Source: Carcharhinus amblyrhynchos (Eukaryota). From it: 64,000 bases of DNA. Position 1 is the stretch's first letter; each line of letters begins with the position of its first letter. Location: positions 13,268,001-13,332,000 of the forward strand of contig OZ336894.1 of NCBI GenBank assembly GCA_965287045.1. Reading direction: 5' to 3'. Below the pieces are notes generated by a model. The model ran no database searches. It saw only the letters and a list, made by a program, of their open reading frames with translations, and was not told the DNA's origin. The position numbers and the translations under genes were made by a program. This document shows, in pieces, positions 1-64,000 of the stretch.

Positions 1-151
1 CATTTTGTAGTTTGAATTAATATGTTCTAAAGCATTTTCTGCTAAAATTGATATTTTAATATAAGCTAAACCAATATTACTGGAAACCAGCCAGATTAAA
101 TATGTAGACAGTCTTAATTGTGAGACAATTAAAGAATAAGTAATTCATTCG

Positions 152-820
152 ACCATAAGACACGGGAGCAGAATTAGATCACTGGCCCCAGCAAGTCTGC
201 TCCGCCATTCAATCATGGCTGATATTTTTTTCCTCTTTCCCATTCTCCTGCCTTTTCCACATAACCCCTGATCCCCTTATTAATCAACAACCTACCTATC
301 TCTGTCTTAGAGACACTCTGGCCTCCACAGCTTTCTGCAGCAAAGAGTTCCACAGATTCACCACTCTCTGGCTGAAGAAATTCCTCCTCGTCTCTGTTTT
401 AAAGAAGCATCCCTTCAGCCTGAAGTAGTGCCCTCTGGTTCTAGTTTTTCCTACTAGTGGAAACATCCTCTCCGCATCCACTCTTTCCAGGCCTCGCAGT
501 ATCCTGTAAGTTTCAATAAGATTACCCCCCCACCCCATCATTTTAAACTCCAATGAGTACAGACCCAGAGTCCTCAACCATTCCTCATACAACAAACTCT
601 TTATTCCAGGGATCATTCTTGTGAAGCTCCTCTGGACCCTTTCTAAAGCCAGCACATCCTTCCTTAGATATGGGGCCCCAAACTGCTCGCAATTCTCCAA
701 ATGGGGTTTGACCAGAGCCTGATACAGCCTTAGAAGTACATCCCTGCTTTCAACATGAATGCTAACATTGCATTTGCCTTCCTAACCGTCGACTGAACCT
801 GCACGTTAACCGTAAGAGAA
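152..820 (-). mobile_element. CR1 LINE 3' fragment
   Basis: ORF 296..700 encodes the CR1 ORF2 C-terminus (LERVQRSFTRMIPG...RNFFSQRVVNLWNSL), followed by a CR1 3' UTR. Confidence 0.9.
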
Positions 821-1096
821 CGTTGATAGATAATTAGATATGTGAATAGATCTTGATAGATTAATAGATGTTAGGCTGGAAATATAGACACAAATTATTA
901 TGAATATATTAACAGTTGATTATTAATACAGACATTTAAATTGTTCTTCTGTAGTCTCAGGCCACAGAATTAAAAGAGTTAACATGACTTGTTAACCTTG
1001 ATTAAGAGGACAGAATTGGCCCTTGTTTAAGGAGACTCAACTCCAAATGATAGACAACTGTGTTAACAAATTATTGGTTGACACTCAGCCTACCTC

Positions 1097-1400
1097 ATAC
1101 AATCCCTCCAGTGCAGAAGGAGGCCATTTGGCCCATCAAGCCTGCACTGACAACAATCCCACCCAGGCCCAACCCCTTAACCCTCACATATTTACCCTGT
1201 TAATTCCCCCGACACTAAGAGGCAATTTAGCATGACCAATCCACCTAACCCACACATCTTTGGACTGTGGGAGGAAACCAGAGCACTCGGAGGAAACCCA
1301 TGCAGACACAAGGAGAATGTGCAAACTCCACAGAGGACTGGAATTGATCCCGGGTTCCTAGCGCTGAGAGGCAGCAGTGCTACCCACTGTGCCACCATGC
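1097..1400 (-). mobile_element. HE1/V-SINE-type tRNA-derived SINE
   Basis: Minus-strand head GGTGGCACAGTGGGTAGCACTGCTGCC, B-box-like GGATCAATTCC, and a CR1-like tail. Confidence 0.88.
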
Positions 1401-1419
1401 TAACCTCAAATTAAAGAGA

Positions 1420-2642
1420 TATAAGAACAAAGAACCCTTCGGCCCTCCAAGCCTGCACCAACCATGCTGCCCAACTGAACTAAAATCCCCCTACCCTTCC
1501 AGAAACCATATCCTTCTATTCCCATCCTACTCATGTTCTTGTCAAGACACCCCTTAAAAATCACTACCGTATCCACTTCCACTACCTCCAACAAGTTCCA
1601 GGCACCCATTACTCTAGTTGTAAAAAAATTGCCTCATACATCTCCTTTAAACCTTGCCCCTTGCACCTTAAACCTAAGCCCCTAGTAATTGACTCTTCCA
1701 CCCTGGGAAAAAGCTTCTGACTATCCACTCTGTCCATGCCTCTCGTCTTGTAGACTTCTGTGAGGTCGCCCCTCAACCTCCGTCGTTCCAGTGAGAACGC
1801 ATCAAGTTTCTCCAACCTCTCCTCATAGCTAATGCCTTCCATACCAGGCAACATCCTGGTAAATCTTTTCTGTACCCTCTCCAAAGCCTCCATATCCTTC
1901 GGTAGTGCGGCGATCAGAATATTCCAAGTGCAGCCGAACTAAGGTTCTATAAAGTTGTAACTCGACTTGCCAATTTTTAAACTCAATGCCCCGGCCGATG
2001 AAGGTAAGCATGCCGTGTGCCTTCTTGACTACCTTCTCCACCTGCATTGCCACTTTCAACGGCCTGTGTACCTGTACACCTAGATCTCTTTGCCTATCAA
2101 TATTCTTAAAGGTTCTGCCATTTACTGTATATTTCCTTTCTGTATTAGACATTCCAAAATGCTTTACTTCACATTTGTCCAGGTTAAACTCCATCTGCCA
2201 TCTCTCCACCCAAATCTCCAACTGATCTATGTCCTGTGTATTCTCTGATGGTCCTCATCGCTATCCACAAATCCACCAACCTTCGATTTGTCGGCAAACT
2301 TACGAATCAATCCAGTTACATTTTCCTCCAAATCATTTATACATATTACAAACAGCAAAGGTCCCAGCACTGATCCTTGAGAACGCTACTTGTCACAGCC
2401 CTCTACTTGGAACTGTTCCACTGCTACCCTCTATCTTCTCTGGCCGAGTAAGAAGTTTCACAACACCAGATTAAAGTCCAACAGGTTTATTTGATAGCAA
2501 AAGCCATTAGCTTTTGGAGCACTGCTTCTTCATCAGGTGAGTGGCAGTTTCGAAACCACCTTATGACCTCACCTCTGATCCCATGCGACTTCTCCTGCTG
2601 CACCATGAGGGACCTGGTCAAAGGCCTTACTGAAGTCCAATA
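1420..2642 (-). mobile_element. Degraded CR1 LINE RT / 3' end
   Basis: Frameshifted ORFs 1609..1893 and 1829..2221 (WQMEFNLDKC, DLGVQVH, ALERVQKRFTRMLPG). Confidence 0.9.
2450..2545. mobile_element. Penelope-like fragment with degenerate hammerhead motif, nested in CR1
   Basis: CAACACCAGATTAAAGTCCAACAGGTTTATT end; minus strand reads CAC CTGATGA A GAAGC AGT GCTCC AAAA GCTA ATG. Confidence 0.65.
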
Positions 2643-3706
2643 TAGTTTAAGAAAAAGCATGGTTTTAAAGCTAATGACATATGTCATTAACTAACATATT
2701 AATCGGCTAATTCTTATTTAATTATTGACAAGTCATAGAACAATTGGCTAAGGTGGGCTTTCAATATTTTACGGTATGAGGTCTTGATAAGTCATTTTGA
2801 AATATAGGATGAAGCGTTTATGGAGAACGGTAGGGAGAGAAGCATTTATGGAGAGCTGTTATCAATGATTTTTGGAGTCATCACTTCATGACTTGGTTTG
2901 GAAGAATGCTGAGAAGTTTGTTCAATTGTTAAAGTTAAGCTTTGTTAATTACTGCTAATTGCTGTTAATTGACATTGCATTTTATCTTTCTGACTGGTTA
3001 CCTTTTTGGCGGTTAATAAACTTTCTGAAACCTGGAAATGTTCTTTCTTGCCATGGTTAAGTCTCTAGAACTTGGTGTAATTTACAATTAGGGGTGTAAA
3101 CAAATGATTCCCATAAAGCCTCGTTTATAGAAATCAAAAAATCTTGTAGACGGTACAGTTCAGAGATTCCAGCAGAAACAGGGGTCAAGCACTCAAACCT
3201 GGACAGAGCCACTTTTCTGAGCTGGAAAGATAGTAGACTGCCTTGCAGTCCAGCAACATAATGTAACTGGCTCTCCCAGCTAGGGGAGTCACATCACATA
3301 ACTCCCACATTTTCAGTTGGATTTTGACATTGGGTGTATATTCCTTTGTCTGGGATTCTTTGAAAGGAAGATTCCAGGGTTTTGTCCTAGCAGACCACTC
3401 AGCTTATGAAATGGAGATGGCTGTTATATAGCTCCCACTGAATTATGTCTTTGCTGCACACGGTCATTACAGTATTGATAAAGATAACGAGGCACAAATT
3501 CTTTTCATGCTCTTTTGTTCAAAGGTTACAGCCAGATATGGCTTCAGTCATCTTAAAAGGTCATTTTTTTTAAGGTAGAGAAATTAGTTACAGAGTAATA
3601 TATATTATGAAAAAATAGTATGAGATCTTAGTCGCACTATAACAACTATATTGCTTCCAAACCTTAAAAAGATGAAACTCTTCACTCTCAATCATTATTG
3701 GCTCAC

Positions 3707-3935
3707 CATTTCTGCCTGCACTGCGTCCAATTTCTGTGCTCCATTTGGTCTGCAACTGCAGTCCAAGGAATTTCTTTGTATAGTTGTTCACGAAGGATTG
3801 GAAGATAACTGTTCGTATTTAAAGTTGTGTTTGTTAGATCGTGGGATGTTTCTCGTATCTTATTTTTCATAACCTCCTCCATTATCTTTATTAATGCCTT
3901 CTCCTCCTCCTCACTCCAGGGTCCAAAATTAATTG
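3707..3935 (-). CDS. TTF1: TTF1 coding exon (second Myb/SANT repeat region)
   Basis: Acceptor TTTTTAAACAG| and donor AAATG|GTGAG on the minus strand; 229 nt, phase 1 to 2. Encodes SINFGPWSEEEEKALIKIMEEVMK...LREQLYKEIPWTAVADQMEHRNWTQCRQKW, resembling the recalled TTF-I segment GAWSKSE...KLYKGISWVEV...RNWMQCKSKW. Not present in the ORF track. Confidence 0.93.
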
Positions 3936-4149
3936 CTGTTTAAAAAGAAAATCCATTTTAGGGAATTTTATTTTTGAGCATAATGTGTTTATCCAACAAG
4001 AAACTAGACAACAAAAATTTAAATTGATCAAATATGATTTAGTACTGTAGTTACACTGCTGAATTTGTGCATATATATAGCACAAGAACACTTCCTATAA
4101 AAGTAAAATAAATTTTTAGATGCTTTACCATTTCCGAACAAAAACTTCC

Positions 4150-5620
4150 ACTTAAATATGTACTTTTAAAACATAGTAAGATGTTCTAAGGTGTTTCAAA
4201 GCAACATTATTAAAGAAAATTTGACACCAAGCCACATAAGCACTTAGTAAGCTGGATGACCAAAGGTTTGCTAGAAAAGGTTGGCTATAAGATGGTATCC
4301 TAAGGATGTATCTTAAAACAGTAAAAAGAGCTAGAGAGGTGACTAGGTTTAGGGTGAGAATTCTAGAGCTTAAGGTCTTGGCAGCTGAGGACAAGGCTAC
4401 CAGTGGTGCAGTGATAAAATTCAGAGATGCTCATGGGTCAAAATTGTGCAGATATCTCAGTGGGTTGTAGGACTGGAACAGGTTACAAAGCTAGGGTGGA
4501 TTGAGACCACTGAGGGATTTTGAAATCGAGGTGTTGCTTAACCTTGAATATAATTCAGCGAGCACAGGTGTGATGGGTGAAGGGCATAAGAACATAAGAA
4601 ATAGGAGCAGGAGTAGGCCATCTAGCCCTTCGTGCCTGCCCTGCCATTCAATAAGATCATGGCTGATCTGTCGTGTCTCAGTTCCACATTCCTGCCCTCT
4701 CCCCATAACCCTTAATCCCCTTGCCTATCAAAAACCTATCAACCCGCGTCTTAAATATATTTAGCGAGGCAGCCTCCACCACTTCAACGGGCAGAGAATT
4801 CCAGAGATTCACCACCCTTTGAGTGAAGAAGTTCCTCCTCAACTCTGTTCTAAACCGCCCCCCCTTTATCTTGAGGCTTTGCCCTCTAGTCCTACTGTCC
4901 TTTCTGAGCGGGAAGAGCCTCTCCACCTCTATCCTATCCATCCCATTCATCATCTTATATGTCTCAATGAGATCTCCCCTCATTCTTCTATACTCTAACG
5001 AGTACAAGCCTAGTTTATTCAGCCTCTCCTCATAGTTCAACCAAACTTTGTGTAAGTTAAGACACAGGTAGCAGAGTTTTAAAATTATTTCAAATTTACA
5101 GTGGCAGATAATGGGGGAGGTGGGGGGTATTGAAAGAGTCAAGTAAACAGGTCACAAAGACACAGATGAAAGTTTCAGCAAATGTGCAGAGGTAGGAACA
5201 GAGTTGACTGAAGTTACAGAGATGGAATTAAACAGTCTTAATGCAGCTATGTGGTCAGAAACTCATCTTTTGGTCAAGTATGACTCTAAAGCTATGCACA
5301 GTCTGGTTTGGTCTCAGACAGTTGTCAGGCAAAGGAATGGAATCAGTGTCTAAGCAACTGAGTTTGTGGTGGAACTCAGTTTGTGGTGGAACAGAAGACA
5401 ATTGCTCCAATCCTCCCAATATTTAGTAGGAGGAAATTTATGTTCATCCAGGACAGGCTGTGCTATACAGTGCAACAATCATGAGACGTTAAGACGGGTT
5501 ATGTGTGTGGGGCCGGGATGGATGGGTGGATGGGTGGGTGGGGTGGTGGTGGTGGTGGTGATAAATTTGAGCTGGTTGCCATCAGGATACTGTGGAAACG
5601 AATGGTGTGATCGGGCAGGT
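4150..5620 (-). mobile_element. Old L2-like LINE, interrupted by a young CR1
   Basis: Degenerate sequence resembling an L2 3' region runs on both sides of the 4586-5040 insertion (GTGATGGGTGAA | ...GTTAAGACACAGGTAGCAGAGTTTT). Confidence 0.6.
4586..5040 (-). mobile_element. Young CR1 3' fragment
   Basis: ORF 4678..5142 ends in YEERLNKLGLYSLE...GYGERAGMWN; (TTCTTATG)n tail; nearly identical to the end of 29746-30398. Confidence 0.93.
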
Positions 5621-6540
5621 ATTTCTAAGGGCGAACTGTCAGTATTTACTGTCATTTCTCTTCTAAATCTGACTGCAACTTCAGTATTTAATACAAGAAC
5701 ACACTAGTGAGGAAATCCTGATTCACTGCTAGATGAGTCTGTGCTGTTGATCCCTCCCCAGAACCAGCAATCAATGAAATCAGTTGCTATAGTGACAAGG
5801 TTCCTTTTCTACTCTCCCATTGTTGTCGGAAACTCCAGAAACCCCATAAAATATTACACCACATTAGGTGTGATGGGATTTCTAACAGTAATCTGAGTAA
5901 CAACCATATGGATTTGGCCATGCAAATATAATTTTATTTTTGTGGAGTGTTGTTAAATGTCACCATTAAGGTTAAATACTACATTTTTAATCTAACTTTT
6001 TAAAATAATTTTCAAGTTTCTTCTGTGATATTTCAGCTTCTATCTTTACCTCTTGTGTATATCCAAATATTTATTTTACTCGGTAAATTTGAAAATAAAA
6101 CAAATGTGGTGTTACTGCTCTTCATTAAGTGGTTGCCTGCTTGTTAGAATCCTTCAATACGAATGGCTGCTTGGACAGCTTAGTGGTAGCAACGCAGCAC
6201 CACCCTGAAAATCCTCATTATAGAATGCTACAATTTACTACATCGCAAATGGTAAAGTACTTGTCACAGAGATTGCTAGACTTCTCAGCATGTTTATCAT
6301 TGCGGTCAGTGGGGAGCACCTTTGTTTTACTGCTGATTGCAAGATCTGTTTAGATTTTTAAAATTCCAGATATCAGATCAGCTTTTAGGTTGACCAGAAT
6401 TATTGATATAATACATCATGTACCACAAAACATTTCCTATTTATTGTATTCCTATTAATTACAAAGCTACTGTAGGTTGGATATCTACAAATTTAACTTC
6501 ATGAAGGGGGAAAAGAATGAACATTAATAACTTAACTTAC

Positions 6541-6671
6541 AGTTCTTCAATGTTTTTGCTCGACCCATAACAGATACGTCAGTACGGTCCATGAGTTCAG
6601 CAATCTTCTGCCACTGATTTCCATGCACAATTTGCAAATGTTGCAGTTTCTTCAGTTCTTCATCCGTGTAT
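6541..6671 (-). CDS. TTF1: TTF1 coding exon (Myb repeat)
   Basis: CCTATCAG| ... AAGAACT|GTAAGT; 131 nt, phase 2 to 1. Encodes RYTDEELKKLQHLQIVHGNQWQKIAELMDRTDVSVMGRAKTLKN, a typical Myb repeat (GNxWxxIA). Confidence 0.93.
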
Positions 6672-6714
6672 CTGATAGGAACACATCTGTAGTTAATATC
6701 AGGTGAATATAACA

Positions 6715-7056
6715 AATAGACATTGGACTAGGCAATTCAACTCCTGAAGCCTGCTCTGTCAATCAATAAAATCATGGCTGACCTGGTGTGACCTTAACTC
6801 CATTTTCCTGTCTATCCCCCATAACCCTTGACTCACTGGTCAATCAAAAATCTACGTAACTCAACTTTGACTAAATTCAATGATCCAGACTCTATTTCTC
6901 ACCAGGGAAAAGAATTCCAAACTCTTACTGTCCTCTGAGAAAAGAAATTCCTCCGCATCTGTTTTAAAATAGGAGACACCTTATTTTGAAACTACATCCC
7001 TTCTATATTTACACTGTCAAGCCCCGTAGGGGTCTTGCACGTCTCAATAAGATCAC
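6715..7056 (-). mobile_element. CR1 3' fragment
   Basis: Degenerate CR1 C-terminal coding sequence and 3' UTR (ATCATGGCTGA, CCCCATAACCCTTGAC). Confidence 0.75.
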
Positions 7057-7324
7057 CTAGTGTCCCAAGTAGGCTTACATTAACACTGCAAATGAAGTTA
7101 CTGCGAAAATCCCCTAGTCGCCATACTCCGGCGCTTGTCCGGGTACACTGAAAGAGAATCTAGCACAACCAATGCAGACTGTGGGAGAAAACCATAACAC
7201 CCAGAAGAAACCCACACAAACACGAGGAGAACATACGAACTCCACACAAACAGTGACCCAAGCCAGGAATCGAACGCGGGTACCTGGCATGTGAGGCAGC
7301 AGTGCTAACCACTGTGCCGCCCCA
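7057..7324 (-). mobile_element. HE1-type SINE, alternative-tail variant with internal deletion
   Basis: SINE head at 7324; tail ...GCGACTAGGGGATTTTCGCAGTAACTTCATTTGCAGTGTTAATGTAAGCC on the minus strand. Confidence 0.85.
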
Positions 7325-7775
7325 TTGTATCAGCCAACATACTCTACCTTTCCTCATAAGACAACTGTTCCATCCATCAGGAGTAGAAGGGGACAAAATT
7401 AGCAGAAAAAAAACTTTGGACTGCTAGCACATGATCGAGCATGGGGATCATCAGCAACACAAGATTCAAAGACAGGAGAATTTAATTGAATGGAAACACC
7501 AGTACAATGTGCCATTAAAGGACACAACATTCACACCGATGATCAGACACAAAAAGAGAAACATGAAACTTTGAAACAAACGCTGAAACTTCACCACCAT
7601 CCTCAACTAAAATAATTCTAAATACAACCAGCCCAGAGTTAAATTTTATAACCTTTAATATTTTTTGTTTTTGCAGGTGCTGATTATCATTGACAAAGAA
7701 CATCAACTACTCAAATAATTAAACACTAAATGTAAAACAAACGACTGGTATGACACACATTCCAGGTTAACTCAC

Positions 7776-7854
7776 CTGCCTTTACATCGTTTAGGATCAT
7801 ACATTTTCTTAGCTCGCTGATAAACACATTTCCACGGCCTTGCAATGCCTTCGG
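7776..7854 (-). CDS. TTF1: TTF1 coding exon
   Basis: CTCTTTACAG| ... AAAGGCAG|GTGAG; 79 nt, phase 1 to 2. Encodes AEGIARPWKCVYQRAKKMYDPKRCKGR (recalled TTF-I: IARPWKLIYYRAKKMFD..YKGR). Confidence 0.94.
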
Positions 7855-7889
7855 CTGTAAAGAGAGGTTTCAAATATGTAACATTAGCT

Positions 7890-8352
7890 TTGGATGAAAG
7901 GAAGGGCAAGTCCTGAGATAATGGAGTTATCTTATGAGGAAAGGTCAGATTAGGTTAGGCCTGTATCCACTGGAGTTTAGAAAAATGAAGAGTGATCTTA
8001 TTGTCATGTACAAGACGACCCTGGGGAGAATTGGCAGGGTGGATGCTGAGAAGATGTTTCCCCTTGTGGGAGAAAGTAGAACTAGGGGATATCCTTTTAA
8101 AAATAAGGGGTCACCAATTCAAAATGGAGATGGAAAGAATACCTTTTTCCTCTCAGAGGGCATTGGTCTGCGAAGGCAGAGTCACTGAACATTTTTGAGG
8201 GTGAAGGAACATTCTTGATTGACAAGGGGGTCAAAGGTATGGGGATAGGAAGGAAAGGAAAGTTGAGGCCACAATTAGATCAGCCATAATCTTATCAAAT
8301 GCTGGAGAAAGCTCAAGGGACCAAATGGCCAACTCCTGCTCCTGATTCATAA
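7890..8352 (+). mobile_element. CR1 3' fragment
   Basis: ORF 7934..8188 (LGLYPLEFRKMKSDLI...MFPLVGESRTRG) plus CR1 3' UTR. Confidence 0.85.
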
Positions 8353-8563
8353 GTCAAATGGAGCAAAATGTTCCTAGTGAACAGGTATAAAGAAAAAAAT
8401 GTACATATTACAAGGAATAACAGATCAATGCAAAGTCCAGCAGGATTCAATTAGTATAAATATTCGATGCATTGTTTGATGTTATGCAAAACTCAAAATT
8501 ATGAGATACACCCCTGCTACGTAGAATTACACTGGCATAAAAATGAAACTAAAACAGAAATAC

Positions 8564-8749
8564 CTAGTCTGCAGCAGAATAAATTGCTCTGTTTCAGTTG
8601 TTTCATTCTTATCATCTCGTGATCAGACTCAGGAACGTGAAAAAACTCCCATTCATTCTGAACTCCAGTTAACTGCATTAATTGGTTTAGGTTTTCCTGT
8701 AACTGCATGTTTTCTGCCTCGGTAAACCTGCCTTGTCGGATTGGAATTC
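8564..8749 (-). CDS. TTF1: TTF1 coding exon (start of DNA-binding region)
   Basis: CCCTTGTGTAG| ... AGACTAG|GTATTT; 186 nt, phase 1 to 1. Encodes GIPIRQGRFTEAENMQLQENLNQLMQLTGVQN...FCCRL (recalled TTF-I: GVAIKFGKFSVKENKQL...LTGIES). Confidence 0.92.
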
Positions 8750-8874
8750 CTACACAAGGGAGAAATATTACAGCAATTACCAGAATCCACTTTAAGAAAA
8801 ACCTTGCAAAAAGAGTTCTGTTTATTTTTAATTCACTTCTCATCTCTGAATAAGGGAAAAAAGATTCAGAACAA

Positions 8875-9700
8875 AGGAAAGGAAATGTGCATTTATGTGG
8901 TGCCTTTCATAATTTTAAGATCCTCAACGCACTTTATGACCAATAAACTAATTTCCTACCTTGAAATGTACTCACTGTTATGTAGGAAATATGCAGCCAG
9001 TCTTCATACAAAGCTCCCATAAATAACAATGCAATAACAGACCATTTGTTTATTTAGTGATTTTGATTAAGGGATAAACATTGGCTAGGGCACGGGATAA
9101 CTCCACCGCTCTTCTTATCATGGGATTTGGTGTGAACCTGAGTGGGCAGATGAGTTCTCAGTCTATCATCTCAATTGAAGGATGGCACTTCCAACAGTGC
9201 AGCGCACTGGAGCATTATCCTAGATTTTTGTGTTCAAGAGCCTGGAGTTGGACTTAGAACAAAGAAAATTACAGCACAGGAACACATCCTTCGGCCCTCC
9301 AAACCCACACTGACCATGCTGTCTGTCTGAACTAAAACCCCACAGAATCCCTGCAGTACAGAAGAAGGCCATTTGACCCATCGAGTCTGCATTGACCACA
9401 ATCTCACTCAGGCCCTTTTCCCATAACCCCACATATTTACCCTGCTAATCCCCCACACACTAGGGTCAATTTAGCATGGCCAACCCACCTAACCTGCACA
9501 TCTTTTATCTGTGGGGGGAAACTGGAGCACTCAGAGGAAACCCAGGAGAATGTGCAAACTTCACACAGACAGTGACCCAAGACTGGAATTGAACCCGGGT
9601 GCTGTGAGGCAGCAGTGCTAACTACTGTGCCACTGTGGACTTGAACCCACAATGTTCAGATAAGGCAAGGGAGTGCCACCACTGAGCCATGGTGACACCA
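8875..9700 (-). mobile_element. Old DeuSINE/SacSINE-like SINE, interrupted at 9256-9635
   Basis: GATGGCACTTCCAACAGTGCAGC core, tRNA-like head near 9640-9692, L2-like tail near 8885; similar to 45160-45520 and 51545-51915. Confidence 0.6.
9256..9635 (-). mobile_element. HE1-type SINE fused to a short CR1 3' tail
   Basis: SINE ~9340-9635 directly followed (minus strand) by CR1 tail 9256-9340; flanked by TGGACTT direct repeats at 9249-9255 and 9636-9642. Confidence 0.8.
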
Positions 9701-11216
9701 AAGCAGTGCACAGACCAGACAATCTGATTTGGCATGCCCCAGTCAAGCACTCCTAATCAAATGTAATAGATAAATAGACCAATCACCTCAAAAACAGTGC
9801 AGAATAGAATCACAGAGAATAAATCAATCAAATGCAATTTAAAACATATTCGGAATAATCAAGGATCAGTTTGGTTGATCTCAGGATTCAACATTACGTG
9901 TTTGAGACCCACTCTGGGCTCTGAAAGCTAGGTGGGCTCTTTAGTACAATACTGGAAGAATGGTATACAGTATTATCAGGTGACGTCTCTTTGCTTGCTT
10001 AGGTGGCAAGACCTTCATACTATTATGAGGAAGTGAGGTGATCCCCTGGTCAATATTTCTCTTCAGCCACAGTTTTATGATACACTTACTTAATGACCTA
10101 CTGCATGTTAAATGGCTTAATAAGTGATTAACTCTATAAGTAATTAATTGCTAATTTCAAAGGATTTTTCTTCCATTGTAGAAATTCATAATTGACACTA
10201 AAAATTAATTGTAAAGTTTATTTAAAAATATATACAGAGAAACCTGTAAGCGACAAACTACTTGAGTAGTTGCTGTCCTTGAGATGTAGTTCTTACAAAT
10301 AATTTGTCTCCTTTAACCTCCGCTAGTTATAACTTTTCCTGTGGTGGCAGATGTACAGGCTGACAACTAAACAAAATTAATTCGGTAATATCTTCTGGTT
10401 TTATGCAATCGTCCTTATAAATATAAATACTGTTTGTTATCATTTAAAGCAGAATGGAGTTTGACTGCTGTCCATCTGCATGTTTGACAACGAGTTTCTG
10501 TCCGGTGTGGTATAAACAGCTCTCCCAGGATTTCCAGAGCAGCTGCTCTGTGCACACCAGGCACATTGATATAAAGTAGCTACACTTTCACAAAGGCACA
10601 TCAAACATATTCTTATCTAGTGGTTTTTGAAAAATACTAAAAAAGACACATTTTCAGCCCAATCTTATAACAGCCAAGCTGGGAAAATGCTGTTTGGGTG
10701 CAGCAATATTGTTTCTAGTCAAGGCTATGAGTAGTCATGATTTAGACAGCAATGTTTATTTTTTGAACAATAAACCCCTGAAGACAAGTGTTATTAAAGA
10801 TAGATAGATAGAATTTTGCATATTGGCTCATTCACTCAGACCTCCAACCTCTGCCATAACTGTACGACTGAATTCCCCAATCCCCCTTCAACAATGCCAG
10901 TTTACACTTCTCAAATGTTGCCAAAATTCCAATTTCAGGCATGTTGGACCATAGGATTCTCTTTTCCCTTACTCTCATCCCCATCTCATTACTTTTCCTT
11001 ACTTCTAAATCACTGTAGACTGTCCATTTTTCATATGCTCATTGACTGTACTACCAGTACTTTCAGAATTGCCTAAATCTTTCCAGACTCTTAAACCTCC
11101 CTCTCCAAAGACCTCAGTTTCCAGTTCCTTCTCCACTGATCCTAAAACATCCCATTCCAGTGTTCCTATAAAGCCAGAGAAACCCTTCAAGAATACTACT
11201 AGCTCCCATCCTAGTG

Positions 11217-11535
11217 GGGCAGCATGGTGGCATCGTGATTAGCACTGCTGCCTCACAGAGGGGACCTGAGTTTGATTCCAGCCTTGGATGTCTGTGTGTG
11301 GAGTTTGCACTGTCTCTCTATGCCTGCATGGGTTTCCTCCCGTAATCCAATGGTAGGTTAGCTGTGGTAAATTGCCCCTTAATTTCCTAAAATATGTGGA
11401 TTAGATTTATTAGCCATGGTAAATACACAGGGTTATGGAGATTGGGGGTAGGCCTAGATAAAATGCTCTTTCAGAGAGTCGATGCAGGCTTGATAGGTTG
11501 AATGGCCCCCTTCTGCATTGTAGCGATTCTGACTA
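11217..11535 (+). mobile_element. HE1-type SINE
   Basis: GGGCAGCATGGTGGC...TTAGCACTGCTGCCTCACAG head; tail TTCTGCATTGTAGCGATTCTG. Confidence 0.88.
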
Positions 11536-11882
11536 TGATACCGCAAGACCTCCTTCCCAATATTTCCAAGGATAATTAAATTTCCCTGGGAATTATACTT
11601 AGCATAATACCGATCTTTAGAAAATCTACAGTTGATTATGAGCAACGCCACATGAAATCTGCTCCATAAACGTTAAATGTTGAATACAGAGTTGTAAACT
11701 CTTAAGCATTTTAACACTTGAAAACACTATCTTTCATAGTAGTTTTAAATCTTACGTTTCCACAACATATTGAACTGGAACTTTACAATTGAGCAATTAA
11801 AAAGTGTGCAAGAAATTGCTCAACGATAAAGCTGTGTGTCGCTAAGTAAACAAAACAGCAGCTTTGCATTGATTAGTCGTAC

Positions 11883-14859
11883 CTGCTTCTTTAAACTTTT
11901 GAAATCTGGGAAGATCATATTTATACATGCTGTACATTGTTTCAGGTTTCAGCTTTGCCGCATTAGGGATAAAGTCCTTGAGTAGCTCAATCAATTTTGA
12001 TTTGTCCATCATTTTGACTTTAGTTGCATCTTGATCAAAGGGTATTTCCTCCCCCTGAAAATGCTCCTCAGCTGTGATGCTGACATTATTGTCAGATCCT
12101 GTCGTGTGCTGCTGCTGCTTATTTTGCTGTCTCCAATTTGGTTCTGTGAAGGTCTCGGGTGTAATGACAACCTCAAGTGTGCTCGCCCTGTTCAATGCAG
12201 AAGGCTTACTCTTCATCAAGTTCTTCGTTCTGCCAGGATTCTTGCGTCCTGACAAGCTGCCTTTCTCTTGCCTGTGTTTCTTGGAGGTTTTGACAATTTC
12301 TTGACAACCTGTGCTAGATGTATGCTTTATTCGATCACTCTGCTTTGTAGTGATCTCTGCAAAGTCACCAATGTCCACAGCGTCGGTGTGGTCTGTTGCT
12401 TCTTTCTCTGCAATCCCACCTGGACTGCATTTTACTCTCTGTTCCTTGAAAGATTTGTTAATGCTTTGTTGCAGGTCTGCACTGTGATTTTCAAATGGCA
12501 ATACGTTGCTTATTTTACATTTCTTGACTGATTTTAGTGGCACTTCAGAACCACTGAGAGAGCCATCTTTGTTAACACTGTTATCAAATTCAATTTTCTT
12601 CTTTGTCCTCTTGAATTTTTTGGCTGAAGTTTCTGTATCAATGTCAACAGATTCTGATATTGCCCTCTTTCGGTGAGGAATCTTTGCAGCAGTCTCAGAA
12701 TTATTACCGCCTTCTGCTGACTTACAATGGTATTTTCCACCCCGCTCTTCTGCTGAATTGGAACAACGTTTCCGTTTCTTCTTGTGGCCATCTCTGCCAT
12801 CCATTATCTTGGGACTCTGCACTGCTTTTGTAGTAATCTCTATAACATTTTTCAATGCCTTGACATGGTCCTTTTTCTTATCACTACTATCCATTAAGTT
12901 GGCACTTTGCGGCGTTTGTTTAGTCTTTACTGCAGACATCAAAACATTTGTCTCATCTGCTGAGCAGGAATGATGTACTTTTTTATTTGTTTGATAGCCT
13001 TCATTCTCCATCTTAATTTCTGTGGAATTCACCTGTGTAGCAACATCAATTTCTAATGAGCTGGGACGATGTTTTTCCATTTTTGCCTCACCATTACCAA
13101 CTAACTGAAGATCCTGGATCTCCCAATTATCACATCCTTCCTCTGACCTGGAGTTGTGACTCTCTTTTTTCCTCTCCTTTTGTTTTTCTCTATTATTCCC
13201 TGCATACTGGATATTTTGCCAGTCTTGTCCAGTGGCCACCGTAACAGTCTCTGAACCATCGTGTAAATCTTCCAATGAAATGAGGCGGTTGTTCTTTTTC
13301 TTCTTTGGTTTACTTTCACTGTGACCAGATTCTCTGGGGTTTCGCACTTCTGAATCATGACATTCTTCCTCTGATCTAGAACAGTGTCTCTCTTTTCTCC
13401 TTGTCTTTAGTTTCTTTTCACTGTTAACTACATACTGGAGGCCATCTTCAGTATCTACTGTAACAGTCTCTGAACTATCACGCCCCACTAAAGATGCAGA
13501 ACGCTCCTTCTTCCGTTTCTTTTCACTATTACCCACAAACAATTGAGTGTTTAAGTCCTGTTCAGTGTTCACTGTAACTGCTTCTGAACTATCACAACCT
13601 TCTAACGCTGAAGAATGTTCTTTCTTTTTCTTTCGTTTCTTTTCACTATTACCCACAAACAATTGAGCATTTAAATCTTGTTCGGTGTTCACTGTAACTG
13701 TCTCTGAACTATCATAACCTAACAATGAAGAATGTTCTTTCTTTTTTTTCAATTTCTTTTCACTATTGCCCACAAACAATTGAGTGTTTAAGTCCTGTTC
13801 GGTGTTCACTGTAACTGTTTCTGAACTATCACAACCTTCTAACAATGAAGGATGTTCTTTCTTTTTCTTCCGTTTCTTTTCACTATTACCCACAAACAAT
13901 TGAGCGTTTAAGTCTTGTTCGGTGTTCACTGTAACTGCTTCTGAACTATCACAACCTTCTAACGATGAAGAATGTTCTTTCCTTTTCTTCAGTTTCTTTT
14001 CACTACCTGCAAACAATTGTGTATTTAAGTCTTGTTTGGTATTCACTGTAACCTCTGCAGAAATATCATACTTTGCTAAAGATGGAGAATAGTCTTTCTT
14101 TTTCTTCAATTTCTTTTCATTATTACCCACAAACAATTGAGCGTTTGAGTCTAGTTCAGTGTCCACTGTAACTGTCTCTGAAATATCAGACAAAGAACAC
14201 TCCTTTTTCTTCTTCCGTTTCTTTTCACTATTAGCTACAAACAATTGAGTATTTAAGTCCTGTTCGGTGTTCACTGTAACTGTCTCTGAACTATCACAAC
14301 CGTCTAACGATGAAGAATGTTCTTTCTTTTTCTTCTTCAATTTCTTTTCACTATTACCCACAAACAATTGAGCGTTTAAGTCCTGTTCAGTGTTCACTGT
14401 AACTGTCTCTGAACTATCACAACCTTCTAATGATGAAGAATGTTTTTTCTTTTTCTTCAATTTCTTTTCACTATTACCCACAAACAATTGCGTATTTAAG
14501 TCTTGCTCAGTGTTCACTGTAACCTTTGCTGAAATATCATTCTCTGCTAAAGATCGAGAACGGTCTTTCTTTTTCTTCCGTTTGTTTTCACTATTACCCA
14601 CAAACAATTGAGTACTTAAGTCTTGTTCGGTGTTCACTGTAACCATCTCGGAAATATCACAACCTTTCTTCTGTTTCTTTTCACCAAAGCCCTCTAACCT
14701 GGGACTTTGCACCTCTTGGTTAGCCTCTACAGCAGCAGTCTCTGGAGCATCGTCTTCCAGTGATCTCAAAGAATGCTTCTCCTTTGTGTTGCCACTGTGC
14801 TTCTGTTTTTTCTTCTTATGTAGTATATCTTGCATCATACTGTTGTTTTCCTCCATCAT
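11883..14859 (-). CDS. TTF1: TTF1 first coding exon: large Lys/Ser/Glu-rich N-terminal region with tandem repeats
   Basis: Lies within the 1005-aa ORF 11842..14859. Acceptor GAAAATAG|GAAGATA-ATG places the exon start at 14866; donor GAAGCAG|GTACGA at 11883. The 2977 coding nt end in phase 1, matching the next exon. The end LKDFIPN...MYKYDLPRFQKFKEAG resembles the TTF-I segment before the Myb domains. Confidence 0.92.
13365..14661 (-). repeat. Coding tandem repeat, ~120 bp / ~40 aa unit, 10 well-conserved copies plus 1 or more degenerate copies
   Basis: Unit consensus CDSSETVTVNTEQDLN[T/A]QLFVGNSEKK[L/R]KKKKEHSSSLEG. On the plus strand GTTCACTGTAAC-like motifs recur at ~108-123 bp spacing and the frame stays open throughout. 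Confidence 0.97.
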
Positions 14860-15232
14860 TATCTTCCTATTTTCAAAAACGGAATAAATATTAGTTTAAA
14901 CAAGAAAGTGCATGGAACAAAAATATCAATTCCTTTTCTCCTTTCCTCAACCAACTATTAAGAGATTCTTTAATGCATTTGCAACATGATCATTCAAAAT
15001 ATTTTGCTGTGCTACTAAGCAGTTTCCAAGGTCAGCAGAGAAAATGACACGAAGTCACAAAATAGATCTTTGATGTATTTCTTAAGATAGTTAGTGCAAT
15101 CAATGAACAACAGCAACACTTACTAGTTCCTCACTTCTTTCAGTGGATTCTTCAATCTTATTCACTATAATTCAGCTTCAGATTTTCTTTTAATATACTT
15201 ACATGTGTGTGCATGTATCTATTCACCATGCT

Positions 15233-15526
15233 GGGGCAGCATGGTGGCATAGTGGTTAGCACTGCTGCCTCACAGCGCCAGGGACCTGGGATCGATTCGC
15301 AGCTTGGGTCTCTTTCTGTGTGGAGTTTGCACGTTCTGCCTGAGTCTGCGTGGTTTTCCTCCAGTTACTCCAGTTTTCCTCTAAAGAAATGCAGGTTAGC
15401 TAAATTGGCCATGCTAAATTCTCCCTCAGTGTGCCCACTGCATCAGAGTGTGGCAACTAGGGGATTTTCACAGTACTTCCATTGCAGTGTGAATGTAAGC
15501 CTACTTGTGACTAATAAATAAACCTT
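15233..15526 (+). mobile_element. HE1-type SINE, alternative-tail variant
   Basis: Head GGGGCAGCATGGTGGCATAGTGGTTAGC; tail GTAAGCCTACTTGTGACTAATAAATAAAC. Confidence 0.9.
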
Positions 15527-16019
15527 AATATTCTGCAGCATGTGTATGGCCAGTTGTTTCACATTAGCATACAGCTCTATGGGTGCTGTTCAATGTCCGA
15601 TACATCATCCAAGTGGATAAACTTCATGTATCAGTCTGAAGAAAGTGCTAACAGACTTCCAAACTTTTATAGTAATTGCTAGAGCCTGATATTATTCTTA
15701 GCTGTAACGCAATTGCACCGCTCTTCACAATTCATTACACAGTAAGCAGAAGCCTTCATTAATTTTTTTAAAATTAATTCTCAGTGCTCAGTGATGCAAG
15801 GGCAGAATTATTGCCCATCTGTAATTTCCCTCAAAAGGTTGCAATGGTGCATCTACAGTTTGATGTAAGTGAGTGGTGTGTAAAGCCATTCTGGAAGAAC
15901 ATTGAGTCAAGTGCATTAGTGTGGGGCTTAAGAACAAAGGCCAAACATCACAAGCATGGTTGTTTTCAGCCTACAATACAAGCTTGTTCTCTACTGATAT
16001 AAAAACACCTTCAGTCTGT

Positions 16020-17520
16020 AAGAACATAAGAAATAGGAGCAGGAGTAGGCAGGCCATCTAGCCCCTCGAGCCTGCCCCGCCATTCAATAAGATCATGGCT
16101 GATCTGAAGTGGCTCAGTTCCACTTTCCTGCTTTCTCCCCATAACCCTTAATCCCCTTGCCTACCAAAAACCTATCTACCTGCGTCTTAAATATATTTAG
16201 CGAGGTAGCCTCCACCACTTCAACGGGCAGAGAATTCCAGAGATTCACCACCCTTTGAGTAAAGAAGTTCCTCCTCAATTCTGTTCTAAACTGCACCCCC
16301 CTTATCTTGAGGCTGTGCCCTCTGGTCCTGCTGTCCTTCCTGAGCGGGAAGAACCTCTCCACCTCTACCCTATCCATCCCTTTCATCATCTTATACTTCT
16401 CAATAAGATCCCCCCTCATCCTTCTAAACTCTAACGAGTACAAGCCCAGTCTATTCAGCCTCTCTTCATAGCTCAACCCCGGTATCAGCCTAGTGAACCT
16501 CCTCTGCACTCCCTCCAAGGCCAAAATATCCTTGCACAAGTGCAGCGACCAAAACTGCACACAGTACTCCAGCTGCAGCCTCACCAGTGCCCTGTACAGT
16601 TGCAGCAAGACCTCTCTACTTTTATATTCAATCCCCCTCGCTATGAAGGCCAGCATCCCATTTGCCTTCCTGACCACCTGCTGCACCTGTAGGCTGGGTT
16701 TTTGCGACTCATGCACAAGGACCCCCAGGTCCCTCTGCACCGTAGCATGCTGCAGCTTTTCGCCCTGTAAGTAGTAGTCCTTCCTACTATTATTCCTACC
16801 AAAGTGGATAAACTCACACTTGCCAACATTGTATTCCATCTGCCAGGTCCTCGCCCACTCGCTCAGCCTATCTAGATCCCTCTGCAGACTTTCTACACCC
16901 TCCGCACAATTTGCTGTTTCACTTATCTTTGTGTCATCAGCAAATTTCGACACCTTACACTTGGCTCCCTCCTCCAGATCATCTATATAAATGGTAAATA
17001 GCTGAGGCGCCAGCACCGATCCCTGGGGCACTCCAATAGTCACCAACTGCCAATCCAAACAGCACCCATTGACACCCACTCTCTGCCTCCTATTTGACAG
17101 CCAATCCCCTATCCACGCTAACACTTTACCCCCAACTCCATGCCCACTAACCTTCTGTAACAACCTTTTGTGTGGCACCTTATCAAACGCCTCCTGAAAA
17201 TCGAGAAACACCACATCCACCGGTTCCCCTCTATCCACTGCACTAGACACATCCTCATAGAATTTCAATAAATTTGTCAGACACGACTTCCCCTTAATGA
17301 ATCCGTGCTGCGTCTGCTCTATCAAACAATTCTTCTCAAGATGCCTCGCTATTTCCTCTTTGATGACGGATTCAAGCATTTTTTCTACAACAGACGTTAA
17401 ACTAACCAGCCTATAATTCCCTGCCTTTTGCCTGCTACCCTTTTTAAACAGCGGCATAACATTAGCCATTTTCCAATCTTCCGGCACTTCCCCGGAATCC
17501 AGCGAGGCTTGGAAAATAAT
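16020..17520 (-). mobile_element. Young 5'-truncated CR1 LINE with uninterrupted reverse-transcriptase coding region
   Basis: 477-aa ORF 16114..17547 with RT motifs (QHGF, DVVFLDFQEAFDKVPH, GVPQGSVLAP, FADD); no endonuclease domain; (TTCTTATG)n-type tail at ~16020. Confidence 0.96.
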
Positions 17521-18629
17521 CACTGTACTATACCACTGTAGCATCAATTACCAAATCTCTCTATCTACTTCATCAATATTGATGCTACTTTAACATCTGT
17601 CTGTAATACAAGTCAATTGCATTGTCATCTACTGGCTTGGTTATACTTGTCACAACAAAGACATGGATTCTGATGATTTGTCCTCCTTTGTTCCAAGATG
17701 GAGAAAGATTTTGTGGCTTCTTAGTCCCCACTACCATTCAGACAAATCTTCCCCGCATCCTTTCCAAAACATCAACGACCTTCCTAAACCATGTATAATT
17801 CTGGACAACACATTGCTGTAGCTGGGTATTTATTTCCCATCACCCATTATGTGCATAAACCTCCTTGATTCTCAGTTGAAGTCAAAAGACACAACCTTCC
17901 GCACTCTACCAAGCCAGGGTCCCTTCCCCACATACTGTCTTCCTGAAATTCACTTAAAGGTTAGACCACAAAATTTCATCCTGAGAATCCATTTCTTCAA
18001 TGGCTCTGCAAGCTAGTCAGCCTCCATATTTGACAAACTATCTCATTCAAAGTGCTGCAAGTTGCAAATGTGTTGTCTGAAGTATTGTATAGAAATAAGG
18101 ACGGAGTGCATGATTTTAAGATCTATGAACTACATCTGCACAAAGACCGCAAATAATCCTTCACCATATGAAGACTAGATTTTGGATTATCTGTATTACC
18201 AGGGTATCATCAAGTAAGATACCAAATTTCCTATGTACTGCACAATCTTGGGCGTGAATACCATGCTCATAGTCAATCTGCAGATACATATTTAAGAAAC
18301 TAAATGGTTTTATAAACTTCAGATTCCCATACCTATACATTGAGCAACCACTATTCAGCCAGACACACACCTTGAGGAAATCTAAGCTGCCTTCTTGGTA
18401 ACAAAGTTGAAAAAACTACTCAATTTTTCCCATTAGTTCATCCCTTTTTATGTTAAATAATTCATGAAACATGAGCAATTTTTAATATTTTTACTGGAAG
18501 CTGTTCCCAGCATATCTGCCATCCTCCCTGAAGCTTCACGCTTCTATGTCTATAAGGTATTCCCTGACATCAGTGCCCATTTTTAAACTTTCCTGATTAT
18601 TTTTTAATTTCTCTTTGGTATATCAACAT

Positions 18630-18935
18630 TGCTGACATTTATTGTCCACCCTTAATTCATCTTAAGGTGGCATTTTTAAAAATGTATTCTTTTGTGGGAT
18701 GTGGGCATTGCTGGCTAGGTCAACATTTACTGTCTATCCCTACTTGAACCGCTCTGTCCATGTGATACAGCACCCACAGTGCCGATAGGTAGGGATCTAC
18801 AGGATTTTGACTCTGCGACAGTGAATGAACACCAAGTCAGAATGGTGTGTGGCTTGGAGGTAGTGGCATTCCCATGTGTCTGCTGGCCTTGTCTTTCTAA
18901 ATAGCGGTGGTCATAGGTTTAGAAGGTACTGTCTT
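18630..18935 (-). mobile_element. LINE 3' fragment (CR1/L2 group)
   Basis: GGGATGTGGGCATTGCTGGCTAGG...CATTTACTGTCTATCCC is the reverse of the tail seen at ~49020-49090. Confidence 0.6.
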
Positions 18936-19064
18936 ATGTTAACAATTAGGGAAAATTAAGATTAAAAAGAAATAGGGATAAAATAAATAGGGCGACTGTG
19001 TGAAAGGATTTTGATATGCGAATTAGTAAATCAGTGAGAAAAGCAAGTGGTTAATCTATGTGAT

Positions 19065-19205
19065 ATGGGGAAAATGGTGTTTGGAAAGGGTTGTGGGGAT
19101 AGGGCTGGGGGTTGGGCTTGGGTAAGATGCTCTTTCAGAGAGTTGGTGCAGACTTGATGGGCTGAATGGCCGCCTTCTGCATTTTCGGGATTCTATGGTT
19201 CTATA
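19065..19205 (+). mobile_element. HE1-type SINE 3' part
   Basis: GGGTAAGATGCTCTTTCAGAGAGTTGGTGCAGACTTGATGGGCTGAATGGCC...GATTCTATG. Confidence 0.75.
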
Positions 19206-20039
19206 GAACAGGTAACTTCAAAGTGGAGAGATAAGGAAATTGACATTCGTATGCAAAAGGCCAGATTCACAAGGTGGGTAACATCAAAGGGAAAGATTGC
19301 CACATCCCTAGCACAGTAACTGGAAAAGAGGACAGTAGCAACTTCCATCACAGGCGCACCCAGCTCCTAAAACAGTCTCCTGAAAATTAAATCATTGCTG
19401 ATTACACCTTTTCTGAAACCATATTCTCAAGTATGGATTAAAAAACCTGTGTGGTAATTATTGACTGAACAAAAGACATGAGAGTTCAGGAAACGTGAGT
19501 ATTTGAGACTAAAAGAGTAACCATTTAATATTGTGCAGAGCCATCATTGTAGTTAAGTGTACAGTTGTAGTGCAGTTGTATTTTTTTTACATTAATAAAT
19601 ATTCCTTAATTGATCACATGACTGGACCATTCCTTCCTGGTTTTTCATACCTTTTCTCACAGTATGCCAAATTGAAAATATACACCACTAAGTACCAGTG
19701 TTCGAAGTTACCCTTCTGGGTTTTGGGATATCCTCGCATTTAACATCTGCAGGGTTCTTAACACCAAGGTATTGATCATCATGCCACCAGCCCACAGGAA
19801 TATTCTGACTTGTGACTGAATGACTGCAGGAAGCTCAGTTTAAGATCATTAGGCATCCTTACTACCCCAAAGAATCCCTGCAGCAACTTCTGTGGCTGGA
19901 ATGATTCCTTTCAACAACCACAGCCATCTTTCTTTGTGCTGGACATAAACAAGAGAGATTTCCTCAGGCAGTCACTCTTATTTCACCTGTGGAATTCAGC
20001 TCTTTTGTCCACATTTGGACCAAGCCTGCAATGAGGTAT

Positions 20040-20643
20040 GGGGCACCAATGGCAAGCATTGGTGCCTCACAGCACCAAGGACCTGGGTTCAATTCCCAGC
20101 TTGTGTCACTTGCAGACTCTGCACAGACATTCTCCCCTGCGCAGATTCCCTCTGGGTGTTCTGATTTCCCCACACAATCTGAAAGACATGCTAGTTAGGT
20201 GTGCTGGCTATGCTAAATTCTCCCTCAGTGTCACCAAACAGGCAACAAAGTGTGGTGACTAGAGGAATTTCGCAGTAACTTAATTGCAGTGTTAATTATA
20301 GAATCTATCGTGCAGAAAGAGGCCATTCCGTCCATCGAATCTGCACCAACCACAATCCCACCCAGGCCTTATCCCCATAACCCCATGCATTTAGCCAAGC
20401 TAGACCCCCTGAAACTAAGGGGCAATTTAGCATGGCCAATTCACCTAACACACATCTTTGGACTATGGGAGGAGACCAGAGCACCCACAGGATACCCACA
20501 AAGATGCAGAGAGAACACGCAAACTCCATAAATAGTGACCCAAGGTGGAAATTGAACCCAGATCTCTGGCACTGTGAGGCAGCAGTGTTAACCACTGTGC
20601 CACCCAACGTTAATGTAAGTCCCACTCATCACTAATAAACTTT
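20040..20643. mobile_element. Nested SINEs: plus-strand alternative-tail copy with a minus-strand HE1 (20297-20608) in its tail
   Basis: The outer tail TTGCAGTGTTAAT|...|GTTAATGTAAGTCC is split, with GTTAAT duplicated at 20291-20296 and 20609-20614. Confidence 0.88.
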
Positions 20644-20694
20644 AATTGGGTGACCAAGCTCATTACAACAATACTTCCTCACATAATTTGTCTG

Positions 20695-21017
20695 TGGTTC
20701 CAGTGAAAGGCCATCAACCTGAAACGTTAATCCTGTTTCTCTCTTCACAGATGCTGCCTGGTCAGCTGAATATTTCCAACACTCTTTCTCAGAAAACGTT
20801 CGCTCACTCCTCTTCTGCAACACTTACAGGTCAAGACAGCCTAAATAAAAGCAAATTACTGCAGATGCTGGAATCTGAGATCAAAAGAGAAAACACTGGA
20901 AAATCTCAGCAGATGTGGCAGCGTCTGTAAGGAGAGAAAAGAGCTGACGTTTCCAGTCCAGGTGACTCTTAGGCGGTGCTAGACCTGCTGAGATTTTCCA
21001 GCATTTTCTCTTTTGGG
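20695..21017. mobile_element. Penelope-like remnants with inverted arms
   Basis: AAATTACTGCAGATGCTGGAATCTG...CTGGAAAATCTCAGCAG mirrored by CTGCTGAGATTTTCCAG; degenerate hammerhead cores at ~20696-20732 and ~20942-20972. Confidence 0.7.
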
Positions 21018-21386
21018 TTAGCTCAAGACAACATCTACCCCTTCCACGGACAGAGTGACCAATCTGTTGAACGCCTTCAGCGCTTTCTGCTAATATTTCA
21101 GCAGCCAGACAGCGTTTGAATCGAACGCTCGCCCCCTCTTTGAAAAGATAATTTTAAAAACAAGTCATTCAACACATGGCGCTGAGGCTGCTACACAACT
21201 AACACGAGGCCGGAAACTGTAGCCTGGTTTAAAGTGGCGGACATTCCAGTCAGTAAACTTTAACTTCAGTTTGCGATGGACTTCCTACATCTCCTTGTAA
21301 TTATTAACAGTTTTCTTTTGGGGGAGGGCGGGGGAGACCATTGGAAACTTTTAAACAACCCGGACAAGGCACGTTTCTACACTTAC

Positions 21387-21430
21387 CCACTCGCTCTTAA
21401 AGCCCCCCTGCACCGGAAGCGGAAGTGCCA
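21387..21430 (-). other. TTF1: Putative non-coding exon 1 of TTF1 (5' end uncertain)
   Basis: Consensus donor GTGG|GTAAGT on the minus strand (plus ACTTAC 21381-21386), next to the CpG-enriched promoter. Exon 2 has an acceptor 7 nt before the ATG, so an upstream exon is needed. Confidence 0.6.
21413..21427 (+). promoter_or_regulatory. Tandem ETS/GABP site
   Basis: CCGGAAGCGGAAGTG, the tandem GGAA arrangement typical of GABP-bound housekeeping and bidirectional promoters. Confidence 0.75.
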
Positions 21431-21434
21431 CCTA

Positions 21435-21447
21435 GGGTCAGAGGTCA
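21435..21447 (+). promoter_or_regulatory. Nuclear-receptor DR1 element
   Basis: GGGTCA-G-AGGTCA: two RGGTCA half-sites with a 1-nt spacer. Confidence 0.55.
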
Positions 21448-21481
21448 TAAAGCCATAGTAACCGTATCGGTCTTGGATACT

Positions 21482-21495
21482 GTTACCGTGGCAAC
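21482..21495. promoter_or_regulatory. RFX X-box
   Basis: GTTACCGTGGCAAC is a near-palindromic X-box; an X-box-like partial site CCATAGTAAC lies at ~21453-21462. Fits the promoter of a ciliary gene. Confidence 0.8.
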
Positions 21496-21519
21496 GGGTT
21501 TCCAACAGCAGCAACCATC

Positions 21520-21602
21520 TGCAAAACGGGTGCTTCGAGGAGCCTCTGGGTAAAATGATTCAACATGTTTGAATGTGCTCGCGCTTTTGGCTAAAATTTA
21601 AG
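21520..21602 (+). other. CFAP77: Putative 5' exon of CFAP77 (5' end uncertain)
   Basis: Downstream of the X-box, ending at donor-like TTTAAG|GTAAAA; contains short upstream ATGs at 21555, 21565 and 21573. Confidence 0.45.
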
Positions 21603-21831
21603 GTAAAAAAATGTTACGGAAAGAAAGACACATCGAAGTTAGTGCACGTTTGAGTTTATGCGATTAAGCTTCCCCAGAAAACCGGGACTGGAGCTCAGAA
21701 AGGCTCTCGTGTTTTGTTGTGGTTACGAAATGCGGTAAAATAAAATTCTTCTAATGTTTATTAACAATACTCAAGCATGATTTATTAGGGGAAATGGTGA
21801 TGTAGTTACATCACCATTCATACAGTTACTT

Positions 21832-22441
21832 TTAAAGTTTATTTATTAGTGTTACAAGTAGGCTTACATTAACAGTGCAATGACGTTACTGTGAAAATCC
21901 CCTATTGCCACACGGCAGCGCCTGTTCGGGTACACTGAGGGAGAATTTCAGACTGTGGGAGGAAAGCCACGCAGACACGGGAGAATGTGCAGACTCTGCA
22001 CAGAAAGTGACCCAAGCCGGCTCCCTGGTGCTGTGAGGCAGCAGTGCTAACAACTGTGCCACCCCATACTGGACTAGTAATCCAGAGGCCCGGCTCCTCA
22101 AAGGGGCTGTTGAATGATGTATTACACATAATAGGGTGTTGTAATAATGTCACTGTTAAAGTTTATTTACTAGTGTCACAAGCAGACTTACATCAACATT
22201 CATGAGGTTACTGTGAAAATCCCCTAATCGCCACGCTGCGATGCCCGTTCGAGTACATTGAGGGAGAATTTAGCATGGCCAATGCACCTAACCAGCACGT
22301 TTTTCAGACTGTGGGAGGAAACCCAAGCATCCAAAGGAAACCCACGCAGACACGGGAGAACGTGCAGAATCTGCACAGAAAGTCACCCAAGCCGGATCCC
22401 TGGTGCTGTGAGGCGGCAGTGCGAACCACTCTGCCACCCCA
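21832..22441 (-). mobile_element. Two tandem alternative-tail HE1-type SINEs (21832-22066 and 22156-22441)
   Basis: Both begin AAAGTTTATTTA.TAGTGT.ACAAG on the plus strand and are followed by the same flank CTGGACTAGTAATCCAGAGGCCC. Confidence 0.88.
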
Positions 22442-22950
22442 CACTGGACTAGTAATCCAGAGGCCCAGCTCCTCAAAGGGGCTGTTGAATGATGTATTAT
22501 GTATAGTGTAATGCCACTTCACTTGTCAATAAGCTCTTATTTCTCCCCATAAGTGAACTTGTCCAGCTTGTGTCTGACAGAAAAGTGATCATTTAACAGC
22601 AGTACACCTTGGGGAAGGTGTAAATTCATCATCATTGTTGATTAATCAGATATAACAGTGATGCTCTGGGAACATGGATTTAAATCGTACCAAGGCAGTT
22701 GGTGTAATTTGAATTCAACTAATAAATCTGAAATTGAAACTATCATCAATTGTTGGAAAAACCTATCTGGTTCAATTTTTTTAGGGAAGGAAATCTGCCG
22801 TCTTTACCTGGTCTGGCCTACATGTGACTCCAGATTCATAAGTTGCTTAACTGCCCTCTGAAATGACTTAGCAAACTATTCAGTTTAAGGGTACTTACTA
22901 GAGATGGGCAACAAATACTAGTGATGCTGAAATCCCATGAAAGAATAAAG
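22442..22950 (+). mobile_element. tRNA-derived SINE of a second family, interrupted at ~22470-22657
   Basis: CTGGACTAGTAATCCAGAGG...ATGCTCTGGGAACATGG...GGAAGGAAATCTGCCGTC...GATGGGCAACAAAT; same family as 23600-23885. Confidence 0.7.
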
Positions 22951-23189
22951 GAAATAACTTATTTTAAAACCAAGTTTTCTTAGTGATTTGCCTCAAAGGA
23001 ACTGTTGAAATATTACAACACAATACCACTTCAGTTGTTCATAAATACTTATTTCTCCCCACAGTGAACTTGTCCAGCTTATGCCTGACAACAAAATTAG
23101 ACTGTGCAATCATTTGGCAGCAATCAATCAGCCTCAGGGTGTGAATCTAGAATTCATCATCATTTCTGATTCATCAGATATAACAAAAG

Positions 23190-23273
23190 ATGCTCCCTGC
23201 ACCATTGTGGTTAGAGAATGATCGTGTTGGAGAGCTCAGGGACTCCATGCTGGTTAATCCTCTATTAATAAAG
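23190..23273 (+). CDS. CFAP77: CFAP77 (cilia- and flagella-associated protein 77, C9orf171), first conserved coding exon
   Basis: Encodes MLPAPLWLENDRVGELRDSMLVNPLLIK followed by donor AAG|GTAAGG. Matches the recalled CFAP77 segment [20 protein letters not shown], and the TTF1-CFAP77 head-to-head order is known from human 9q34. The start codon is uncertain. No downstream exon was found in the window. Confidence 0.85.
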
Positions 23274-23337
23274 GTAAGGACTTGAACGGTCACAATTCTG
23301 GTAGCTGTGTCAAAATAAAACACAAAATCAGTGAATA

Positions 23338-23490
23338 CAAAAGTAAGGTACTGCAGTTGCTGGAATTCTGAAATGAAAGCAGAAAATCCTGGAAATATGC
23401 TGCAGGTCGGGCAGCATTTGTGGAGCAAAACATTAACTGGTGCACACTTAAAATGAAGGGATATCATTGACCTCAACTCCACATTTACCT
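23338..23490. mobile_element. Penelope-like remnant
   Basis: TACTGCAGTTGCTGGAATTCTGAAATGAAAGCAGAAAATCCTGGAAAT, same family as 20850 and 50965. Confidence 0.6.
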
Positions 23491-23599
23491 GTCATTCAAC
23501 TGTTAGAAATTACCCAAATGTCAGCTGCAGAAATGTGGTCTGAGTGTTGCTTATGAAAGAAATAGAAATAAATACTGCAGGGCAATTTTATTACAGATC

Positions 23600-23885
23600 A
23601 GGGAGGCGGTGGTGTAGTGGTATTCTCACTGGACTAGTGATCGAGAGACCCAAGGTACTACTCTGGGAACGAGGGTCTGAATCACATCACAACAGATAGT
23701 GAAATTTGAATTCAATAAAAATCTGGAATTAAAAGTCTAATGATGACTATGAAGCTATTGTTGATTGTCGTAAAAATCTATCTGGTTCACGGATGCTTTT
23801 AGGGAAGGAAATCTGCAATCCGTGACTGGTCTGGCCTACATGTGACTCTAGCAATGTGGTTGACTCCTAAGGGCAATGAATAAAT
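23600..23885 (+). mobile_element. tRNA-derived SINE (second family)
   Basis: A-box-like GGTGGTGTAGTGG head, CACTGGACTAGT, GGAAGGAAATCTGC core. Confidence 0.75.
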
Positions 23886-25729
23886 AAAAAAAATTATTTT
23901 GGGTATAGAAAAATATGTAGCAAACAGTACTGACTTGTTGTCTTCTTAAGCAGAGTTTCTGTGTAAATTTTGTTCTGATATTTTAAAAAGTATACTCCTG
24001 TCTTCCACAAAGAGAAAATCAGAATGTAAGTCAGCATGGACCAGATACTCCCAAACTGGTTGAAGCCAATGAGAGACCATCGTGAGTAGAGATCTTATCT
24101 TCAAACAGTTTATGTTTCTGGCCTTAAAGACTACAAAGATCCACTGTCTAATCATACAATCATAACTAGGCCAGTAGTTAGGCAACATTGGCCTCAACAG
24201 CTTTGGGTTAGAGAAGGAAACATTCGCTCTGGTTTCTACCTCTGATTGCTACCAGAGATTCTTTCTGATGTAGATGTGTGTGCACGTTGGACAAGAACAG
24301 GATGGAATTTGGCAGTGCCACCAAATCCACTCCCTGTTCCCCCTGCTGCTTCCACCCCAAATCTTCCCTCAGGAAAATATTATCTGTTGAGCCTAACTAT
24401 GTAGAATCAGCCATGAAACTCACCAGAGTGGACGAGGGGCAGATCGCAGAAAGGTCCGTGGACCTCCAATGGGATTTTCCAGTTTTGGGATGAGAGCGGC
24501 TGGAAATCCTGGCTACAACTCCAGCAAGGAAGATCAAGAGAAAAATGAAAGGTGACTGGGACAGCAAAAAGAACACAAAGGCAGGAATTGCACTTTTTGT
24601 TGTCTGGCTATGGAATGACAACTGTGAAAATTTGAGAAAAAGTTAATAGCTGAGGCTATTCCCAAACTTTAATGGTAAGTTTTTAAGAGGTGCTGCTCAC
24701 ATATTTGGAAATAGAACAGTAATGAGAGTAAATTACAGAAGTTTGTATGTATGAATTAAAATGAGAAATGTCATTATTCCCTAGCACTTATTTTCTTTAC
24801 ATAAAATGTGGGATTATTTTTCTGTATTTAATAATAGAAGTTTAAACGGACTATGATTTTGACTGTAGAGGACATCGTAAAGTGCCCCAGTATTTGATAT
24901 AAATTTCTCTCGACTCTACAGAAGTGTTTACCCTTGACTAGAAAACGTCCTCATTAATGATTAAGTACTTAATTCACTGGGTACATTTTGGCCCAGATGC
25001 TGTCTACTATCTCACCAGTGAATCATGGCACCAATATGAATACAATTACAATTATTTTGCGTTCAATTTGAATCTGGTATAAACCTAGAATAATAGATGT
25101 ATAATTATTTACTGGGCATGCAATGGAAGATACAGGACAGTGTACTGATGATATGCCAAATATGCTGCAGTTGATTTTTACTTTGAAAATTTCCCTATTC
25201 TTGCACTTGGACATCACCTCACTGAACACCGGCTCTTGTAATTTCAAACATAATTTCGCTACTCATGATATAATAATGAAAATATCATTATAATAGTGAG
25301 TTTCAATATAGAATCCTATGATGGTTTCACACACTGCTATTGGGAGTGAATTAGTACATAGCAGATTCTTCATGTTACACCAGGTGGTGCTGATGCAGCA
25401 GCTAAAATTAGTGACATCCTTTCCTGAATTCCCTCCACAGAATGGGATTGGCAAATAAAATGCTGTATGTTTCACAATATTCAGCTAGATAAAAGACTAT
25501 TGAAACACAGATATTGCAATCTAGTAAAATGGAAGATACTAAGAAAGGATTTGTAAATGTTTACGCAACTTAAAAAGGCAGACCTGATTACTGAGCAGTA
25601 ATCAATCCTGAAGCGTACTGTGTCTTCCCAGTAGCAGATTGAGCTTTGTATTCCAATTTCTTGCTGTGTCCGTACGTATATGTTTTAGACCATTGCCAAA
25701 AACTGCATACAACTTTTACATCATCTCAA

Positions 25730-27075
25730 AGAACAAAGAAAAGTACAGCACAGAAACGAGCCCTCCAAACCTGTGCAGATCATTATGCCCTAGTTAAACT
25801 AAACAAAACCTTCTGCCCTTACTCAGTCCATACCTCTCTATTCATGTACCCACCCAGAGGCCTCTTAAATATTGTTAATGTGTCAGCTTTCACCATCTCC
25901 TCTACAGCACGTTCCAGGCACCCACCTCTCTCTGCATGAAAAACTTCTCCCCACACATCTCCCTTAAACTTCCCCCCTTGAACATGTGCCCCCATGTAAT
26001 TGACACATCCACCCTGGGAAAAAGCCTCTGACTATCCACCTTTCAGTCTCTCTCATGATTTTGTAGACCTCTATGAGCCTCCGCCTTTCCAGTGAAAACA
26101 ATCTTAGTCTTTTCAACCTCTCCTCACAGTCAACACTCTCAAGGCCAGGCAAACCCTGGTGAACCTTTTTTGCACTCTCTCCAAAGCTTTCATGTCCTTT
26201 TGGTAGCGTGATGACCAGAACTGCACACAAAACTCCAAATGCAGCCTAATTAAGGTTTTAAATAGCTGCAACATGATTTCCCAACTCTTGCACTCAGTGC
26301 CCCACTGATGAAGGCAAGCATGCCGTATGCCGCCTTAATCACCTTGGCCACCTGTGTTGCCACTTTTAGGGAACCGTGGACCTGCACACCCAGATCCCTC
26401 CATATGTTAATGTTCCTAAGGGATCTGCCATTTACAGAATAATTTACACCTAAATTTGATCCTCCAAAATGCATCACCTCGCATTTCTCCGGATTAAATT
26501 CCATCTGCCATTTCTGTGCCCAAGTCTCCAATCTATCTATATTCTGTTGTATCGTCTGATAATCCCTGGCAGCATCAGCAACTCTACCAGTCTTCATGTC
26601 ATCCGCAAACTTACTAATCAAACCATTCACGTTTTCCTCCAGATCATTTGTATACACTACAAACAACAAAGCACTGATCCCTGCAGAACACCACTTGCTA
26701 CAGATCTCCATTCTGAAAACATCCTTCCACCACTACTCTTTGTCTTCTATAACCAACCTAGTTCTGTATCCATCTAGCCAGCCTACCCCAAATCCCATGT
26801 GATTTTAGGTTTTATACCAGTCTGTCATGTGGGACCTTGTCAAACACTTTACTAAAGTCCATATAAACTATATCCACGTTACTTCCCTTATCTTTGTCAC
26901 CTCTTCAAAAAACTCAATCAGATTGGTGAGACATGACTTTCCCTGTACAAAACCATGCTGCCTGTCACTAACTAGTTCATTTCCTTCCAAATGTGCATAT
27001 ATCCTGTCCCTCAGTATCTTCTCCAAAAGTTTTCCCACACCTGGTGTTAGGCTCACCAGCCTATAATTTCCTCTC
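25730..27075 (-). mobile_element. Degraded CR1 LINE RT / 3' end
   Basis: Fragmented ORFs with QHGFVQGKSCLTNLIEFFEEV, SKFADD, WQMEFNPEKC. Confidence 0.92.
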
Positions 27076-29139
27076 TTCCTGTAATGAATACAAGTAAGGC
27101 ATTAGGTGAAATAAAGAGGACACTATTGTGGAGCATAAGTAGATCAGCTGGGCCCAATGCCCTCTTTCCATTCTGTATGTTCCACGTAATTCTATGTAAA
27201 TGTAAGCACAAGTTTTTTTCTTAACAATTCTTTGGAAAATCACCAGTTCTGCCTTAATCTTGGTCCTGAAATAATGGGAACCTTCAAGACTGCAGCCACA
27301 CTAGCAGGATTAAAGGAAAAATAAATTCCTCAGTTGGGCTAGGATTTCAATTGAACACCTCGTACTAGGCAGCTCTTGCTTGACCATCCACTTCAGTTTG
27401 ATTTTATGTATAAGAGGGTGGGTTTTGAATGAGTTTATAACTCTTGCTCCCAATCTTTGCAACTTACTCAGCATTACAAGACTTTAAGATTCCACCATTC
27501 CTCCAATACCTGGCTCTTGTGCACCACCAAGTTTAATCACTCCACATTGGTAGCTGAGTCTTCTGCTGGTCTTCATGCCCTAAGTATTGGAGTAAGGAGA
27601 GAGAGGGAGAGAGAATTTTCTTTGAAGTCACGAATTATAGTTGGAATATTGTTGCCTAAAGAGACAATATGTTGTGAATACTTTGAGGCAGTAGTCATTT
27701 GGAACATATATCGTATCTTCCTGAATTTCAAATCTGTGCCTTTAATGATTTCCTACTCTTCTCTGTGTGATACAATATTGAATTATTTTTTACAACTGTT
27801 ACGTCTGAGTCTTCTCTGTTAATTCTTTTTCTTGGTACTTGTTGCTACTGTGATCTCCCAGTTAGTTGGTTTCTGCATTTTCATATGTTCATTCTGGTAA
27901 GTTCTTTTGACTTATCAGATTTTTACAGTCTGTTTTCCCTCTTTATCTCAGTTTTAGGTTTTTTTGTAAATTAATGCTCTCAATTGCATCTTCAAAGAAA
28001 TCAATCTGTCTTCTGCAGAATTGGTATTAAACACTTTCCCCAACTTTATTTCACTTAATTGATCCTTACTTCATCAAGTTTAGTCCTTTTTAAGTTATCT
28101 ATGCTTTTGGTTTCCAGATCATGCTAAATTTAGTTATATTGAATTATCTCAGTTATCTTATGCTCTTGGGTTAAAACTGAAAGAACAAGAGCTTATCAGA
28201 ACCTTCTCTGCCTGTACCAGTCCCAATTCCAATTCAACCAGCCTAATATATCAATCAGTTTTTCTTTTCTGTCCAGGCATGCAAAGAACGTTTGAGATAA
28301 CTTGTTTTATGTTTTTCGCACATGGCTTATTAACATTCACGAGTCATATTATAACTTAATAATCATCGTAGGGAACATCTTGCAGTTAAGCTGAACAATT
28401 TACTCACACTGATCCCACAATACTTTGCAGGAATTGCAGGTTTACATACAAAATAATGTATCGTTATGTTAGCTGTTTAAAGTGTGGATTTGCCCCATTA
28501 CATGGCTACTTAGAATTCAGCTGTGGGTGGATTTCCAGAAGACATCTAAAATCACTAGACTTACCGCTTTAACGGTGGGCTTACACAATGTGTCTGTGAG
28601 GGAAGGCAATTAAATTTGATTTCACTTACTGCAAATTCTTTAACATCTTGTAGTTTACAATATGGGATCTATCTGCTTTACTGTGAAGACACATGCTGGC
28701 ACAATCCACTGGGATGTGCTAAATAAAATTAAAAATGTTTGAACTTCAGAAAGGACTACATGTTCCTGATATTGTGTTTGTCAGTAAATCTTTGACAAAA
28801 GTACCTATCATTACCTATCATTTAAACAACATATTTAAGCATAAAGTTGCTCTAATAATTCTTCATTTCTTAAGTGAATCATAACTGATTTTATTTCGAT
28901 ACGTTACAAAATTCATTTTCAAAATAATTTTGCCTAAGTTTTAAAATCCATGTTTCTGTTTATCCTCACCTCTCCATGTCGCTTTGACCTGCTTCAGTCC
29001 TAGAACGGTCCCAGGTTTCTCCACGCTTCCAGTTCAGGCCTCTTGCACATCCCCAATTTTGCCATTGCTGACTGTGCGTTCAGCTATCTAGAGCTTAAGC
29101 TCTGCAATTCCTAAAACCCTCTGCCTCTCTACCATTCTC

Positions 29140-29563
29140 TAGAATCATAGGATGCCTGCAGTACAGAAAAAGGCCAATCAGATCATTGAGTCTGCACCAA
29201 TACTCCAAGACAGCATCACCCATGCCCTCCCCTCCGTTCTATCCCTGTAAACCCACACCTTTATCATGGCTAATCCACCTAATGATACATCTTTGAACAC
29301 TAAAGGGCAATTTAGCATAGCCAACCTGCACATCTTTGGACTGTGGGAGGAAAGTGGAGCACCTGGAGGAAACCCACATGGACATGAACATGCAAATGTC
29401 TGTTGACTTTGGGCAGCATTTTCTGTTTTTGGGTCTAGCACGGCCAGAAAATCCCACACGAGGAGAATGTGCAAACTCCACGCAGTCAACCAAGGCCAGA
29501 ATCGAACCTGGGTCCCTGATGCTGTGAGGCACCAGTGCTAACCACTGTGCTACCATGCCACCC
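29140..29563 (-). mobile_element. HE1-type SINE with a ~60-bp internal insertion, within an L2-like 3' fragment
   Basis: Standard head and tail; extra segment ~29398-29458 resembles the MITE-like family end (GAAAATCCCAC). Confidence 0.85.
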
Positions 29564-29745
29564 ACAGTCTCTAAGACGCTCCTTAAAACATGGCTCTGAC
29601 CAAGCTTTCGTTCGCCTGTCTTAATATCTCCTCATGTGGTCTGGTGTAAAAAAGATGTGAGGGAGAACTTTTTTAAGCAGTGAGTGAAAGAGGTGACAAT
29701 CGATTATTTCAAAAGGAAGTTGGATTGATACGTGAGGCAAGAATG

Positions 29746-30398
29746 GGATGCTGGCCTTCATAGCGAGGGGGATTGAATATAAAAGTAGGGAGGTCTTGCT
29801 GCAGCTGTATAGGGCATTGGTGAGGCCGCAGCTGGAGTACTGTGTGCAGTTTTGGGCGCCACACCTGCGCAAGGATATTTTGGCCCTGGAGGGAGTGCAG
29901 AGGAGGTTTACTAGGCTGATACCGGAGTTGAGGGGATTGAGCTATGAGGAGAGGCTGAATAAACTAGGCTTGTACTCGTTAGAGTTTAGAAGAATGAGGG
30001 GAGATCTCATTGAGACGTATAAGATGATGAATGGGATGGATAGGATAGAGGTGGAGAGACTCTTCCCGCTCAAAAAAGACAGTAGGACTAGGGGGCACAG
30101 CCTCAAGATAAAGGGGAGGCGGTTTAGAACGGAGTTGAGGAGGAACTTCTTCACTCAAAGGGTGGTGAATATCTGGAATTCTCTGCCCGTTGAAGTGGTG
30201 GAGGCTGCCTCGCTAAATATTTTTAAGAAGCAGGTTGATGGGTTCTTGATAAGAGAGGGGATTAAGGGTTATGGGGAGAGGGCGGGAAAGTGGAACTGAG
30301 CCACGACAGATCAGCCATGATCTTATTGAATGGCAGGGCAGGCTCGAAGGGCTAGATGGCCTACTCCTGCTCCTATTTCTTATGTTCTTATGTTCTTA
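29746..30398 (+). mobile_element. Young CR1 3' fragment inserted in an older CR1 tail
   Basis: Intact 183-aa ORF 29748..30299; tail TTCTTATGTTCTTATGTTCTT. Confidence 0.95.
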
Positions 30399-30829
30399 AG
30401 TAAACTTGTAGGTCTATGCACAGAGATTGGAAGAATGGGACTGACTGGATTACTTTACAGAGAGCTGACATGAACTCAACAGGCATAATGCAGTTATGAC
30501 TCTTTTTAAATATAAGTTGTTACTGTTAACTCAAAACTGCAAAATATATTCATTACATGCCATTCGAATTTAGCTACATTGTGCCATCTGAGTATTGTCA
30601 GAATGCACAATGTTTTGTGAATTAAGAGCTTTGCGTTAAGAAAGACTTCAACAACGTCTACAGAATTGGAAGTTGAATGGATTAGTTTTCTTTATGGTAG
30701 CTGTGAGTTTATCGCCTAGTTTTACCCAGGAGAAGCACATTTGAGGCAACAATTGAAATATTGATCTGATAATATCACCAGTTCTCTTCATTTATCCAAA
30801 ATACTTTCCAAATGGAAATATTTCATTTC

Positions 30830-31175
30830 AATAAAGGAGATACACAAGATTATGACAGGCTTAGGTAAGGTAGACAAAAATAGTTGTTCCCATCAGTTGA
30901 AACAAGGACTAGGGAAGACAGATTTTAGGTTTCAGGCAAGAAATACTGGGTAATATGAGGAGAAGCTTTTATGTTGTGAGTGGTAATGACCCAAAATATG
31001 CTGCCTATGAATGTATGGAAGTGGAGACAATTAATGATTTTAAAAAGGATATTGTATAGATACTTGAGGGAAAAAAATTGCAGGAAATAAAGAAGGGAAT
31101 CAAATTTATTGTGTGTGTCTACAGAGGGTTGGCATGGACTCAATGGGCTGAATAGCCTCCTTCTATGCTATAATG
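30830..31175 (+). mobile_element. Old CR1 3' fragment
   Basis: Degenerate C-terminal coding sequence and tail GGGCTGAATAGCCTCCTTCTATGCT. Confidence 0.7.
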
Positions 31176-32132
31176 GCCATCAGGTTCTAAAAAATGGTCT
31201 ATCAAAGGGACGTAGAAGTGTACAAATCCAGCATCAATGGTGAAGAGAGTTCCAGAGAAGGGAGGGTTGTAGGACTGGAGGAGATTATAAAAGTAGTGAG
31301 ATCACAAGGAATTTTTAAAAAATTAAAATTTTAATTAAATGTTTTGAAGTATCAGAACCAGTGTAGATTGGAAGGATGAAAGTGATGTGTAAGTGGGACT
31401 TAAGGAGCAATAGGATATATCTACAAATATAAAGACAAATAATATGGGATTCTATAGCTAGTTAAATAAGAAAAGGGTTAACAAGGTGTGTGTTGGTCTT
31501 GCAGAATGTGAATCTGGGGAATTAATAATAGAAAATAAGGAGATGGTGGGTAAATTAAACAAGTATTTCATTTAGAGGGGACAGGTAAGATCCCAGAAAT
31601 AGCTGCAAATCAGGAAAGGGGAGAAAGAAATTCAGGAAAATTACAATCACCAGGGAAATGGTATTGAACTGAGCAAATTGATAAACCCTGGGGTCCTAAT
31701 GGACTTCATTCTTGGGTATTAAAAAAAGTGGCTAGTTGATGCATTGGTTATACTTTTCAAAAATTTCCAAGATTCAGGAAGGTTCCATTACGTTGGAAAA
31801 TAGTAATATAACTCCTTTATCAAAAAACGGAGAAAGAAAATGTGAAACAACAGGCCAGTTAGCTTAACATCTGTCATGGGGAAAAGTTGGAAGCTTTTGT
31901 TAAAGATGTTATAGCAGGACACTTGGAAAAATTCAGGACAGTCAGGCAGCATCAACACACTTTTGTGAAGAAGAAATCATCATTAACCAATTTAGTAGAG
32001 TTCTTTGAGGGATTTGTGTGTGCTATGGATAAAGAAGAACTGGTGCATATACTGTACTCAAGATTCCAGAAGGCATTTGATAAGGTTCTACGTCAAAGGT
32101 TATTGCAGAAAATAAAAACTCATAGTATAATT

Positions 32133-32585
32133 CACTTATGGGCAATCTAGGTTAGTTGAGTGGCCAGTATGAGTGGCCCTCCTTCATCTCAGTGGGTCAC
32201 AAGATTGAAATCAGACTTGTTCACCAACTGTGACCATATGGATAAGATTAAATGTATTAACACACACCAAACAATTCATAATGAGTTATAGAAAATGCTT
32301 AATCATATATATAGTAATAGAACTGTCATCAACTTCAAGTAGTAAAAACAAAAAAAAGGCTCTCACAGTCAACGTTGTGTGCAGTCAGCATGCACATCAC
32401 TTTATTTGCCCTTTACGTGTGTATCAGTCAGTCATACAGGTTGGGAAAAAAAAACTATATTGGCAAAAGTCAGCTGAATGTGGCAACCCTGTGCATGGGC
32501 AATGATCAACAAAATGTCTCAAGGGCCATATTCAGAACACAGATGGGCTGCATATGGCTCCCAGGCCATAGGTTGCCCAACACTG
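32133..32585. mobile_element. Non-autonomous hAT (Charlie-like) DNA transposon
   Basis: Imperfect terminal inverted repeats CACTTATGGGCAATCTA / TAGGTTGCCCAACACTG; interrupts the CR1 RT; target duplication is degenerate. Confidence 0.7.
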
Positions 32586-33534
32586 GTGTAGGGGGTAACG
32601 TATTAACATGGATAAAAGACTGGCTACGAAACAGAGTGTAGTCATAACATAGAAATGTAGAAAATAGAAGCAGGAGTAGGCCAAATAGGTATTTTACTGG
32701 TTGGCAAAATATAACAAGGGGTTTGCCACAGGGATCAGTGCTTGAGCCTCACTTTTTTTACAATATTTATAAATGACTTGAGTGAAGGGACCAAAGGTAT
32801 GGTTGCTAAATTTGCCAATGATACAAATAAAGGTAGGAAAGTAAGTTGTGAAGAGTATATAAGAAGGCTGCAAAGGGACATAGATAAGTTACATGAGTAG
32901 GCAAAGATCTGGCAAATGAAGTATAATGTGGGAAAATGTGAAATTGTCTATTTTGGCAGAAGAATGAAATAGAAGCTTATTATTTCATGGTGGGAGATTG
33001 CGCAGCTCTTAGATTCAGAGGGATCTGGGTGTCCTAGTGCATGAATCACAAAAAGGCTATTACACAGATAAAGCAAGTAATCAGGAAAGTTCTTGTTTAT
33101 TGCGAGGGAAATTGAATACAAAAGTAGAGAGGTTACATTTCAGTTGTACAGGGCAGTGGTGAGACCACATTTAAAATATTGTGTACAGTGTTGGTCTCCT
33201 TATTTAAGGAAGAATGTATTATCTTCTGAGAACATTTATTAGACTAATACCAGAAATGGGTGTGTTGTCTTATGATGAAAGGTTGGACAGGCGAGGCATG
33301 TATCCACAGGAGTATAGAAGAATAAGAGGTGACTTGATTGAAACCTTTAAGATTCCATGGAGTCTTGATAAGATGGATGTGAAGAGGATGTTTCTTCTTG
33401 TGGGAGAATCTAGAACTCAGGGTCACTATTTAAAAATAAGGAGTTGCTCATTTAAGGCAAAGAAGAAATTTTTTCTCGCAGACTGTCATGAATCCTTGGA
33501 ACTCTGTTTTCACCACCTTTTGAGGAAGACAGTC

Positions 33535-34281
33535 TGTCACGAACCCAGCTGATGTTATCTGCGAGGGAGTCGCAAGTAGGAAACATCAGTTCATGATGGT
33601 GTATTTTTTTATCGTCAAGAATGGAGTAAGGTGTGAGACCCAGTGAGGACTGTAACCAGCCCAGTGGTAGTATAACACTTTTTAAAGACTATTAATTAAA
33701 AAGACACATATAGACAAACAGGACAATAATGATTTAAGACAGTTATATACAAGAATAGTAAACACACCACATAGTTTAAATAGGGATTTTTTTTTGACCC
33801 AAAGTACATTTACAAAATCTGAACTCTTCCCTGTTCCCAAACAACATCCAAACCAATAGATCTATTAAGTAAATGCCACCTTATAGTTACCGCATAGTAT
33901 ACAATTGAGTAGTTATTCTGGGGAACATCTCTTCTTCTTTCAGCAAAGATATGGGTTTTAACTGCCTCCACAAACGTTTTCTGCACCCTTGCTTTTGTTC
34001 TGCCAGCTAGAGCCAATTTACAGACTGATAGGTAGAATTTGCCCCCTGCTTCTCTCTGTATACTTGGCTGTTTGGCCGCTCAGCTTCTGTTAGTTCTAAA
34101 ACATTAACAAATGTATATCTTCCCTGAATGGTGCAATTGTCTACTGGAAGTGTTTCCTTTTAGCAGGATTATGTATCCATTTTCCCCTGTCTACAACTGC
34201 TAACTTCGTTATTGGGATTCACATCCTGTGAAAAATTTTTGAAATGTTGGTGGCTTTGAATCCGCAGGTATATTCATGACA
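33535..34281. mobile_element. Probable solo LTR (Gypsy-like)
   Basis: TGTCACGAA...TTCATGACA inverted termini (TG...CA), 747 bp, 4-bp flanks AGTC/AATC; the CR1 sequence resumes immediately after. Confidence 0.72.
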
Positions 34282-35756
34282 AATCTTTGAATATTTTTAA
34301 GACAGAGGTAGATAAATTCTTGATAAGGAAGGGGTTGAAAGGTTACTGAGGGTAGGTGGGAGGTTACAATCAAAATAACCATGATCTTATTGAATAGAGA
34401 GCAGGCTGGAAGGGCCAACTGGTCTGCCTCCTGCTCCTAGTTCATATGTTTGTATGACAGCCTGAGTTTTGAATAAGTTGTCATTTACACAGTGTAGGGA
34501 ACAGGAACCAGGAGAGCACTGAAAAAGTTAATGCCTTTGTCATTTCCAAAGTTAAGTGTTTCAGCAACAGATTGACAATCTTACAGCTGTGAAAGCAGGT
34601 AATGTTTGTGAGACAGATTATATGGAATTGGAAGCTCAGGTCATTGTCAAATGGAACAGTGGTTGCAACCAGTCTGGTTTCTGGTGAAAGAGTAGCAAAG
34701 CTGGGGGATAGAATCTATTGCAAGGGTATAGAGGTTATCATGGGAACCAAAGGCAATGGCACTGATTTTTTTGAGTTTTAATTGAAGTACAGTGTGACTC
34801 AAGTTTTGCACAAGCAGTTTGGCTGCATAGAGATTGTGGAATTTAGGGAAATAGAAGTATCTTATGATCAGAGAGTGGTTTTACTGGGGACTAGGGCCTT
34901 AAAGCTTGAGGAGACTGAGTGGTTGAGGATGTAAGATTCCATTACCTCATTGAGAGAATATTTGGTTTTTGGAATAATTTGTCAGGGATATTGGAGGGGC
35001 AACTGGCCTCTAAAATGAAATTGTGTTGAATGATCTTGAAGGGATGCTGTTTCACAGAGTCAGTGGAGACTTGATGGCCTCCTTCTGCATAGTTGGGATT
35101 CTGTGGTTCTATGGACTATTGATACCTCATTCAAATTAATCCACCACCCCTTATAACAGCCATGATTGCCAGAAGGTGACAGCTGCAGACCATCCTTTGG
35201 AGGGGATTTCCCTCCATAATGACAGTCTGGTAGTTGTAGCCACTTTTCATTGAACAATGAAAATTCTTCAGAAAGTTCTTCCATCTAGATCTTACAATGT
35301 CAAATGCAGACCTGTGAGCCCACCTACATCACTAATTGAATGGGGCTCCTGCCACCTCCTCCAAAATATCTCACTGGATCCCACAAATGGCACTTGTGGA
35401 TTTTTAATCTGCATTTTATCCTGATGGTGCAATCAATATTCGGGAGGGAAAATCGTGCACATTGCTTTTCCTGATCTTGAGAATTTTTGTATTTCTAAAT
35501 AGAAACTAGTGCAAAAAGCAGATTTAACTAATTACTAGACTGATATTCCTCACCAATACTCAATTGGATTCAAATGTAATAAATACCTATAAACTTTGAT
35601 AGTTCTCATAATTTGGTCTTTTGTAGAAAAGCTTGTCTGTGAACTTGAATACTCACTGGGTGTTCCATTTAACCCTTGTTTATTTAGTTATCTCATGGAA
35701 TACAGATTCACTAGAAAAAAACTAGGAACAGTGTTTCCTCATATATCCACTTTACT

Positions 35757-36405
35757 TTGAAGACTGAAGTTATGAGGGGAAGACATAGAGTGGTCAGGAC
35801 AAAATTGTTTTCCTTGGTGGAGAATTCTAGAACCAGGAAACATAGATTCAGGATAAGTGGCAGGGGGCAGCATGGTGGCATAGTGGTTAGCACTGCTGCC
35901 TCACAGTGCCAGGGACTCGGGTTTGATTCCCGGCTTCAGTCACTGTCAGTGTGGAGTCTGCATGTTCTCCCTGTGCTCTGGTTTTCACCCACAGTTCAAA
36001 AGGCATGCTGGTTAGGTGCATTGGCCATGCTAAATTCTCCTTCTGTGTACCTGAACAGGCACCGGAGTGTGGCAACTAGGGGATTTTCACAGAAACTTCA
36101 TTGCAGTGTTAATGTGAACCTACCTGCGACACTAATAAATTTTAAAAAAGGTGTGGAGGGGACATGAGGAAGAACTTTTTTATGCAAAGGGTGGTGGTAT
36201 CTGGGATTCGCTGCTTGAGTTGTGGAGGCAGAACCTCTGAAGTCTTTTAAAAAGTTCCTGGATCTGCACCTTAAGTGCTGTAAGCTACAGGACTATGGGC
36301 CGGGTGCAGTAAGGTAGGATTAGAAAGGGGACCTGGGTGTCTTTGGCTGGCATGGGCAGGATGGACTGAATGGCCTCCTTCTTTGCTATAACTTTTCTAT
36401 AGTTC
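35757..36405 (+). mobile_element. CR1 3' fragment with an HE1-type SINE (35863-36146) inserted
   Basis: KLFSLVENSRTRKHRFRI before the SINE; ATGAGGAAGAACTTTTTTATGCAAAGGGTGG after it. Confidence 0.85.
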
Positions 36406-39400
36406 TAAGTGGGACAAAGCTATCTTTCTAAATCAAATACAACTGTCAATCACAATTGGGTTGAAAGACATTGAAACAGCTTAACTAGCTTTCTTAATGG
36501 AATATTTCTACCTTTACAGCAATGGCTGGCAGGTTCTGTCCAATTATTCAGCAATTCCAAATGATTACCTGCTTCCTTGTTCCAGTGCAATAATCATTAT
36601 TAACTGTTTGTAACACCTGAGTGTTATATACAACATTCATTAAGTTGTCTGCCAAGACAGAAATGACTCAGCTGTCAATGAAGCAGTGGTCTGCAAATCA
36701 TAAAGTGAACTGGATTCTTAAATGTACATGCATCTATATTCCAGCAAGCAGCAATCAATTTAAATTGAATATTAGCTGCCTAGCTATCAAAAATATTTTT
36801 ATGATTTGAAACAAGGCAAGCCTGAAACCTGCTATATAAAATTTATCAACCAGCCTTTTGGTTAATATTATGTTCTGAGAAGTTGCCAATTTTTATTCAT
36901 AAGAATAATTGCTGTGAAATACTTCAAATCCAGGACAACAGTGCAGGAGCTTTACTTCATCGCCTGTCCATTTGTTTGTACTTCAGATATGTATTCGGTG
37001 TAAACCTGCAACAAATTATTAAAAGCAGGAATGCAAATATGGTTTTGGATCCTGTACAGAAGGACCTCTGATTCCATAATCAAAGTTCTGAAGTACTGAA
37101 TGGTGCCAAAACAAAAAAATGTATAATCTCAGACAAATGTAGTGAAATGAATAATTCAAAAATCTTTGGTAGCATGTTCTTCATTGTCCTGTTTACACGC
37201 ATTAAATATATGCTTTAGAAATAGTACAAATTTTGATAATTATCATTCTCCAAAGGATTTAAAAAAGTCTGTGGAATAGCTAAGTCAATAACTAATGGAG
37301 TCAAGCAACCAGTTGATATCAAATTCTTTGTCTCCGTATTCTGACTACTGTTCTGCCAAAAACATAAGAAGCTAGGCTACCATCAGAATAGGCTACAGTT
37401 TTTCTTAAATAGTACAACTTTTCATCACAGCAAAGCTTGCAAATTCCACAAGCTCACTACAGGAACACTGAAGAGCAACAATAAGGGTTCAAGGCCTGAA
37501 AAGCTTTGGGGGCCTAAGAATAAATTGCATTCATTTGTATGCATACTTCTAACCTTCTATAGGGATGTTAGAAGGGCATACAATTGCATGACTCCCACAG
37601 TGCTTCCAGAGTTTTGCTGCAAGCAACATCAACTGCTGAACGGCAGTCAGCTGCAAAAGCAGAAGTTGCTGCCGTTTGCAAAGGGATCTTGTGGGACTAT
37701 TACGTCGCTGCTTTAGAATGTAAATACTCTGCAGTTTGGGCAGCTGAATTGTTCATATAAATTACACGTGGCATTGTTACCACACCCCATATACCCAGGA
37801 CTTTGGCTTCTGAAACAAATGGTGTTCTCTGAAAGATATTCCACAGTGGAAAGTTTTGAGGGAAATGAAAGTAACCTACAATCCTGTCCATTCATACAGG
37901 TATTTGGAAATCTTTAACAAATCCTAGATTAATCACCTGGCCTCTGCAGGTCGCCTTTCCTTGATAGCACAATGGGGGCCATTAATTAATAATGCAATCA
38001 CCAATAGAAATCCACATTACTTTATAGGGTTGGGTAGCACACTGGAGTATCAACACAATGAACCAATGCATCTTTGTCCCAGTTTTGACCAATCCCTTAG
38101 TCAGTAGTCATATAGCCGCTCCAGTTTTATGCAAATCTGGTTATAAATAACTTAAAGGTACCTTGATGCATTGTATTTCATGGAGTTCCACTTTTAAATC
38201 TATATGTTATCCTTTTGATCCCTTCATCTTTAAATAGTCCCTTCAAGGATCGGGTGCACAGTGAAGTTCAGGCTAAATTTCAGTTTTTTAATAATGAACC
38301 ACTATGATTTTTAACTGATCTTTAGTTCAGTAAATTCTTAAAATCTTAATATGTAATTTATAACCTCTACAGTGAGATAGTAAAACAAACATTGGGTTGT
38401 AAATTTTGGCCAACAACACCGCATGTCATTGACTGCGGAGGAGTCAGATGTTGTGCATCATCTTCACTGTTCTCACTTCAATGATTGACATTTGCAGACA
38501 GCAGTTAGATACTATCAGCCACTATTGAGACATAACTACAATGAAATTGCTGCACAAGAATGATGGCTATAAGGCCAGCTTCTATGCTGTATCATTCTAT
38601 GAAAATGGGTGGTACATTTATTTTTAAAACTAAAACTATTTTTAAAACTAAAAAGCATTACATTCAGAAGAACAACAAATATTGAGGAATATAAGCCAAG
38701 CTATAAGGCAAGCAACTTCCCTTCTAATTTCAAAGTAAGTTGTGTTGGCTTTTATAACAGTTGAAGCCCTTAGTCTAGGTTCAATACTTGACTATAATCT
38801 GACACCTTTATTCACAATCTGTGTATTATGATTTATTTTTTATTAGATATTAACTTAACTTTAGAAAAACACATTGAAGTAATAACTCACACTTATGACT
38901 GTGGAAATGGATCAGCATTACCTTTCCTCCCTCCTCTCCTAGTAGGGTACAGTTCCACAGGTTCTGGCAACACATTGCTACCTTAGTGGCCAGTATTCAA
39001 ATGAAAGCATAGACATTGAATGTTGGCAGGCATTTTGATTTTGATGCATAACTTCAACCAGTGTCCACACAAGTTAATTTTCCATGCATCACTGGATAGT
39101 AATTAGGAGTGGGAATCCTCACCTTTGCCACCAGAAGCGAACTGTTGTAATTCCATTGTCACTCTGGTCCAGATCAACTAACTCAGCACAAACCAGTGAT
39201 CTAACCTCGGATTCTCCTGATTTATGTGGCTCACATCATGCTGCCTTGTATCCCTGAACCATTTGGGAATCTTTTTTCAAAATAACTTTTGATATTTCTA
39301 TTTTCATCTTTGAGGAATTGTTCTATTTAAATTAACATATGTTAACATAAATATTGCAAGTACATCCCATTCATGTGATCCCTGAGCTTACCAGAAAAAG

Positions 39401-39923
39401 AAAAATTGGCCTACTCAATTAGGAAAGTCAGAATTTCCCTTACTTGGAAAATTTCTGAGAAAGCTTTGCAATTGATCAGCAGACCAATTTACGATTGCCA
39501 TATTTATTACCAGCTATGTTGAGGTCAGCATAACCATTCTGCAAGTCAGGCAATTACCTGTTGGGGGAGCTCAGCCCATGATGTTTTGGAACCAATAGCA
39601 CTCCTGGATTTCCTGATTGTGAAAATGGACCAAAAACCTGTTATCAACAATAAATAAATCCAAATAGTAGAGTTGTTACGCAAATGTAGATGATAACCTT
39701 TTGAGGATTCCAGTAGCATTCGTAGAAGTGATGATTTATTGCTAAGAACATAAATTCAAAATTGTTTTTCTTTCAGTGTAACTTCCTAATTCTGCTTCAT
39801 CGCATTCATCTTTTAAAATCTATCAGATAAAACTGTTGCACATCTTTGTATTTGACATTCTGTGCAGGCTTTTCAAAGGTTCTCACCAGATTTTAAAATT
39901 ATACTGTAGGAAAAGAAAATACA

Positions 39924-40360
39924 GAGGGTGAAGTTTTCCAAAATAAATTGCAAAGTGTCGAGTTCTGACTGAAAATCGGAGAAACAGGCCGATTTTCTCT
40001 CCAGATCTTTAGACTCCTTGTCAAAAAAAGGCAGGGAGACGTGTTTTGTGGCTTCATTCCTGAGGGGCGGGACCGAAAGAGGTTGGCAAACCTGGCTCTG
40101 CAGAGATTGGAACACTGTTTTTAAAAGCCCCAGTCTCAAATTAAAGCTAAAACTCCATTCCCCGAGGGAGAGGGGGAGCATACAGTGAACCCAGAAGGTA
40201 AAGTGTTATGCCGTTTATTTAAATTCATGGTAATCAGCCAGAGGGCGAGATCTCATTTTGAGATCTCCCTGATACAAATCCCATTATGGCTCTCTCAAGA
40301 GAATTAGTGGCCATATTGGGATTTGTGTCCATGACAAAGGGGGCCGGAAAATCACCCCTA
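39924..40360. mobile_element. Non-autonomous TIR element (MITE-like)
   Basis: Ends AGGGTGAAGTTTTCC / GGAAAATCACCCCT; its left end resembles that of 61070-62234. Confidence 0.55.
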
Positions 40361-41327
40361 GAGTCTGCTTCCAGTTCACATTTCCAATTTAAGGAGCACA
40401 AACCACAGATTCATGAATGAGGAGAAACACTACGAAGAAGTTCTACTTCATAGGTTTGCAGTACAGTAACTAAGGGAAACAATGCCCAATTCTATTTAGT
40501 TTGCAGTAAAAATGAATGCCTCCTGATTGCACACTTAGGGTGAACAACGGACCTACATAGATAAAGAAAACAAATTTACTCTATTGTTTAGACCATGAAG
40601 TACATGCATCAATCACTCTGTTAATTTAATATTAAATATGGAAGAATAAGTTAAAGTAGTACGGAAATGAACTAAGGGTTCAAGACAAAAACTGACTGCA
40701 AGGTGCATAGAATCTCCAATGAGAGTGAACCGAAGGGACAGTGATTTTGTTTTTAAATGTAACTCTGACTTTCAATACTCTTTATTCTCTGTTGTATACA
40801 GCTATGCTATGTGGGATATTAGAATAGTAGAAATTCAGCATTACACTCTTAGCCCCATTTACTCTACAGCTGCATATTCCCATTTGTTCAAAATTGCAGC
40901 TAATTCTAAACACAGTCCCCTGGGTAAATGGTATCCAATTGTGATCTGGAATAAAGATTACCACCTTTGGGATGTAGAGTTAGTTCAAGCTGCAAAGCAT
41001 GAGATTTACATTGGACTGATATAAATGCAAAATACTTTTACCTAGCATTTTTCAGAGCAAATAAAATCTCATCACTTACACTAACCAATCTGTTCGGTTG
41101 CTACTAACTGATGCATAAAGCGTTGCAAGTAAACTACTTTCAGTTTGGAAACCCCTACAATCTGGATTATAAACATGACACCTTATATACCAAACTACAA
41201 ATATACTTCATTATAGATTCATGACTATAAGAGTGACAGAACCCACGTGTGACATTTGCTTTACAATATATTCTTCATTATGACACATTTTGTTCTACAA
41301 GTCCCCAGGTTATTACTGGGTAATAAG

Positions 41328-41662
41328 TAAAATACTGCAGATGCTGGAAATCTGAAACAAACAAAAATTGCTGGAAACATAACAGATCAGTCAGCGGATG
41401 TGAAGCAAATGGACAAGCTTATACTTTGGATGTGGATTCTTCCTTCAACCTGTAAAGAACTGGCATCATTATATCAGAGACAGGGGAGTTGGAAATGGGT
41501 ACTGTCCATCAAACTGAGACCCTGTCTTATGTTATTCATTGGCAATTTCCATCCATATTTGTATTTCCAGTCTCCTCCTTTGCAGTCCTAATATGTCTGT
41601 CCATTCTTTTCATAAACGTAGGTTGACCTGTTGTATGCTTCCAGAATTTCCTGATTTTTGTC
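41328..41662. mobile_element. Penelope-like remnant with inverted arms
   Basis: AAATACTGCAGATGCTGGAAATCTGAAAC at the left; mirrored TTCCAGAATTTCCTGATTTT at the right. Confidence 0.6.
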
Positions 41663-42512
41663 CCAAAATAATTGTGTTGTTTTCAAAAATCATATGTTAA
41701 TAAATAAGTTTCAAAATTCAAGGCATTATGATGCGCTAGCTCACCAATGAAGACAGCAAAAGCTAGTCTTAGCAACAGCAGAAGAGCAACACAATGTCAC
41801 TAGCACTCTAGAAAAGAGTGCTATATCTGTCTGGTTCTGCATTCAGTGTGATTAAGGGAATCTGACCACAATAGATCAGTGCAAGGCAGTTTGACTCGAG
41901 AGCTAGGTGGAATGGGAATCCCTCCTCCAGGAAGAATCATTTTTATTTGCTCTGGAATCAGGTGATCCCAATTCTGTACTTGTATTACAACACCTTCCTC
42001 AAGATATGAAATAAAACAACCTTGCTTCAATTGTATGAGCCTTAGGAAGCACTTAGACTAACTAAAACATTTTATGAAGGACAGTTTGCAGGATGTATTG
42101 GGAGCCACAACAAGGAATTATAGTGAAACTTTTTGGTACATCTCAGAAAAGGATGAGAGGAGGACGTGAGTTGGGACTTCCTGCTTCCTGAAGTGCAGCA
42201 TGGGCCTTTTTGGAAAGAGGTGGTGAAAGGATATTGATGCAGGCTGTTTGTTCAAACCCTGAAGGTCCAGATTTAAAAAATAAATAGGATTAGACAATGG
42301 GTGAGAGTGGAATTACATGGGGTCTTGCAGGTCTTCGTGGAGGTCAAACCCGATGGTGGCCAGATGTTGGAATTTAAGCAGCGTGGGACAGATGTCTTTG
42401 ATGTGCATCTGCAGTGGTACAGTAACCTTTCAGTCCAGTGCAGATGAAGTGCCTCCCAGCGATTCCTGCAAACTTCAACAAGGACCAACGCTGCTCTGTG
42501 CAATCCATTGCT

Positions 42513-42772
42513 GATTTTTGATTTGATTTGATTTATTATTGTCAAGTGTATTAGTATACAGTGAAAAGTATCTTGTGTGCTACACAGACAAAGCATACCG
42601 TTCATAGAGAAGGAAACGAGAGAGTGCAGAATGCATTGTTACTGTCATAGCTAGGGTGTAGAGAAAAATCAACCTAATGTAAGGTAGGTCCATTCAAACG
42701 ATTGATGGCAGTAGGGAAGAAGCTGTTCTTGAGTCGGTTGTACGTGATCTCAAACTTTTGTATCTTTTTCTG
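42513..42772 (-). mobile_element. LINE 3' end, probably Rex1/Babar-like
   Basis: (GATTT)n microsatellite tail next to the polyA-signal complement TTTATT; body GGGAAGAAGCTGTTCTTGAGTCGG. Confidence 0.55.
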
Positions 42773-44979
42773 CTGTTCCTGGAATTGTGATACACTTTTT
42801 TTGGGGGGGACCTACAGTTCAATCAATAAACTATTTTGCAGTATTGATTATCTTACTGTCATTAGTTGGAGCTGATGTAGAACTGACATTGTAGAAAAGT
42901 ATGTTTTCATTGATTTACAAGATCAAACTTTGTTTTCTTTCTATGGAAGAATGGATGGAATAGTGACAATATAGGGACATTTAAGTTTGTATTCTGAAAA
43001 AAAAAGTAATTTCAGTCATTCACCTGTGCAGTTTCTAACCAAATTGACACAAACCTGATTATTGTCAAACTTCCCATGCACTAATCTCACCCAGTTCATC
43101 TGATGGTACTGATAAAATGGTTATCAGATTAGGCACCAATGAAAAGTGCAATCCCCCTCGTAGTTAGCATTTAGATTGACAGGACTGAGCTATAATGTGC
43201 TTCAAAGCTGAAGCCTGCCTGAATAAAGAGGATTAATTCTTGAGCCAGCATGCTTCATTGGAGCTCTCATTACCAAACTTTGTCGGTGTCGATGTTAGAT
43301 TTGATTGAAGATTATAGCATTTAGACTCCCCCCATTTTCTGCAGATATTGGACCCATTGAATTTTCATACAGCAGGGACATGGTCAATACTCCAGCCTTT
43401 ATCCTCTAATTCTGCTTCATTGAAACTTCATCAACTTCCCCAATGAACTGGAAGAGGGAAATAGGCTTCACAAGAAACATCTTTCTTTTGTCAGATAATT
43501 TATTCACTTCCCGCTCCCTGACGCTGAAAATTAGATTACAGTATTTAAATGAAAATGATAATCGAATGGGAGCCTTAATCAGCCAGTGAGGTTAATATTT
43601 TTGAACAGAACAAAGACGAAAAGCACAGGAGCATGACACACCCCAGGGAATTTCAACTTCAGATCTGCATTTCTCTTGTGTTTTTCTTTTTTAGTTCTTC
43701 AACTTCAAAGCTCTGTGCTGCTGTTGTTTTTTGTGTAATGATTTGGTGATTAGTTGTAAGCTGGCAGGGCGGATCTTTCTGCCAGTGAGGGTGGATTGAG
43801 TTTAAATGATGTTTTACATCACTAATAATTAAAGCAATAGTCGGCCTCCCCTCTGTTAGTTAATGAAGTGGAAAACAAGGGAAGGGTTACAGGAAACAAA
43901 TTATTAAAAAATTGTCTAATGCCCTTTCTTACTCCAACTAGGTGAATGATCCTTACTGTCCCCTTTGGCTTTAGCAACAATGTTATTATACTGTCAAGCT
44001 TTAGATAGACAGTTTTCATGATGCTACATTTATCTTTTTTTCCCATAGCCATCCATTACAAAGTTAAACATAATGTTGGCCCTGTTAAGGAGTAAATATG
44101 AATGACATTTGATATTTTCAGATAATTTGATTCAAACTATGATTACTGAGTGCAGTGATCTGGTTCACCTGCCCCTATCAACCAGTGTTGTCTCTAAGTG
44201 GAATCAGGCTCTGATAATCCTCCTTGTTGCTGATATTGAAAAGTTGTTGAAACACCTCACTCACAACAACCTACAGTATTATGTGAACACCAAATCAGGT
44301 AACCTCTGATTTCCTGTTTCATCAACAAAAAAAACTGTTTTCTTGACATCCAGCAGGAAATTCTAAAAGAGCTTTAGATTTCTAAACTCTTTTAATCGGT
44401 TATGATATTTCAAACTCTTTGAGAATCTAGCCTACCATGGTATTTCAATAGAACTGTTGAACTGGATATTTTTCCTTTAAGGGAAGAAGAAGAAAGAACT
44501 TAGATTTATATGGCACCTTTCATTACTGCAGGAGTGATACAAACATTGAGTAATGATAACATGTACAGGGGATTCTCAGGAAACTATGTTTTGCCTAACC
44601 TGTTTCCTGGTTCCTGTAATAACCCGGTGAATGTAATTGGTGGTGATTTTGTTTCCTGCAAGTGGTTAAATCTTCATCTGAAAGACAACAACTTTTGGTA
44701 GATATGGACAAAGTGTGGTTAAATGGTATGCTGGCTTTAACATTGAGGAGAACTTCCAAGACAAGTTGACACTGAGTTTGCTCATTGGTATTAAGGGTTG
44801 TAAATTTTCTTCAAATTACAAACATCCAACTACTGTTGTATTACATTTAATCAATGGTGAACAAACAAGTGGACATTCTATGACAAGCAGTAGTCTTGTT
44901 TAACAAGCTGAAGAATGCACCTATCTTACTCTTGGACTCTGTGGTGTAGACGCGTGGACTTGATAGCGAGAGAGAGACA

Positions 44980-45110
44980 TAAGCTGGAATTCTACCATCT
45001 TGCCCGCCACAGGAATTGGAGAGGGCGAGGGGCGGACAGTGAGAAGGTCTGTTGACCTCAGGTGGGATTCTACAGCCTTGCTTATCACAAAACCATAAAA
45101 TCCCACCCAT
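44980..45110. mobile_element. Short MITE-like element
   Basis: GCTGGAATTCTACC...GGTCTGTTGACCTCAGGTGGGATT...AAAATCCCACCC; related to ~24400-24515 and 29398-29458. Confidence 0.55.
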
Positions 45111-45159
45111 TTAGAGAAGGAAATGAAAAGAAAGAGAAGGCAAGCAAGAGAGAGAGAGA

Positions 45160-45520
45160 AGATTTGCATTTCTATGACATCTTTCTTGATCTCGGAAATT
45201 CCAAAAATGTTTTACATCCAATGCAGTACTTTTGAGTCACTGTTGTTATATAAGAAATATGGTGCTCAATTTGTGCATAGTAAGTTCTCAGAAAAAAAAA
45301 TTGTGAAAATGACCAGATCAACAGATTTTTTTTCAATGTTGATTGTGGCAGGGACACCAGGGATAACTCCCTTTCACTTCTCAGAAATAGTGCCATGGAA
45401 TCTTTTATACTTATCTGAGAGGGCCAAATAGGGCATCTGTTTAATCATCCAATGATGGTATCAGTGGGGCATCATCCAAAAGATGCCATCTTTGACAGTG
45501 CAGCACTGTCTTTATACTGC
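45160..45520 (-). mobile_element. DeuSINE/SacSINE-like SINE
   Basis: Shares GGGATAACTCC...GATGCCATCTTTGACAGTGCAGCAC with 8875-9255. Confidence 0.55.
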
Positions 45521-46439
45521 ACTTCTGTACTGCACAAGTATAAAGAGAAGAGGAGAAAGGGGAAATAAAGTATACTTATATTATGACTGTCACAACCTCA
45601 AGACATCTCAAAAATGCTCCAAATTCAAAATACTTTTGAAGTATGTCCAATATTCGCACAACAAGATCTTGCAAATTATACTGATATGAGCGACAGGGTA
45701 GCTGAGGAATAGATATTGTTCACATTTTTTCATGCGTAAAATTAGTGCTGTATTTGAAATCTTGCTTGACTGATTGTATTACGAACCAGACGTGGTTCTC
45801 TGCAGGATAACTAGAGCACCAACTTGAGATTTGCTAATACTTAAGGTAAGCTTTTATATTTGTGTCACAAACATAAAGACCACAGAAGCTTTAACAAATC
45901 CTTGGATCCAAAAGCTCCAGTAGTATAGGTTCACAAATTCTTTTTCCTGTCTCTAGAACTCTCCCACAGTGCCTTGATCAGAAACTTTGTCACTTGGTTT
46001 CAGAAATGCAGAATCAACCAATGCTTGCGGAACCGCTGGAGAATGCATTAGACAATTGAAAAGCTGTGATTTGCCTACTGATACTCCTGTACATCAATTC
46101 TGTACATTTTTGTTTGTGTTCAAAGTGCCGAAAGTGGTTGATTTCATACAGCTTCTGTTACAGTTGTTACTGCAATCTGTTGTATCAAATAAGTCACCTA
46201 TATAAGAAAATCATGGATCTTTATATAGGGCCATATGTTTCCAGGTTAATTTGCAACATGCTATAAGTTGTATTATTTGTTACCAAATGTTTTATTACAT
46301 TTAATGTGATATACACATGCAAGAAGTTGTTGTATAATTCTGTAGACAAAGTTTGCTTTCTCTTTTAGTGTGTAGTGTTTTCTATTAAGCTGGTCGAAGT
46401 GAAATGACATTATGGTCATTTAATTTGCACCCGCAGGGA

Positions 46440-48500
46440 GCTAACATGTTGTTGTAAGTGACTCTAAGTAGATTAACAAGACAATCCAAAGTGAGACAAA
46501 GACAAAAAATTAACTCCCTTAGGGCTTCAGAGTAAGGATGATCATGGGAAGAATCTTTGAAACTTTAGTAGCCTATCAAAAGGCTGACCAGAGAAGCAGA
46601 GAAAGAATTAAATTGGTTTAACAGCAGATGCTAAAGATTGCAGCAGGAAATTTATCTGCTATTATAGCATCAAGAGAACAATCAAAGAAGAGGTGCTGAC
46701 TTTAAAATGACGCCAGTAGGAATGAAACTGGCGGGAAACTAACCTATTTAATGATTAATTTCTTGAGTAGTTAAATGTGAAGACTATAGTAACACAAACC
46801 AATTTGTAGATGTTCTAGGCAGACATACAGAGCTCAAACTGAACAAATCCCTGGAGATAAATGATATCGATCTAAGGATTCTAAGACAGACTAGGGACAA
46901 AAAGCAATGAAGTACTGACCAACCTGAGTATCCGTTACCATCTCTGATCCATCCTGAGCATTCCTTGCACTCTCTGAAATCTGGGAGTCATTGTATGCTA
47001 AGATTTCTAGATTATTAAAAAAAACTAGTATTTTATCAGTATTCGAGAAAGAAGATATATTTAATCTGTGCAACAACGAACCCTTCAGTTTCTTATCAAT
47101 ATCTGGTAAAATATTGGTTTGCACATTTCCTACATTTCAAAATTGACTATTTTTCACAGTTAATTGGTTGTAAAGCACTCTGGGAAGTTCTGATTCATGG
47201 AAGATGTTTTATATATATATATGCATTTTTTATAGTAATGGACTTGTGCATTAGGAGTTTTCCATTTAACAATAATGTAGAAGACTATATAAAGTAGCAA
47301 ACAATATGAAGAAGTAATATACTAACTGATTTACCACCTGGAATTTAGAGAAATGATATTCCAGGAAAAGTCAAAATCACGAGATGGTTCACCTAGATTT
47401 CCAAAAAGATTTTATATCAAGTTTGTAATGAAAGACTTCCACTGAAATTGAATAAAGTAAAAGCACCAGATTTTTGTGAGTTTGTAAGGATTTTGGAGCT
47501 ATTTAAAAATTGTGGATGGAATCAAATTCCAGGATTCCTGCCCTCATTCATTTCAAAGATATTTGGCAAAATCAGTCATGGAAGGCTATTAATCAATCTC
47601 AAGGTGGTGAATTCAGATTATAACCTGGGAAACAAGTTCAAGGCTAACAAGCAACAAATTCATTTTCAAGGAGTTAGGTTGCGTTGAGAGGGAGTACTGA
47701 GTAGAGTGCTCCAGGGCTCAGTGCTGAGAATACTAGTGTTTCTCATTTCCATACATAACCTAGATTTATACTCAATGCAACATAGTCAAATTTATTGAGA
47801 CCAAATTATTTGGGGAAGTTGAATTGTGGAAAGAGCTCAACAATTATACATTGAATTGGATAAAATAAGTTTGTGGGCAGATAAAATGGCAGATTAATTT
47901 TTTAATGTAGTTAAATGCAAAATATTGCACGTGTAATAGAAAATAAACATCAAATGTACACAATAAATGGTTTTGAAATAGCTAAGGATGAATTAGAAGG
48001 AAACCTATGACTCTTAGTAGACTGTACGCCAAACATGTCCAAACAATACAAAGTGGCAATCAACAAAGGCAATAGAATATTGAACCACATAATCCAAAAC
48101 AGTTCAATACAAGTGGGAGGAAATCATGGATGTACTGAGTACTGCATCCAGTTCTGGTGACTAAAACATAAGGAAGACATTTTAGCGGTGGAGACAATGC
48201 AGAGAAAAGGGCAGGAGGCTGATCTCAAGTTCTGTAGAAAGACTGGAATGATTTGAGATTTTCAGCTTGGGAAGGAAACATTGAGAGGTGATGTTATGGT
48301 ATTATAATAAGCTAGCAAATGGTATGTTATATGACTTGAAATTCAGTTTGGTAGCTACACAAAGAGTCTTAGCTTCAAACTATTAAGAGGAAATGTCAAG
48401 ATTAACATCAAGAAGATGTTCATGCAAAGGGTGATCAAGACTTGAAATGGACAGGCAGATTAGTGTTGTTGAAATCATTGGATACCTTTTAAAGAATGGG
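46440..48500 (+). mobile_element. Highly degraded CR1-like LINE
   Basis: Remnants such as CTAGATTTCCAAAAAG (LDFQK), GTGCTCCAGGGCTCAGTGCTG (PQGSVL-like) and GAGTACTGCATCCAGTTCTGG (EYCIQFW). Confidence 0.65.
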
Positions 48501-48589
48501 GAGATGCAATAATAGGGCAAACTGTCAGCTGCTCCAAAATATTTTCCCTTGATATTCAAATGCATTGCAATCACCAAAATCCCCTATCA

Positions 48590-49092
48590 TCAAGATCTAG
48601 TCAATGACTGTTGAATGGAAACTCAATTAGACCAGTGGATAAATATTATGGCTACAGGAATTGATCAGAGACTGAATACGCTACAATGAGTGGCTCATCT
48701 CCTAATTCCCCAAAGCAACTACAAGACAGAAGTCAGGAGTGTAAGAGAAAATTCTCCACTAGTCTGGAAAGATGCAACTGCACCAATATTTGTAAAGTTC
48801 AACACCATCCAGAACAAAACAATCCACTTCATTAGATTCTCATCCATTACCTTACCCATCCAATCGTCTATCACCACTGTTACACAACATTAGTATGACA
48901 CCTTCAAATTCCCCTGTTCTGTCTTAATCATAGATCGCCATTCTTTCATTGTCATTGAGTCCAAATCCTAAAAGTCCTTCATCACACAACTGCCATGATT
49001 TAAGGAAAAGGCCTGCCACCACTTTCTCTGGGCAAGAAGGGCTACGGAATAAATACCAGCTTTCAAGCATTGCCCACATACCTTAAATGAAT
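48590..49092 (+). mobile_element. LINE 3' fragment (CR1/L2 group)
   Basis: CAAG...GTCAGGAGTG...AACACCATCCAGAACAAA body and AATAAATACCAGC...GCCCACAT tail. Confidence 0.6.
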
Positions 49093-49461
49093 TTTAATGT
49101 GCAAGGTACTTCACATTCAATAGGAAAATTGGGCCATATGTATGTTACGGATGTACAGAGTTTGCTCAAGGTAGAGAAGGAAAGGATCTGCAGTAAGAGT
49201 AGGTTCTGAACATAAATTACCATGGGACAGCAGTAAACAAAGCAAGTAGAGTGGTTAAATGTAAAGATTGAAAAATATTGTGAGTTTGTGGTTTTTTTCC
49301 CGACATTTTTATTCCCAACCAGTACTGAACTGTTCGAAAAGAAATAATGTACCAGCTGGTTTCAAGAAGGGCAGTGCATTCAGTGAAGAGCAATTCAAAG
49401 CCTATAATATTGGCACACCGGACTGAGATCTCTTTTCCATTTTTATAAAACATCTTGCAAT

Positions 49462-49745
49462 GACCTGGGTCCCAGGTTCAATTCCAGCCTCAGATCACTG
49501 TCTGTGTGGAGTCTGCACATTCTCTCTGTGTCTACATGGGTTTCCTCTGGGTGCTCTGGTTTCCTCCCACAGTCCAAAGACGTGCGGTTTAGGTTGATTG
49601 GTCATGCTAAATTGACCCTAGTGTTGGGGGGGGGATTAGCAGGGTAAATGCGTAGGGTTGCAGGAATAGGGCCTGGGTGCGATTGTGGTCGATGCAGACT
49701 CGATGGCCCGAATAGCCTCCTTCTGTACTGCAGGGATTCTATGAT
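49462..49745 (+). mobile_element. HE1-type SINE, 5'-truncated
   Basis: GGTTCAATTCC B-box through tail GGGATTCTATGAT. Confidence 0.88.
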
Positions 49746-50964
49746 GACATAAGTTGACAAGTTTGTTCTTTATTTCTCTTCATGATCCAGTAACGTCCTT
49801 GTGTATATGCTAAAGTGGGAGTGGGATACTAAACTATGCAAAACTGATTTGAGAATTTAAAAATGACTCCTTAACATAGAAAATGATAACTTACAAATAA
49901 TAGTCACATAAAAGTTAACCAACTCTTACAGGAAATCTGGGACAGAAACACATTTTACATATTTCTGTTCAGTTTAGCTAGAAATTGTTCAAATATGCCA
50001 TAAAGCGGTCTATCACTTGCTGTTTTTATTTTATATTTCAATAAATACCCCAGCTGCTACTGTCTTCTCCTTTGCACAGTTGATCTATTAGTTTTCCACG
50101 CAGAATGGGGTTTATAAATCATCATAATATAGCTTCAGAAATGACTGTGCTAAGGGCTGGAAAAGTAGATTCTAACTAACGGCCCCGGCAGGGAGAAAAA
50201 AACTCGCCTGTGCGCCATCTTCGACAGGTTACTGATGGTGTTTGTTTTCTGTGTCTGTGTGAGTGCCATCAGGGCAGGACTACTGGGATCCCTCTGCATG
50301 CTTCTTAGCCATATTTTACACTCTCTCTGCCATTTAGCAAGAAACAGCTTATTTCAAATCAGGAAAGTAGGGGGATGGGAGAAAATGCAGTGAAAAGGAA
50401 AAGGAGGCACTGGGAAGAAAGAATAGGAAATGTTGCGGGGCGTTGGCGGGGGGAGAGGAAATGTATCAGGGTAGTTGGAAAAGTGCTTGATTAAACTACT
50501 TGGTATTGGCCTGTTTTACATGCATATTTTATATGTAATAATATGCAAAAGTCCTCTATGACAAAGAAATGGCAAACAGTGAGGTTGCAGAAAACAAAGA
50601 GGCATTTTAGCATGACAAAGTCATTTAAAAACAATAATTGGTGGCATCTGTGGTCCATTTCCTCCTGTAACTATATGTCCTGAACAGCCGTGCAAAGTGA
50701 GAATAATGGGTCGTCAACTATCTAGCAGCTTCGAATCTTTGACCAGGATCCATGTTTAATTAGTAGGCAGAAACACAGAACACGTTGTGTAGGCCATGAT
50801 CCTGATCTTCTGTCATAATTCATATACGTGATTGCTATTTTTCAAATAATTTTTTTTGGGACAATCTGAATTTTACATTGTACCATTTGCTTTATATCTT
50901 TATTAGCAGTGTGAAGAAATTGTAACGTGTGTAGTGGGACTTTCAAATACAATCATGTAGTCAC

Positions 50965-51212
50965 AGAAATAAAACCAGAAAATGCTGGAAATACTCAGCA
51001 GGTTATGGCAGCATCTGTGGAGAGAAACAGAGTTAATATTTCAGGTCTGTGACCTTTCATCAGAACTGGGAAAACTTAGAGAGGTAATAGGTTTTGAGCA
51101 AGGAGTGGATGAGATAAGAGGTCACTGTTTCTCTCCACAGATATTGCCATCACCTGCTGAGTATTTCTGGTTTTATGTCAGATTTCCAACATCCGCAGTA
51201 TTCTGCTTTTCA
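50965..51212. mobile_element. Penelope-like remnant with inverted arms and a hammerhead motif
   Basis: Arm GAAATACTCAGCAGGTTATGGCAGCATCTGTGGAGAGAAACAG is mirrored by CTGTTTCTCTCCACAGATATTGCCATCACCTGCTGAGTATTTC. Confidence 0.72.
51031..51067 (-). ncRNA. Minimal type I hammerhead ribozyme motif
   Basis: Minus strand AGTT-CTGATGA-A-AGGTC-ACA-GACCT-GAAA-TAT-T-AACT: intact CUGAUGA and GAAA boxes, stem II, stem I AGTT/AACT and a palindromic loop-less stem III. Confidence 0.55.
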
Positions 51213-51544
51213 ATTCATGTAGTCATAGGCACTCATGTGGGATCACCATTTACCACTGGAAGTATTGTGATTAGTGTGGTGGGTGATACATAGTACATTC
51301 TCCCGCATATCATGAGGAAAAAATGTCAAATGACTGTAACGTTATGCCATGTGCATTCAACTGCATCATGCTCATTTTATTATTGTCAATTCAAACATTA
51401 TAATAATGATGCCGAATACAACAATGAAGAAAACATAAAAATAAAGACATTAAACATGAAAAGGAAATGATAGATTCTACAATGTAGATTATTCCAATTG
51501 GGGAAAAAAAAGGGAAATGAAGCAAAAAGAAAGAAAAAGAATAC

Positions 51545-51915
51545 ACTTGCATTTATATAACACCACTCACAGCCTCAGGATGTCCCAAAGCACTTTACAG
51601 CCATTTACATTGTGAGTGAATGACAAACAGCAATTAGTAAATTACCAAATCATCTATTTTATATGATCTTTGTAGCATAAAAAGAGTTCAGGACACCTAG
51701 AAAGTTCCCCTATTCCTTCAAGTAATGTAGCAGGATCTTTAACATTCACCTGTGACGACAGTGCGTGGATTTAAAGTTTTATCTGAAAGATGGCACCCCG
51801 AAGAGCGAAGTGCTCTGTTCGGCATTGAAATGTCAGTCTAGATTATGCCGATGGGATTTGAACCCAAGACCTTCAGACTCAGAAGCAAAAGCCCTGCCAT
51901 TGAGCCAAGGCTGTG
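51545..51915 (-). mobile_element. DeuSINE/SacSINE-like SINE
   Basis: CTTGCATTTATATAAC tail, GAAAGATGGCACC core, GGGATTTGAACCC B-box complement. Confidence 0.62.
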
Positions 51916-52059
51916 ACTTCAGTGGAGCACAGCTCAATATTACAGTTCTGTTCTGTTTCATGAACTGTTCAATCCTTGCTGCATAGTTCGTGAGATGATG
52001 TGAATCATTTGATTTACTGTGTTTTTGTTCATCTTGACCAAGTAGTATGTAATAGACAA

Positions 52060-52212
52060 TGGGTGGGACTTTCTGCACCCTCTGTGGCATGTTTTGCAGC
52101 AGAGGTGGCCACCATTGGCTGGTGGTGGGATCTTCCAGTCTCACTGGGAATTTGCGCCATCAGTGGGACTAGAAGATCTCTTCAGCAGGAACAGCTGGAA
52201 AATCCCGCCCAA
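52060..52212. mobile_element. Short palindromic MITE-like element
   Basis: Termini TGGGTGGGACTTTC / GAAAATCCCGCCCA; internal inverted pair GGATCTTCCAGTCTCACTG / CAGTGGGACTAGAAGATCT; related copies at ~54167-54380 and ~60747-60868. Confidence 0.65.
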
Positions 52213-52604
52213 TACATTTTCAGTAGTAATTATAGTGAAACTGTCATTACTGCTCTGAAACTGATTGGGACTTCTGGAACTTGCACATGTACAATTATGT
52301 GCAGAAATCCAGAACTTCTTGTCAGTGATTCCTTTTTTCGCTTCTTCATAGATGTACTGCCGAGTTCTCACAGATTGTATTACATTAGAAGTCACTGAAC
52401 TGAAAAAAACTTGTTATTGTGCACTATTAGACTCACTGTTAAAATCCTTGAAATAGATACACTTTATTAATTTTAAGTATGTTTTAACAGCATACTAAGT
52501 TGATAATTGCTGCTAAGCAATCTCTCTACCTGAAAAACTGATTTTACATTTATAGAATGTCAATTTTATCTACCCTGATAAAAACAATTCCATAAGTGAA
52601 ATTT

Positions 52605-52878
52605 TCTCAAAAAAAACAGAAACGAGGAGAATCTACTTCTCTCAAAGGGTCATGAATCTGTGGAATTTGCTATCCTAGAGTGCAGTGGATGTTGGGACAT
52701 TGAGTAAATTTAAGGAAAATATAGACCAATTTTTGATTAGTAATGGATTGAAGGGTTATGGAGAACGGGCAGCAAAGTGGAGTTAAGACCAAGACAAGAT
52801 CAGCCATGATCATATTGAATGGCGGAGTAAGCTTGGGGGGGTTGAATTGCCTACTCTTGCTCCTATTTCTTATATTAT
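52605..52878 (+). mobile_element. CR1 3' tail
   Basis: GAGGAGAATCTACTTCTCTCAAAGGG...GATCAGCCATGATC...CTTGCTCCTATTTCTTAT. Confidence 0.88.
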
Positions 52879-52929
52879 TATAACATGCTGGTGTGAATCA
52901 GATCACAATTTTATCACACAGTCATTTTT

Positions 52930-53752
52930 TCCGAGGGTTAAGTTTTGCTGGTTTTGAGAAGGGCGGGGCCTGGACACACCAGCAAGCCTTGCTTCACAGA
53001 GATTAGGCAACATTTTCAAAGGGTGCCTTGACCTCAAAGTTAAATTCAAGATCCCCTTCCTCCCACCCTCTCCCACAGACATCAGGAACCCCCCTACCCC
53101 CACATTGAAGGCATGTCTCCCCACCTGCTCCACAGCATAAATCTGCAGGATTGGGGCCTTCCAATGGGTCCCCCTTCATTCCCCCCCTTTTATGACCCGC
53201 TTTCATAATCCCCTCAGGCTTTCCCTTCCTGCCAGCCTAAGTCCCCACATCCCCTCAGACCTCATCCACTTGGCACTACCCCCAGCACTCTGGCAGTGCC
53301 AACCTGGTAGTGCCATCTGCCACACTAGATGGCACTGTCTGACAGACACTGCCTAGCCATGTCCCCGACCATCCAGGGATTTTATTGGCCTCTGAACAGC
53401 CTCCCAACCCCACCCATTGGCATGGCCATCATGCTTGGTCTCAGTTCATGGAGACCAGTAGTGATTCTCGCTGGGTTCCCGCTGTGCCCAAGAATCAGAG
53501 ACTCCCAGAAACATGGAGAGCTCAGCCTCAAATGGACTAGGTATATTTAAATGCTTATTTAAATATGCTAATCTGATTCCCACCCTCACTGACCAGGAAT
53601 CAGATTACATCCAGGCATGCTGGCTAGGAGGATTGCAGTGGGGTTTTGCGCCAGCGCTGAATGCGTTCAATCCCTCATCCACAATTCTCTGATCCAATGC
53701 TGCCCAAATGTGATCTTTGCTAGCCATGGTGTGGCTGGGAAATCACAGCCCT
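52930..53752. mobile_element. GC-rich non-autonomous element related to 61070-62234
   Basis: C-rich body, shared GGCAGTGCCAA motif and right end GAAATCACAGCCC (vs AAAATGACAGCC). Confidence 0.5.
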
Positions 53753-54712
53753 CATATTTTAACGTTTATTTTTAGGTTTATGATATTTCAACTTTTTAAT
53801 CCCAGATGTATGTTTCAATTGTTATTTCACCCTCTGTAAAATTATATTAAAAAATGATGCATTGGTGCATTTTACCTCCTGGTTTGTTCCTGTGAGAATA
53901 CTTAATGCAATTGCTGCTTAACCTGCTAAGTAATCTAACTGTTGCAAACATGAAGATCTCTGACTTGGCACCAGATCCAAACTAATATCAGAAAAGGGGA
54001 AATCCTTACTTCCAGAATCTCTAAATTTTTTTTATGTAACTGGCAAGCCCTGTCAATATGCTGCTGACCACAAAATCAGGGCCAGTGTATTTATGTAATA
54101 TGTGGAATTGAATTAGTGACTGTACTTCTTGTTCCAAGTTAAAGTGTAGATTGCAAGCAGTAACTGTGGGTGGGATTTTGCAGCTCACTGGTGACATGTT
54201 TTCCGGGGGCAGAAGTGGCTCACCATGGGGTGCCAGTGGGATCTTCTGGTCCTGCTGATGTCAGTGACATCTTGTGTGGCTCACACGTTCACAGCTACTT
54301 CTTGAGGACCTTGTTCTAGAGGTTGCTATTGGTGGAACTGAAAAATGCTGCTGGCAGTAGGGTCTGAAAATATTGCCCTTTGCCTCCTAATTGACTCAAT
54401 TGTCAGGTTTCACGTAGCCATGAAATACAAGGGCTAAAATATAGAGATCTATTTCTTTGTTTGTGAGATGTACATATTAATGTCACAAAGTTTGGATTAA
54501 ACTTTCATATTGGTCTCCTGTAAATTTTTCTTATTTTTGTATTTTTTCAACCTTTGTAATGGTCTCAGGTGAACAACTTTGTTACATGGGTACTTTTAAT
54601 CCTGTATGTACTGAATATATTTGACTGTTACTTCCTCTTGTAAGAAAATGGAAACACATTCTGGTTGCAGACTGCTATATTCAATATAAAACTTTCAGGA
54701 CAGTATCACAGG

Positions 54713-55047
54713 ATCATAGAATCCCTACAGTGAAGGAGAATGCCATTCAGCCCATCAAGTCTTCACTGACTCTCCGAAAAAGCATCCCACCCAGGCCTTA
54801 TCCCTGTAACCCCACACATTTACCATTACCAATCCACCTAACCTGCACATCTCTGGACGCTAAGAGGCAATTTACCATGGCCAATCCACCTAACCTTCAC
54901 ATCTTTGGACTGTGGGGGGAGGGAAACTAGAGCACCCAGAGGAGACCCAAGCAAACTCCACACAGACAGTCACCCAAAGCCAGAATTTAATCAGGTCCTG
55001 GGATGCTGTGAGGCAGCAGTGCTAAAGGCTGTGCCACTGTGCCACCA
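54713..55047 (-). mobile_element. HE1-type SINE with internal duplication
   Basis: CCAATCCACCTAACC..CACATC occurs twice (~54829 and ~54881). Confidence 0.87.
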
Positions 55048-55616
55048 TATCATTCTAACTAACGTTAAGAATGAATGAACAATAACAGGGATGCCATTTT
55101 GCTAAAGATGTTGTAATGTTTCAAATTTCTCCCCTTTTTTTATAACTAGCTGTACCAATTAAAATCTGTTCTCAATGGCAAAATACAGGACAAATCTCAC
55201 TCTATTTATAAAACATAATTGATACAAAAATGTAAATGCAAAGTTCCAATGCTCCAATTACACATTTTTTGAATATTTGGCAGGAAAGGTGGGCAAAACA
55301 ATAATTGTTGTGTTCCTGTGAGAAAAATAAAACTTGTACATGGTGCCTACATTAATTAAAGCTCTTTGTAGCACAGCATTGCTGACAGAAATCCTTTGTT
55401 CCATTGAAATCTGAACTTGTATCCCTAAAATGGTTACTGTTACTATAGTTTTCCTGCCTCCACCCTTCCTAAGATTGACAAATAGCTTTAATTAAAATAA
55501 GTTCTAAGATTTGAAGCACTGTGAAATAAATTATCTCCAACAACTCAATGCTTTCTTCTTTTGCCATTTACTTATCATGAACATTTTATATCAGGGTGAG
55601 TTGACCATGCAGGTGA

Positions 55617-55942
55617 GGGTGTCATGGTTGCACAGTGGTCAGTACAACTTCCTCACAATTCCAGGGACCTGGGTTCAATTCCAGCCTTGGGTGACTGTCT
55701 GTGTGGGTTTCCTCGGGGTCTTTGTTTTCCACAGTCCAAAGATGTACAGGTTAGGTGGATTGGTCATGCTAAATTGTCCTTTGGTGTCCCAAGATGTGTA
55801 GGTTAAATGGATTAGCCATGGTAAATGTTTGGGGGTTACAGGGATAGGATGGGGAAGAGTGCCTGGGTAAGATACTCAGTCAGATAATCAGTGCAGATTC
55901 AATGAGCTAAATGGTCTCTTCTGCATTGTAAGGATTCTGTGA
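55617..55942 (+). mobile_element. HE1-type SINE
   Basis: Diverged head, GGGTTCAATTCC, tail CTGCATTGTAAGGATTCTGTGA. Confidence 0.85.
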
Positions 55943-58900
55943 GATTGCTGGGAAGAAAAGAAAGCTACCTGACATTGCAAACACAACAGTGCAAAAAATA
56001 TCCATTGTTGAGATGGGATATGAGGGAAATAATCTACACGTTTTTGTCAATAATAATGCACAGGTTTTATAGCTGTAAGTTTTAGAAAACTCAAGGGGAT
56101 AAAGTGGACTGTAGCCTCCTTAAATGGATTGTGGTGCTATCATGACATCTCTACTTCAGTGTAAATGACGTGGTAACCTTTGCCTTCTTGCTCTTTCTCA
56201 GACCCATCCCATCAGCTGAGTGCTGAATGCTGATATGGCAAGGAGCAGTTAATGAAATGACACTTTCAAAACACAACAAGGTCATCAATAATGTTTTAAT
56301 TATTCTCATCAGTGTCAGAGTGTTGGCTATCCCCTGATGGCTGTCGGCAGCAGTTGTGCTGGCTAAAAGAGGTTTGTCCCCCTGCTGTTTGGCTTTGATG
56401 GTGTGCAGAATAAATCCTTGCTCCTTTTAATTCCCAGAGCAAGTGTAAAGATGAGATTAGTGCCACAATTTACTTCTTGCTTCACTCTGTGGAACAAGGC
56501 AGCTAACGGAATAGTTTCTATTGTATTCTTTATCTTTTAAATTCTAGGATAGGTTGTGGGGTTAGTGATTACCTTTTCATTGGTGATCAATCAGTTCTAT
56601 GTTCATGTCAAAGCTGTGTATCCTTTTTTGTGTGTTTACTTTGATCACTGTTAGGTCAATCAAATAAATGGTACTACAGCTAATTCTGCATAAATCAATA
56701 CCTGAAACATATCATTTAACTGAATATAAAATTGAAAAATCAGGATCCTCTAGTCTCCAAGTTCCTGCTGTAACTATCCTTGTTAATTGTGTTTTGTTAA
56801 TGCATTCCTCCATGAGCTCTTGCCATGGAAATAGATTAAGTTCTGTATGTAACAGAAAAGCATTAAAAAATACACAAAACATATGATGAATGCCCTCAAA
56901 TGTAAATGTTTTGCTTTTAACTAAATCATAACAGAAAGGCAAGTCAATTCACCTACTTAATATTTTCAATGGTAATGGAGAGTAGGGTGTTGCCTAAAGT
57001 CAGAGGACATGCTGTTTTAAAAGGATGTCAGCATTATACCAAGTAAAACACAGCATGTGATTTCCTTATTAAGGAATTACTTAAACTGCCTGTTTAAGAT
57101 TTTCCTTGGGTATATCTTGAGATAAATGACAGGCTAATTGGTCTTAGGTTCTGTGGCTGATTAGAGGGAAATTTCTACTATTATGGAATAATTGACTGAT
57201 AACACAGGAAATTATTGGCTTTTCTGACTCCAAAAAAAACTAGTAAGTATAATGCAAAGGGTGGTAAGCGTGTGTCAGAATCTTTACATTTGTCCACCTA
57301 TCTGTCTGTCTGTCCGTCTACCTATCCATCAAACCTTGTTGAAAATTAAAATTATCATAAAATTTGTGGCATCTTGGGATATTAATTAAACAAATATGTC
57401 ATTGTTGCTTTAAGGGTTAAATGATATTTTAAAGTTCAGTTGTGTCTAAACTGTGGCTTCCCATGCAGTCTATATATATCCTTCAATGATTCCTGGGATG
57501 CCTTTGTATTATGTTTACACATCTGGATCATTTCTACATTAAAGCTGATATTTCTTCATTGCACAAAAATATGATTTAAATGGGGACTGCTTTAGAAAAC
57601 TATTAAGTTAACTGACAGAATTAGACCTCCCCAATTTATAAACTTGCACTCATACATAGACTGCATACAAATGTAATTTTAAAAAGACACTTGCGTGCAT
57701 TGCAGGCATTCTTGTAAGTATTTTCTCTTTCATGTCAACTAAGCACAGGAAATATCAAAGGTTAAAAAAAACTATCAAATGCTAGCTACTACATGGTTTA
57801 AATCCAGTAAAGAAACATGAGCGATCAATTGTAGTATCTTCTGGAAGGGAAGATATTCTATTGTACCTGGCCACATAAGTAAATGTTTTCCAATTGCTCA
57901 AAGTAGTAAAGCAAGACAATGTACATCTGTGAGAACAGATTGTATAAATGTAAATATGAATTCCAAATTGTTCAGTTTTTCCAAGCACTGATAGGAATTC
58001 TTTCCTAAAGTCCGTAGGTGATTTTTTTCCTTGCCATTATTACAAAATAGAACCAAAGAAAGGTGTAAAACCATAAAATATTTCAGAACAGTATTCTTGT
58101 GTTAATGAACACTAGGATAGCATCATTGCCACATGTCTCAGACAGCTAACAAATTGTTTCCATTTTAATCCTCTTCTACCCATTATTGCTAAAACATCAA
58201 TTTATTGCTGAAAGTGGTTGTCAAAATTTAACTTTTTTTCCAATTTAATAATATAACATCTTTACGTTATTGGTGATTTTAAAAAGGAAATAAATTTTAT
58301 ATTCTGGCCTTTTAATCCCCATCGCATAACCTTGCATTATCTGTAATTGAAAGGATGGTCAGATAATTTGCTCCCAGGCCTTTTGTTGGGAAAATTGAGA
58401 GAGCAGTCTCCCAAGAGGATTTTTTCTCTGTCCCTTTTCACAGAGAAAACTATCAAGCCTCCACTAGATGGTACCTTCTTCCCCATTAAATGGCTGGTAC
58501 CAAAAACTCATTGGTCAGGAAGACAGTTTTTCACACTAGATTGTTGAAATACCAGTAAATCATCTGGTAAAGTTAGAAAGAAAAACTGTTGTGATGTTAA
58601 TTGCAGTATGAGTTTTTTTTATATTATTTTAGAACAACCAGGAAGTGCTTTCTTCCATGTCTCAATCCATAAACCCATTGTAAGATGTAGAAGAGAGAAG
58701 TTCTAGTTGAGACATTACAAAGAAGATATGGTAGCTTCTGAAAGGATACATAAGAGAATGATTGAGGGGATAGAGTATAAAGAACAATTATGTAAATTGG
58801 GTATGTTCTCACAGAAAACAGTAATATGATTGCTGCCCTTACTTGCTCCTGAATAGCATAACCAAAGAACATTGCTTAACTTTGAAGATGGTTAAACTCA

Positions 58901-59084
58901 AAAATAATTTGCAGAAGCATTGGCCCAGATTTATGGTCATGGTGTGGTGAAGGCATTCACTGCTGGCAAAAAAATTCCCAACAAAGTTCTAGGATTTTAT
59001 GTTTCCCTATGTTAGTTGGAAACTTGTGCTATGTTGATGGGATCTCCAAACATCCAACATTGATGTAATCAAGCAGGATAAAAC

Positions 59085-59385
59085 TTTAAAGTTTATTTAT
59101 TAGTGTCACAAGTAGGCTTACATTAACACTCCAGGAAGTTACTGTGAAAGTCCCCTAGTCGCCACACTCTGTCACTTGTTCGGGTACACCGAGGAAGAAT
59201 TTAGCATGGCCAATATACCCCTAACCAACACATCTTTCGGACTGTGGGAGGAAACCAGAGCACCCAGAGGAAACCCACGCAGACACAGGGAGAATGTGCA
59301 GACTCCACAAGAGAGTGACCCAAGCTGGGAATAGAATCTGGATCTCTGGCGCTGTGAGACAGCAGTGCTAACCACTGTGGCATCG
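59085..59385 (-). mobile_element. HE1-type SINE, alternative-tail variant
   Basis: AAAGTTTATTTATTAGTGTCACAAGTAGGC ... GCAGTGCTAACCACTGTG on the plus strand. Confidence 0.9.
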
Positions 59386-60949
59386 GATAAGTAACCAATC
59401 ACATTGAATTATTCTCATAGACCACAAATCAGGAAGCTAAATGTATCTTTTCTTAAGAACATTTTACAGAGAATGAAATAAATGCTTGGAACACACATGG
59501 GATAAAGGAAGCAGCTAAAATATCATAACCAAACTTAAAGAAAAATCTTAAAATGTTCATTTTTTTATCCTAATGGGGAAATTTGATATACCATGAATAA
59601 AAAATTAGTCTTCCAAAATAAGATAAGTTTTTCATTGGTAATTAAGAACATAATGCACATTAAAACAATTATGTCTCATTCAACTAGGTGTATTTGCATT
59701 ATCATTACGTCAGTGGTTTCTAATCCATTGTGTTCTGTGGGGACTTCAACAGTGCACCTTTGGATGTTGCTGCAAGCAGTTTAGTATTGTTGAACACTAA
59801 CCAAGAAATGGGTCATGGGTGCCCAAATTCATTTTACACAGGAGCCTTGCAGCTGAAAGAGAAATCTTTCACAGATTTAAATTGAACACTTACAACCCAC
59901 TTCCCATCCAGTCTCCATAAAATATTATATTAAGAATTTTGGACAGAACTACTATCCCCTATTATAAGCAGATTGCAGCCAAATTAATTATTTTTATTAA
60001 TAGTTAATAAACAAAAAAGAATGTATTAGTGCACCTCTAATTCAGGCACGTCAAGTATGCATGTAATGCTTAAAAGAATGGAAATGTAGAGAATCTGGCT
60101 CTGTATATTGAAATGATAACACTTGGCATAGAAAACATTTTTGACATGCAATCAAAATACAGCATGTCTACTTTCTGAGTATTGAGGGCAGAATTTTCCC
60201 CTTATTCATAATGAGCGAGGAAACATTTGATCCTGGATGTCTTTTGCAGCTTTCAAAATCTGTGTTTTCTGTCACTTAACAGCAGTGCCACAAATGTTTT
60301 CCTGTCAGTTCCTAATGCTGAATATCATCCAATTACACAAATGTACAAAGCCACAAAATATATATTTTTACTGTTTAAAATTTTTTACATGAGTTAAAAG
60401 AAGGAAATCTAGTTATTATTTTGGAGCAAATATTAGTGCCATCAAGTCAAGGCTAAATATGAAATGACCAATCACAACATTGTAAAGGCCTTCTCACTGC
60501 ACTTAATTGTGAAGATCACCATGATTATGCAATATTTTGGGTAATGTTTTAGATTCAGCTCATTCCAACTCATTTTGTTTTGCTAGGAATTTTCTTTCCC
60601 CTTCTTTATTTGGCTCCTTCCCTTCCTCGAAAGATGCAATTTCCGTTAACAAGAGATGTGTGAGCATCACACTGCTTGTCCAACTTCCAATACTGTTTGA
60701 GCAAAATTTCGCACCAACTAAATGTTGGAAAAACTGAAGCTGCTGACTGGAATTTTCCAGCACCTCTGGCCGGCCAGATCTTCAATCCTATCGAAGTCAA
60801 TGAACATCAGAATGGCTTGCTGCATCCGCTAAAGGCACCTGTCAAGGCAGGGCTGGAAACTTCTGGCCATTATCGCTGACCCTGCCAATAACTTCATTTC
60901 CTTGCCACAACTCCATCTTTCCATACCTAATTGCATGAGAAGCAATTGA

Positions 60950-62600
60950 AAGAAGGTTCATTTGACAAATTCCTGGGGTAAAGGATGTTATTGCATCAGG
61001 AAAGGTTAAAGAAGTTGAGATGTATCTACTGGACTTTATAAGAATAAAAGGGATCTTATTGAAACGTAGAGGGTGGAGTTCTATGAGAAAATTTCTAAGT
61101 GTCCAGTTAACATGAAAATGGGAGAGTTGCAGATAAGTTTTCTGGGTGAGATTTTACTCCTAATTTTATGCACTTAGTACATGAGAAACTGGGCCAGACT
61201 GTTTCTAGCTACTAGAGGAAGTGGGTGGAGCTTAATTCACCAGTCAGTCTGATCAGACAGCAGAGGGAGTTATTGTGCATGTGCAGACGTCTGTGGCTGC
61301 ACATGCGCATAGCAACAGCAGAGGCCTGACAGAGAGAGTGAGAGATCTGTCAGGCCTCTACTGTTGTGGCCAGCTTCAGATCAGTCCACCATCTGCAATT
61401 GCAGAGACCCATGACAGATCGTGAGCTCCATACCGCTCAAAAATATAGCCCCTGCCATTTCTCCCCCCCCATCTCCCAGACCCACACCCCCAAGTCCCCC
61501 ACCAGTTGTCTGCAGAGCAGCAGCGGGCCCACTGATCTCAGGCAGAGTGCGCAGCAGGACCCCCTACCTCTCCTCATCAATCACAGAGTGCAAAGCAGGT
61601 GCCCTGCTCCCCACCACCACCCCCTGCCAATTGCAGCCAGAGTGTGCAGAGGGCCACCCCCTCCATCCCCTCACAATTACAGGTAGAGTATGCAATGGAC
61701 CCCACTTCCCACAGGCCCTGCTGCTTTGGTTCTGTCCATTTTATGCCCTACCCCCACAGGCCTTGCCCCTTCCAGCCCCACCCGTGGAACTGCATTGCCA
61801 AGGTGCCTGGTGGGCATTGTCAAGATACCAGGCTGGCAGTGCCAAGGTCCCAGGCACTCTCCTCTTGCCCTCGACCTCCCTGGGTTCCCTCAATGGCCTC
61901 CAGTTCTACCATTGAGGGCATCACAACTGTTCCCCATTCCTGGGGAGCAGGAATTTTCCTCGCCAGAGAGAACCTCTCCCAGCAAGACCACAAAGGCAAG
62001 TGAGCCTGGATGATCAAGTACTGGGCTCGCTAAATGGATGCAAATAAGCATTTTAATAAATTTAAATTAATTATTCAGCCTATTTCTGGAAATGGACAAG
62101 AGGCTGACTGCGCTGGATATCTGGGGCCGGTAAGATCACAAGAGCCGAGAATTCAGGCATGATCCTGATTTCTCGGCTGTCTTGCAATTTTACCGGCTCT
62201 CTCCAGCCATTGATGAGCTGATAAAATGACAGCCATGATATCCTAAGGGGACTTGACAGGTTGGTACTGAGAGGATGCTGTCCCTTATGAAAGGGACTAA
62301 AGCTAGGGGACACCATTTAAAAATAGGAGGTCTCCCATATATGACAGAGATGAGGAGAATATTTTTCTGTTGGAGAGTTTTTAGCCTCCTCTTCCTTGGT
62401 GAGCAGTGGAGGCAGGGTCATTAAATATCTTTAAGGCTAAGTTAGATAGACTCTGGATTGACAATGGAGTCAAGGGTTATGGAAGGTCGGCAGGAAAATG
62501 GAATTGAGATCATAATCAGATTGGCCATGATGTTATCAAATGGTGAAGCAGACCCAAAGGGCCAAATGGCTTACTCCTGCTTTTAAATCATATTATTGCA
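60950..62600 (+). mobile_element. CR1 3' fragment split by a ~1.16-kb insertion
   Basis: GATCTTATTGAAACGTA | insertion | ATGATATCCTAAGGGGACTTGACAGG, then a CR1 tail to ~62590. Confidence 0.8.
61070..62234. mobile_element. GC-rich non-autonomous TIR-like element
   Basis: Cleanly interrupts a CR1; contains internal short repeats (GCAG..AGAGTG.GCA) and sub-terminal inverted segments; no transposase-like ORF. Confidence 0.6.
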
Positions 62601-62619
62601 TGTATCCCTCTCCCTGGAA

Positions 62620-63560
62620 ACTGCCTAAAGCTGAACCAAACCATTCACAACCTTAATGTCAGTTTTGATTCATAGATGAACAACCACATAAACACCATAA
62701 GACTGCCTACTTCCACTGCTACAACATCATCTGTCCCTCTCAATTCATCTTCTCCTGAAACTCACATCCATTGCCTTTCATGCATCCTGACTTTGCTATT
62801 CTAATCCCCTCCTGACCAGCTTTCCATCTCCTACTCTACCTGTTCACATTGTGCCAATCACCTTTCACATTAATTTAGGAGAGATAGTGGCATGCTAGTA
62901 ATGTAGAGGTCCAGCCTAATACTCTGGGAGCAACGTTTCAGTTTCCACCATTGCAGCCAGTGAATTTAGAATCAATTAATAAAACCTAGAATAGTGGCAA
63001 TAAAACTGTTGTTGATCATTGTTAAAAACCCAGTCTGAAATGACCCAGCAAGCCACTCGGTTCAAGGGCAATTAGGGCCAGGCAACAATGATGGCCTGAC
63101 CAGTGCTATCCATATCTCATGAAATAATTTTTAAAAATCGTCTTGCGCAATTTGACTTGCATTGGTTTTCATACTGGCAACATCTCGTTTTTAAATTCCT
63201 CATCCTTTTCAAGTATTTTCACAACCTCATCCCTCCCTATATTTATAACTACCTCTGGCCCTACAAATCCTGGAGATCTCTGTATTCCTCAAATTCTTGT
63301 ACATCCTGATTTCTATCACTTCATCCTTGGAAACCATATCTTACAGTTGCCTTGACTTGAAGCTCTGGAATTCCATCCCTAAACATCTCTACCTCTCATT
63401 CACTCTCTCCTCTTTTAAGATTTTCTTTATGTAAAATTTTTAAACAAGCTCTTGATCATCTGTCCTATCCAGTTAGAGTCCAATTTGTTTGGTAATGCCC
63501 CTTGAAGCGCCTTAGAACATTTTACATCAGAGGGGCTGTATACATGCAAGTTTTTATTTA
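62620..63560 (+). mobile_element. L2-like 3' fragment with a second-family tRNA SINE (~62878-63130) inserted
   Basis: TAAGACTGCCTACTTCCAC...AAGCTCTGGAATTCCATCCCTAAAC...TACATGCAAGTT tail. Confidence 0.65.
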
Positions 63561-64000
63561 ACAGGTGCATACTTTTTTTAATTTTAATTTTCCTTAAAAG
63601 GTGCCATTTACAGGGTTTCTTCTATTTCAGCAAGTATCAATCAGAAACTCAGCAGTTAGTTTTAACTCAGTGAAGCCTGAAGCAAGTGCCACGCTTGAAG
63701 GATGGAAAGGAAGCAAGGGCTGATTTTAATATTTTGCATCTATCTTTTACGCATTGGGTAGTGGGCATGGAATAATGTGCCATCAAGATTGGCAGGTGCA
63801 AGTGGAAATTGGGGTAAAGAGGCTGAATCCCCCTCCGGGACCTAAGGGAACAATCCCCAACATTAGATAAGCACTAGGCAGAAAGGTGGTTAGAGACAAA
63901 AAAGGCAGGAGAAACCCAAGATTGTTTCTAGTTCCCAGAGTAGCAACTCCTGAACAGTAAAAGTTTAACCTACCTTGGTTCTTTCTGGCCAGTGCTACCT

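What the first reader, a model, noticed from the sequence alone, without database searches (positions are those of the whole stretch)
13365..14661. TTF1 N-terminus expanded by an array of ~40-aa basic/acidic repeats
Seen: 10 conserved copies plus degenerate ones (traces to ~13060). Each pairs a Ser/Thr/acidic segment (DSSETVTVNTEQD) with a hydrophobic motif (QLFVG) and a poly-Lys tract (EKKLKKKKE). Unit lengths vary but the frame is never broken. The exon alone encodes 992 aa. Known (recalled): mammalian TTF-I is ~900 aa in total, and its N-terminus holds a negative regulatory/oligomerisation region with nucleolar-targeting signals. Inference: a lineage-specific multivalent charge-block module that could tune nucleolar retention, condensate behaviour, rDNA looping or kinase regulation. 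I do not recall this array being described.
Basis: partly seen in the sequence, partly recalled or inferred. Interest (0 to 1): 0.7.

Follow-up and report, generated by a model that had tools for sequence, protein, structure and literature searches.

The report
Shark TTF1 lysine-block repeat array
In this shark, the protein that likely stops ribosomal-RNA transcription (TTF1) carries ten copies of a 40-amino-acid unit that likely act as redundant nucleolus-targeting signals, as shorter repeats do in mouse, and TTF1 proteins of many other vertebrates carry repeats of unrelated sequence but similar charge in the same region.

Summary
The array is real: ten units of 108-123 bp (window 14661-13483, minus strand), all in frame, plus two degenerate units, inside one 992-codon exon of a 1331-aa TTF1 found at one locus. 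Contigs from 3 of 3 RNA-like runs are spliced at the exon's 3' end, 2 of 3 at its 5' end, and none skips the array. The unit is shark-specific: 5-12 copies in galeomorph sharks, 2 in a sawshark, 0-1 in rays, none in chimaera or bony vertebrates. The kind of feature is known: mouse TTF1 has five 25-aa N-terminal repeats, each with a basic nucleolar-localisation motif and an acidic part (PMC6747939). Each shark unit has the same layout, so it likely works alike, minus ARF binding. Constraint is weak (omega about 0.4). AlphaFold's beta-solenoid for the isolated array is likely an artefact. The larger point: 85 of 213 TTF1-like N-termini classed here carry repeats, in about 31 unlinked groups, 30 with a basic block. 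I found no paper describing the shark array or this recurrence.

The parts
13483..14661 (-). Ten tandem units of 36-41 aa: acidic Ser/Thr segment (CDSSETVTVNTEQD), short hydrophobic segment (LNTQLFVGN), Lys/Arg block (SEKKRKKKKE), Ser-rich linker (HSSSLEG); protein residues 67-459
13366..13482 (-). Degenerate unit 11 (aa 460-498)
   Evidence: unit profile 27.8 bits
13144..13263 (-). Degenerate unit 12 (aa 533-572); alignable to the second ancestral copy in sawshark and rays
   Evidence: unit profile 23.8 bits; alignment A1
11883..14866 (-). Large first coding exon of TTF1 (AG acceptor, ATG at 14859, GT donor); encodes the predicted disordered N-terminus and the start of the conserved domain
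15203..15232 (-). 3' end of an upstream non-coding exon (GTAAGT donor) spliced to the array exon; its 5' end was not mapped
   Evidence: loose ends of X5 and X8 contigs; sequence
8564..8749 (-). TTF1 coding exon (Reb1/TTF1 central domain), spliced to the array exon
   Evidence: loose ends of X5, X8, X10
7776..7854 (-). TTF1 coding exon
6541..6671 (-). TTF1 coding exon, Myb repeat
   Evidence: PF00249 33.2 bits
3707..3935 (-). TTF1 coding exon, Myb repeat ending in the conserved Trp (QKW; human SKW). Three more exons and the last exon lie outside the window
21001..22000 (.). Candidate shared promoter of TTF1 and CFAP77 (CpG-rich; X-box-like and ETS-like motifs); not shown to be the promoter
   Evidence: CpG obs/exp 0.78-0.85; motif matches at 21482 and 21413, (patterns recalled)

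Best explanation
The array is a set of ten in-frame tandem units in the predicted disordered N-terminus of shark TTF1, and each unit likely acts as one redundant nucleolus-targeting signal (a Lys/Arg block) on an acidic, possibly phosphorylated spacer, as the repeats of mouse TTF1 do. Shown: in-frame array, spliced into RNA at both ends, one basic block in nearly every unit, ancestry in a two-copy motif of early elasmobranchs, separate expansions in different shark orders, weak purifying selection. Inferred: the basic blocks bind rRNA and acidic nucleolar scaffolds (NPM1, UBF, nucleolin) and so keep TTF1 at rDNA; extra copies arise by unequal exchange in a large exon where any in-frame duplication captures a basic block, and are tolerated because the signals are redundant; the copy number itself is probably only loosely constrained. 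ARF binding, the second role of the mouse repeats, is unlikely here.
For: Mouse TTF1 has five 25-aa repeats, each with a basic run; they act semi-redundantly, strength follows run length, one repeat suffices, acidic residues in the repeat bind a partner (PMC6747939). Shark units carry 6-8 K/R each; 60 of 64 elasmobranch units have 4 or more K/R in 5 residues. Same place in the protein, N-terminal to the conserved domain. Lys blocks between Glu-rich stretches direct proteins to nucleoli and drive co-condensation with UBF/rDNA or nucleolin/pre-rRNA (PMC11938373, passages). Charge segregation z = 6.2 against shuffles, FoldIndex -0.10. The diverged epaulette-shark array is modelled as disordered, pLDDT 22-32. 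omega among units 0.41 (core) and 0.44 (whole), better than omega = 1 by 2dlnL 6.7 and 10.9. Spliced contigs join the upstream exon to units 1-2 and unit 10 to the next exon. 30 of 31 unlinked repeat groups in TTF1-like proteins hold a basic block, 24.0 expected.
Against: No localisation or binding experiment exists for any shark protein. In mouse a second copy of the dominant repeat did not improve localisation, so extra copies may add nothing. Differences between related organisms within the array are 2 synonymous to 5 non-synonymous (X8) and 0 to 3 (X10), against 7:16 and 5:6 in the rest of the exon (15 differences were not listed), so no extra constraint on the array is visible. omega among units can be lowered by CpG decay and gene conversion. 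Basic-block density is the same with or without repeats (1.05-2.48 per 100 aa in 19 proteins; window 1.58). The T/S-E/D-x-D/E kinase-site pattern is kept in only 36 of 64 units. Rays and chimaera do without the array.
Confidence: 0.6

Rival explanations
1. The copy number is selected: the spacer (ETVTVDTEQDL..LFVGN) is a specific binding motif, perhaps phosphorylation-dependent, and adding units tunes avidity for a partner, rDNA looping or auto-inhibition.
For: The spacer is recognisable across all shark orders sampled; omega below 1 in the non-basic core; separate expansions in ground, mackerel and carpet sharks with 1-, 2- and 4-unit periods; the mouse spacer binds ARF.
Against: Spacer residues vary freely, including 3-residue deletions and prolines; counts range from 5 to 12 among galeomorphs and 0-1 in rays; no ARF match in this genome (weak test) and ARF is reported first in chicken (PMC4657621, passages); no partner is identified.
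Confidence: 0.2
2. The extra units are neutral filler: in-frame duplications in a disordered region, with no contribution of their own.
For: Between-organism changes in the array look close to neutral; composition equals that of the rest of the N-terminus; similar expansions come and go in many lineages.
Against: omega 0.41-0.44 rejects neutrality among units; basic blocks of this size are active signals in the mouse orthologue, so they are unlikely to be inert.
Confidence: 0.14
3. The array folds into a beta-solenoid or cross-beta stack, one coil per unit, with a poly-lysine face for nucleic acid.
For: AlphaFold2 on the isolated array: three strands per unit, mean pLDDT 70.4, pTM 0.76.
Against: AlphaFold2 folds 32 of 78 random perfect repeats into such solenoids (PMC11795689, passages); the model stacks the Lys blocks as a strand; the other four models score 49-69; no PDB match at E <= 0.001; the diverged orthologous array gets pLDDT 22-32 (full-length with alignment, so not a like-for-like control); prolines and deletions fall in the supposed strands in other sharks; sawshark and rays have too few units for a solenoid.
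Confidence: 0.04
4. The copy number is an assembly artefact or the array is spliced out.
For: No contig spans the whole array; no long reads were seen.
Against: No two units are identical (2-18 differences in 63 core bases); unit-specific junctions recur in four runs of four studies, e.g. 13885-14281 in X4 and 13908-14281 in X5; no joint skips the array; other sharks' annotated proteins carry the same units.
Confidence: 0.02

Closest known systems
N-terminal 25-aa repeats of mouse TTF1 (five; three partial repeats in human), Boutin et al. 2019, PMC6747939
   Same: Same gene, same region; tandem units each with one basic run plus a spacer holding acidic residues.
   Different: Unit 40 aa instead of 25 (57 in simian primates); ten copies plus two degenerate; no detectable sequence homology (shark core profile scores 0.3 bits on the rat protein); ARF probably absent in sharks; function untested.
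'K-block + E-rich region' grammar of nucleolar disordered regions (PolR1F, LYAR, NUCKS), King et al. 2024, PMC11938373
   Same: Lys blocks separated by acidic stretches, near-neutral net charge, attached to a DNA-binding domain.
   Different: Here the pattern is a regular tandem array with a conserved hydrophobic segment; the spacer is Ser/Thr/Asp-rich rather than Glu-rich; TTF1 is not named in that paper's main text (0 occurrences).
Nopp140/NOLC1 and treacle/TCOF1 repeat domains (alternating acidic-serine and basic blocks; recalled)
   Same: About ten alternating acidic/phosphorylatable and basic blocks in a nucleolar disordered protein.
   Different: Those have long acidic-Ser tracts, heavily CK2-phosphorylated (recalled); shark units have only 1-2 S/T-x-x-D/E sites and sit on a Myb factor. 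No homology claimed or tested.

Membership tests
TTF1 (Reb1/Myb-type Pol I terminator) | C-terminal Reb1/Myb domain homologous to TTF1 | tested here: met
   PF00249 hit; 40% identity to human TTF1 over 374 aligned residues; the non-shark vertebrate hits of the Mustelus domain are mostly named TTF1
TTF1 (Reb1/Myb-type Pol I terminator) | Intact frame and conserved Myb Trp needed for DNA binding (mouse W714, SKWTE) | tested here: met
   1331 aa without stop; HRNWTQCRQKW against human TRNWMQCKSKW
TTF1 (Reb1/Myb-type Pol I terminator) | Orthology: single locus between SETX and CFAP77 (human order recalled) | tested here: met
   one locus in G000 (stricter search, so a floor); CFAP77 family hit on the opposite strand about 83 kb upstream; helicase PF13087 exons on the same strand about 88 kb downstream (family hit, SETX identity inferred)
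TTF1 (Reb1/Myb-type Pol I terminator) | Binds rDNA terminator sites and stops Pol I | not testable with these tools
   needs binding and transcription assays
Mouse-type TTF1 N-terminal NoLS repeats | Tandem units in the N-terminal domain, each with a basic run | tested here: met
   10 of 10 window units carry 6-8 K/R
Mouse-type TTF1 N-terminal NoLS repeats | Sequence homology to the muroid 25-aa or primate 57-aa unit | tested here: not met
   core profile <= 1.2 bits on all non-elasmobranch proteins among 302; shark group unlinked in masked BLAST clustering. The mouse sequence itself was not fetched; rat, Grammomys, vole and others stood in. So: works like them, not a member by descent.
Mouse-type TTF1 N-terminal NoLS repeats | Autonomous nucleolar localisation by a single unit | not testable with these tools
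   needs GFP fusions
Mouse-type TTF1 N-terminal NoLS repeats | ARF binding through the acidic part | tested here: inconclusive
   no PF07392 match in G000 (0 of 29 candidates; short divergent family, no proof of absence); ARF reported absent from fish and amphibians examined, sharks not covered in the passages seen
Beta-solenoid repeat proteins | Fold reproduced on diverged homologues and strands free of prolines/indels | tested here: not met

The most novel reading that the evidence does not exclude
The big N-terminal exon of vertebrate TTF1 is a convergent repeat generator: on the order of 30 separate groups (sharks 40 aa, muroid rodents 25, simians 57, hystricomorphs about 135, marsupials about 60, pigeons about 80, budgerigar 28, tortoise 102, many unnamed) have each amplified a different sequence around a Lys block, and selection uses this to set the valence with which the Pol I terminator is held in the nucleolus, perhaps tracking each lineage's rDNA terminator layout. 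The shark array would be one of the largest short-unit cases and would show the design predates ARF.
Probability: 0.2. Interest if true: 0.65.

Novelty: new variant of a known kind. Interest (0 to 1): 0.4.

Why it matters
PMC6747939 leaves open why TTF1 carries several nucleolar-targeting repeats when one suffices. Sharks offer a natural series (0-1 units in rays, 2 in a sawshark, 5 to 12 in galeomorphs) on one unit sequence, probably without ARF, and other vertebrates offer independent replicates with unrelated units. That makes 'does valence of Lys blocks matter for a nucleolar transcription factor' directly testable, and gives a clear case of a charge pattern re-evolving without sequence homology. 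If number proves neutral, it is an ordinary tolerated expansion in a disordered region.

Tried and rejected
Pfam on the exon gave a Laminin_G_1 hit (41.8 bits, aa 156-188): rejected as a repeat-summed chance match on a 33-residue piece, with no laminin fold context. AlphaFold beta-solenoid: rejected, see rivals. LC8-binding TQT-type array (motif recalled): TQ is in only 17 of 64 units, rejected. Second TTF1 paralogue or copies of the unit elsewhere in G000: none found (floors). No run is on record as RNA (no RNA holder listed); RNA origin of X5, X8, X10 is inferred from their splice joints. Intron-spanning joints over several exons were not examined; only the array exon and its flanks were laid. 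Contig depth was not used for copy number. Copy-number polymorphism between individuals could not be tested. ESM Atlas did not answer. Earlier findings of this scan: nothing on this array. 'Ttf1' in supplements of a mouse coding-VNTR paper: 0 hits, one of 13 files not searched.

Full report
Observation. The array is there. Tandem Repeats Finder reports 13508-14666, period 120, 9.8 copies, 82% matches. It lies in a 1017-codon stop-free frame on the minus strand. Cutting the translation at the TVTV motif gives ten units of 36-41 aa from 14661 to 13483, each a multiple of three bases long, and a profile of them finds two degenerate units further on. No two units are identical: they differ at 2-18 of 63 core bases. 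A DNA search with two units matches only this locus in the own genome (8 matches, all in the array).

The gene. Downstream exons match Myb domains. With neighbouring genome stretches, nine coding exons with canonical ends join into 1331 aa without a stop; the C-terminal part is 86% identical to Mustelus, 51% to chimaera and 40% to human TTF1, with the Myb tryptophan kept. A search of the own genome with the Mustelus protein gave 11 of 12 matches at this locus and one weak, stop-ridden match elsewhere (a floor). A CFAP77 family hit lies upstream on the other strand and Upf1-like helicase exons downstream, which fits the human order SETX-TTF1-CFAP77 (recalled). I take it as the TTF1 orthologue of a ground shark close to Mustelus.

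Is it expressed? Four runs were laid on 11780-15000, 4 of the 23 listed. The three RNA-like runs (three organisms, three studies) have loose ends at 11882 that read into the next exon (3 of 3) and at 14866 that read into an upstream exon ending at 15203 (2 of 3). One X5 contig joins the upstream exon to units 1-2; others join unit 10 to the next exon. No joint skips any part. Middle units appear as short contigs, the longest 13885-14281 in the DNA-like run X4 without a difference. No piece spans the whole array, so ten units in one transcript is likely, not shown. X5 also has one low-depth contig running into the intron.

Distribution and history. A search with the repeat region found five proteins, all galeomorph shark TTF1 (cluster members add three more species). 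Whole-unit profile counts at 8 bits or more: window 12, Mustelus 9, both Chiloscyllium 10, Hemiscyllium 10, Stegostoma 5, Carcharodon 5, Cetorhinus 5, Heterodontus 6 (three full, three half), Pristiophorus 2, rays 0-1, chimaera none. The carpet-shark proteins start mid-unit, so their counts may be low. The alignment shows two ancestral copies in sawshark and rays, with the first expanded in galeomorphs. Periods differ by order: 40-41 in ground sharks, 77 in mackerel sharks, 79 and 157-159 in carpet sharks, 75 in Heterodontus, and units group largely by order in a tree without strong support. Within the window, units 2 and 6 pair at 97% bootstrap, which suggests a block duplication. The non-basic core scores at most 1.2 bits on any non-elasmobranch among 302 proteins: the unit is lineage-specific.

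But the theme is not. Mouse TTF1 has five 25-aa N-terminal repeats, each with a basic run; they are semi-redundant nucleolar-localisation signals whose strength follows run length; one repeat suffices, two copies do no better; acidic residues in the repeat bind ARF; human has three partial repeats (PMC6747939; I read parts 1-3 of 5, covering abstract to discussion, and legend passages; figures not seen). In the proteins fetched here, internal repeats occur in 48 of 158 named-set proteins, isoforms included, and in 36 of 101 unnamed cluster representatives that passed the domain filter, out of 144 new ones listed. Taking all together, 85 N-termini had repeats and 128 had none (those in between were left out); masked BLAST linking puts the 85 in 31 groups, of which 30 contain a basic block against 24.0 expected from same-length windows of repeat-free N-termini (p about 0.002). 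The group count is rough: linking merges pigeons with budgerigar and simians with hystricomorphs, 20 groups are singletons, mostly unnamed, some may be faulty gene models, and kin are not independent. AAG/AAA-rich tracts may also favour unequal exchange, so the excess need not mean selection. No control gene was examined.

Properties. The array has 70 K+R, 64 D+E and 80 S+T in 393 residues, the same charged fraction (0.34) as the rest of the N-terminus, with charge segregation z = 6.2, lower than in human (10.4) or chimaera (8.6) N-termini. Basic blocks occur at 1.58 per 100 aa in the window protein and 1.05-2.48 in 18 others, with or without repeats. So the array adds length and number of blocks (15, against 6-10 in rays and 8 in human), not a new chemistry. 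Codon models give omega 0.41 (core) and 0.44 (whole unit), better than omega = 1 (2dlnL 6.7 and 10.9, 1 df). Against this, listed differences in two related organisms show no extra constraint in the array (2:5 and 0:3 synonymous to non-synonymous, against 7:16 and 5:6 outside; small, incomplete counts).

Structure. AlphaFold2 folds the isolated array into a three-strand-per-unit solenoid (pLDDT 70.4, pTM 0.76) with no PDB match at E <= 0.001. This is a known failure mode on near-perfect repeats (PMC11795689, abstract and passages). The full-length epaulette-shark protein, with a 17-sequence alignment, has pLDDT below 50 over residues 1-782 and 22-32 over its array, while the conserved domain starts to fold. 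Prolines and three-residue deletions fall in the supposed strands in other sharks. I read the region as disordered.

Mechanism. Most likely (0.6) each unit is a redundant nucleolar-targeting Lys block on an acidic spacer, binding rRNA and acidic scaffolds in the way described for Lys-block regions (PMC11938373, passages), and the array grew by in-frame unequal exchange under weak constraint. TTF1 level in the nucleolus controls termination and promoter occlusion in mammals (PMC12326227, passages), so valence could matter, but nothing here shows it does. ARF binding is unlikely: no match in this genome (weak) and ARF is reported first in chicken (PMC4657621, passages).

Novelty. Six literature searches (listings only, open-access library) turned up no description of the shark array or of recurrent repeat gains in vertebrate TTF1; subscription papers, including the 1990s TTF-I papers, are not covered. 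The proteins are already in NCBI gene models. Verdict: a real, new variant of a known kind; interest 0.4, most of it from the recurrence across vertebrates.

Noticed in passing
G000:C25:13257463-13257309 and about 250 bp further 3' (loci L013, L014, L018): The last coding exon of TTF1 is tandemly duplicated with its acceptor (234 bp, 94% identical); the first copy is intact, the second has an in-frame TGA and would lie in the 3' UTR.
   Followed up: partly
window 15203-15330: The upstream non-coding exon used in X5 and X8 lies at the edge of a SINE-like element that recurs many times in the window; possible exonisation.
   Followed up: no
window 21001-22000: The main CpG-rich stretch of the window, with an X-box-like motif at 21482 and CCGGAAG at 21413; candidate bidirectional TTF1/CFAP77 promoter.
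   Followed up: partly
proteins P0133-P0150 (marsupials), P0026-P0033 and P0044 (pigeons, budgerigar), P0038, P0048 (New World monkeys), P0076, P0087 (hystricomorphs), P0279: Large TTF1 N-terminal repeat arrays of unrelated sequence, up to 1436 aa in marsupials and 1586 aa in one unnamed protein.
   Followed up: partly
proteins P0002, P0004, P0006, P0008: Annotated carpet-shark TTF1 proteins begin inside a repeat unit and lack the N-terminal segment seen in other sharks; either a real new start or truncated gene models.
   Followed up: no
window 16114-17547 (-), 29736-30299 (+), 296-781, 4678-5151, 26250-26732: Fragments of LINE-type reverse-transcriptase frames, ordinary for a shark genome.
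   Followed up: no
PMC6747939 methods: The original mouse TTF1 reference lacked one N-terminal repeat relative to the current one, a hint of copy-number variation or a cloning loss.
   Followed up: partly
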